Source: a virus. From it: DNA of 42,191 bases. A program made the translations under genes and the position numbers. Below are positions 1 to 42,191 of the stretch, one piece after another. The stretch's first letter is position 1. The number at the start of each line of letters is the position of its first letter. Location of the stretch: the UHGV virus genome UHGV-0210215. The stretch is one strand, 5' to 3'. A model generated the notes under the pieces. The model saw nothing but the letters and a program-made list of their open reading frames with translations. It was not told where the DNA came from and ran no database searches.

Positions 1-105
1 ATATCCATAACCTACGGTAAACGTGAGTGTTTTATAGTGCTCACCTTGAGCATCGTCATTGATTCTCAATGGATTTCTACCACGTATTTCATACGTTTTT
101 CTCAT
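1..105 (-). CDS. 5' part of a small early ORF that runs off the window start. If the molecule is circular it continues at 42114..42191, giving a 60-aa protein
   Basis: GGAGG then 7 nt then ATG at 105. The frame reaches position 1 with no stop and is in phase with the frame leaving 42191, which ends in a TGA that overlaps the ssb ATG (ATGA). Confidence 0.45.
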   Translation of the reverse strand, partial: MRKTYEIRGRNPLRINDDAQGEHYKTLTFTVGYGY

Positions 106-482
106 TTTGCTTCCTCCAGTTCAATTTCAATTCTTGGGCAATCCTTATCCACTTCAAACCAATGCTCAAAGTTGGCTATCTCGTCCCAACCATCATTTGC
201 GATCACTCTCGCTTCAATCATTCCGTCCAAGATAAACTTGATCCCGAATGCCACGTTGTCTTTATCCTTGCGCTTGTTTTTGCAGTACCAAGTGATTTTC
301 AAATTGATCGGCGTTGTCACTCTCAGGCCTGCCGCTTTAGCCATCAAGAATGCATAGCAACATTTTTCCGTGTTCTCTTTTTTCAGCTTGGCTCCTGCAT
401 AGCGGTTCGTCCGCTGGCTATTGATGAACTTATTCAAGTCAGTCAATTCACCAGGAATTACAATCTTTTTGTTATAAGGCAT
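102..482 (-). CDS. rusA: RusA-family Holliday junction resolvase (phage)
   Basis: 126 aa with an NRYAG segment, a D-x-D-N style acidic cluster (KDKDN) and a C-terminal DGWDE, all resembling E. coli RusA. Sits at the end of the replication module. Confidence 0.55.
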   Translation of the reverse strand: MPYNKKIVIPGELTDLNKFINSQRTNRYAGAKLKKENTEKCCYAFLMAKAAGLRVTTPINLKITWYCKNKRKDKDNVAFGIKFILDGMIEARVIANDGWDEIANFEHWFEVDKDCPRIEIELEEAK

Positions 483-669
483 TTCGTTTATCCAAGAGGT
501 CCAAAGTTATGACCGCTATATCCCTTTCTGTTAGATTCAATTCTTGTGCAACCTCCGTTGGCTTCATACCAGAATCTAAGAGAGCCGCTGCTCTCACGAG
601 TAATCTTTTAGGGAAATCAAATCGCCACCCGTCTAAGCAAATCACTTTCTCCATGTCATCCGCCTCCAT
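472..669 (-). CDS. hypothetical small early protein (65 aa)
   Basis: ORF coupled by overlap to the flanking genes on the same strand. Confidence 0.35.
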   Translation of the reverse strand: MEADDMEKVICLDGWRFDFPKRLLVRAAALLDSGMKPTEVAQELNLTERDIAVITLDLLDKRNAL

Positions 670-967
670 TTTTCAAACTGATGTATAGTTGCTGCGCCTC
701 TTTCCAAAGTTCATCTGTCGTGACATCCATGAAATTCTTTCCAAAATGATTGCTGTCTACTAACCGCTTTGATATAAGCAAATGTCGATACATGAGCATA
801 AACACTCTGAATTTAGCTTCTGCTCCTGTAGATTCTGTATCACCTGTCTCTTTCACATAAGCAGTCATAGACTCTAGCGGAAACTTCATCGATTCTTGAT
901 GTTCAGCAGGCAAAAGATTGAATATCAATTTAACAGGCTTACTAAAATCCCTCTGTGTCTCCAACAT
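656..967 (-). CDS. hypothetical early protein (103 aa)
   Basis: ORF in the early operon, overlapping and coupled to its neighbours. Confidence 0.4.
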   Translation of the reverse strand: MLETQRDFSKPVKLIFNLLPAEHQESMKFPLESMTAYVKETGDTESTGAEAKFRVFMLMYRHLLISKRLVDSNHFGKNFMDVTTDELWKEAQQLYISLKNGGG

Positions 968-1832
968 CTTCTAAGAACCTCCTTAAATCTTCATCAGTCA
1001 CTTTTGGCTTGTTGCTAGCATAGTTCACTGGCTCCTTTGCCCAATCTGGCAGTTGTTCTTGTCGAGCATACGATCGTGCCTGCTTCTTAGGTGTTTGCTT
1101 ATCCTTTCTCGCCCAAGCTCTTATGGTTGCTAGATAATTTTTGTAAGTCTTACCAGACAGCTCACAGTATTCAGAAACTCGATCGATTCGTTGCTCCCAA
1201 TCGTTTGGAAACTCTTCTTTGAGTTTTTCAAGTTGTTCATCATTCAAAAGAACATTTTTATATTCACCGTATTTGTGGCGAGGCGAAGTTTTCTTCTTTT
1301 TCTTTGTTTCTTTTTCTTTATCTATTTCTCTCTCTTTATCTATTTCTTTATCTATATCTACTTCTTTATCTATATCTGTACCGTCACGTGACGTCACGCT
1401 AACGTCACGACTAGCCTCGAGTAATTCTTGCTTTTTACGCTCACGGTATTTCCTGTTTCTCTCAGCATTCTTTAGCCTAACTTGCTCCATTCCTTCAATA
1501 TTCTGATGCTTTTCCCAGTTGCTAATAGCAATCAAGCCATCATTGTTAAGATCAATCATGTTGAAACCAGCAAGAGTTTTGAGTGCTAGTCTTACTGTGT
1601 TAACATTCTTTCCAAATAGAGTTGCTAACATTTCTTCTGTGTAGGGCATATTCCTTTGTATATAGATCAAGCCATCGTCATTGGTCTTACCTGCTAGCAC
1701 TAGAAGTCTTATCCATATGACCAAGATTGCATCTGACTCAGGAACAGCTTGGATTAACCTTATTTTTTCATCGTCAAACATTGTCGTCTTAAGCTTGATC
1801 CAACTAATTTCTGCCAACTCCTTACCCTCCAA
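942..1832 (-). CDS. phage replisome organiser / DnaD-domain replication initiation protein
   Basis: N-terminus (W.KL...FDDEKI.LI...P..D...VIW..LL.LAGK.N..G) matches the replisome-organiser N-terminal region. An acidic and basic repeat linker (EIDKE x n) is encoded by DNA iterons. A DnaD-like C-terminus follows. Confidence 0.6.
   Translation of the reverse strand: MEGKELAEISWIKLKTTMFDDEKIRLIQAVPESDAILVIWIRLLVLAGKTNDDGLIYIQRNMPYTEEMLATLFGKNVNTVRLALKTLAGFNMIDLNNDGLIAISNWEKHQNIEGMEQVRLKNAERNRKYRERKKQELLEASRDVSVTSRDGTDIDKEVDIDKEIDKEREIDKEKETKKKKKTSPRHKYGEYKNVLLNDEQLEKLKEEFPNDWEQRIDRVSEYCELSGKTYKNYLATIRAWARKDKQTPKKQARSYARQEQLPDWAKEPVNYASNKPKVTDEDLRRFLEDVGDTEGF
1290..1425. repeat. tandem iterons (TTTATCTAT x5 with 13-18 bp period) plus a GTCACG x3 / CACGTGACGTCACG palindrome inside the replisome-organiser gene: candidate phage ori
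   Basis: Read directly in the sequence at 1296-1425. Confidence 0.5.
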
Positions 1833-2499
1833 TCCTTAATTTTATGATTTCATCCTGTTTCAATTTGATGCCTATAACGTGATACTTCTTCTTAAACTCA
1901 GTAATCCCCATTTGATGCTTCTCGGTATGATGGGTTCTGCAAAGTGCTGCAAAAGTAAATTCTGTGTGATCAACTTCTTTCCGCTTACGCCTTCCTAGGG
2001 CTTTTTCAAAGTGATCGATGTCAGCGTTCTTTTTACCGCAAATGCAGCAGGTTCGATTCATTACACATTTATAAAAGAAATACTGAATGTTTTGTGGTGG
2101 AACCTCGTATCCATCTTTGAAAGGAATATCTCCATCGAAGATAAAGTCGAGTATCAAATCAGCCAGCAAAGATACATCATCCACTGTATTCGTGGAAATA
2201 TTTTTCAAACTAATATTTTTGCCTGTTAAAAACCGAAATTGCCAGTAAAATATATTTTTTAAGTCGTCAAATGGTTGTCCAGTGTATCTGTAAATATCAT
2301 TCATGAGAGAAAACACAAACGCTCTCTGCTCGACTGTGAACCCTCGTGGATCTTTGATGAATATTTCCGCTTGTCGCTCGCCGTCATATCCATCAAATAT
2401 TGTTTTGAGACGCGCGATATTTAGTTCATCTTTGAGTTCTAGCGTCAGGCGATTGCCTTCAACTTTTATTATTTTTGCTAGATACGAAAGATTGTTCAT
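1822..2499 (-). CDS. phage protein with a C-terminal HNH-type zinc-finger nuclease motif
   Basis: C-terminus CCICGKKNADIDHFE...CRTHHTEKH fits C-x2-C...DH...C..HH..H. The N-terminal 150 aa are unassigned. Confidence 0.4.
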   Translation of the reverse strand: MNNLSYLAKIIKVEGNRLTLELKDELNIARLKTIFDGYDGERQAEIFIKDPRGFTVEQRAFVFSLMNDIYRYTGQPFDDLKNIFYWQFRFLTGKNISLKNISTNTVDDVSLLADLILDFIFDGDIPFKDGYEVPPQNIQYFFYKCVMNRTCCICGKKNADIDHFEKALGRRKRKEVDHTEFTFAALCRTHHTEKHQMGITEFKKKYHVIGIKLKQDEIIKLRIGG

Positions 2500-3435
2500 T
2501 TACATCACTTCCACTTTGATTCCTTCACCAGTAATAAATTTGTTTAATGCTGTTAGTTGCTCATGCGTTCCTGTTAATCGCAGTTCAACTGTTTTAAACT
2601 CTTCAATTTCTTGACGTTGCAAATCTGGTGACTCCTCTAAAATCTCGCCTGTTTCTTGATCGATGACATTATTCTCAACTTGTCGCTCTTTGAGTTCTTT
2701 CATAGCTTGCTCATATTCAGCTTGGGCTTGCTGTTCCTTGAGTTCACGCTCTTCTCGTTCCCGTTTAGCAGCCACAGTTGCATCAATTTGCTTCATCAAG
2801 TCGGATGCGAATAATCCATTCTCGATCTGCACTACCCACGATTCTGGCTCAAGTCCTACTGCTTTAGCATAGTTGCCAATGATAGCTTTATCATTTTCAA
2901 TTCGTTTGTTTTCTGCAGCGATTTGTTTCATTTGGAATGTGATTTCTTCGAGTGTTTTCTTGTTCAATTCACCTTTTGTAGTAAAATTCCCTTTGTTTAA
3001 CCATGCTGGTTTAATCTCCAACTCGTTCGCATCAATCTCGTAGTTTGGTGCAATTTCTTCGATCGTTGCTTTCAGTTTTTCAAATCGTTTGTCCTTTTCA
3101 GACTCTTCAAAAGAAGAAATACTTTCGTTGATGCCGTCGCTAACAAGTTTGATTTGATTCGTATAACCATTGATCTTATTTTCAAAATCTTTTAAAGGCT
3201 TGCTGTATTCTTTCTTAACCGCTTTGCGTTGGTCGTCCAGCAACTTGGCAATTTTATTCAAATCTGCTTTAGCTTGCTTCGCTTCTGGAATATTGTCGTC
3301 AGTGAAAACCAAAGTTCCATAACGAGCGATAGTCGCATCCACCAACTCTTTCAGCTTGGCTTCATTGTTGATCGTGATTTGGCTTGGCGTGAAATCTACG
3401 TTAAATTCAAGTTGAGTAGTTAAATCGGTCGTCAT
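2500..3435 (-). CDS. DUF1351-like phage protein (coiled coil), partner of the ERF recombination module
   Basis: Start moved to the ATG that forms an ATGA overlap with the erf stop. The Glu/Lys-rich coiled-coil C-terminus and the position next to ERF are typical of this family. Confidence 0.45.
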   Translation of the reverse strand: MTTDLTTQLEFNVDFTPSQITINNEAKLKELVDATIARYGTLVFTDDNIPEAKQAKADLNKIAKLLDDQRKAVKKEYSKPLKDFENKINGYTNQIKLVSDGINESISSFEESEKDKRFEKLKATIEEIAPNYEIDANELEIKPAWLNKGNFTTKGELNKKTLEEITFQMKQIAAENKRIENDKAIIGNYAKAVGLEPESWVVQIENGLFASDLMKQIDATVAAKREREERELKEQQAQAEYEQAMKELKERQVENNVIDQETGEILEESPDLQRQEIEEFKTVELRLTGTHEQLTALNKFITGEGIKVEVM

Positions 3436-4160
3436 TGCGCATTCCCCCAATTGATATCATTTTGCTTTTGTTCAGCAGACTTGCTTTCTTGTGCGTTCTT
3501 TTCATAGCTCTGCTTCCACTTAATGAGTTGAGCCATAGCGCTACTGAATAGATTCACTGGCAATTGATCAAGAGAAGGAACCTTTGCTGCTTCAGCCAAT
3601 TTATTTTGGATTATTGATAGCTCAGCGCCAGCCAATTCAGCGACTTTTCTGGCTTCGTCATTCAAAGCAGCCAGCTGTTTTCCGTCAATCAGCTTAGGCG
3701 GCTGGATAGATTCTTGTTTTCTTTGGAATGAATCTGGATCGTCTTTGTCTGTAGCAATGTTGAAAAACTTCAGTAAGAAATATTTTTCACCGTAAGTTAA
3801 TGCTTTCCCTACACCTTTTTCGCCAGCGATATCAACACCTTGTGCGTACCAAGCGCTATCAACAAAATCTTCTTTATCATCGATGTTCTGCCAACGCATA
3901 TTCATTTCTAATTCAGTAAAATAAGTTGCTCGTTCTTTCTGGTTATCTTCACTTCCAATTAGCTCAACTCGTTCATTGAGTTTGTGATTAGTGATGGAAG
4001 GAATTAATAAAAGCCCAGCATCGTTGATAGCACTGTGTAACGCCCCTAACACATCACTAGATCCCACATATTTGAACTGATTACCAGATTTCTCTTTCTT
4101 CAGATAAGAAATCGACTTTCTGACTTCTGCTAAACGCTGGTATACATTTTTTTCATTCAC
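3432..4160 (-). CDS. erf: ERF-family single-strand annealing recombinase
   Basis: N-terminus VYQRLAEVRKSISYLKKEKSGNQFKYVGSSDVLGAL matches the ERF signature (VYQKLAEV...FKY...DVL). Size 242 aa. Confidence 0.65.
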   Translation of the reverse strand: MNEKNVYQRLAEVRKSISYLKKEKSGNQFKYVGSSDVLGALHSAINDAGLLLIPSITNHKLNERVELIGSEDNQKERATYFTELEMNMRWQNIDDKEDFVDSAWYAQGVDIAGEKGVGKALTYGEKYFLLKFFNIATDKDDPDSFQRKQESIQPPKLIDGKQLAALNDEARKVAELAGAELSIIQNKLAEAAKVPSLDQLPVNLFSSAMAQLIKWKQSYEKNAQESKSAEQKQNDINWGNAQ

Positions 4161-4492
4161 TTAAACTCCCCCTGTCTTTGTCCCAACCACTCTGCACCGC
4201 TAACAATTTTTAAAGCATTCATCATTAGCGATTCAGGTCCGTATTCATCAATTAGTTTCAAGAAGTTTTCTTCCTGAACAACAAATTTAGCCATAGTGCC
4301 GTTGCTGTTTTCTCGATATCCGATAAACATCCAATCCGATTCATGAACAATCGTTCCGTTATCGTCCTCATTCCAATGCGCTGACAGGTCTACTTCTTCC
4401 TCGTTATTGTCTAAAGAATGGATATTAGGCATCACATGACTGCTTTCGTCTTGCAGCAGGTTGTCGTAATTTGTTGCGATATAATCTGACAT
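4157..4492 (-). CDS. hypothetical acidic early protein (111 aa)
   Basis: ORF coupled by overlap to erf. Confidence 0.4.
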   Translation of the reverse strand: MSDYIATNYDNLLQDESSHVMPNIHSLDNNEEEVDLSAHWNEDDNGTIVHESDWMFIGYRENSNGTMAKFVVQEENFLKLIDEYGPESLMMNALKIVSGAEWLGQRQGEFK

Positions 4493-4551
4493 CTTCCCAC
4501 TCCTCTCGATTTGTGGTAAACTTAGGTAAATATTTTTTCGTTTCTGACTGA

Positions 4552-4680
4552 CTATAGCTTGCCGGCTAGTCGGTCTTTTTGTCGTTCAATATTCTGTCTT
4601 GATTGAATCAACGGCTTGTTGTGCTTATACCAGCGATCAGCAATGATTTTGCCGATACGTAGCGCTTCTGCTCTAGTCAT
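4552..4680 (-). CDS. small basic protein, 42 aa (MTRAEALRIGKIIADRWYKHNK...)
   Basis: Below the ORF-track size cutoff. GGGGG ribosome-binding site 9 nt upstream. Sits next to two further mini-ORFs on the same strand. Confidence 0.3.
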   Translation of the reverse strand: MTRAEALRIGKIIADRWYKHNKPLIQSRQNIERQKDRLAGKL

Positions 4681-4681
4681 A

Positions 4682-4819
4682 CTACTTAACCCCCATGATC
4701 CAAATCAGTGTTAACAAAAGTACGATGTTTAAACCAATGCTCAAATATGAAATCGCTTGGAGTTGGCGTGCTTTGTATAAGTGATTTCTATTTAGACTTG
4801 CTAACCATTTTTTCTTCAT
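4682..4819 (-). CDS. small membrane protein, 45 aa, with a C-terminal TM helix
   Basis: GAGGAG ribosome-binding site. Its start overlaps the stop of the upstream mini-ORF (ATGA). Confidence 0.3.
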   Translation of the reverse strand: MKKKWLASLNRNHLYKARQLQAISYLSIGLNIVLLLTLIWIMGVK

Positions 4820-4938
4820 GCTGACTCCTCCTTGAAATATCGATCGATCAAAGCGAGCGCTTCTTCTTTTGTTGAAACGGTATGCTGCATTGTCGATCCG
4901 CTATCTTCCTCAACTGATATAGTGATTGATTTAATCAT
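4816..4938 (-). CDS. small acidic protein, 40 aa
   Basis: AAGGAG ribosome-binding site 8 nt upstream. Its stop overlaps the next start. Confidence 0.3.
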   Translation of the reverse strand: MIKSITISVEEDSGSTMQHTVSTKEEALALIDRYFKEESA

Positions 4939-4970
4939 TTCCCCAACTCCTTTTAAGTTAAGTGTTTCTG

Positions 4971-5408
4971 TCAATAATACTCGTCTTCTTTTTTTTCGAT
5001 TTTTACATCTGCACTAAAGTTGTAGTTATAGTCAAATGAGTTCACTGCGCCTTGAACAAAAGCAGTCACAAGTGCAGATTTATTTTCTTCTTTTTCCATT
5101 TCACGTTTAACAACCGATTTAAGCAACTCTCTGTTTTCATCCAAGTACTCGTTAATAGCCTCTTTTGCAGCGGCTTGTACGATTTTTTTAACATGTATAT
5201 CTAAAAACGAATACTTGTTATCACTGCTGTATCGACTAACTTCACCACGATCATCAACCTTTTCATTGAGAGCGTTATTGATCAACGCAGACATAAAGTC
5301 TTCCTTGTTACCCATTGCAGTGATAATTGATTGATTCAATGTTTCTTTAAAGATTGTTTGGATTACTTCCTCATTGATTTCTAAATTCATATTTGCTAAA
5401 TTTGCCAT
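4971..5408 (-). CDS. hypothetical early protein (145 aa)
   Basis: ORF with a ribosome-binding site and good coding periodicity. Confidence 0.45.
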   Translation of the reverse strand: MANLANMNLEINEEVIQTIFKETLNQSIITAMGNKEDFMSALINNALNEKVDDRGEVSRYSSDNKYSFLDIHVKKIVQAAAKEAINEYLDENRELLKSVVKREMEKEENKSALVTAFVQGAVNSFDYNYNFSADVKIEKKEDEYY

Positions 5409-5427
5409 TCGTTTTCCCTCCTGATTT

Positions 5428-5859
5428 TTATTTATTAATTTCTTGCACTTTTTGATCCGTATACTGCCTTAACTCGCTCACACGCTGTTCTAGCTGTTCC
5501 TTGTCGTTTTGCACCGTGTTCAGTTGTTGGCGCAAGCTATCGGCTTCCTGTTGCTTTGTAGCGATCTCTTGTTGCTTTTGTTCGATCTCTCGTTGCTTGG
5601 CTTCAATTTCCTTTTGCTTGTCCGATTTGATTTGCTCAATTTCGGCTTTCAGCTGCTCCTGTGTGCGAGTGTTGTTGGATAGCTGTGATTCGAGTTCTGA
5701 CACACGCTGCGATTTCGTTTGGCCGTATTGTAGGACTGTGTTGAAGTTTGCCTTGATCGTGTCTAAGTCCTGAAATGCGTTGCTTGCTGCGTAGCCGATA
5801 ACTCCACTACCTAGTGCTAGTCCGATGATTGCTGTTGTTTTTGCTAGTTTGTTTTTCAT
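5428..5859 (-). CDS. membrane-anchored coiled-coil protein (N-terminal signal anchor, Gln/Glu/Lys heptad repeats)
   Basis: MKNKLAKTTAIIGLALGSGVIGYAAS hydrophobic N-terminus followed by (KQxEIE)n repeats. Confidence 0.45.
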   Translation of the reverse strand: MKNKLAKTTAIIGLALGSGVIGYAASNAFQDLDTIKANFNTVLQYGQTKSQRVSELESQLSNNTRTQEQLKAEIEQIKSDKQKEIEAKQREIEQKQQEIATKQQEADSLRQQLNTVQNDKEQLEQRVSELRQYTDQKVQEINK

Positions 5860-5945
5860 TGTGATTTCTCCTTTTCATCTTTTTATTTGTGTCAATATTC
5901 AAAAGAATTGTACCTAAGCTTAGAGTGATTGAAATTAAAGAAATT

Positions 5946-5978
5946 ATTGTCACCAAATGACATCCTCCTTTGATATAA
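5946..5978 (+). promoter_or_regulatory. extended -10 promoter (TGATATAAT at 5970-5978) driving the opposite-strand gene 6004-6516
   Basis: TGnTATAAT read in the sequence. GAGGTG ribosome-binding site at 5992. Confidence 0.45.
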
Positions 5979-6003
5979 TTATTTTTGAAAGCGAGGTGAG
6001 AAA

Positions 6004-6516
6004 ATGGAAATGTTGACTCCAACAGTAATAATCGCCGTCATTGCGTTAATATCGCCGGTTATCACGAATTATTTAAACAATATCCACATGGAAAAAATGA
6101 AATTTTTAGAATATCAATTGATGATGAAAAAAGATAAGTTTCAACAGAATAAAAATTTGGCAGAAAATTATATTCGCTCTACTATTGAAGTGATCCATTT
6201 ATTAAATGCTGGATTTGGTTATGCAATTCAATTGGGCAGAGATTTAAATCAAACATTATGGTTCCAAAGAGAAATAATTGACTATGAAGCATATCTATCA
6301 GCGCTAAAGATTTATAAAGAAAATCATTCAGTTTTATTAGCGGTTTCTTCAAAAAAACTTGCCGAAAAACTAATTGAATTTGATGCTACTTTATATGACA
6401 GAAAGAGTTTCAATAGAAATTTATTCCCTGATTTCGAAATTGTATTGGATGAAATACAATTAGAAATTAATAGAAATGAACCAAAGTATGATGAGTACCG
6501 ACCAAAGAAAATATAG
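6004..6516 (+). CDS. single-pass membrane protein (170 aa), encoded on the opposite strand inside the early operon: moron-like
   Basis: Own promoter and ribosome-binding site. N-terminal TM helix (TVIIAVIALISPVITNYL). Very AT-rich relative to the flanking genes. Confidence 0.55.
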   Translation: MEMLTPTVIIAVIALISPVITNYLNNIHMEKMKFLEYQLMMKKDKFQQNKNLAENYIRSTIEVIHLLNAGFGYAIQLGRDLNQTLWFQREIIDYEAYLSALKIYKENHSVLLAVSSKKLAEKLIEFDATLYDRKSFNRNLFPDFEIVLDEIQLEINRNEPKYDEYRPKKI

Positions 6517-6633
6517 AAGTGGGTATTTAGAATGTTTGATCATATATATGTTCCCTGAGATTGCTAGTATCATTATTAGTATTAGTGTAATGACTTTTAT
6601 CACCCTAGCCCCTCCTTCCGTGTGGGGTTATTT

Positions 6634-7326
6634 TTAATCCAATAGATCCATTTGGCGGACGATCGTTTTTGTTGCTGTGCTTGGCTCCCAATCTGTGATG
6701 TAATCAAGTACCTTCTGGAAGTGTTTCTGCCGTAACTGAGTTCTTGTACTCACACCTGTGATTTTCTTGACTCCTGAGTTGATGTCCTTGTGTAGCTCTC
6801 CTCGTTGGCTGTTAGTGACTTTACCGAAACCTCGTGCTACTTCTGCTACTCGCTGATTGATGCGGCGTGTGATGTAGCCGTAGTCTCCGGCACTTAGGAC
6901 TGTGTTTTCTTCAAGATCAGTGACACGTTTCTCTACTTTGGCAACTTTCTCCTTTGTGCCTTTTTGAAATTCAAACATGAGTTCCAGTGCTTCTTCTGGT
7001 GTTTCTGGAATCTTAAGCGCTTGCTCCTTGATGTGTGATTCCATTTCGTTGAAGCGTTCGATATAGCTTAAGGCGAATTGTGTTCCCTTGGCTCCTGTCA
7101 TTCTGGTTGCGTATAACTCGCAGCCTTTTTTCGTTAGTAGGTAGTTTGGTAAGCTTCTGCCTGTTGAATCTTCATAAGTTGATTCAATAAATAAATCGCT
7201 CGCCACACTTTTGTGGTCAGTCAGATGATCGATTATCTTAGCGATATCTCTTAAAACTTGGTCATGCCGTCGGTCTACCATTACTGCCACTTCATTGCTA
7301 GTTAATGTTTTTTCGATTGTTTGCAT
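6634..7326 (-). CDS. phage regulatory protein Rha / anti-repressor
   Basis: N-terminus NEVAVMVDRRHDQVLRDIAKII matches the pRha domain signature (EVA..FGKRHDNVLRDI). Confidence 0.6.
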   Translation of the reverse strand: MQTIEKTLTSNEVAVMVDRRHDQVLRDIAKIIDHLTDHKSVASDLFIESTYEDSTGRSLPNYLLTKKGCELYATRMTGAKGTQFALSYIERFNEMESHIKEQALKIPETPEEALELMFEFQKGTKEKVAKVEKRVTDLEENTVLSAGDYGYITRRINQRVAEVARGFGKVTNSQRGELHKDINSGVKKITGVSTRTQLRQKHFQKVLDYITDWEPSTATKTIVRQMDLLD

Positions 7327-7340
7327 TAGTGCTCCTCCTT

Positions 7341-7661
7341 TTATTTAAGAATTTCTCCGAAGTTTTCTTCTAAAAATTCTAATGTTTTTGATTTCAAAAA
7401 AAGATACTTGTCGTTGCCATCCCCTGGGTAATACACAAACCCTTCAGATGATTTTGAAATGTCGATTCTATTTCTATATCTAGGATTTTTTAAAACTTTC
7501 TGACTAAACCAATCATATTTTCTATTTATGCGATCAAGTACTTCTTTTAGCGTCATCCACCGACCTAAACTATCCGCTTGAAGCAACTCCTCGTACTCAA
7601 CCTTAGAAATGATCACATAATCTTCAGGTACAGGTATCTTTGCTTCCAAAAATTGTTGCAC
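7341..7661 (-). CDS. hypothetical early protein (106 aa)
   Basis: First ORF downstream of cro. Confidence 0.4.
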   Translation of the reverse strand: MQQFLEAKIPVPEDYVIISKVEYEELLQADSLGRWMTLKEVLDRINRKYDWFSQKVLKNPRYRNRIDISKSSEGFVYYPGDGNDKYLFLKSKTLEFLEENFGEILK

Positions 7662-7758
7662 GGGATCACTCTCCTATCATTAATTACATATTTAAAAAAT
7701 ATGGTAATTACCACTTGCGTAATTTTTAATTACGTTTTATAATAAAAAAAGAAAGTTG

Positions 7759-7968
7759 TTAGTTCGAAAAATCATTTTCCCATAACTTTTCGAATGATGT
7801 TTCAAGCAATAAAGTTAGGTTGATCGCTAATTTAAAGCTTGGGTCTACTCTGTTGGCTTCAATATTTCTGATGGTCGTTTCTGTTACACCAGACATTTCA
7901 GCTAATTTGCGCTGAGTGAGAGATTTAGATTTACGTGCCTCTTTAAAAGGCAATCTAGGGTTACACAT
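7759..7968 (-). CDS. cro: Cro-like XRE-family HTH regulator
   Basis: HTH motif LTQRKLAEMSGVTETTIRNIE. Start set at the second ATG, which has GAGGTGA 4 nt upstream. Divergent from cI. Confidence 0.65.
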   Translation of the reverse strand: MCNPRLPFKEARKSKSLTQRKLAEMSGVTETTIRNIEANRVDPSFKLAINLTLLLETSFEKLWENDFSN

Positions 7969-7986
7969 TTTATCACCTCTATTCAT

Positions 7987-8094
7987 ATCAAATTTACGTA
8001 ACTGCCAATTACACTTTTGATTATAAATGGTAAATGATAATTACGCAACCCTTTTCTTTATTTTTTCGTTAAAAATAACTGAGAGGAGATTATT
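7987..8094. promoter_or_regulatory. cI-cro intergenic switch region with AATTACG/CGTAATT operator-like half-sites (TTACGTAA palindrome at 7994-8001)
   Basis: The same half-site recurs downstream of cro at 7703-7733 (GTAATTAC; CGTAATTtttAATTACG). Confidence 0.45.
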
Positions 8095-8421
8095 ATGAGT
8101 ACATTTGCATTGAGATTAAAGGAATTAAGATCGAATAAAAAAATGTCACAAAAAGAACTTGCTGACTTTTTAGGGATGAAAAGAGAGAATATATCTAATT
8201 ATGAACGAGGTACAGTTACTAAAATACCAAGTGATGTATTAGAGAAACTGTCATCGCTATTTGGTGTTTCGGTTGACTATTTGTTGGGTAGAGAAGACTT
8301 TGAGAGAAAATTAGGTGCCCACGGAGAGCTTTTAGCCGCTCATATTGATGATGATGTTTCGGAAGAAGATATGGATGATATTTTAAGATATATAGAATTT
8401 AGAAAGAATAATCCTTTATAA
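8095..8421 (+). CDS. CI-like XRE-family repressor
   Basis: HTH motif MSQKELADFLGMKRENISNYERG. Sits at the first position of the lysogeny operon. Confidence 0.7.
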   Translation: MSTFALRLKELRSNKKMSQKELADFLGMKRENISNYERGTVTKIPSDVLEKLSSLFGVSVDYLLGREDFERKLGAHGELLAAHIDDDVSEEDMDDILRYIEFRKNNPL

Positions 8422-8435
8422 GATAAGCAGGTGGA

Positions 8436-8906
8436 ATGATGCAGGTTTATGAGGAATTAATGGCGAGTTATCCATATCTAGATTTCAAGTTTGACCCCTT
8501 AATGCCAGAAAAACACAAAGGTTTGATTATGGGCAAAACTGTTTATATAAATCCAAATCAGGAATATAAAGAATTAAATGTTACTGTGGCTGAAGAAATT
8601 GCACACTACTTAACTGGATCAGGGAATATAATTGCACAAGATTCAATTGAGAAACGTAAGCAAGAGCGATTAGCGAGAGATATAGGTGCTGCAATACTAG
8701 TAACACCTAAGGATATAATTGATTGCTTTGAAACTGGATGTAAAAGCGTTTGGGAATGTGCAGAACATTTGAATATTACTGACCAGGCATTCAAAGATGC
8801 TGTGAAATTCTATGCTAGGAAGTTTAGAGGGATTATGACAGAAGATAATCATATTATTATTTTTAGAGAAGACGGAACTGTAAGTGTATTTAAATCAGTT
8901 CAATAA
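8436..8906 (+). CDS. ImmA/IrrE-family metalloprotease (anti-repressor protease)
   Basis: HEXXH motif in AEEIAHYLTG. Directly downstream of the XRE repressor, the classic ImmR/ImmA pairing. Confidence 0.65.
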   Translation: MMQVYEELMASYPYLDFKFDPLMPEKHKGLIMGKTVYINPNQEYKELNVTVAEEIAHYLTGSGNIIAQDSIEKRKQERLARDIGAAILVTPKDIIDCFETGCKSVWECAEHLNITDQAFKDAVKFYARKFRGIMTEDNHIIIFREDGTVSVFKSVQ

Positions 8907-9006
8907 AAAAGCACGCTCCACTTTCGACGGGAGAGCGCGCAAAAACAAATAAACAGTAGGCTTATTTGGTCATGCCTATTGTATCAAAGTTGAGGAGTTG
9001 AATCAA

Positions 9007-10128
9007 TTGGCAGTAAGAAAGCGTGGCAAATCATGGCAATTTGAAATATCATATAAAAAAGCTACTGGTGAATATAGCAAAATAAGAAAAGGCGGCTTTA
9101 AAACCAAAGCTGAAGCCAAGGAAGCTGAAATAGAAATGTCTTACAACCTAGGCCGAGGATATCAGGCTGACAAAAATAGCCTTACGTTATATGATTTTTT
9201 CAAGAACTGGATAGAATTGTACAAAGAAAATTATGTATCTGAAATAACTTACAGGAAATATTTAAACACATTGAGTGCTATAAAAGAATTGTTTCCTTAT
9301 ACCACATTATCAAGCCTAGATAAAGCAAACTATCAAAAATCGTTGAATAATTACGCTAAAACACATGCCAGATCTACAACTGCTAAATTAAACAATCATA
9401 TAAAATCAGCGCTAGATGATGCGGTAGAACAAGGATTAGTTCTCAGGAACCCCACTTATAACGTAGTGATTAAAGGACTTCCTAGCAAGCCTACAGAGAA
9501 TAAATACCTTAACTACGACGAGTTTCAGGCACTAATGCAACTCTTAGAGACTCGAATAAATCCCACCTATGCATCCCCATTCTTGCTTTTCTTTGCTGGG
9601 GCAACAGGTATGCGATTAGCTGAGCTTATGGGATTAACATGGTCTGATATTGATTTTGATAATGGAATAGTAGATGTTAATAAGACGTGGCTTTATAAGT
9701 TAAACAAATTCGGACCAACTAAAAATCCATCATCGCTAAGAAAAATTCCGATCGACAACAAAACACTATCTATTCTAAAAAAATATAAAAGCGATCAGGA
9801 GCAACTTATTAGTAACATCGGTATTGATAATCCTAATAATTTTATTTTTTTCAATATTAAGAATGGACCGGTCTCACAAAACGCTGTAACAAAACAGTTA
9901 CGAGTAAGGTTAAAAGAACTTGGTATAGATAAGCCACTTAGCATACACGGCTTGCGCCATACACATGCTTCGGTGCTTTTATATAAAGGAGTAAACATAC
10001 TATCAGTTTCAAAAAGATTAGGACATGCTGATATCAACACAACTATGAAAACATATTTGCATACAATCAAAGAGTTAGAAGAAAAGGATAATACCGCTAT
10101 TAAAAACATTATGGAAAATATCTACTAA
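9007..10128 (+). CDS. int: tyrosine site-specific integrase
   Basis: C-terminal HGLRHTHAS...LGH...Y catalytic signature and an N-terminal arm-binding type domain. Start set at the in-frame TTG, 9 nt after GAGGAG. Confidence 0.8.
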   Translation: MAVRKRGKSWQFEISYKKATGEYSKIRKGGFKTKAEAKEAEIEMSYNLGRGYQADKNSLTLYDFFKNWIELYKENYVSEITYRKYLNTLSAIKELFPYTTLSSLDKANYQKSLNNYAKTHARSTTAKLNNHIKSALDDAVEQGLVLRNPTYNVVIKGLPSKPTENKYLNYDEFQALMQLLETRINPTYASPFLLFFAGATGMRLAELMGLTWSDIDFDNGIVDVNKTWLYKLNKFGPTKNPSSLRKIPIDNKTLSILKKYKSDQEQLISNIGIDNPNNFIFFNIKNGPVSQNAVTKQLRVRLKELGIDKPLSIHGLRHTHASVLLYKGVNILSVSKRLGHADINTTMKTYLHTIKELEEKDNTAIKNIMENIY

Positions 10129-10340
10129 CTATGTGCCAAATTCGTGCCAAATTTTCCCGATTGCTATCTTTTTCTAGCTAACTGATTATTAATATTAAAA
10201 GCAAAACGTCTCCCGCCGACCACAATCGAATGCTGTAATCGTTGGCAGGGAACGTTGAAAAGGCGCTTTAAACCCTTATATTATAGGGGTTTTTCTTATT
10301 TTGTGCCAAACATGTGCCAAATGTTTAGCCTGTATCCAAT
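10129..10340. other. candidate attP: two pairs of GTGCCAAA arm-type repeats (10133-10155 and 10303-10326) flanking a ~145-bp core region
   Basis: TGTGCCAAAttcGTGCCAAAT and TGTGCCAAAcatGTGCCAAAT read in the sequence immediately 3' of int. Confidence 0.45.
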
Positions 10341-10442
10341 ATCCTATATATATAATAGTAACATAAATATTTTCCAAAATTATTTTTATTCTAGTTCTTT
10401 CTGTTACAATGAATATATAAAATTAACGAGAGAGGGTTTGAA

Positions 10443-11006
10443 ATGAAAAAAATAGTTTTGTTGGGATTAGGGATAGTTTTTCTTTCCGGTTGTACATCTA
10501 ATAATAATGAGACGAGCAATTCTTCTTCACAAGAAAAAGATAGTGTTAGCACTTCTCACTCAGTTGCTTCTCCTGTTTCTGATTCATCTTCGGAATCTGA
10601 GGCTACAGGAGTTACTTTTGAAAACACTACTCTTACAACTCCTGAAGGTATATTTACTTTGACTGGATCTAAAAGTAATGAGAGTGAAGATGGAGACAAG
10701 TCTATTTTTGTTACTTTTGATTACGAAAATACAACTGAAGAAAATCAAAATTTGGAGTTTCTTATTTGGGATTATTTCGATGCAAAACAAATTTTTCCAG
10801 ATACAACAGAAACCTTAAGTCCATTAATGTATATGGATGACTTTGAATATTATGATTTGTACGATAAAACTCAAGTTGAAATTAACCCCGGTGCAACCGT
10901 TCAAGCCGGTTATGGATATCTACTTAAAGATGCTGATTATCCTTTAATTATTGATTTTAGTGAAGACCCTTCAACTCCAATAGGAAGAATAGAATACGAC
11001 TATTAA
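10443..11006 (+). CDS. lipoprotein (187 aa), moron at the attP-proximal end
   Basis: Signal peptide plus lipobox (LSGC) and a Ser-rich linker. Own extended -10 promoter (TGtTACAAT at 10402-10410). Confidence 0.6.
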   Translation: MKKIVLLGLGIVFLSGCTSNNNETSNSSSQEKDSVSTSHSVASPVSDSSSESEATGVTFENTTLTTPEGIFTLTGSKSNESEDGDKSIFVTFDYENTTEENQNLEFLIWDYFDAKQIFPDTTETLSPLMYMDDFEYYDLYDKTQVEINPGATVQAGYGYLLKDADYPLIIDFSEDPSTPIGRIEYDY

Positions 11007-11013
11007 AATTTCA

Positions 11014-11048
11014 AAGCTCCTACCTCTTTTGGTAGAGAGCTTTTTTTA
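11014..11048 (+). terminator. rho-independent terminator after the lipoprotein gene
   Basis: GCTCCTACC....GGTAGAGAGC stem followed by T7. Confidence 0.55.
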
Positions 11049-11060
11049 TCTTCTGTTCGC

Positions 11061-11089
11061 TTTACAAAACGAACGTAAGTTCGTATACT
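11061..11089 (+). promoter_or_regulatory. SOS promoter: -35 TTTACA, 17-nt spacer holding a perfect Cheo/LexA box CGAACGTAAGTTCG (11070-11083), -10 TATACT
   Basis: Read in the sequence. Firmicute LexA consensus is CGAACnnnnGTTCG. Confidence 0.65.
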
Positions 11090-11110
11090 TTCCGTAAGGA
11101 GTGAGCTATT

Positions 11111-12475
11111 ATGGGAAGTTTTCGATACGAACTTGAGCCCAAACGTGACATTCTTTTTATTGATGTAAAATCATTTTATGCTTCAGTCGAATGCGTTCAA
11201 CGTGGATTTCATCCGCTCAAAACAATGCTAGTTGTCATGTCTCAATCGGATAATACAGGAAACGGACTGGTTCTTGCTGCTTCTCCATTGGCAAAAAAGA
11301 AATTGGGAATCTCAAACGTTACTCGTGCTGATAATTTACCGAACCATCCGCTCCTATTCAAGGTCCCTCCACGCATGAACTTATATATAAAAGAAAATCT
11401 GAAAGTAAACAATGTATTTAGAAAATATGTAGCCGATGAGGACCTACTCCTCTACTCTATTGATGAATCTATGATGGACGTAACTAAATCACTGAACTTG
11501 TTTGTCCCAGACAAAAGCTTATCTCGAAGCGAAAGACGATGGCGATTAGCTAAGATGATTCAGCGTGATGTATATGACACGACGATGCTCTATGTGACAG
11601 TAGGAATTGGCGATAATCCATTGCTCGCTAAGTTAGCATTAGACAACGAGTCAAAGCATAATAAATCTTTGATCGCCGAGTGGACCTATCAGGATGTAGA
11701 AAGTAAAGTTTGGAACATCTCTCCTATCACAGAATTCTGGGGCATTGGATCACGTACGAAAAAGCGTTTAGAGCGCATGGGAATAGAAACGATTGAGCAA
11801 CTTGCGAAGGCTAATCCCGATTTGTTGCGAAGTAGAATGGGGATCATAGGAGAACAGTTATACCATCATGCGAATGGAATTGATCGGACGATTATTTCTG
11901 AGCCAGCTCCTCAGACAAGAGATAAAAGTTATGGAAATAGTCAAGTGCTAAACAGGAATTATTATTTACAAGATGAAATCGAAATTGTTGTTAAAGAGAT
12001 GGCGGAACAGGTTGCTGCACGTATTCGCAGACATCACTGCCAAACTTCTTGTGTTTCCATTTACATTGGTGTTGCTTTTGGAGAAACACAAAAAGGGTTC
12101 TCACGACAGATGACGGTCCCACCTACTGATAACACAAAGAAGCTAGTTGAACATTGTCTTTTTTTATTTCGTAAATATTATACTGGTCAAGTCGTCCGTC
12201 ATGTAGGTATCACCTATTCAAAGTTAATTTACACATCAAGTATTCAGCTTGATTTATTTGCTGATGCTGAGGATCAGATAAAGCAAATGAAGCTAGACAA
12301 GATCATTGATAAGATAAGAGAAAAGTATGGATTTACTTCTATTGTTCATGCTAATAGCAAACTTGAAGGCGCTCGTGCGATTGCTCGGAGCAAATTGGTG
12401 GGCGGTCATGCCGGCGGCATGGATGGAATTTCGAATGAAGGGACTGATAAAAATAAACATCATAAGTCAATATGA
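11111..12475 (+). CDS. Y-family translesion DNA polymerase (UmuC/DinB/ImpB-like)
   Basis: N-terminus ILFIDVKSFYASVE with DESMMDV and VTVGIGDNPLLAKLA motifs typical of Y-family polymerases. 454 aa. Confidence 0.75.
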   Translation: MGSFRYELEPKRDILFIDVKSFYASVECVQRGFHPLKTMLVVMSQSDNTGNGLVLAASPLAKKKLGISNVTRADNLPNHPLLFKVPPRMNLYIKENLKVNNVFRKYVADEDLLLYSIDESMMDVTKSLNLFVPDKSLSRSERRWRLAKMIQRDVYDTTMLYVTVGIGDNPLLAKLALDNESKHNKSLIAEWTYQDVESKVWNISPITEFWGIGSRTKKRLERMGIETIEQLAKANPDLLRSRMGIIGEQLYHHANGIDRTIISEPAPQTRDKSYGNSQVLNRNYYLQDEIEIVVKEMAEQVAARIRRHHCQTSCVSIYIGVAFGETQKGFSRQMTVPPTDNTKKLVEHCLFLFRKYYTGQVVRHVGITYSKLIYTSSIQLDLFADAEDQIKQMKLDKIIDKIREKYGFTSIVHANSKLEGARAIARSKLVGGHAGGMDGISNEGTDKNKHHKSI

Positions 12476-12639
12476 GCAGAGGTATATTTCTTATTCAGAG
12501 TTTGTACAGGAATTTCCTGATAGTATATCTGAATCTCAAGAGTGCGTTTTTGGAACTCGTTGCGTAGAGTTTTATGTAGGCATGACTTTAGGAAAAACAA
12601 ATACTAGATATTTTATACAACCATATGGAGGCGATCACC

Positions 12640-12909
12640 ATGAAATCATTGAAAGGTGTAGTTTCGAAAATACGAGTGTTGAAGATGTCGAGGACCCCTT
12701 TGGTGCGTTTCTCACTTGACAATACAAATTGTCTGATTGCTGCACACAGTCTCAACTTTTTAGCAGATGTGGACGAAGGAATGCGGATAGTAGTTGCTGG
12801 TGAGTTTAACGATCGTAAGCAGTTTGTTGTGAAAAAATATTCGGTGATTGGCAAGACGAAGATTATGATTGAATTTGAATCGATAAAAAAGCAAAGTTTT
12901 TTAAAATAG
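12640..12909 (+). CDS. small protein (89 aa) downstream of the polymerase, possibly a YolD-like accessory factor
   Basis: GGAGG ribosome-binding site 8 nt upstream. No terminator between it and the polymerase gene. The position mirrors B. subtilis Y-polymerase/YolD-like pairs. No sequence motif was recognised. Confidence 0.4.
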   Translation: MKSLKGVVSKIRVLKMSRTPLVRFSLDNTNCLIAAHSLNFLADVDEGMRIVVAGEFNDRKQFVVKKYSVIGKTKIMIEFESIKKQSFLK

Positions 12910-12978
12910 CAAATTAAAAAACTGTTTTTGTGGTAAAATCGATTTATATTATTTTATTACGAATAAGGAGTGCTTTTT

Positions 12979-13461
12979 TTGAATGTTCTAGGTATAAGAG
13001 TTGAACCGAAAATAATCCACTATACAATTGTTTTTGATAATAATGAATTTACAGTAGATAAGTTATATGTTCCTATAAATATAGGTGTGCCAAGAAGACT
13101 ATCCTATATTCGCTCTAATTTACTTTCAATAGTTAAAGAAAATAAAATTTCTAAAATAGGTTTACGTGTTGTCGAACCCAATGCGGATATGAAAAACATT
13201 TCAAATCTTGCTACCCGCATAAACATTGAAGGAGTCATTCAAGAATTAATGTGCGACTGCAACATATCTGATTACCGCACTTATATTAAATCACAAATAG
13301 CAAGTTCCTTAAATTTAGAACGGAATATTATTAATGATTATTTAGAAGATACATCTATTTCTGCTCCTCTTAACATAGGGCTTGATGATTGGAATACTTA
13401 TTCTAAAAACCAGAAAGAGAGCATAATTATAGCGTTTAGTGTGAGAGGTATTGAAAAATGA
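12979..13461 (+). CDS. hypothetical protein (160 aa) translationally coupled to the kinase
   Basis: AAGGAG 8 nt upstream of an in-frame TTG. Its stop overlaps the kinase ATG (ATGA). Very AT-rich. No recognisable domain. Confidence 0.45.
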   Translation: MNVLGIRVEPKIIHYTIVFDNNEFTVDKLYVPINIGVPRRLSYIRSNLLSIVKENKISKIGLRVVEPNADMKNISNLATRINIEGVIQELMCDCNISDYRTYIKSQIASSLNLERNIINDYLEDTSISAPLNIGLDDWNTYSKNQKESIIIAFSVRGIEK

Positions 13462-14528
13462 GCGATAGCATTTTATTCGATAACATATATAATACAACCA
13501 TTCGAATTGAAGAAATAGAATCTCTTTCCCCAGAGACCCAAGGGAAAAATTCCACTGTTTTCATAGGAAAAGATCTTCAGATGGGTAAAAAATTCTTAAT
13601 AAAAAAAATTAATATAAAAAATTTAAGAAAATCGACTAGCGATATTTTTGAAGAAGCAAAGATTTTAGCCAATTCCATGCATAGAAATATAATGCCCCTT
13701 CAATATTCTTCTTATGATGAAGAGTATATATATATGGCAATTCCATATTTTAAAAACGGATCATTGAATGAATATATCAATAAATTTACCACGAATCAAA
13801 AAATGATTGAATATTGTTTAGATTTTTTAAGCGGTCTTGCACATGCTCACATTTTAGGAATCTTGCATTTGGATATTAAACCGAGTAACATAGTTATTGA
13901 TGATTCAGACAGAGCTCTTTTAACAGATTTTGGTCAAAGTCATTTACTTGGAGATGATGAATCAGTTGCTTTTACCAAACCAATATATTTACGTAATTTC
14001 ACTCCAAATATATTGGTTAAAAAAGAAGTTTGTGTCGATGATGATATATATCAAGTAGGCCTTATGATTTATAGAATTTTTAACGATTTTTACTACCAAG
14101 AGAGTTTAAATGATTTAGAAAAAATTGTTAATCAAGATCAATTTATAAAATATATTCTTGAACGAAAATTCCCTAATAATAACTTTATGCCAAACGTACC
14201 AAACAAGATTAGGAGTATTATAAAAAAATGCTTGGGTAGAGCGAACGATTCTTATAATTCAGTTATCGAAGTAATGAATGATTTGTCTCGAGTTGACAAA
14301 CAACTCCATGTGGGATATGAATATCACAAAGAATCTCAAACTATTAAATGGAGAAAACTTACAGAAACTGCTATAATTAATATAGAAATAGATTTAAATT
14401 CTAATAATGTTATAGCTAAAAGGGAGAATATTGCTTCAGGAAATATACGAAATGTAACAAAACTAAATAAATCTTTTAACTCACGAAAAGATGCATTTGA
14501 AGCTATTAAAAGTCATTTAGAGGAGTGA
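13458..14528 (+). CDS. eukaryotic-like (Hanks-type) Ser/Thr protein kinase, 356 aa
   Basis: Kinase subdomain motifs present: FLIKK (beta3 Lys), EEAKIL..HRNIMPL (alphaC then an HPNIV-like segment), catalytic loop HLDIKPSNIVID, DFG as LTDFGQS, subdomain IX DIYQVGLMIY. Confidence 0.7.
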   Translation: MSDSILFDNIYNTTIRIEEIESLSPETQGKNSTVFIGKDLQMGKKFLIKKINIKNLRKSTSDIFEEAKILANSMHRNIMPLQYSSYDEEYIYMAIPYFKNGSLNEYINKFTTNQKMIEYCLDFLSGLAHAHILGILHLDIKPSNIVIDDSDRALLTDFGQSHLLGDDESVAFTKPIYLRNFTPNILVKKEVCVDDDIYQVGLMIYRIFNDFYYQESLNDLEKIVNQDQFIKYILERKFPNNNFMPNVPNKIRSIIKKCLGRANDSYNSVIEVMNDLSRVDKQLHVGYEYHKESQTIKWRKLTETAIINIEIDLNSNNVIAKRENIASGNIRNVTKLNKSFNSRKDAFEAIKSHLEE

Positions 14529-14534
14529 TTATAT

Positions 14535-14702
14535 ATGATGTTAAAACCTAATCAAACTTTGACTAGAAGTAGACAAGCATCTCACAAAAAAGCCGCATCT
14601 GCCAAACCAAAAAAATACTCTCAAAAAGAAATTGAAGATGTTCTCAAGCAAACTGAGCTTTTAAGAATTGACGATAGATACTCATTTCTTATAAAGAAAT
14701 AA
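14535..14702 (+). CDS. Lys-rich small protein (55 aa), last gene of the kinase cassette
   Basis: GAGGAG 9 nt upstream, immediately after the kinase stop. Below the ORF-track size cutoff. Confidence 0.35.
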   Translation: MMLKPNQTLTRSRQASHKKAASAKPKKYSQKEIEDVLKQTELLRIDDRYSFLIKK

Positions 14703-14714
14703 AGTCTTAAAGAT

Positions 14715-14757
14715 TAAAACTCCTCTTACTCTATTATGAGAAAGAGGAGTTTTAATC
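14715..14757. terminator. bidirectional hairpin terminator (13-bp stem TAAAACTCCTCTT/AAGAGGAGTTTTA)
   Basis: U-rich tracts on both sides. Closes the kinase cassette. Confidence 0.5.
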
Positions 14758-14864
14758 TTTCATTAAATCAAGACAAAATATATTTCTAATCCCTGAAAAT
14801 TATTTATGACGATTTTCTAATCAATAATATCTATTACATTGAAATAATGCTAAAATAAAAAATC

Positions 14865-14914
14865 GAAGAGTATTAGGCGCACTTCCCCAAGTTTTCACCG
14901 CCTAACTACTCTTC
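14865..14914 (-). terminator. strong rho-independent terminator for the late operon (15-bp stem with one bulge, then GATTTTTTATTTT on the minus strand)
   Basis: GAAGAGTATTAGGCG...CGCCTAACTACTCTTC. Confidence 0.5.
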
Positions 14915-14991
14915 ATAAAATATTGCACGCACCTACTAATTTATAGTATAAACTTATTTACTGCAAGTAAAATGAATATGATCTATGTACA

Positions 14992-15015
14992 AGCCCGCTG
15001 AAGCGGGCTATTTGT
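14992..15015. terminator. GC hairpin AGCCCGC-tgaa-GCGGGCT directly after the endolysin stop
   Basis: Read in the sequence. A T-rich tract follows on the plus strand. Acts as the first of two tandem terminators for the late operon. Confidence 0.4.
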
Positions 15016-15960
15016 TTACCACGGAAGCTTGTTGTTGTTTAATGCTACTTGCAATGCTTTGACCATATTAGACACAGGGCTGATAAATCCATCCACTGTT
15101 GTCTTCAAGGCTCGTTGCATAGCTTTAATCATTTCTGTACCGCATAGTCCATCGATCACACCATTGTATAAACCTTTTGCTTTCAACCGTTTCTGCCATG
15201 TTCGAATCAGCGTTGATCCTTTAAGTGTATTATCGAATTGCGCCGCATAAAGGTTCTTGTTGCACGCTTGCCGGTATTGGTGACTGATTTCATCATCTGG
15301 AGTGATACCTTCGTACTTCATGGCTTTATTGGCAGTACTTGGACCAAACATGCCATCTTCTGCGATTTTATTGGTACTTGGTTTTGCAGATGGCATACTC
15401 GGTTTAGCTGCTGAATTGGAACCGCTAATCTTGCCAAACACCGCATCTTTGAACCGTTCTAGCTCACTTGGTTTTGCTACCCATGGAGCTGGGCAATTCT
15501 TGCCAGTAACATCATAATGTCGCCAAATCTTATTTCGAGTTATATTTGGATATTTTGCGATCAGTTCTTTGACAGCTTTAACGGTATTCTGGAATGTTTT
15601 CTCAGTGATATTTCCGTTTTTATCCAAGCACATCTCCACGCCGATAGCACCATAATTAGCGTTACCAATTTGCGAGTACAGTGGCTTGTAGATAGAACCA
15701 TCTGAATTGTATTTAACCGTATCGTTTGCATGATAAGCTACTTCGTCTAACGGAATGATACAAATAGCTTCATTGTCATCCACAAACAAATGAGCGGATG
15801 CATAAACGCCATTAAGATTATTGAAATAATCTTTGTGATTGCGAGCGGTACCTCCGTTGTTAGCCGTGTAATGCATGATGATGCCTTTGATTCCGTAGTT
15901 CTTGATTCCTGGACGAGAAAACTTATTGATTCTGATATATTCGTATTTGATGAAACTCAT
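15016..15960 (-). CDS. endolysin: N-acetylmuramoyl-L-alanine amidase (Amidase_2/PGRP) with a C-terminal peptidoglycan-binding domain
   Basis: HYTAN...ASAHLFVDD...AYHAN...GIGVEMC zinc-amidase motifs. C-terminal repeats resemble PG_binding_1. Confidence 0.8.
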   Translation of the reverse strand: MSFIKYEYIRINKFSRPGIKNYGIKGIIMHYTANNGGTARNHKDYFNNLNGVYASAHLFVDDNEAICIIPLDEVAYHANDTVKYNSDGSIYKPLYSQIGNANYGAIGVEMCLDKNGNITEKTFQNTVKAVKELIAKYPNITRNKIWRHYDVTGKNCPAPWVAKPSELERFKDAVFGKISGSNSAAKPSMPSAKPSTNKIAEDGMFGPSTANKAMKYEGITPDDEISHQYRQACNKNLYAAQFDNTLKGSTLIRTWQKRLKAKGLYNGVIDGLCGTEMIKAMQRALKTTVDGFISPVSNMVKALQVALNNNKLPW

Positions 15961-15994
15961 TTATATCATCCTTTCTACATTAAAAAAGAGCGGC

Positions 15995-16330
15995 TTATTC
16001 AGCCACTCCTTGGTCAACACCATCTTTCATCCCTTTTACTGCTGACTCAATCAGTAGGTCCAACTCGTCTTCAGTAAACTTAATGCCGTTCTTGTTAAAC
16101 AAGTCTACTAACTGAGCTTTGGCTTCTTGCAATTTAGCATCTCCATTTGCTTCTGCGTATACTTGCTGAACTGCTGATACAACGATCGCCACATAGTTTT
16201 TCTTGCTTTCCAACTGAGCTAAGACACCTTTCTTCTTCAAATATGCCGTTCCTTTTTGTCCGATGAAAGTTGTCGCCAAACCAACAACGACAATCAACAA
16301 GTTTAACAATACATCCTGTAATGCTTCCAT
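15995..16330 (-). CDS. holin
   Basis: 111 aa with an N-terminal TM helix (LLNLLIVVVGLATTFIG) and a charged C-terminus. Immediately upstream of the endolysin. Confidence 0.6.
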   Translation of the reverse strand: MEALQDVLLNLLIVVVGLATTFIGQKGTAYLKKKGVLAQLESKKNYVAIVVSAVQQVYAEANGDAKLQEAKAQLVDLFNKNGIKFTEDELDLLIESAVKGMKDGVDQGVAE

Positions 16331-16641
16331 TTAAATTCCACCTTTCAAATTTGCTAATTCTGTTTTCAACTCTTCGTTCTCGTCTTCTAACTCTTCAACC
16401 AATTTTTGGTAGTAAGCAATTTCCTTCTCATACTTGTTTTTGATATCAGAAATTTCTGCTTCGAGTTTATCGACTTTCCTCTCTAACTTATCTACCATCT
16501 CCTGATACTTCCTGTAGAGAACATCAGCATTTTCAGTATTAGTCTTTTCAAGATTTGCTTTGTTAGAATATTTAGTTCCTAGATAGGTGATATACCCACC
16601 GCCAAGAGCCACAATGATTGTAGTCAAGTTGATGTCTCCCA
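16331..16641 (-). CDS. TM plus coiled-coil protein (XhlA-like?), about 103 aa
   Basis: Start moved to a GTG with AAGGAGG 9 nt upstream. One TM helix followed by a Glu/Lys coiled coil. Confidence 0.4.
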
Positions 16642-16646
16642 CAGTA

Positions 16647-17006
16647 TCAGTCCTCCTTGATGGCAATTCCCATCGCAAGGAATGCCATTGCCAAGGATAA
16701 AATGCCAATTGTATTTGGTGGAGCAGATAAAACAAAAGACACTCCAAAGAGTGTCCAAAAGAATGTTAGTAGTACTAGCACTGTATGCTTTAATTTCTTG
16801 TTATTGATCACAATGCCTAAGATTTTGAGAAAACCCAATATCATAAACACTGCGCTGATCGCTCGATAGTCGAACAGTTCGGCAACCAACTGATATACTC
16901 TGTATTCTTGCAAAATTTCGGGGTGCAAAAACAACTGCAATCCATAAAAAACTGACACGATACTGAGAACTAAACTATCCCATTTGAGGATAATTATATT
17001 TTTCAT
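16647..17006 (-). CDS. small integral membrane protein (3 predicted TM helices), 119 aa
   Basis: Hydrophobic segments throughout. Part of the lysis and tail-end region. Confidence 0.45.
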   Translation of the reverse strand: MKNIIILKWDSLVLSIVSVFYGLQLFLHPEILQEYRVYQLVAELFDYRAISAVFMILGFLKILGIVINNKKLKHTVLVLLTFFWTLFGVSFVLSAPPNTIGILSLAMAFLAMGIAIKED

Positions 17007-17052
17007 ATGCCACCTACCTTCCTAAAATAAAAAGCACACTCGATTGAGCGTG

Positions 17053-18612
17053 CTAATAAGCATTTAAAATATCAATATTATTACCATGTGACATTGGATC
17101 CAATTTGATATGCCCGCACAAATGTTCTGATGAGATTGGTGGGTTGTAAATGACAATCGATGGTTTTCCTTTTGAAACTGAAAAGAAATAGTTGTTGATA
17201 AATCTTACAGTCATATCATTGCCTTGCCCATCTCCGAATATTATATTTGAGTCGTCTAGCCTAATAGAATCCGTTAACTCTGATACGATTACGCAGTCTT
17301 CCATGATCAATCGTTGGTTTGTTATTCCTGATTCTGTATTGCAATGCGCATAGAACGCTGCACCTCTAGTTGAATCGATATAAAACCTGCACCTACGAAA
17401 TATAATCGTTTGATCCTGATGCATCCCGATACCGACTGCGCTATTTTGATAAGATTCAAATTCCATATCTTCAAATATCAACGTTCCAGACCCTGCATAA
17501 TCAATATGAGCAGCATAGCTAGTAGTTGCTGGCAAGCTACCGGTCACATTATCATGATTAGCAATTACTGTAAAGTCTTTGAAAAAACCTTCCCCGCTTA
17601 CCTGCAAAGGGCAATTAGCGTAATCTCCAGATTTATCAATAATTTTTGTAGTTCGTTTATTTTTACCCACAATGTCTACAAATTGATTGCTTGCCAAAAG
17701 CGCTACTTCTTCATAATCCCCCGGATACAATTCTATTGTTTTCCTTTTACCATTGGATTTTATCGCAGTAATGGCGGAAGATATCTTGTCAAATTCGCCG
17801 TTTTGTTTAGCAACCTTTACAACGCCATAAACCACACCCTTCGAATTCAATTTGCTGATAATATCTCTGCTAAGGTTATCTTCATTTAAAAAAAGTCCGT
17901 ATGGTTCATAATCTGTTGAGAAAGATCCTAATTCCAATTGAAATGTCTCTTTATTCGTTAACCTAACAGAAATCCTTACAAAATAACAAACGGCAGGAGT
18001 TGTAAATGTTGTTGCTGACGCTAATCCGCTGATATAATCTTCTGTTGATGCTGTACGATAGAACGCTAATTGCTGGTTATCGTTTTTTGTATAGGTTGTA
18101 TTTGGTTGAACTGGTATGAATCCTGTAGCAAAGAAACTAGGATTAGTATCCAGTTTTCCATTTGTGTATAAAACGTACATACCATCTACTGCTTTAGATT
18201 TGTCAAATAAGTTTTTACCAACTTCAAAAAATGTTGTATTTTCTTTAGAAACACTCTTTTCACTCAACTTGTACGCTTGATATATTCCTAAATCTTTCCA
18301 TATTTTATTGTTTGAATCCCATATATAAACATGTGCACCATCCGTTGCCGAACTGTCAAAAACTAAGTATGTGCCATCTGCACCATTCGGATATTTTAAC
18401 TTGAGAGCTGCAAGAGAATAAAACAATTCCCTTGGTCCCCCTTGAGCGATAGATGAGAGCATACTATCAACATATGTTTTATCTGCTTTTGAATCTATTC
18501 CCACTTCCATTTCGTTCAATTTTTCAGTTGTCACAACTGCACCATCTTCTATATTTTGTGTTTCTGTCTTGCTCTCATCGTAGTCTTTCCAAAAATGTCT
18601 TCGATAAACCAT
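17053..18612 (-). CDS. tail fibre / receptor-binding protein (519 aa)
   Basis: Last large structural gene before the lysis cassette. A Gly/Asn-rich distal region suggests a beta-helix. Confidence 0.5.
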   Translation of the reverse strand: MVYRRHFWKDYDESKTETQNIEDGAVVTTEKLNEMEVGIDSKADKTYVDSMLSSIAQGGPRELFYSLAALKLKYPNGADGTYLVFDSSATDGAHVYIWDSNNKIWKDLGIYQAYKLSEKSVSKENTTFFEVGKNLFDKSKAVDGMYVLYTNGKLDTNPSFFATGFIPVQPNTTYTKNDNQQLAFYRTASTEDYISGLASATTFTTPAVCYFVRISVRLTNKETFQLELGSFSTDYEPYGLFLNEDNLSRDIISKLNSKGVVYGVVKVAKQNGEFDKISSAITAIKSNGKRKTIELYPGDYEEVALLASNQFVDIVGKNKRTTKIIDKSGDYANCPLQVSGEGFFKDFTVIANHDNVTGSLPATTSYAAHIDYAGSGTLIFEDMEFESYQNSAVGIGMHQDQTIIFRRCRFYIDSTRGAAFYAHCNTESGITNQRLIMEDCVIVSELTDSIRLDDSNIIFGDGQGNDMTVRFINNYFFSVSKGKPSIVIYNPPISSEHLCGHIKLDPMSHGNNIDILNAY

Positions 18613-20367
18613 TTATACATTCACTCCTTCAAGTTCTGATATTCTTGTTTCTAAATTTTTTATAGCTGAAAAAAGTAAATATATTAATTTAGATTCGGAA
18701 ACAGTTCCGTCTAAATTAATAATCGAGCTGTCTGCTATGAACTCATTAGAAAGCAATATCCCTAAGCCGCTATCTCCGTTTACCAAATATTCAAACGAAA
18801 CCACATCGGTGTTTTTTATAGCTTGTATCGCTATGTCGCCATCGAATATAATCGGGTTCCTTATTTGGTCTACAGATATATTTGAAACAATTTGTCCAGC
18901 GTTTTGTAGAGAAATCATACCGTTTGACAACATAACTTTGTTTTTATCGTTAATCCTAGTTTCAACAGACTGTTCATCGAAGCTAATCTTCAACTCATCG
19001 CCACTATATTCCCCGACAAGTTTATCGGCTTTTACCTCTTTGATTTTCTCTCCCTCAATAGAATTATCATCAATTTCAGTATTCATACTGATTCTTATTT
19101 TGTTGGGGGTTATTCGTAATGTATTGTTTTCGGGATCTTTTTCTTCAGATAAATTAATCTGCTCAATGATTTTTTCTTTGTCGATCATTTCATTTTTAAC
19201 ACTTGCTACTTGTGCAGCTACAGCTTTGACCCCAGAATCAGCTTTGCTCTTATATGCTGCGGTAGCGCTCGCGACAGCTTCTGCTTCTGCGGAACTAGTC
19301 GCACGCAACCCTCCGTTATAGGACAGCGTGTATTTCAAATTAGGTATCTTGTATTGATTGCCTTCGATATCTTCGACAATCATCCAGTCTCCTGCTTCTA
19401 TCGAAGGGATACCACGCCATTCAATGTTGAATGGATAGTACTCGATCGAGCTAAGCAGCGAAAATATGTCTTGCAAATCAGCTTTACTAACAAATGGATT
19501 ATCGATTTCTAATTGATTACCTGTGGTAGATCCAACTGTTATACTAGCCGAATCGCCCGCTGGAGAATTTGTCAATCCACTGATTTTATATTTCAAATCA
19601 TTCTTGCTTAGACCTTTCGAATAATACAAATCTGTGTTGATAATCTTCACAGTATCGCTACCATTCTTTAGTTGGAGTACATCATATTTAGAAAACTTGA
19701 TGTATCCAGCTACGTACTGGGAAATATAACCCAACACTTGCCTAATGGTTAGGTCTGTTGGTTTAGTTGTGATTTTTTTATCTGGCAGTTGTAAGAACGT
19801 TTCAACATCCATAGCAACACCTGCTTGATAACACGCATCCGCGGCTACATCAAATAGCTTAGCTGGGAAAGTTACCGTTGGTTTGTACGTGCCTTCCAGA
19901 AACAGAACTGAATCCATACAATTTATAGTTGTTGTTTTTTCGTTCTCGTCAACATCTACATGCTCGCTAACAAAAAAAGTGCCTAACCGAACGTATTCAA
20001 TTGGGTTCTCATAAAAAATCTTATTCAGATAGCCGCCTGTTCTCATTTTGTTAGTCTTATTCACATATTTTCTTGCTTCAGATCCTGTTTTTTGTTCTCG
20101 TTCAATACCCAACTCTACGATCACTTGATCCAACTCATTTATTCCACGGATAACCTTATCTAAAGTTATCGAGACATAATCAGAAAAAACAGACCCGATT
20201 TGATAACCAGGTCCATTTATACTTCCAGATTCAAATTTTATATTGAAAATATCGGCTTCAGTAAATGACTGATCATTAATAGTGATCCGTGCATAAATTT
20301 TACGTTCGTTTTTCTCGAAAGCTTCATTGAATTTAATACTTGATTTCAACATATAATCACTCCTCAA
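18613..20367 (-). CDS. tail-associated protein (Tal / prophage-tail endopeptidase-like), 584 aa
   Basis: Lies downstream of the tape measure and the small tail protein. Size and order fit a siphovirus tail-tip protein. Confidence 0.5.
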   Translation of the reverse strand: MRSDYMLKSSIKFNEAFEKNERKIYARITINDQSFTEADIFNIKFESGSINGPGYQIGSVFSDYVSITLDKVIRGINELDQVIVELGIEREQKTGSEARKYVNKTNKMRTGGYLNKIFYENPIEYVRLGTFFVSEHVDVDENEKTTTINCMDSVLFLEGTYKPTVTFPAKLFDVAADACYQAGVAMDVETFLQLPDKKITTKPTDLTIRQVLGYISQYVAGYIKFSKYDVLQLKNGSDTVKIINTDLYYSKGLSKNDLKYKISGLTNSPAGDSASITVGSTTGNQLEIDNPFVSKADLQDIFSLLSSIEYYPFNIEWRGIPSIEAGDWMIVEDIEGNQYKIPNLKYTLSYNGGLRATSSAEAEAVASATAAYKSKADSGVKAVAAQVASVKNEMIDKEKIIEQINLSEEKDPENNTLRITPNKIRISMNTEIDDNSIEGEKIKEVKADKLVGEYSGDELKISFDEQSVETRINDKNKVMLSNGMISLQNAGQIVSNISVDQIRNPIIFDGDIAIQAIKNTDVVSFEYLVNGDSGLGILLSNEFIADSSIINLDGTVSESKLIYLLFSAIKNLETRISELEGVNV

Positions 20368-20719
20368 TAAAACTTAGGGTTAGACCTTCCCACTTCATAG
20401 CTTGAAACTTATCATTCCAAGAATATGAAGCGGCAGTCCTGTCCCCTACGTAAAATCTTTTAGTTGTATTTCCGCCAACTTGCGGATCAGGATATGAAAC
20501 CGAGAAAAAAGCAGCAGATACTTTTGATAGTATTTGTGATATTTCACTATCAGATAGTGGTCCCCAAGCAATATCAAGTTTTACTTTCTCTGCGATTATA
20601 TCTCTGATCATTTTCCCGCTGGCGTTTCTTCCAGTAGAATCAGCATCAATCGTTTGGATGCTTGCTGAAAAAGTCTTGGGTGGCTTGACCACGCTCCCAT
20701 TAATACTTAAGTTTGCCAT
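20357..20719 (-). CDS. small tail protein (120 aa) in the Dit position
   Basis: Immediately follows the tape measure. Unusually short for a distal tail protein. Confidence 0.4.
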   Translation of the reverse strand: MANLSINGSVVKPPKTFSASIQTIDADSTGRNASGKMIRDIIAEKVKLDIAWGPLSDSEISQILSKVSAAFFSVSYPDPQVGGNTTKRFYVGDRTAASYSWNDKFQAMKWEGLTLSFIEE

Positions 20720-20731
20720 CTTACCACCCTC

Positions 20732-23700
20732 CTATTTTCCAATTACTGGATTAATGCCAGTTTGTTTCTCAATTTTTTTAAATTCATCCAATATTACTTT
20801 TGCTAATGTAGCTCGATCAAGTTTTAGATTAATCTCTGTTTTCGTTGGTGTTTGATTATCTCCGCTATTACCTGGACGATTTAGCAACATCAACAGAATA
20901 CGATAAAGTTCATCTGTTCCCATTGATTGAGAAGGTGCGATTTGATTGTTGAAGCTTGAAGAAATACTTGAAACACTAGTTGGTTCTGTGAACATTTCTG
21001 GCAAAACAAGGCTTGAGTTGAACATATCAAGTCCAAGATACTCAACGGCTTGTTGAATCAGTTCAGCAGCACGTTGAGGTCTCTCTAACGGAATGACCAT
21101 CTCTTTCTTGTTGCCCTCTCCCATGCGGTATAAACCGTCCTGAGTGACTAGTCCACCATTCTCATAGCCCACACCTCTGTACGCTGCCGTAAGCGACCCG
21201 TAACGACTGAGTGCATATCTCATAGAAGCCAAAATATTCGACATAGGATCCCAAATATTCTTGTTGTACGGGCTTCTTGCATACGCTCTAAACGTTGGAT
21301 CAATAACCTGCATCAAACCTTTTGAAGGGGTTCCGTTCTTAGCGTTGATATCCCAATTATTGATGGCGTTAGGGTTACCGTTTGATTCAGTCTTCATTTG
21401 ATACAGCGCACGGTTTGCGTTGGCTAGTGAGTAAATGCCTAGTTTGTTCAATGCGCTATTGACAGTCGAACGCCATCTTTCTACTGATGAACCATACTTA
21501 CCAGCAACTGCAGCCCCACCAATTGCACCAAAACCTGCGTTCTTATCAATATCACTTGCTCCGAGTGAGCCGTTGATATGCAAATGATCGTAATGGTCAT
21601 TCTGCGGCCATCTTACCCAACTTCCGCTCGATCCAGTACCAGACATTCCTTTTCGGTCTCGAACTTTACCTTGAGTGATTACGTAAGCTACTTTTGAAGC
21701 AAAGTTATCAAACACCCAGTTCGCTGGAGCAAAGTATTTCGAAGATCCGTTCATACTTGCTGGATAGGCGACATCAATTGCTTGATGCTTTCCGTGGGAA
21801 TGTGGATCACCTGGTCTAAAGCCAGAAGTGATTCTCATACCAGGATATCGATCGACAGTTTTTCTAGCGATATCATATAGGTATTTGTATACACCCCAAC
21901 TCCCCATTGATCCATCAAACGAACTATTTTGTGCTTCATATCCTGCATTGAACTTCGATTTAAACCATTCATAAGAACCTTCTGCGATCGTACCAACGGA
22001 ACCTTTCGCCATTGATAGTGCCGGTTCAACAGCACCTTTCAAGTTAACGAACTTAGAAATTGCAGCATTCAAAAGCTTCTTCGGATTTGATGCATAAGAC
22101 CAAATATCCGATGCGATTTCTTTTGCACCATTCCATTTCTCTTTAAACCATTCACCTATACCATTTGCATAGGCTGGTACGCCATACATCGCAGCAGTCT
22201 TTGGACCACTTAAAACAGACGTTCCTTTTGGTAAGTTAACCATCAGATTTCTTTGCGCTGGAAAGATACCAGTACGTCCATCAGGTGTCCGATAGGCTTC
22301 TTGATAGTTAGATCCTAATCCGTCATTGACCAGAGCAATGCCGCCTGGATGATACCCAGTACCTTTAGCATAAGTAGGAATTGTCCATTTTTTCAAAGCG
22401 CTACTTCCTGCACCAACTTTGTTTAGTACCCAGTTGATACCGCTGATTACACCGTTGACACCTTTTCCGATAACTCCGACCATTCCGTTGAAAATTTTTC
22501 CAGCGCCTTCTTTGACAGATTTGACACCGTTGCTCAAGCCTTTACCAATCTTGCTACCTAATCCGGTTGCCCAGCCAGTGATTTTATCGAAAGCTTCAGA
22601 AGCATTTTTCTTCATTGTTTCAAAAGATCCGCCCATACTAGTCTTAAGATTAGAGAACGCTGTGCTTGCTTTTGATTTTGCATTGCCTGCTGCTGTTGTA
22701 ACTTTGTCTTGTATTTCATTCCATTTTTCAACGGTATTCTTTTTGACGTTACTCCATCGATCAGAAATGTTCGTTCTAAGTTCTTGTAAACGTTTGGATG
22801 CATTATCCTTAGCAGTTCTTGCTTTGTTTGATACATCTGTAGAAAAAGTGTCCCAAGTTTCTTTGGTATTCTTCTTGATGTCACTCCATCGTCCGCTAAC
22901 ATTCTTCCAAATATCAGAGGATTTTTCTGAAACTGTTTTTTTAGCATTAGTCCAAGTATCACTTGTCCATTTTTTAACATTATCCCAAGTGTCTGAAATT
23001 GTTTTTTTAACATTTCCAAACTTTTCGCTAATCGTGCCGCTTAGTTCTCCAATAGCTTTTTTAGGATCTTTGACTGCCTCCGCGACTTCGCCCAGTATAT
23101 CCGCAAGTGTTTCTAGGCCTCTAGTCAGCAATTCCAGTTGGCCTAAGATCAGAAACTTAGCAACTTTAGATAACGGAACAATAACTGTATCCCAGAACCA
23201 TTTGAATACTGGTTTGAGTATTTCAATTACTTGATTTAGTACATCTAGTGCAGCTGAAAGCATGTCGAAGTATTTAGGTACATAGTCTTCAATAGTAAAG
23301 CTTGCTAATGGTAACAAAACGTTCTTATAGATCCATTCAAGTCCATCACCAACGTTTTTAATGATTGGCCGTATTGATTTGAATAGTCTATCGATTGCTT
23401 CAAGCAATGGTGTGAAATCAAGCTGTTTTGCCCAGTTTTCCGTAGCTTTGGTCATATCGTTGATATTACCCAATAGGTCATCAATTACATCAAGGATAGT
23501 GCCGAAAATAGACTCGCCTATCTTGCCCTCTTTCCAAGCTTTCTTCAACTGTTCAGCTATGTTGCCGATCGTGTTGAAGATATTCGTATAGATTTCAAGG
23601 ATGTTCGCAGCTATACTTTCTCCACGGCCATCGTTCCATGCATTACGAAAAGCAACAGCCACTTCATGAAGCAATTCAAGGATTCGGTTCCACATATCAA

Positions 23701-25621
23701 AAATGGATTGAATCAAGCGTGTTCCTCGTCCATTGTCTTCCCAAGCTCGTTTGAAAGCACCAGCGATATCACCGATTATTCCGAGTACATCTGCAAGCAG
23801 GATCAATATATTTTCTATGAAAAGCTGTCCGGTTCCATTTGTCCAAACTTCCATAAATGACTTGCCGATAGCAGAAGCCAAACCTATTACTTCACCTAAT
23901 GCATAGTTCCAAGCATCAATGACTTTTTGACCTTGGTTTTTCCATGCGTCTTGGAAAGGTTTGAAGAAATCCTTCAATATGTTCTGGATGTCTTTCATCC
24001 ATTTAGGCGTTGTATATGATCCTAACGCTGAACCAAAATCAATACTAGGAGCAGGATCTTCTTTCTTTGCATCATCAGTATTCATCGTTAGCTTGTTGAT
24101 TTGATCAAATCCCATTAACGATCGTTGCAGTTTTTTGACTTTCTCATTAGCCTTATTTGCAGAAGAACCAGTATCGTTCAGCGCTTGGATATTGTCATAC
24201 AATCCACTAGCGCCTTGTTTTGCCGCGTCATAGGTTGTCCCGAATAACATTGCAATAAATGAAGCAAGCTGCCCCGTGAGTTGGGCTACTGTGCTCATTA
24301 ACGCATTCAACGCTGGTAAGATTGCCGTGTATATTGGATAGAATGCCGTCATAAGATTGACTTTAATCTGATTCAACGAAGCGCTGAATTGCTCGTTCGT
24401 TTTCAACGCTGACATCATACCGCTAGCTAGTTTGGTAATCGCGCCACCTAACAGCTGATAAACGACTAATGAAGGCAGTAAGTATTTCATTGACTGTCCG
24501 AAAGCATTCGTGCTTCCAGTCATCCTGTTTGTTCCAGCTGTAACTTTGTTGGAATTACTAGAAAATAGACTTCCGAACTTTCCAATAAATCCAAGAGAGT
24601 TCCTTAAGCCATTCCCAACACTCCCAAATCCATGAGAAACAGCATTGGACATGCGGTTGAATACGCCGCCGTATCTAGAAACAGCTCTCTCAGATTGCTT
24701 CAAGCCTGTACCTGTCATACTAGCGCTGCTAGAGGCGTTACCCGTTTGTATGGATGATTGTCCTAATGCAGAATTAACACGCTGTAGCGCCTTTCTCAGT
24801 GCGTCTGCGCGGTCTTCTGTTTGCGCGTATTCCTTTTGCAAACGATCATTGTCACTTATAAGCTTATTCATCTTGATTGATTGTTTTTGAATCTCCCCAG
24901 ACGTTTTCAGTGATTGAGGAGTATCTTCATAATTCTTGAATCCAGATGTAAAACTGCCAGTTGGCACACGTTGATCGTTGTACTCCGCCTTCAACGTCCG
25001 AATTCGTTTTCGCATTGCTTCAATTTGGGCTTCGTTTTGGCTCATGCCTTTTGTAATGTTGTTCAGTGAAGAAGGAACAGCATCAAGTTCCCGTTTGATT
25101 GTATTACCCATACCTTTTGCCTGATCTTGGAATTTTGTCATCTGAGCTTGTGCTCGAGCGATTTGTTCATCGTATTTAACGACTTTCCCTGTATCTCCTT
25201 GACTAGATGCCGTTTGCCTTTGCGATTTCAGATAAGCAACCTTTTCTTGCGCTGCTTTTGCTTGTCCCATCTTGGCGTTGATCTCATTCACCATCGCATC
25301 GATTTCCTTGGTTACTTTCGGACGAGCTTTGCGAATACCAGAAGAAAAATTGTCACCAGCAGCTTCAGATGATTGCTTTGTTGATCGCTCGAAGTTTGCT
25401 AACGTCTTTTCTAATGCTTGATTCATTTTTTCTAGTTGTTTCGTGAAATTGCTAGCGCCTTTTTCAATATCCATATTTTTCTCTGTACGATCCATTGAGT
25501 TACCGGACATTTGTTGGATTCTACTCATAGCACTTTCGATTTGTGGCAATACACGTTCCAAAGACTGCTCAACTCTAGCAGTATTGATATCTAACAAGAC
25601 TTCAAGTGTTTCTAATTCCAT
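20732..25621 (-). CDS. tail tape measure protein (1629 aa) with C-terminal lytic transglycosylase (SLT) and M23 peptidase domains
   Basis: Coiled-coil N-terminus, W/G-containing ~35-aa repeats, GLMQVIDPTF (SLT), HQAID...HLH (M23 HxxxD/HxH). Confidence 0.8.
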   Translation of the reverse strand: MELETLEVLLDINTARVEQSLERVLPQIESAMSRIQQMSGNSMDRTEKNMDIEKGASNFTKQLEKMNQALEKTLANFERSTKQSSEAAGDNFSSGIRKARPKVTKEIDAMVNEINAKMGQAKAAQEKVAYLKSQRQTASSQGDTGKVVKYDEQIARAQAQMTKFQDQAKGMGNTIKRELDAVPSSLNNITKGMSQNEAQIEAMRKRIRTLKAEYNDQRVPTGSFTSGFKNYEDTPQSLKTSGEIQKQSIKMNKLISDNDRLQKEYAQTEDRADALRKALQRVNSALGQSSIQTGNASSSASMTGTGLKQSERAVSRYGGVFNRMSNAVSHGFGSVGNGLRNSLGFIGKFGSLFSSNSNKVTAGTNRMTGSTNAFGQSMKYLLPSLVVYQLLGGAITKLASGMMSALKTNEQFSASLNQIKVNLMTAFYPIYTAILPALNALMSTVAQLTGQLASFIAMLFGTTYDAAKQGASGLYDNIQALNDTGSSANKANEKVKKLQRSLMGFDQINKLTMNTDDAKKEDPAPSIDFGSALGSYTTPKWMKDIQNILKDFFKPFQDAWKNQGQKVIDAWNYALGEVIGLASAIGKSFMEVWTNGTGQLFIENILILLADVLGIIGDIAGAFKRAWEDNGRGTRLIQSIFDMWNRILELLHEVAVAFRNAWNDGRGESIAANILEIYTNIFNTIGNIAEQLKKAWKEGKIGESIFGTILDVIDDLLGNINDMTKATENWAKQLDFTPLLEAIDRLFKSIRPIIKNVGDGLEWIYKNVLLPLASFTIEDYVPKYFDMLSAALDVLNQVIEILKPVFKWFWDTVIVPLSKVAKFLILGQLELLTRGLETLADILGEVAEAVKDPKKAIGELSGTISEKFGNVKKTISDTWDNVKKWTSDTWTNAKKTVSEKSSDIWKNVSGRWSDIKKNTKETWDTFSTDVSNKARTAKDNASKRLQELRTNISDRWSNVKKNTVEKWNEIQDKVTTAAGNAKSKASTAFSNLKTSMGGSFETMKKNASEAFDKITGWATGLGSKIGKGLSNGVKSVKEGAGKIFNGMVGVIGKGVNGVISGINWVLNKVGAGSSALKKWTIPTYAKGTGYHPGGIALVNDGLGSNYQEAYRTPDGRTGIFPAQRNLMVNLPKGTSVLSGPKTAAMYGVPAYANGIGEWFKEKWNGAKEIASDIWSYASNPKKLLNAAISKFVNLKGAVEPALSMAKGSVGTIAEGSYEWFKSKFNAGYEAQNSSFDGSMGSWGVYKYLYDIARKTVDRYPGMRITSGFRPGDPHSHGKHQAIDVAYPASMNGSSKYFAPANWVFDNFASKVAYVITQGKVRDRKGMSGTGSSGSWVRWPQNDHYDHLHINGSLGASDIDKNAGFGAIGGAAVAGKYGSSVERWRSTVNSALNKLGIYSLANANRALYQMKTESNGNPNAINNWDINAKNGTPSKGLMQVIDPTFRAYARSPYNKNIWDPMSNILASMRYALSRYGSLTAAYRGVGYENGGLVTQDGLYRMGEGNKKEMVIPLERPQRAAELIQQAVEYLGLDMFNSSLVLPEMFTEPTSVSSISSSFNNQIAPSQSMGTDELYRILLMLLNRPGNSGDNQTPTKTEINLKLDRATLAKVILDEFKKIEKQTGINPVIGK

Positions 25622-25631
25622 GCTTTCTCAC

Positions 25632-26437
25632 CTACCTTTCTTCTATGAGTTTTCTTCTTTCTCTTGTTGCTTTGATAGCCTGAGCTTGGGCCAAGAAAAT
25701 TTCTTGCTCACGCTGCATAGCTTCTTGCTTTGTTTCTTCTTCGGTTTTAGCTTCTTCGACTGCCTGCTCAATTTGCTTAAGAAAAGGATAAGCTTCTTCA
25801 AATTTTGGCATATGCTTGGGATCGTTAAATGCGAAAACCGCTAGTCTTTGCTGCGAATAGTCGAACATCGCTCTTTCTCGCAGCTCATTCTCTTTGATCT
25901 TCTTGTTTGCTTGGACCTGTATCATGATTTCTTCAAGTGTCATTCCCCAATATTCAGTAGAGGGGATTCCTGCTTCAACAGCTTGTGGATACATGTAATC
26001 AAGCATTTCAGAAAGATTATCGAAGTTTTTTACAGCAGACTGTCTTCGTTGTTGGTCTGATCCAAAGATTCCCCATCGGTCGCTTCGTTCGCCGTTTCTT
26101 TCTTTCCGAAAAAACCAGCTTCGTCCAAGAAGTCATTGATTTCGCCAAATAGATCCATCGTTGTTTTTCCTGATTCAATGTATTGCTCGAACGCATCAAC
26201 GATTGCTTTATCTGTCACGCCGCTTGTTTTATTGGCACCTTGTAAGATAATCAGTAAACTGTTAGCTGGCGGCAATTTGATTTCGCCTTGTTTTTTAACA
26301 AACAGTCCCATAATCCCTTCATCTAAGCGCTTTTCGATTGCTAAAATCGATTTACCGTCTAAACGAAGTTGTAAATTTAGCTCTCCTAGTTGAAATGATT
26401 TAGTGTTTGGCATTTGTACTACGTTGTTTTTTGGCAT
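25632..26437 (-). CDS. tail assembly chaperone GT fusion, made by a -1 programmed frameshift at T_TTT_TTC (minus-strand positions 26114..26108)
   Basis: The downstream ORF is in the -1 frame and is open from 26132. The slippery heptamer lies inside the overlap. Confidence 0.55.
26030..26437 (-). CDS. tail assembly chaperone G-like (135 aa)
   Basis: Position between the major tail protein and the tape measure. Acidic C-terminus. Confidence 0.55.
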   Translation of the reverse strand: MPKNNVVQMPNTKSFQLGELNLQLRLDGKSILAIEKRLDEGIMGLFVKKQGEIKLPPANSLLIILQGANKTSGVTDKAIVDAFEQYIESGKTTMDLFGEINDFLDEAGFFGKKETANEATDGESLDQTNNEDSLL

Positions 26438-26533
26438 GTATGTTTCCTCCTAATTTATAAAAAATAGAGACCAAGGATTATTCCTCAGCCTCCGATTCAT
26501 TTACGTTATCTTCCTCAGTAATATTGAGGGTTG

Positions 26534-26953
26534 TTACGCCCCCGGCGCTGGTGCCGGAGTGATATCTGGACCGTCACTTACCACAATACCTACGTTAAAT
26601 CCAATCGCTTGGTTAACTTCAGCTCCATCAAATTTGTAGTAAGGTTCGCCAGTGAATTCAGCTTTCAATCCGTCTGGATAAGTAATCGTCCAATCTACAG
26701 ATTTTCCAGTTTCAACTAGCGCATGAATATCACGGAAGTTATCTCCTTGATATACAATTGCAAATTCCAAATTGTCAGTATCTTCGATACCTTTGATATA
26801 AGATTTCTTTTCTGATCCCAAGTGTGTAACATCAACTTTTTCTGGGTCACTGCCCAACGCTGGGATAGATTTAACTCCTGCTACAGTTTTAGTTGTTTCA
26901 CCATCTTTGTAGGTTAAGACGGTACCCTTTGATAATAGTCCTGCAAAATCCAT
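26534..26953 (-). CDS. major tail protein (139 aa)
   Basis: Position, size and C-terminus (PAPAPGA) match siphovirus major tail proteins. Confidence 0.55.
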   Translation of the reverse strand: MDFAGLLSKGTVLTYKDGETTKTVAGVKSIPALGSDPEKVDVTHLGSEKKSYIKGIEDTDNLEFAIVYQGDNFRDIHALVETGKSVDWTITYPDGLKAEFTGEPYYKFDGAEVNQAIGFNVGIVVSDGPDITPAPAPGA

Positions 26954-26965
26954 GTGTAATTCCTC

Positions 26966-27331
26966 CTATTTTTTGTAAACATATTTCGTAACATTATCAA
27001 CTACAGCTGTTACTTCAACGATGATTCGCTTTAAATCAGCCGTGTTAGCATCTTTAGCGGTACCAGAAAAACCAATACTGCCGAATGTGCTTAAAACACT
27101 TTCAGCAATACTGGTCTGGCTTTTGTCTCCGTATAATTCAACTGTAATTGTCCAATCTGTTTGTAACTCATTACTCAACGAATCAATCTGATATGGTTTA
27201 TTGGCTGTCCTATAAATAGCCAACGGGAATGTATTCCAAGTTGAAGGATAGTCCGTGGCAATCTTTTTGATAGCAGTAACGGATTGTAATACTTCAACAG
27301 TGACTGTCTTCATATTCACTCGTTCCATCAA
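26966..27331 (-). CDS. tail component / tail terminator-like (121 aa)
   Basis: Gene-order inference. Confidence 0.4.
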   Translation of the reverse strand: MMERVNMKTVTVEVLQSVTAIKKIATDYPSTWNTFPLAIYRTANKPYQIDSLSNELQTDWTITVELYGDKSQTSIAESVLSTFGSIGFSGTAKDANTADLKRIIVEVTAVVDNVTKYVYKK

Positions 27332-27879
27332 TTCAACTCCCTTAACTTGCGTTGTACATGTTCTTTGTAGATTTCAGGTGCTTCTCCGATCAAATCTACT
27401 AAAGAAGGATACAAGAACGGTCGTGCTGGCTGTCCTTTGGTAATGTAGAAGTCTGTACCTTGAACAGTCACACGAGGAATATCGTATATGGCTTCCAAAT
27501 CAACCGCAACATCTTTTGCTGGGATAAACCATGCTGTTTGCGAGTAAACTGGTGTAAATCCTTCTGGTAAGTCTTTTTGACTAGCTTCACCGACAGGACC
27601 AGTACCAACTTCACGAAATAGCGCTTCTTGCTTGTCGGACCAGACACGCCCAACAATTTGGTTTTGTGCATTAATCACGACTTCGTTTTTCAAACTACCC
27701 AACAATTCACCACTAGAATATTTCATGCTAGACGATAATCGCAATTCAGAGGCTTGTTTAATCAACTCGGTAATTTCAAAAGTTGCATCCCACATCGCAT
27801 CATCTAAGATTTGCGGTATCGCTTTGACTTTTCGCCGTAAACTTTCAAGGCCTTTGATTTCAACTCCCACGATTATCAT
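27328..27879 (-). CDS. head-tail joining / HK97 gp10-like (183 aa)
   Basis: Gene-order inference. Confidence 0.4.
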   Translation of the reverse strand: MIIVGVEIKGLESLRRKVKAIPQILDDAMWDATFEITELIKQASELRLSSSMKYSSGELLGSLKNEVVINAQNQIVGRVWSDKQEALFREVGTGPVGEASQKDLPEGFTPVYSQTAWFIPAKDVAVDLEAIYDIPRVTVQGTDFYITKGQPARPFLYPSLVDLIGEAPEIYKEHVQRKLRELN

Positions 27880-28210
27880 TCCTTTCTAGCATAATATTCT
27901 TATGTGTCGAAAATGTCTGGATAGATTTGATTGTGAAGTCTGGTTCTTCATCTTTACCAACGTAGACGCAAATGCCGTCTAGTTCATTCTGTGACTCGCT
28001 AATCTTGTCGCCTTGGTATTTGCAAGCTTTCATTGTTTCAAGCTTGCTGCCATAGATTTGGGCGTTTACCGAACCGCTGGCAGCTTGTACATTCATACGT
28101 AACTCAATTGGTTCGAATGGATAAGTTACTATTTCCTCTGCTTCTTCATCATGAGTAACTTTTCGCTTTTTTAGATAGACTGTTTGTAGGTTATTCTTCA
28201 GTAGGCGCAT
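27860..28210 (-). CDS. head closure / head-tail adaptor (116 aa)
   Basis: Gene-order inference. Confidence 0.4.
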   Translation of the reverse strand: MRLLKNNLQTVYLKKRKVTHDEEAEEIVTYPFEPIELRMNVQAASGSVNAQIYGSKLETMKACKYQGDKISESQNELDGICVYVGKDEEPDFTIKSIQTFSTHKNIMLERNDNRGS

Positions 28211-28517
28211 AGTAACTCACAACCTTTCCCTTTCGGAATCTGTTCAAGCCACGTTGAATAGAGACTGGAATGTCGGTCAAGAAAGATTGCGACACGCCGC
28301 CTTCAGACCTTGAAGCTTCACCTTCAGCGCCCTGTTGGTTGTACGCGATTGTTGCAAGTTGTCTTGCATATACCCACATACTATCAGTCATCGCTTCACG
28401 ACCAGTATAATCAAGGACGAGTGCGACAGCGTCCTCGATCAATACTGTTGCTGAGATAGGAGATATCTCCAATTGCTCAGCTAGTACTGAAATAACTTCA
28501 TCTCGTTTCTCGTCCAT
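28191..28517 (-). CDS. gp6-like head-tail connector (about 108 aa)
   Basis: Start moved to an internal Met so that it no longer overlaps the capsid gene. Sits directly after the capsid gene. Confidence 0.4.
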   Translation of the reverse strand: MDEKRDEVISVLAEQLEISPISATVLIEDAVALVLDYTGREAMTDSMWVYARQLATIAYNQQGAEGEASRSEGGVSQSFLTDIPVSIQRGLNRFRKGKVVSYYAPTEE

Positions 28518-28528
28518 GATTTCACTCC

Positions 28529-29563
28529 TTATTCGCCAGTCCCACCAGCGATCGTAGTAGTCGGTGTCCATAGTTTATGCTTGAATTGAACGATACGAAC
28601 ATTTTTAGATTCGTATACACGTTCCCAGTTACCGCCAGTAGCTAACTCAGTGTTTGTTGGAGAAGAACCAGCAACAGACTTACTTGTGAACTTAACTCCA
28701 CGTGGATGTAACAAGAAATGTTGTCGGTTAACCAAGATATCATCGCCAGCTAATGCATCACGATCTGTTTCGGTAGGGACTGGAGCAGCACCGTTACCTA
28801 AACCAATAGCGCCTTGGCCAAAGATATAAGAAGTGAACACTCCGCCAGAATTAGGCATACCATCATCAACGATCACGCGTTTACCCATGTAAGTCGGGAT
28901 TTTTGTGTTGTTTGAATCTAACAAGAACTCAATCAAGTTTTGTTTGCGCAAGTTAGCATATACAGACGAGTGAACAGCAATTGCAGTCAGTTTTTCTTCT
29001 GCATCACCCAATTTGTATGAAGCATCCAAGAACGTTTCACCAGTGAACGCAGCAGCATTACCTGTTTCAGCGGAAATATCTAAGCTGTTATCGCCCATTT
29101 TAGTAGTTGTAGCACCGAAGACACCTTTTAACACACTCAATAACGTAGCTTGTTGACGGCGGGCCCAATAAGCCGCAACCAAGTCACCAATAGCACGCAT
29201 AGGATCGTCACCAGACAATGCTTTAGATAAATCATTTACTTTCCAAGCTTTACCACGCATCAAGAGAGCAGCAACGTCTTGACCAGCAGTGATTTTATCT
29301 GTTTCTAGTGATTCGGAATCAGACAACACTTCATCTTCACCAGTTAAATCTTGCCAAAACGGCATATTGATTAACTTACCACCAGCAGTTGCCAAAGCAT
29401 CTAATTCTGGATCTTTCACAACGATTCCCGATTGGTACAACGCTGATAATTCAGCAGTACGTTCAATAACGTAACGATTGAAGACTTCTGGTACAATGAC
29501 ATCTTCGATTTTTGTTTTAGCAGCAAAATACTGCAAGTTCATTTTCATTAAACTTTTTCCCAT
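28529..29563 (-). CDS. major capsid protein (344 aa)
   Basis: Follows the scaffold gene. N-terminus carries MNLQYFA, a motif shared with the scaffold protein. Confidence 0.65.
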   Translation of the reverse strand: MGKSLMKMNLQYFAAKTKIEDVIVPEVFNRYVIERTAELSALYQSGIVVKDPELDALATAGGKLINMPFWQDLTGEDEVLSDSESLETDKITAGQDVAALLMRGKAWKVNDLSKALSGDDPMRAIGDLVAAYWARRQQATLLSVLKGVFGATTTKMGDNSLDISAETGNAAAFTGETFLDASYKLGDAEEKLTAIAVHSSVYANLRKQNLIEFLLDSNNTKIPTYMGKRVIVDDGMPNSGGVFTSYIFGQGAIGLGNGAAPVPTETDRDALAGDDILVNRQHFLLHPRGVKFTSKSVAGSSPTNTELATGGNWERVYESKNVRIVQFKHKLWTPTTTIAGGTGE

Positions 29564-29579
29564 TTTTTTCTCCCACTTT

Positions 29580-30248
29580 CTATTTATTCGCTAATGCCTG
29601 TAAGGCTTTTGCTTTTTCTGGATCTTCTCGCAGCAATCTTCCCTGCTCAGTAAGGTTTAAGGTTTCTGCAGCAAAGGGATTAACGTCAGGCAAAGTTGTA
29701 TTAGAACCTAGTGGCGAATCAACTGAATTCAATAGCGCTTGATCAACAGCAACTTTTAACGCTTCATCCCATGCTTTCTTGAATGTTTTGACATCTTCCA
29801 AAATTTCTTCTGCGGTGTCGCCCTTGATACGTGTCGCTAACTCTTTGCTGATTCCGATCGACTGTAATTGATTGCCTTTTTCTACGAATAGCTGTTCTTG
29901 ACGAAAGGCTTCTTTCTCCTTTTCGAAGGCAGTCTTTTCTTTGTTTAGCAATTCTTTCTGCCGTTCTTCCTCACTTAGCTTTGCCAAACGGGCAGCTTCA
30001 TTCTTTTCTTCCTCGAATTCTTTCTGCCAGCGTGACTTTTTGCTTTTGACAATAGAGTCAACTTCCTTGTCGTCCTTGAAACCAAACTTCTCTTTGATTG
30101 ATGCAATCTCTTCGTCGCTCAACTCTTCTACGTTTAGCTGTTTTGATGTTTCAGAATCATCCGGAGTATCTGATTCATCTTTTTCAGCAAAGAATTGTAG
30201 GTTAAGCGGCAACAGTTTTTTGTGTTTCATGTTCTGTACTCCTTCCAT
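29580..30248 (-). CDS. scaffolding protein (222 aa, acidic coiled coil)
   Basis: LNLQFFAEK N-terminal motif, high Glu/Lys content, located between the MuF-like and capsid genes. Confidence 0.6.
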   Translation of the reverse strand: MEGVQNMKHKKLLPLNLQFFAEKDESDTPDDSETSKQLNVEELSDEEIASIKEKFGFKDDKEVDSIVKSKKSRWQKEFEEEKNEAARLAKLSEEERQKELLNKEKTAFEKEKEAFRQEQLFVEKGNQLQSIGISKELATRIKGDTAEEILEDVKTFKKAWDEALKVAVDQALLNSVDSPLGSNTTLPDVNPFAAETLNLTEQGRLLREDPEKAKALQALANK

Positions 30249-30331
30249 ATCTTTTAGAGTGGATAAATGCTTGCACTTCCGATGCTTTTAATGTCTTCAC
30301 GCTTGGACATGACAAAAAGCCTAGTCAATGA

Positions 30332-31480
30332 CTAAGCTTTCAATCCCATTATTTTTCTTTTCTGTTCTCTTATTTCTTCATCCGAATACTTTCCTTTCAG
30401 CTTATCCATCCATTCGTTATAGGTAGTGTCACCTCTAATTGGAATGACTTTACCACTGATAGGATCCAAAGCGTTTCTAGGAAGCTTCAGCGTTCGCTTA
30501 CTGTACATAATAGCTATTGTTCTGCACCATGGATGAAACGGCGGATACGTACCACTAGCACCATTTACTTTAGCTTCTGAAACTGGATATATCTTATGAT
30601 CTTTTCCTTTACAGATATCAGATGTTCGCAAGTCCAACACTGCAACAAGCATGTACTCTTTTACGCCGTTATCTTGCCACGCTTTGAGTTTCGCTTGATT
30701 AGCCATGTAATTAGCTTCCGTTCGAATCAAACGCCTAGCGACACCAATAGAGCGGTCAAACTCATTTGCTATTGCCTTAGCCATTTCAAATTCTGACATA
30801 CCGGTCATAGACTCCACGGTGAACAGCTCTTCTAACCTTGCTGCTAAAGCTTCAGTATCGCCCCACAGCCGTTTAGAATAATTTGATCCATGCCAATGGC
30901 TATCAAGAATGTTTTTCGTATACCTGGTCGATAGTTCCTTAAACTGATAATCCTTCTTATTCCATACCTCAATGACTACACCATTCTTAGCATTCTCTTG
31001 CGCCTTACGAATGACCGATTCAGCAGTAGCCTCACGATACGATTCGTGAATAGCATCTACATAGAACTCTGTCTGCTTTTCTAACTGAACATCTGCAACT
31101 TGCTTAGAAATTAAAAAAGACTTGGCCTTCAAGTCCTCTGCACGATTGATACGCTCTTTAAATGCTAATGCTTGTAATCTGTTTTTTGCTGAAACTTGCA
31201 ACTCTGGATCTTTAATCTGTTTGGATAGCTTTCTTAACTCCGCTAACTCTTCAACCGAAGTTGTTTGATTCAGTATCCGCTTAGCTTCATCCTCAGATAG
31301 TCCAGACCGTTGTTGAGAGCGTGCAAATAACTTCCTAACCTTTTGGGTTAGGTATGTTTGTGCTTGCCTGTAAGCTTTCGCTACAGCTTCCTCAACCTTG
31401 ATTGCACCATCATTTATTTTTTGTTCAGCATCGATGTTACGTCTTTCCCAATAAGATAGCCTACGTTTCTTTTGAGCCAT
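30332..31480 (-). CDS. head morphogenesis protein (SPP1 gp7 / Mu F-like)
   Basis: C-terminal PPFHPWCRT matches the Mu F signature (PP.HPNCRC). Sits downstream of the portal gene. Confidence 0.6.
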   Translation of the reverse strand: MAQKKRRLSYWERRNIDAEQKINDGAIKVEEAVAKAYRQAQTYLTQKVRKLFARSQQRSGLSEDEAKRILNQTTSVEELAELRKLSKQIKDPELQVSAKNRLQALAFKERINRAEDLKAKSFLISKQVADVQLEKQTEFYVDAIHESYREATAESVIRKAQENAKNGVVIEVWNKKDYQFKELSTRYTKNILDSHWHGSNYSKRLWGDTEALAARLEELFTVESMTGMSEFEMAKAIANEFDRSIGVARRLIRTEANYMANQAKLKAWQDNGVKEYMLVAVLDLRTSDICKGKDHKIYPVSEAKVNGASGTYPPFHPWCRTIAIMYSKRTLKLPRNALDPISGKVIPIRGDTTYNEWMDKLKGKYSDEEIREQKRKIMGLKA

Positions 31481-31491
31481 TTAATCAGCTC

Positions 31492-32907
31492 CTAGTCTTC
31501 CTGAACATCATCTTCAGGTTGATTATCCAAATCTGAATGACTATCTTCAGCTTGCACACCTAATGCTTTCTGGTTCATCACAATAGCTTCTTCTTTTTCA
31601 AGGTTCAACTGTTTCAACACCTCGTCCACATCGTCTATATCTGGCAACCATCCTAGAAGTACTTTGAGCGGTAAGATGCCAGCTTGATAAGCGCTGACGA
31701 TTTGATTGATGATATCGCTAGTGTTTACAGGTAAATTAGGCTTGAGTTTGATCTTAGTTCCTTGCGCATCAATTGAATTGTCTTTGACCTTCAAGATTGT
31801 TTCAAACAGTTCCATGCGCTTTCTCAAACCTTTAATCATATAACGTGATTTAACCGACATAAGCTGAAGCAAGCCAAAAAGTTTGTACTTCATAGCTTCA
31901 CCAGACACATTTCCTGAAAACTTTTCATCATTCATATCTGGTACATAGGTAATCTTATGGATATCGTCAAGGATTGCTGACCGTAAAAGATTAACGCCAT
32001 CCTCGTTTAATTCCTTTGTAAGATACCCTGCGTCTACTTCATTAGGCATTGCAGCTGTTTGAAGCATTTTTTCTTTTGCCAACTTCTCGCCATCACCATC
32101 TTCTAAAGTAAATCCTCTAATAAACAGAATTGCATCTACAAAGGCCTCTTTGTCGTTTAGTCGATCGGATTGGAGTAGATTGTAAGCATCAATCAAAGAA
32201 ATAGCTTGTTCAAAGTCGCCTTGCTTTTCTTCATTGTTTCGATACTCAATGACTGGCACTGCTTTGAAGTAATGTGGCTTGGCATCCACTAGTAGGTACT
32301 CACCAGATCCTCTTGAGCTTGCATGGTACGTAATCACTCGATTGTCGTTGTAATACTTAACCACATAGTGATCAATGCCGCCTTGTAGCGTTAGAACGGG
32401 TTGATAATGAACTGCAAACAAAGGGTTCTTATCTACTGTGTCATCTGTCACCAAGAATATCCCTCTAGGATCAATACATTTGATCTCTAATTGTGTTCCA
32501 TCGTTTTCCTTTGTTTTGTTTAGATACACAAGTTCATAACCAACGCCGAACGTTGATAGGTCTTTCTCCAATTCTGTATCATGAGAAACGATGTCAATCC
32601 TGTCGTAAGCATCTAAGATTGGCGATATGTTCTTATCTGATTCAGATACATAAGAAATCGGATTCCCCACCATAAAACCAACGTTCATATCCACTACATA
32701 TTTCGCATGGTTGATTAACACTTTATTATTAGGAGCTGCTTCATTTTCTTTCTTGCGATTAAGAATGTCGTGCTTACCATCGTAATAATCTGATAGCCTT
32801 TCTAGTCTCGCCAATTCCATCATGTGCTGTTGGATGCAAAAGTTAAGCAACTCAGCAGATGGATTATTTAAGTCACCGGCTATTTGTCTATTAACTACAA
32901 TTGCCAC
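31492..32907 (-). CDS. portal protein (SPP1 gp6-like), 471 aa
   Basis: Position after TerL, appropriate size, acidic C-terminus. Confidence 0.6.
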   Translation of the reverse strand: MAIVVNRQIAGDLNNPSAELLNFCIQQHMMELARLERLSDYYDGKHDILNRKKENEAAPNNKVLINHAKYVVDMNVGFMVGNPISYVSESDKNISPILDAYDRIDIVSHDTELEKDLSTFGVGYELVYLNKTKENDGTQLEIKCIDPRGIFLVTDDTVDKNPLFAVHYQPVLTLQGGIDHYVVKYYNDNRVITYHASSRGSGEYLLVDAKPHYFKAVPVIEYRNNEEKQGDFEQAISLIDAYNLLQSDRLNDKEAFVDAILFIRGFTLEDGDGEKLAKEKMLQTAAMPNEVDAGYLTKELNEDGVNLLRSAILDDIHKITYVPDMNDEKFSGNVSGEAMKYKLFGLLQLMSVKSRYMIKGLRKRMELFETILKVKDNSIDAQGTKIKLKPNLPVNTSDIINQIVSAYQAGILPLKVLLGWLPDIDDVDEVLKQLNLEKEEAIVMNQKALGVQAEDSHSDLDNQPEDDVQED

Positions 32908-32920
32908 AATATCACCTCTC

Positions 32921-34153
32921 TTAAAATCCGAATTTAACTTTGCTGACGATCTGAGCCTTTTTGCTTTTCTTCACTTCGTGTGAGTAAATTGCATACCTTA
33001 ATGCATCAAGAACATCATCAAATTCTTTAATAGGTTCCCCTTTTCGTTTATCCCAGACATATTGATAAATCTCGTTTGGAAACTTCTTAACTTTGTCACG
33101 ACAGATAAAAAGCTTATCCGCTTTAATCTTCTTAGCAACAGATTCAACACCGCTTAATCTGGCTTTGTCTGCATTGAAAGCTTCGATGCGTTCACGTTTA
33201 AACCTAGCAACATGTTCTGGTCTGGCAGAATCACAATAAAAAGGTATTCTAGAGCCATATCGCTCCTGAATACCTTTGGCAATCTCTACCCAATAATCAA
33301 TCTCTTCAAACTGCGTGGCATGTTCTTCTATGAGATATGCTGTTCCGTTATCTGTTTCACCTATAACAACAATTGATCCCCAGTGTTCGTACCCCCAGTC
33401 AACTCCGCAATAGAAAGAGGATAACTGAGGGATTTCATTTGATTGGACGTAATGCTTACTCGCATCAAAGTCTTGATATACCACACCTTCAGCAGACACC
33501 CACAACCCCTTAATATCTCGATCGTAGAACATACCGCTAGGTGTCGACTCTTTAATGTTTTCTCTGTATCGATCAGAAAGAAAAGTGTTGTCATCTAATT
33601 CAAAATGAAACGCCTTGATATTTTTACTTGTATTGTCGATATATTCCTTTTTTAGCCAATGCTCTGGATTATCAGGGTTGGTATCGCTCAATATCCTAGC
33701 GCCTGTTCCTGAACAACGAGAAACGATTTCAGCAAATACTTCTTGCTTAGCTAATGAAGCTTCATTGATGTATGCACCATGAGCCGTCATACCACGAATA
33801 GCACCAACACCGCCAATGTTTCCCGTGTATGCTTGAACCACCTTCACACCGAACAAGACAAAGTTATTATGCTTATCAAACTTCGGTTCAATGCTATACA
33901 TATTGTACAGTTCTTGCAGAATGTTCTTCTGAATAGTAGCACTCGATACACCAGCGAGAATATACATCGGCTCTTTAATGCCTTCTTTATCTGCTATCTT
34001 GCGCACACGCCTTAACTCAAACAAAAATAAGTCATTGTTTATCTTTGTCTTTCCTGATCGCTTAGCTCCATGCAGCAAAGTAATGAACCAATCTTTCTTT
34101 ACCGTTTCATTCAGAACTTGAATTTGTTTAGCAGTGTAAACATCACTAATCAT
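32921..34153 (-). CDS. terL: terminase large subunit (PBSX/Terminase_3-like), 410 aa
   Basis: Walker A-like GAKRSGKT near the N-terminus. Start overlaps terS. Followed by the portal gene. Confidence 0.7.
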   Translation of the reverse strand: MISDVYTAKQIQVLNETVKKDWFITLLHGAKRSGKTKINNDLFLFELRRVRKIADKEGIKEPMYILAGVSSATIQKNILQELYNMYSIEPKFDKHNNFVLFGVKVVQAYTGNIGGVGAIRGMTAHGAYINEASLAKQEVFAEIVSRCSGTGARILSDTNPDNPEHWLKKEYIDNTSKNIKAFHFELDDNTFLSDRYRENIKESTPSGMFYDRDIKGLWVSAEGVVYQDFDASKHYVQSNEIPQLSSFYCGVDWGYEHWGSIVVIGETDNGTAYLIEEHATQFEEIDYWVEIAKGIQERYGSRIPFYCDSARPEHVARFKRERIEAFNADKARLSGVESVAKKIKADKLFICRDKVKKFPNEIYQYVWDKRKGEPIKEFDDVLDALRYAIYSHEVKKSKKAQIVSKVKFGF

Positions 34154-34673
34154 TCAATTCACCACTAATCTTCTCTAACAACTCATCCAACTTATCTTCA
34201 GTAGTCTGAGTTGTGCCATTTTTGAGTGCTTCGGCTTTAAGTTTAGATAGTTCTGCGTCTGCTTTGGCTTTCTCTAGCTGCACTTGTAACAACGGACTAG
34301 CATATTTAAGAAATAGGTCAATAGCTTTCAGCCTGTTTTCCAAATCTGGCGTGTATTCATACGTCATATTCTTAACAACTGCATCGCCTTGTAAGTGATC
34401 TATTTGCTTGCTATGACTTTCAATGACTTTACCATCGTATATGTCTAGAAGACTATTTAATTGCGACTGTATATCTATTTCTCGCTTTTCAACAATAGGT
34501 CTGACTTTGCTAGCGATATAATTGACGATTTCTAGTTTTTTCAAGTTTTGCCCGGCAATTCTTCCAGCTGTTTTTTCACTGTACCCAGCTTTAATGGCGG
34601 CTTGAGTAGCGTTGCCACCGTTTATAATATATTCATCTGCAAATGCTATTTGTTTTGGTGTTAACTTAGCCAC
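34146..34673 (-). CDS. terS: terminase small subunit (P27/Terminase_2 family)
   Basis: LTPKQIAFADEYIINGGNATQAAIKAGYS matches the TerS HTH signature. Confidence 0.7.
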   Translation of the reverse strand: MAKLTPKQIAFADEYIINGGNATQAAIKAGYSEKTAGRIAGQNLKKLEIVNYIASKVRPIVEKREIDIQSQLNSLLDIYDGKVIESHSKQIDHLQGDAVVKNMTYEYTPDLENRLKAIDLFLKYASPLLQVQLEKAKADAELSKLKAEALKNGTTQTTEDKLDELLEKISGELND

Positions 34674-34691
34674 ATCAAGCCCACCGCCTTT

Positions 34692-34895
34692 CTATAAATA
34701 TCTATTTAATCTCTCCACAATATGCGGATCACTCTTCCAGCCATGCCCAATGTATATAAGCCTATGCCGATCGATATACTCGTCACTAAACTGGTCAAAG
34801 CATTCTAGCAGCGTGTGCTTTGGTTTCAACTCCGCTTGACGGATGTTCTTATGCCTTAGTATTCCTACTGATAGTTGGATGTAATAGTAATGCAT
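34692..34895 (-). CDS. hypothetical protein (67 aa)
   Basis: ORF between the HNH and terS genes. Confidence 0.35.
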   Translation of the reverse strand: MHYYYIQLSVGILRHKNIRQAELKPKHTLLECFDQFSDEYIDRHRLIYIGHGWKSDPHIVERLNRYL

Positions 34896-34896
34896 A

Positions 34897-35172
34897 TCAC
34901 TTCCACCTTATTGTTAGCCATCCAAACGATGGTGTTGATTCATCCGAAAAATATATCTCATACCCTTTGACTCGAAAATGAGCGAATAGGTATTCTACAC
35001 AGTCTCTAAAAACATCACTGTCCCACTTAGGTTTAAATACGAATAAACGGTACATATTGACATGACGTTCACCATGACTTTTAGCTTTTGAAATCTTACG
35101 CTCGATCTTGGTAATGTCTTTGATAGTTTTGTCTAAGTATTTGTCCAATCGGTTTTTTGGTTTAAATGTCAT
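34897..35172 (-). CDS. hypothetical protein (91 aa)
   Basis: ORF between the HNH and terS genes. Confidence 0.35.
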   Translation of the reverse strand: MTFKPKNRLDKYLDKTIKDITKIERKISKAKSHGERHVNMYRLFVFKPKWDSDVFRDCVEYLFAHFRVKGYEIYFSDESTPSFGWLTIRWK

Positions 35173-35201
35173 AAGTCACCCTCAACCTTTCACTATCATA
35201 T

Positions 35202-35726
35202 TCAAACAACTGCCCATTCGTAGTCATATCCCTTGTGAGATTTCTGTTTTCCTCTAAGATATGCAGAAACACATTGTTTGTTTAAATCTAATTGCTCTGC
35301 GGCTTGATTTATTGATTCGAAATACATATCCACCTCATCGCTAATAACATAGATAGGTTTTCGAGCTTTCATGCCCGCTTTTTTGTGCCGGTCATTATAT
35401 GTGTTGTTGTATAACTGAGTACACCACTCTAAGTTGTCCGCATGATTGTTTTCTGGGTTTTCATCTTTATGATTAACCGTTTTAAAACCGTGAGGATTAT
35501 CTATAAAATGTTCAGCTACTAACCTGTGTACCAACAACGTTTGGCTATCTCCGTTTGACCTTAACCTTATGTGCTTATATGGGCTATGTCCGCCCCCAAG
35601 TTTCCTAATTTTACCTTTGCGAAAGCTACCACTAGCATCAAATCTATCTAAGCTTCTTACTCTACCGAAACTGCTTATTTGATATGAACCCTCATATCCT
35701 TTAATATCTTTCCAAATTTCTTCCAT
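35202..35726 (-). CDS. HNH homing endonuclease with an N-terminal NUMOD4 motif
   Basis: GYEGSYQISSFGRVRS (NUMOD4) and HRLVAEHFI...VNHKDENPENNHADNLEW (HNH). Typical packaging partner of the terminase in cos-type phages. Confidence 0.75.
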   Translation of the reverse strand: MEEIWKDIKGYEGSYQISSFGRVRSLDRFDASGSFRKGKIRKLGGGHSPYKHIRLRSNGDSQTLLVHRLVAEHFIDNPHGFKTVNHKDENPENNHADNLEWCTQLYNNTYNDRHKKAGMKARKPIYVISDEVDMYFESINQAAEQLDLNKQCVSAYLRGKQKSHKGYDYEWAVV

Positions 35727-35833
35727 AACTACCGTCTCCTTTAGTTATTCGTCTCTAAGCAAAATAAGCACAAACAGGAGCGAGACGACTCTCTTCGGGA
35801 GCTACCCTAGTTTGTGCAAAATTAAAAGGCTAC

Positions 35834-37060
35834 CTACACATCGTAAGTAACCTTCAATTCATCATTATTAAATTCAAATATCTGCAATTTCTTCCTGCTG
35901 GTTGTATAACCGTTCTTTACTTCGTAGTAGTCACTTTTCTTCAGTGTAGAAAGCTGCCTAACAGTTACGCCGTCTTTGTCTTGGACAGGAACTGTAACTT
36001 CCTTTTTCTCACTGTGAAAATGACCTACAAAGTATTCTCTTGTTTTGGCAATACCCCACAGGTGCGGAAACTCAGTTGCTAAGAGCATAGGCAAGTTTTT
36101 CCTAGCTAAGTCACCATGAGCTATGCCTATAAGAACATTGTCTAGCATATAAGCTTTTCGGTGAGCTAAACTACAATCAAATTCTATTTCATTTCCTTTT
36201 AAAGTAGCTTGTAGATACTGCATGAACATATAGGAGATACTCAAATCGTGATTGCCAGGAACGTAATATACTCGAACTTCCTTTGAGTGCCTCAAGGCTT
36301 CATGCACCATCGGTTCAACGTACTGCTTCAAATCCTCAACAGCCTTAACCATGTCAACCTCGTCAACAAGTGTTCCTTTTGTTGTAAACGGATTGACCAT
36401 GCTGTCGTTATGAACTAAATCCCCAATAATATTGAAAGAAATTGTTTTGTAACCCTTATTAATAATCTCAATAATTTCATCTTGTGCTGGCTTCATGTAT
36501 TCGTAGTCAATAATCCCCATGTGAATATCAGTTAAATTAATGACTAAATTTCTGATACCTGTTTTAATTGGATTAACCTTTATAGGCTTTATTCCTTTTT
36601 TGATTGCTGCTACGATATCCTTTGAGTTACTTTGCATCTTTGGCTTCGCCACAAACTTCAACTGTTGGTTCCACTTCTGAATTTCAGCAGTTGTTGTGGT
36701 CCATTCATTGGTGGTTACTTGAGATATTTCCCACTCTTGCGGATCATAGCCCTTGTACTTGAGGATATCCTCTGGCGTTTTCCTGTCCTTCTGGTAGAAA
36801 GCCATCTTCACATCGAATTCAGCTTGAGAAATAGTGCCATCAATGTTATATCGTTTGTTTTCGTTGATTGACTGACCGTCTATGTCGCGAGGTGGCGCAT
36901 CATCTAATCGTCTACGCTTATGTCGTACACTATGATAAGTAAACTCTCGACCGAACTCGTTTGTTAATATAGCTGCTATTTCCTTAGTGCCTTTGCCGCC
37001 ATTGACTAATTCCCTCAAGCGATTCGCCTGCTCTTTTGTCCATGTTAAAATGATTGCCAC
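35834..37060 (-). CDS. calcineurin-like metallophosphoesterase (408 aa) with an N-terminal basic, DNA-binding-like region
   Basis: Phosphoesterase motifs TDIHMG, GDLVHND, GNHD and GHFH. Confidence 0.55.
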   Translation of the reverse strand: MAIILTWTKEQANRLRELVNGGKGTKEIAAILTNEFGREFTYHSVRHKRRRLDDAPPRDIDGQSINENKRYNIDGTISQAEFDVKMAFYQKDRKTPEDILKYKGYDPQEWEISQVTTNEWTTTTAEIQKWNQQLKFVAKPKMQSNSKDIVAAIKKGIKPIKVNPIKTGIRNLVINLTDIHMGIIDYEYMKPAQDEIIEIINKGYKTISFNIIGDLVHNDSMVNPFTTKGTLVDEVDMVKAVEDLKQYVEPMVHEALRHSKEVRVYYVPGNHDLSISYMFMQYLQATLKGNEIEFDCSLAHRKAYMLDNVLIGIAHGDLARKNLPMLLATEFPHLWGIAKTREYFVGHFHSEKKEVTVPVQDKDGVTVRQLSTLKKSDYYEVKNGYTTSRKKLQIFEFNNDELKVTYDV

Positions 37061-37111
37061 CTCGCTTCATCCAAAATAAGAAGCCACTCGCTACGAGTGA
37101 CTTCTTAGATA

Positions 37112-37303
37112 CTAACTATTATTCCGAATAACCTTCAAGTTCTCTTCTAGACTTACATTCAAGGAATGAATAAAATCTATTTCTCTGGGAAATATCAACA
37201 ATCCATTCCTGACAATAACTTTATTGTTAGGATGTGCTTTTAAATAAGCAACTAACTCTTTAGAAGCTTTCCTGAGTCTTAACATTTGATTATTCATATA
37301 CAT
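37112..37303 (-). CDS. hypothetical protein (63 aa)
   Basis: ORF preceded by AAGGAGA. Confidence 0.35.
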   Translation of the reverse strand: MYMNNQMLRLRKASKELVAYLKAHPNNKVIVRNGLLIFPREIDFIHSLNVSLEENLKVIRNNS

Positions 37304-37517
37304 TCTCCTTTGGAAATATTTAGTAACGGTTTATCCGTCCTATAATATGTCCCCTCAAGAAGAATAACCTGTCCCACGGATAATTACGAAACTAAATACT
37401 ATCGCCCACAGAATAATTTTTACGTGTCAAAAGGAGGCTGAATGCCGTTGTGCTTGTGGGCGATATCTGATAATACTAATTTACCACGTTTTTAGACCTC
37501 GAAAGTTTGAAAATCGT

Positions 37518-37931
37518 TTAAATATCAAGGCTTCTGTCCAATTCCTCAAAGAATTTGTCTCTTAAAGTGAATGCTTTATTCCTACCGCACTTGATAACTA
37601 GATTATCAACCAGCCCTTGCATCGTATACTGAGGAAATCGTTTGATGTACAACTCTCGAATGATCGTCTCAGTGTCACTGCCGCACTCATCGAGAAGTTC
37701 TTGTACAATCTGCTTATTGCGTTTCAACCGCCGAATCTGCTTATCCGTCTCGATGGTCCACAATGTGCCGAACATCAAATCGCTATCGCTTCTTGTTCCC
37801 TTGATGTCCCCGTTAACATCCTCTTCTCGATACGGAACTCGAATCTCTTCTTCAAGCTTCCTGACGTACTTATCCGTATCTCGGTAATCTTTCAACACTG
37901 CCTTGACTCGTTCAACACGCCATTTCTCCAA
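37518..37931 (-). CDS. ArpU-like late transcriptional activator (137 aa)
   Basis: Size and position (last early gene before the packaging module), with a sigma-region-4-like C-terminus. No sharp motif recognised. Confidence 0.4.
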   Translation of the reverse strand: MEKWRVERVKAVLKDYRDTDKYVRKLEEEIRVPYREEDVNGDIKGTRSDSDLMFGTLWTIETDKQIRRLKRNKQIVQELLDECGSDTETIIRELYIKRFPQYTMQGLVDNLVIKCGRNKAFTLRDKFFEELDRSLDI

Positions 37932-38108
37932 TCACTTACCCTCCTTGTTTGTCTACATATTATTACGTTTAAATAAACATCATCACAATCCAACCAATGA
38001 GCATAAACATTAAATTGATTGATAAAACTCTTGTAAAGCTGCTCAAAATCGTTTCATTGTCATTGTTGGGTTGTTTCAATTCTTCTCTTGCGTGACTTAA
38101 TAATGTGC

Positions 38109-38291
38109 TCATTTCACTACCTCCAAAACCCATGCTTCATTATAGTGTTCCACTTGTTCAATTTTAATAATGTTAACCCTACCATACGCTGAAAAAATTT
38201 GCTTACGGACACCGATCTCGCTAGAATCTTTTACGTAGATAAAATCATCGTATCCAGCAACATTGATAAATTTAACTTCATATGTGCTCAT
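38109..38291 (-). CDS. hypothetical small protein (60 aa)
   Basis: Shares a 21-nt start region (GGAGGTAGTGAAATGAGCACA) with a second mini-gene at 38123. Confidence 0.35.
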   Translation of the reverse strand: MSTYEVKFINVAGYDDFIYVKDSSEIGVRKQIFSAYGRVNIIKIEQVEHYNEAWVLEVVK

Positions 38292-38437
38292 TTCACTACC
38301 TCCACGTTAATGATCTTAAACACGCCTTGCCCTACCATACCTTGCGCCCGTGCTTCCATTTCAGTATCAGCAAAGACGTACATACAAGTCACGCGGCCTT
38401 TCCAGTCTACGTAGTTCACTTTGTACTGGTTCATACT

Positions 38438-38623
38438 TCATCCTCCCGCTTCCATCGCATCCCTGACTAACGGATCGTTAATAATAATCTTGTACTTCAT
38501 CTGCTCATACTGCAGTTGCTGTTCTAGCTTCACGATCTGCTTCTGTTGGTCCACAATTGTATAGATTAAACAACTCAGTGCCAGGACAGTTAGGATCGTT
38601 ACAATGATTGTTTGACTACGATT
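38438..38623 (-). CDS. small TM protein (about 61 aa; MNRSQTIIVTILTVLALSCLIYTIV...)
   Basis: Its start overlaps the yopX stop. Confidence 0.35.
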   Translation of the reverse strand, partial: NRSQTIIVTILTVLALSCLIYTIVDQQKQIVKLEQQLQYEQMKYKIIINDPLVRDAMEAGG

Positions 38624-39065
38624 CATCTGCTTGCTCCAATAGTTCTGGGTTCTCGTAGATATTTCCGATAACCACATATCCATTTTCTCCTCTAGTCCAA
38701 TGTTCAAGGCCAATAAATGAACGTGAGCAAATTTGTTTGCCAACAAATCCAGTGTCATGCCAAACAATTTTATGATGGCTGACATACCAATTTGATCTAT
38801 CTTTGTTCTGAGAGCCGATAACATCTCCCTCGAAAATCTCCACGCCGTTTTTGTCTTTTAATCCAGTGAATTGCCCCACAGTTTCTGGCTTAATTTCAAA
38901 ACAAACCAAATTTTCTAATCTATACTTAGCTGGCGCTCCGCCATATCCTCCAAAAACATCAGTTCCTGTTGGGCTGATGAAATGTCGACCATCATTAAAG
39001 TAAAATAGATGTCCGTACACCCATTCCCCTGTTTCAATATTTCTACCTCTAAATTTTGGTAGCAT
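38616..39065 (-). CDS. YopX-family protein
   Basis: C-terminal GNIYENPELL and an HxW-rich core typical of YopX. AGGAGG 6 nt upstream of the chosen ATG. Confidence 0.6.
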   Translation of the reverse strand: MLPKFRGRNIETGEWVYGHLFYFNDGRHFISPTGTDVFGGYGGAPAKYRLENLVCFEIKPETVGQFTGLKDKNGVEIFEGDVIGSQNKDRSNWYVSHHKIVWHDTGFVGKQICSRSFIGLEHWTRGENGYVVIGNIYENPELLEQADES

Positions 39066-39066
39066 C

Positions 39067-39261
39067 TTATCCCTCCTGTTCAATCAAACGAATAGCTGGC
39101 CCACAAGCAACCTCATTGTTAAATCTGTAAATATTTTTCCTCACAGAATCCAGATCCTCTTCTTTGACTTCTTGATTCATTTTGTATGAAAAATTTGCCC
39201 AATCATTGAAAGCATCAAGCCAACCTTGTTCCTCGTGGTCAGTGGTAATGATGTGTTTCAT
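39067..39261 (-). CDS. hypothetical protein (64 aa)
   Basis: ORF in the early operon. Confidence 0.35.
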   Translation of the reverse strand: MKHIITTDHEEQGWLDAFNDWANFSYKMNQEVKEEDLDSVRKNIYRFNNEVACGPAIRLIEQEG

Positions 39262-39300
39262 TCTTATCCCTCCTGTTTGCTATCGCTGACGATTGCGGAA

Positions 39301-39693
39301 TTAATCGATAAACCTTATCAAGTCATGCTCATATAGCGCTATTGTTCCATCGTTCATTTCTACTACTGCGTATAGGTTGGATCTTTCTCCATACTCGTTA
39401 GCAGCATATTCGGATATCCACTGATGAAATTTGCCTTTTATTTCTGTGTCTGTGTATTCGCAACTAACGCAATACCGTACATTCGTTATTTCACTAAAAG
39501 CATGCTCTTCTTTCTTCTCTCGAATTACTACTGGTCTGAGTTGCGGTTGTTTCAACATTTCAACGGCTTTATTAAATTCACTAGCGGTATAGCTTTTCCC
39601 ATCAACTATTATTGACGGTTCAATATCTATACTTTTCAAAGTCGCACCACTGATTGTACCTGCAGTTATTTTGTATTCTTCGCTCACATTCAT
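39301..39693 (-). CDS. hypothetical protein (130 aa)
   Basis: ORF with a ribosome-binding site. Confidence 0.4.
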   Translation of the reverse strand: MNVSEEYKITAGTISGATLKSIDIEPSIIVDGKSYTASEFNKAVEMLKQPQLRPVVIREKKEEHAFSEITNVRYCVSCEYTDTEIKGKFHQWISEYAANEYGERSNLYAVVEMNDGTIALYEHDLIRFID

Positions 39694-39862
39694 TCCTCGC
39701 TTTCTGCTATCTCGTCGGATTGTGTATTATACAAACTATATAAAAATTAATGTTTTAGTATAAACGTATGATTTGATAGCATCATAGTGATATTTTTTTC
39801 TTATAGTGGTTGTTCTCTCATCCATGGTGTATACTTAAGTCAGTCCTTATTTTAAGGAGAGT

Positions 39863-40049
39863 GATGTCCTATGACAAAACTTTTGAACAATACTGTATCT
39901 TATTCGGAAGTAGTGCATTTTTAGGCTTACCGGCCAAAAACGGGTTGATGATTGAGTTCGTCCCCGTATGCTTAAAGTCTCCAAGATTTAAGAGTGTACG
40001 TTCTGATCAAGCTCGCAGTGCTGGAAGTATAACCAGTAAAAGAGTTTGA
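39863..40049 (+). CDS. small opposite-strand ORF (61 aa; MSYDKTFEQYCILFGSSAFLGLPAKNGLMIEF...)
   Basis: AAGGAGA ribosome-binding site. Followed by its own terminator. The only plus-strand gene in this part of the early region. Confidence 0.35.
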
Positions 40050-40087
40050 GTTGCCCACGACTGAAGATTATAAAAAATTTACAAGGG

Positions 40088-40118
40088 CTATTCCTGTGGT
40101 GCGGGAATAGCTTTTTTA
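40088..40118 (+). terminator. rho-independent terminator (CTATTCC-tgtggtgcg-GGAATAG then T6)
   Basis: Read in the sequence. Confidence 0.55.
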
Positions 40119-40147
40119 TATATAGAAAATACTTTTAATCAATTTGG

Positions 40148-40375
40148 TTATTTTGGTGGATTACTGACTTCATTTTTAAGACCCTGCTTCATAAAAGCTA
40201 ACCTTGTTTCTAAGCGCTTAATGATGTAGTTATTGATACTAGTAAAGTTTTCATAGATGAATTCTTCTTCTTCGGAATTTTCTTCTACTTCACACTCACC
40301 TAAATAGTCTTCAGGATAAATATCCGATTTGCTCTTTTTCAACATTTCTTCGATAAGTTCGACATCAATTTTCAA
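40148..40375 (-). CDS. hypothetical acidic protein (75 aa)
   Basis: ORF. Confidence 0.35.
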   Translation of the reverse strand: MKIDVELIEEMLKKSKSDIYPEDYLGECEVEENSEEEEFIYENFTSINNYIIKRLETRLAFMKQGLKNEVSNPPK

Positions 40376-40407
40376 AATGTTTCCTCCTAGTTTGCTATTT
40401 CTTCCGA

Positions 40408-40722
40408 TTACTGACTCAATATCTCGACCGTTGCACCGGCGAAATTACCTTTCTTCAAAGGTATCTGCAATCTGCATGCTCGATCCAAAGTCCATTTGTT
40501 CAGCCCTGACATCTCTGCGGCTTCACGCTGTGTGCTGAATTCTTTGACTTCACCATCTGGAAAAGTAAATCTGACTGGCGTTGAGTTGTATCTATTCTGC
40601 TTTGGTCGATCGTAACTCTTTCCCCACAAAGCCTTTCTCAAAACTCTGATTTCGTCTTCATCAGCACCTGGAGTATTAACTAGCTTTTCCAACCGATACA
40701 AATCTTCTTTGTTAGCCATCAT
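40408..40722 (-). CDS. hypothetical protein (104 aa), possibly DNA-binding
   Basis: ORF with a basic C-terminal half. Confidence 0.35.
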   Translation of the reverse strand: MMANKEDLYRLEKLVNTPGADEDEIRVLRKALWGKSYDRPKQNRYNSTPVRFTFPDGEVKEFSTQREAAEMSGLNKWTLDRACRLQIPLKKGNFAGATVEILSQ

Positions 40723-40953
40723 TCCACCCTCTTCATATTTCGCAATTTAACTACTGTCCGATCGCTGCCAAACGTCACAATAGCTGAGTTCTCAAGCACT
40801 TTGACACACACTGCTTTGAAAGGTGTTTTAAAACGTTCGGTCACGCACCAATACTCGATGCCTGCTTTTACTCTACGTTGCTTTCTGACTACACGTTGCG
40901 GTGGGCTATACTTACCGTCTTGCACGCCTGTTACTGTGTCTGCTAGTTTCATT
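40719..40953 (-). CDS. hypothetical protein (about 77 aa)
   Basis: Start moved to an internal Met to avoid a long overlap. Confidence 0.3.
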
Positions 40954-41497
40954 TGACTTCCTCCACTGGTACTGCGAATGCCCAATATCTTTCATCGATT
41001 GATTTGATTTCTGATTCGGTAAATGTTGATCCGCTTGTAGTATTTTGAAATATCACTAAATCACCGTTATCTGCTTTAGTTAAATATGCTCCCCATGATG
41101 TTCCAGGAAATTGAATCTGATACAGCGGTTCTTTCTCCACTTCATATCCAAACATCCACGCTTTAGCAGTCAGTTCATCGTTTTCGTTGTCTACAACCCA
41201 ATTTTGAAAATCTTCCGAGCTAACAACTTCACCATTTGAGATTTCATAATATCCATCCAGGCAATCAGCAAGTGTAGCTTTTTCTTTGCATTTTTCAATC
41301 CAATCAGCCGCAAATTTCGGCACAGTTACTTTTGGTTGTTCATCAAGTCGCTCAACCCAATTGATAACTTGCGTATAAACTAATGCTTCAGCATCTTCTA
41401 TCCGCCTATCCCAATCAAGTACTGAATACTTTCTAGCTTCTTCTAAGCATTCGTCTTTATTACTCTCTAACTTCTCAATCAATTCTTGTTTGTTCAT
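40949..41497 (-). CDS. DUF1642-like phage protein (182 aa)
   Basis: The MNKQELIEKL N-terminus and ...YWAFAVPVEEV C-terminus are recurrent in this Firmicute-phage family. Confidence 0.45.
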   Translation of the reverse strand: MNKQELIEKLESNKDECLEEARKYSVLDWDRRIEDAEALVYTQVINWVERLDEQPKVTVPKFAADWIEKCKEKATLADCLDGYYEISNGEVVSSEDFQNWVVDNENDELTAKAWMFGYEVEKEPLYQIQFPGTSWGAYLTKADNGDLVIFQNTTSGSTFTESEIKSIDERYWAFAVPVEEVK

Positions 41498-41646
41498 CTT
41501 TACTCCTCCGTTCCATTTCTTCGGCTAGCCATTCTTGTTGCTTGAGCAATCTCTCGACATGGCTGTCGATCACTTTCTTTCTCCATACTAGGTCCTTATC
41601 CGACATGTTTCTGATTTGGATTTGAGTTGGGTCATCTGCTCACCTC

Positions 41647-42117
41647 TTAAAATGGTAAATCGTCATCGCTGATATCAATTGACGAGTTGCCAAATGGGTC
41701 TGACGTTGCGTTGTTACTGTTTTGTTGGTTGCGAGTGTAATTATTCGTTTGACTATTTGAAACGCCACTGCCTTGCGTATTTTGGCTAGAATCAGCTTTC
41801 TTGCTTTCCAGTAACTGGAAGTTGTCAGCTACAACTTCAGTGACGTAGACTCGTTGTCCTTGTTGATTGTCATAAGAGCGTGTCTGAATTCGTCCTGTTA
41901 CTCCAAGTAACGTACCCTTTTGAGCATAGTTAGCCAGTGTTTCTGCAGGCTTTCTCCAAATCACACAGTTGATGAAGTCTGCTTCACGAGTTCCATCAGC
42001 ACTTGTGAAGTTTCGATTCACAGCTAAAGTAAACGTGACAACAGCTGTTCCGTTGCTTGTATATTTCAAATCTGGGTCTTTCGTGAGTCTTCCGACAAGC
42101 ACTACATTGTTTATCAT
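41647..42117 (-). CDS. ssb: single-stranded DNA-binding protein
   Basis: OB-fold N-terminus [17 protein letters not shown], a Gln/Asn/Ser-rich tail and the C-terminal DDDLPF. Confidence 0.85.
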
Positions 42118-42191
42118 TTCTCTTCCTCCAACCATTTTTCTAAGTCTTTTATGAGTTCTTTTACTTTTGGTTTGCTAAGTGGTGCAGCGAT
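42114..42191 (-). CDS. 3' part (25 aa plus stop) of the ORF that crosses the window boundary
   Basis: See the feature at 1..105. The stop TGA overlaps the ssb ATG. Confidence 0.4.

Follow-up and report, generated by a model that had tools for sequence, protein, structure and literature searches.

A Stk-type kinase cassette of an Enterococcus phage and its relationship to the stk locus of phage 933W

In an Enterococcus phage genome, UHGV-0210215, a small cassette located between the integrase and lysin genes encodes a RuvC-like protein, a Hanks-type protein kinase and a short basic peptide. Judged by sequence homology extending over the whole locus, this cassette is the equivalent, in a Gram-positive host, of the 933W stk locus. 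We consider it probable that its three genes form a module that defends against superinfection by abortive infection, in the manner of 933W Stk, and that the prophage carries them as cargo expressed in the lysogen. The case for such a module is built on the homology to 933W, the linkage of the three genes, the defence genes that occur beside them, their mobility, the catalytic competence of the kinase and the presence, in the replication module of the same phage, of a separate RusA resolvase and ERF recombinase. The genome was analysed as a single stretch of 42,191 nucleotides, termed the window, and the features relevant to the cassette are as follows.

12705..14855, both strands: recently exchanged block, with 100% nucleotide identity to a different Enterococcus prophage backbone (L030, with an Amidase_5 lysin)
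12910..12978, plus strand: intergenic leader with a candidate extended -10 promoter and an RBS, read from the sequence
12979..13461, plus strand: RuvC-fold partner, 160 aa, homologous to ST933Wp23/L0083 (933W) and 'res' (phi24B)
13458..14528, plus strand: Hanks-type protein kinase, 356 aa, Stk family (as in 933W)
14535..14702, plus strand: basic peptide ORF55, 55 aa, third gene of the operon
14712..14760, both strands: hairpin closing the cassette, a putative bidirectional terminator located by folding both strands
14866..15009, minus strand: two hairpins 3' of the lysin gene (z -2.6 and -2.7), ends of the convergent late operon; context, outside the trio

An ORF call on the window and inspection of the sequence bore out the initial annotation with respect to the three coupled genes, the ATGA stop/start overlap at 13458-13461 that joins the RuvC-like gene to the kinase gene, and the TTG start at 12979. 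The latter is supported by its 8 nt spacing from the RBS AAGGAG (12965-12970), and by the fact that the alternative GTG at 12970 overlaps this RBS. ORF55 starts with an ATG at 14535, 8 nt past the RBS GAGGAG, and the sequence TGgTAAAAT at 12931-12939 was read as the candidate promoter. The AT-richness that had been reported for the trio relative to the phage backbone is pronounced, with a GC content of 0.288 versus 0.381 for the window, and the trio forms the lowest-GC 1.7-kb stretch in the whole window, about 3.3 SD under the mean. The location was also correctly described, with the integrase and its attP-like arm repeats (10133-10322) on one side and the lysin gene (15016-15960) on the other.

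The cassette had been considered terminator-bounded, and this holds for its 3' end but not for its 5' end. The hairpin at 14712-14760, the predicted bidirectional structure downstream from the trio, has a folding energy of -33.1 kcal/mol and a z-score of -8.6 on the plus strand, where none of 200 shuffled sequences was equally stable, and of -7.4 on the minus strand; its GC-rich core stem carries an A-tract and a U-tract at the sides such that a U-tract follows the stem on either strand. No convincing terminator was found 5' of the trio, where the region 12905-12985 folds at z -1.75. Since only the 3' end is bounded, read-through is possible from the LexA-boxed Y-family polymerase operon that lies directly upstream. 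The tandem terminators proposed for the late operon correspond to the two hairpins at about 14866-14915, with a minus-strand U-tract, and at 14992-15009, and the trio is both convergent with this operon and insulated from it. The cassette had been taken to begin at 12640, but this would include an 89-aa ORF (12640-12909) which we rejected as part of the module because it belongs to the flanking backbone and is retained in phage EG-TP1, which lacks the trio.

The kinase matches the Pfam Pkinase family with E 1.3e-34 and, when aligned to PknB, retains Lys49 (beta3), Glu66 (alphaC), the H137-L-D139-I-K141-P-S-N144 motif, D157-F-G and D196-IYQVG. The complete motif set ascribed to it earlier is therefore present and, on this alignment, the active site is intact. 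The kinase domain extends over approximately residues 28-265 and is followed, at about residues 276-356, by a family-specific domain of four strands and a helix. Tyr177 in the activation loop is conserved and is a candidate autophosphorylation site. The protein also matches PHROG 2361, which includes the stk genes of Stx phages (E 4.9e-77), and tblastn searches with it detected all the 933W-like phages.

Direct comparison with 933W yielded 33% identity over 316 residues between the two kinases (BLASTP, E 8e-46, residues 15-322), with the homology taking in the non-kinase C-terminal extension, and 31% identity (E 1e-19) between the 160-aa partner and ST933Wp23/L0083, which share all the family-invariant residues. 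In the 933W annotation, a RuvC-like gene of 153 aa precedes stk (348 aa), a 54-aa ORF and a terminator, such that gene order and stop/start coupling are the same in the two phages and the protein sizes of 153/348/54 aa compare with 160/356/55 aa here; both trios are prophage cargo with a terminator next to them. The gene 'res' of phi24B was identified by a homology match as the RuvC-like partner. 933W Stk had been invoked in the initial annotation merely as an analogy, but the similarity of kinase and partner, together with the gene order, point to homology of the whole locus.

There are, nevertheless, clear differences. The 933W genes are arranged as cI - DUF3024 - L0083/'res' - stk - 54-aa ORF - tM, inside the immunity operon behind cI, whereas the window trio stands by itself in the attP-lysin slot, preceded by a separate leader, and has no DUF3024/PDC-S43 gene. 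The hosts also differ, with the window trio occurring in Enterococcus (Bacillota) and stk in E. coli. Moreover, the window kinase, unlike 933W Stk, has lost the pair formed by the APE-Glu and the subdomain-XI Arg, N184 and S replacing E and R in the PknB alignment, and the small peptides of the two phages are not significantly similar in sequence.

The 160-aa partner shows an RNase H-like RuvC fold and is as conserved as the kinase, with dN/dS values of 0.10-0.15 and eight near-invariant charged residues. RuvC resolvases, a group that includes the RuvC of Lactococcus phage bIL67, employ two-metal catalysis that requires Asp7 and Glu66, whereas Arg7 and Arg63 occupy the corresponding positions in the window protein, and Arg7 and Arg/Lys63 in the cassette family. 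Among 134 family representatives, the RuvC motif GIDPG is changed to GIRVEP with R7 in 99%, and the end of beta-4 is R or K in 100%. This register derives from the GI-D/R motif, secondary-structure spacing and a weak hhalign match, rather than from a 3D superposition; in the hhalign comparison of the family with E. coli RuvC, which covered 29 columns at 0.6% probability, R63 falls weakly opposite E66. The canonical carboxylates D7, E66, D138 and D141 of E. coli RuvC are not retained, and only E147 plausibly matches D141. Given the replacement of the first two carboxylates by near-invariant Arg7 and Arg/Lys63, the family is probably a regulator or sensor and not a resolvase.

The partner also differs from RuvC resolvases in being always paired with a kinase and in yielding no sequence-profile match to them. 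None of the 14 family members examined matched the RuvC families in Pfam even at E<=10, NCBIfam and PADLOC provided no match to the 160-aa protein, and a PDB sequence-profile search gave no RuvC but only a spurious RecQ fragment (E 0.019). Although one homologue (P0008) is labelled DUF3010 (PF11215) by UniRef, we discarded this identity because none of the 14 members matches it in Pfam at E<=10. A role as the phage's own resolvase was likewise rejected, because the catalytic residues are altered and the phage encodes RusA separately.

The third protein, ORF55, is basic, with 14 K+R and 6 D+E residues, as had been pointed out from its Lys-rich composition, and its dN/dS values of 0.31 and 0.17 against two relatives are indicative of purifying selection and, therefore, of a real gene. 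Near its N-terminus it carries the L-[S/T]-R motif common to the related peptides, in the form LTR (residues 9-11). It resembles the 933W and Bacteroidota peptides in position and composition, without statistically significant sequence similarity. A profile of the Firmicute-type peptides recognises the Spirochaete and Acidobacteria versions and one from Pedobacter, but it misses the Enterococcus, Bacteroidota and 933W versions (E 0.03-1), and homology of all the peptides is consequently not proven.

Linkage of the genes was examined in two scans, one of genomes and one of viral contigs, each seeded solely with the RuvC-like protein. A kinase with a downstream ORF of 50-84 aa was present at all 42 evaluable loci, the kinase lying directly downstream from the RuvC-like motif at 20 of 20 loci in the genome scan and being present at 22 of 22 evaluable loci in the viral-contig scan. 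The small basic ORF of 50-84 aa was found 3' of the kinase at every related locus in both sets (27 of 27 and 22 of 22), whereas two distant pairs from Zoogloeaceae (L036 and L039) carry no small ORF. In searches of GenBank phages, the RuvC-like protein hit 41 records and so did the kinase, with identical breakdowns by organism name. The trio co-occurs at every evaluable locus examined, those two distant pairs apart, contrary to the refuting condition named at the outset.

The 42 loci cover five phyla and occupy cargo slots of prophages or adjoin restriction-modification genes. Family members occur in enterococcal, Bacillus and gut-metagenome phages and also in Bacteroidota, Spirochaetota and Acidobacteriota, and many of them lie outside phages, on chromosomes next to restriction-modification systems. 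Type I restriction-modification genes adjoin the trio at five loci (L004, L011, L014, L017 and L026), and at three of these (L014, L017 and L026) it directly follows hsdM/hsdS on the same strand. Other neighbours include McrBC/LlaJI-like genes (L020), a C5 methylase (L024), an AAA_15/21 ATPase (L010), an HNH protein (L016), DUF4145 (L025) and a HipA-like kinase gene (L026), and Y-family polymerase or YolD genes recur beside the trio (L005 and L021). Elsewhere it is found at the prophage end, beside five different kinds of lysin, while at three loci (L018, L019 and L036) it is surrounded by ordinary chromosomal genes with no defence neighbours.

Evidence for recent exchange is provided by the block at 12705-14855, the flanks of which diverge from L030 by 6-56 mismatches per 100 nt. 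Furthermore, relative to phage EG-TP1, positions 12891-14983 of the window stand in for two unrelated minus-strand cargo genes. On these sequence comparisons, the cassette is a horizontally mobile cargo unit at an attP-lysin hotspot.

Functional insights come from the E. coli phages. The E. coli homologues, 933W Stk included, are expressed in lysogens (PMC4651098, PMC3342100), and 933W Stk mediates abortive infection of the heterologous phage HK97 (PMC3681748, PMC8008677); it shows little activity in uninfected cells (PMC3681748), and its activation has been reported to need a specific infecting phage and not general shut-off (PMC3681748, PMC8008677). Neither stk nor 'res' of phi24B is induced upon prophage induction (PMC4651098), and two proteins detected by 2D-PAGE and encoded in the cI transcription unit were found in 2012 to behave like cI (PMC3342100).

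On indirect evidence, namely its orientation against the late genes, its separate leader, its terminator and the lysogenic expression of the E. coli homologues, the Enterococcus trio is presumably expressed in the lysogen, and we infer its defence function, the formation of a three-protein complex and the roles of both partners. The lysogen would make the three translationally coupled products at a low level, with transcripts that originate at an AT-rich promoter of the cassette itself, in the LexA-boxed polymerase operon by read-through, or at both. The Hanks-type kinase, RuvC-fold subunit and small basic peptide may then form a latent complex. In this complex the RuvC-fold subunit, having lost the canonical metal-binding carboxylates, would probably be regulatory or sensing, a resolvase role being unlikely, and its ligand could be a phage protein or nucleic acid that is branched or foreign, while the peptide with its conserved L-[S/T]-R motif would probably serve the kinase as substrate or pseudosubstrate, or restrain it as a labile inhibitor. 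An incoming heterologous phage would supply the trigger, upon which the freed kinase would autophosphorylate, possibly at Tyr177, and phosphorylate many host proteins, such that growth stops before the invader's cycle ends.

An alternative is a toxin-antitoxin or addiction system, in which the kinase is the toxin, the RuvC-fold protein and/or the peptide the antitoxin, the prophage or island is mainly stabilised and any defence arises as a by-product of antitoxin decay on host shut-off. The small, tightly coupled and overlapping genes, their horizontal transfer as a unit, their occurrence in islands and prophages, the near-inactivity of 933W Stk without a trigger (PMC3681748) and the HipA-like kinase gene beside the trio in L026, from an island of the sort that gathers kinase toxins, would all accord with this. 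We nevertheless consider it unlikely, because none of the three proteins has a DNA-binding domain of the antitoxin type, the conservation of the partner, equal to that of the kinase, and its eight near-invariant charged residues exceed what a simple plug would need, and activation in 933W reportedly depends on a specific infecting phage (PMC3681748, PMC8008677).

The RuvC-fold protein might instead be the effector, an active nuclease with an unconventional site that is licensed by phosphorylation to cut phage or host DNA, the kinase being its sensor or activator. Many defence systems employ nuclease effectors, and the trio often adjoins restriction-modification systems; the glutamates E66, E84, E89 and E147, near-invariant across the 134 representatives, could still form such a site. 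This is rather improbable given the basic residues at position 7 and at the end of beta-4, the lack of a Pfam match to RuvC or any other nuclease family even at E 10, and the outcome reported for 933W, abortive infection driven by phosphorylation (PMC3681748, PMC8008677). That the kinase serves its carrier phage through lysogenic conversion or lytic host takeover, as does T7 gp0.7, and does not act against competitors is very improbable, for although phages do carry takeover kinases (T7; PMC8008677), SOS-linked expression is conceivable with no terminator separating the trio from the polymerase operon, and polymerase or YolD genes accompany it elsewhere, many members are chromosomal and lie beside restriction-modification systems, the phi24B homologues are uninduced in the lytic cycle (PMC4651098), the trio is insulated from the late operon, and its closest characterised relative targets a heterologous phage (PMC3681748, PMC8008677).

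The defence module that we favour resembles E. coli PD-T4-6 and staphylococcal Stk2, the latter by description, in employing a Hanks-type kinase as an infection-activated abortive-infection effector, but both are described as single genes and the architecture here is of three. PADLOC PD-T4-6 profiles match the window kinase (E 1.5e-23, 81 bits) over the generic kinase core only, as they do for 933W Stk; an in-house profile built from the present kinases scores family members at about 315-555 bits, training sequences included. Stk2 is not among the best 25 PADLOC families listed for the window kinase. The PD-T4-6 label of PADLOC is also attached to a gene in all the S. thermophilus genomes analysed in one study (PMC11514479), and those genes were set aside as not relevant to the trio.

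The best-scoring defence profile for the kinase is PADLOC mad6 (E 7.2e-33), for the MAD6 kinase of the methylation-associated defence system (MADS); it aligns with residues 28-352 and hence beyond the kinase domain, and several trio loci also abut methyltransferase or type I restriction-modification genes. MADS, however, is an eight-gene system of which no other gene was found in the window; the MAD6 profiles are about 610-660 positions long compared with the 356 aa of the window kinase, and the NCBIfam MADS6 score of 66.5 bits, against a cut-off of 460, does not place the kinase in MAD6. PrrC is an anticodon nuclease which acts as an abortive-infection effector inside a type I restriction-modification locus, and PrrC/EcoprrI is similar in arrangement alone, as a latent suicide module beside type I restriction-modification genes (as in L014, L017 and L026); it has no homology to the trio, and the window copy has no such neighbour. 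No relevant description of a system combining a kinase with a RuvC-like protein was found in the literature.

Of the initial interpretation, a kinase-based mobile cargo at the attP-lysin hotspot, best read as defence or abortive infection, stands, whereas its designation as an undescribed kinase-based defence system overstated the case, since the kinase belongs to the known Stk family. What seems new is the fixed three-gene architecture around a Stk-type kinase; the kinase is of a known kind while both partners appear never to have been studied. The partners may not be needed, at any rate under kinase overexpression, given that Friedman et al. in 2011 reportedly assigned HK97 exclusion to stk itself. 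More tentatively, one could envisage that Stk-type kinases never stand alone and provide the catalysis in a defence system of three components that spans phyla and has gone unrecognised. Its sensor would be a charge-reversed pseudo-RuvC, with Arg7 and Arg/Lys63 at the sites where RuvC holds its metal ions, responding to intermediates of phage recombination or replication, or reading phosphate groups; the peptide would be a pseudosubstrate latch, and both partners would be needed for triggering. This last feature, if true, would account for recognition of an invader by the 933W kinase.

The abortive-infection paradigm of 933W Stk, hitherto confined to E. coli Stx phages, is extended here to enterococcal, Bacillus and gut-metagenome phages. 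The label that RefSeq gives to the stk companions is 'hypothetical protein' (225 of the 5,426 complete E. coli genomes) and, because PADLOC v2 has no model for either partner gene, defence-annotation tools would report a generic kinase alone or mislabel the locus as PD-T4-6. For phage therapy of Enterococcus, such prophage cargo may narrow the host range of therapeutic phages. The arginines at the metal site of the RuvC fold offer a concrete hypothesis, accessible to mutation, of how infection is sensed by a defence kinase, and the old question of what activates Stk, and what its neighbour genes do, becomes testable.

The three-gene kinase cassette of the window, which the initial annotation had put forward as a candidate undescribed kinase-based defence system, is a Gram-positive member of the abortive-infection family of Stk, the kinase of the Shiga-toxin phage 933W of E. 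coli, as judged from homology of the whole locus. The initial annotation had cited Stk as an analogy and the two kinases are indeed related, but the relationship extends to the partner and to the gene order. The 160-aa RuvC-like protein shows 31% identity to its 933W counterpart (E 1e-19) and the kinase shows 33% identity to Stk over 316 residues, C-terminal extension included (E 8e-46), both in pairwise alignments. The 933W locus runs from cI through a DUF3024 protein, the RuvC-like gene (153 aa), the overlapping stk (348 aa) and a 54-aa ORF to the tM terminator. A tblastn search of 50,697 GenBank phage records with the 160-aa protein matched 41, two of them Bacillus SPbeta-like phages and the rest 933W-like Stx phages. 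Wherever a record is annotated, the match adjoins a gene for a kinase, which in Stx phages is stk; the kinase search also matched 41 records, with the same breakdown by organism name. The trio is likewise present in SPbetaL7, and 933W-type trios occur in 225 of 5,426 complete E. coli genomes, where both partners are annotated as "hypothetical protein". In 933W itself, the gene between cI and the RuvC-like gene shares a transcript with cI and the stk trio and encodes the DUF3024 protein ST933Wp24 (3592-3933 of the compared locus L006). This protein matches PDC-S43, a phage-defence candidate in PADLOC (E 4.4e-41), and the 933W immunity operon may therefore hold two defence units in tandem.

The trio comprises, on the plus strand, the RuvC-like gene (12979-13461), the kinase gene (13458-14528) and ORF55 (14535-14702), encoding a 55-aa basic peptide. 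All the features originally described are present, with two corrections given below. The 160-aa ORF starts with TTG at 12979, with AAGGAG 8 nt upstream (an alternative GTG start at 12970 falls within this RBS), its stop overlaps the kinase ATG (ATGA, 13458-13461), and GAGGAG lies 8 nt before the start of ORF55. The kinase motif set is present (Pfam Pkinase, E 1.3e-34), and alignment with PknB shows that Lys49, Glu66, His137-Leu-Asp139, Lys141, Asn144, Asp157-Phe-Gly and the subdomain IX motif are all kept. The trio has a GC content of 28.8%, against 38.1% for the window, and constitutes the 1.7-kb stretch of lowest GC in the entire window. On its 3' side lies a strong hairpin (14712-14760; -33 kcal/mol, z -8.6) which, having a GC-rich core between an A-tract and a U-tract, could terminate transcription both ways, and two hairpins close the late operon, one on the minus strand with a U-tract (about 14866-14915), the other at 14992-15009. 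The cassette is bounded by a putative terminator at its 3' end, but no terminator was found upstream of the trio (fold z -1.75), and the 89-aa ORF at 12640-12909, formerly included in the cassette, is part of the backbone. All three genes are under purifying selection, with dN/dS values of 0.10-0.15 (RuvC-like), 0.17 (kinase) and 0.17-0.31 (ORF55).

Stk belongs to a conserved three-gene module that extends across several phyla. When one genome per species was scanned with the RuvC-like motif as the only seed, 20 loci emerged, distributed over Bacillota, Bacteroidota, Spirochaetota and Acidobacteriota, and in all 20 a kinase gene, disrupted in one case, lies immediately 3' of the RuvC-like gene on the same strand. 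The same seed gave 23 loci in IMG/VR, with a kinase in 22 of the 22 evaluable, one of them split, and the co-occurrence proposed for checking in the initial annotation is therefore borne out. The kinase is split or truncated in a Lachnospiraceae MAG (L015, 4471-5027) and an IMG/VR contig (L059, 3962-5000), with the RuvC-like gene and small ORF intact, and this may reflect decay of a costly toxin-like gene. Every evaluable locus of both scans carries a small, net-basic ORF of 50-84 aa that begins -25 to +97 nt relative to the stop codon of the kinase gene. An N-terminal hydrophobic-[S/T]-Arg motif is common to the peptides (Arg in 21/23 and Ser/Thr in 18/23, read from the alignment), and many of those from Firmicutes have a C-terminal DLGNGY..IKPI motif in common; their relatedness is statistically significant for part of the set only. 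Very distant kinases (27-30% identity), from Zoogloeaceae and another metagenomic contig, are likewise preceded by a RuvC-like gene (E 6e-9 and 3e-17), and the small ORF is absent at both. Since these pairs persist without it, the core consists of the RuvC-like protein and the kinase, and the peptide characterises the main clade.

Outside prophages, many trios have defence-related neighbours. Type I restriction-modification (RM) genes occur in B. cereus (L004), Paenibacillus (L011), Planococcus (L014), Nemorincola (L017) and Pyrinomonadaceae (L026), and single loci show an McrBC/LlaJI-like pair (L020), a C5 methylase (L024), an AAA_15/AAA_21 ATPase (L010), an HNH protein (L016) or a DUF4145 protein (L025); three loci (L018, L019 and L036) have housekeeping neighbours only. 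In L014 (74-3979), L017 (964-3987) and L026 (506-1993), the trio lies directly 3' of hsdR/M/S genes on the same strand, the preceding gene being hsdS or hsdM, an arrangement reminiscent of the abortive-infection effectors that lie inside type I RM loci. In L017 the RuvC-like ORF, if taken to begin at the first start codon in frame, shares 8 nt with the hsdS end.

The RuvC-like family is small (a search of 1.84 billion proteins gave 447 cluster representatives at E<=1e-3) and its members are always single-domain proteins of about 150-165 aa. The RuvC motif GIDPG is replaced by GIRVEP, with Arg7 in 99% of 134 diverse representatives, and the last residue of beta-4, at the position of RuvC Glu66, is Arg (75%) or Lys (25%); Arg45, Glu66, Arg80, Glu84, Glu89 and Glu147 are also near-invariant. 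The canonical active site is thus missing from this RuvC fold. Motif register and secondary-structure spacing suggest that the catalytic centre is charge-reversed and that the partner is a pseudo-nuclease or, at least, has a non-canonical site. Since a RusA resolvase and an ERF recombinase are encoded elsewhere in the phage, the cargo copy is not required for phage recombination.

The top defence profile for the kinase is PADLOC mad6 (E 7e-33), the match running into the C-terminal extra domain (residues ~276-356). However, its score of 66.5 on NCBIfam MADS6 falls far under the cut-off of 460 and no further MADS genes lie alongside it, while the PD-T4-6 profiles cover the kinase core alone. 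The window kinase carries Asn where the APE-motif Glu is expected (182-184) and Ser for its usual partner, the subdomain XI Arg (~264-266). Both residues are kept in aligned relatives, including 933W Stk, and the pattern suggests that the two sides of a structural salt bridge were lost together.

According to published accounts, 933W Stk is cotranscribed with cI and aborts HK97 superinfection (PMC3564112; PMC8008677), and its activity is low in uninfected cells (PMC3681748). Norfloxacin does not induce stk or res in phi24B (PMC4651098), where res is the RuvC-like partner (tblastn match H29). In earlier work cited there, two 2D-PAGE proteins, P2 and P3, track the cI expression pattern and are probably pRM- or pRE-driven (Riley et al. 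2012, PMC3342100). The cassette of the window is probably a lysogen-expressed, latent Stk-type kinase complex triggering abortive infection on entry of a heterologous phage. The kinase would be the effector, the RuvC-fold protein, with arginines in place of metal-binding carboxylates, a regulatory or sensing subunit, and the peptide a pseudosubstrate, substrate or labile latch. These partner roles are the weakest part of the model, and it is rather doubtful that both partners are required; in the literature covered, which lies outside the primary Friedman-lab 933W papers, neither has been assigned a role. Beside this model, an addiction module of kinase toxin and antitoxin is unlikely. A kinase-licensed unconventional nuclease effector is slightly less likely again. 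A pro-phage kinase acting in lysogenic conversion or takeover is improbable, and a function outside all these readings even more so.

The window reads as the complete, circularly permuted genome of a temperate Enterococcus siphophage. The closest deposited phages are EG-TP1 and phiEG37K of E. gallinarum and phiFL3 of E. faecalis, with merely patchy similarity.

Layout of the phage genome
1-8000, minus strand: early and replication genes, including replisome organiser, ERF recombinase, HNH protein and RusA
7759-8906: cro/cI/ImmA switch
8998-10128: tyrosine integrase
10133-10322: attP-like region with four GTGCCAAA arm repeats, in two pairs at 10133-10152 and 10303-10322
10443-14702, plus strand: cargo zone
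15016-15960, minus strand: lysin
From the lysin to the window end, minus strand: late genes

The GTGCCAAA pairs flank a terminator-like hairpin (10270-10292) just 3' of the integrase gene, and are probably arm-type integrase binding sites defining attP. The first gene beyond attP (10443-11006) encodes a DUF5067 lipoprotein whose signal peptide has a lipobox; its PHROG matches, with weak E-values, include Sie-like and Cor-like superinfection-exclusion families, and the same cargo zone may thus hold a second exclusion gene, one that acts at the surface.

The cassette moves as a unit and occupies a slot where cargo is exchanged. An Enterococcus prophage (L030) carries a block 100% nucleotide-identical to 12705-14855, with 6-56 mismatches per 100 nt in the flanks and with a lysin (Amidase_5) and tail genes unlike those of the window. 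More distant copies (69-74% and 56-58% protein identity) occupy the same prophage end, beside GH25, Amidase_5 or Amidase_2 lysins, and abut chromosomal genes. In EG-TP1 the small ORFs on either side and the lysin 3' end are the same as in the window, and phiEG37K has next to nothing at the slot. Where the window has the trio, EG-TP1 carries two unrelated minus-strand genes, gp33-gp34 (L028, 4928-6335), for a membrane protein and a 320-aa "SepS25B" protein, neither with a Pfam match; this alternative cargo could be another defence candidate.

Upstream of the trio, gene 11111-12475 encodes a Y-family (UmuC/ImpB-like) DNA polymerase. Directly 5' of it, promoter 11061-11089 contains a perfect Firmicute LexA (Cheo) box, CGAACGTAAGTTCG, at 11070-11083 between the -35 TTTACA and -10 TATACT, one of two exact GAAC-N4-GTTC sites in the window, and the arrangement suggests a mutagenic polymerase under SOS control that the phage carries as cargo. 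No terminator was found between this operon and the trio. A YolD gene (L005, 7787-8104) and an IMS polymerase gene (L021, 5932-7125) also directly adjoin trios, so that such neighbours recur across unrelated hosts (Oceanobacillus, Clostridium carboxidivorans and the Enterococcus phage of the window), which might come from a preference for the same cargo slots or from a functional tie to DNA damage.

PADLOC v2 has no model for the RuvC-like partner or the small peptide. What is added to the 933W Stk family is these two partners, the first a RuvC fold whose catalytic centre appears to be charge-reversed, and a multi-phylum three-gene module built around Stk.
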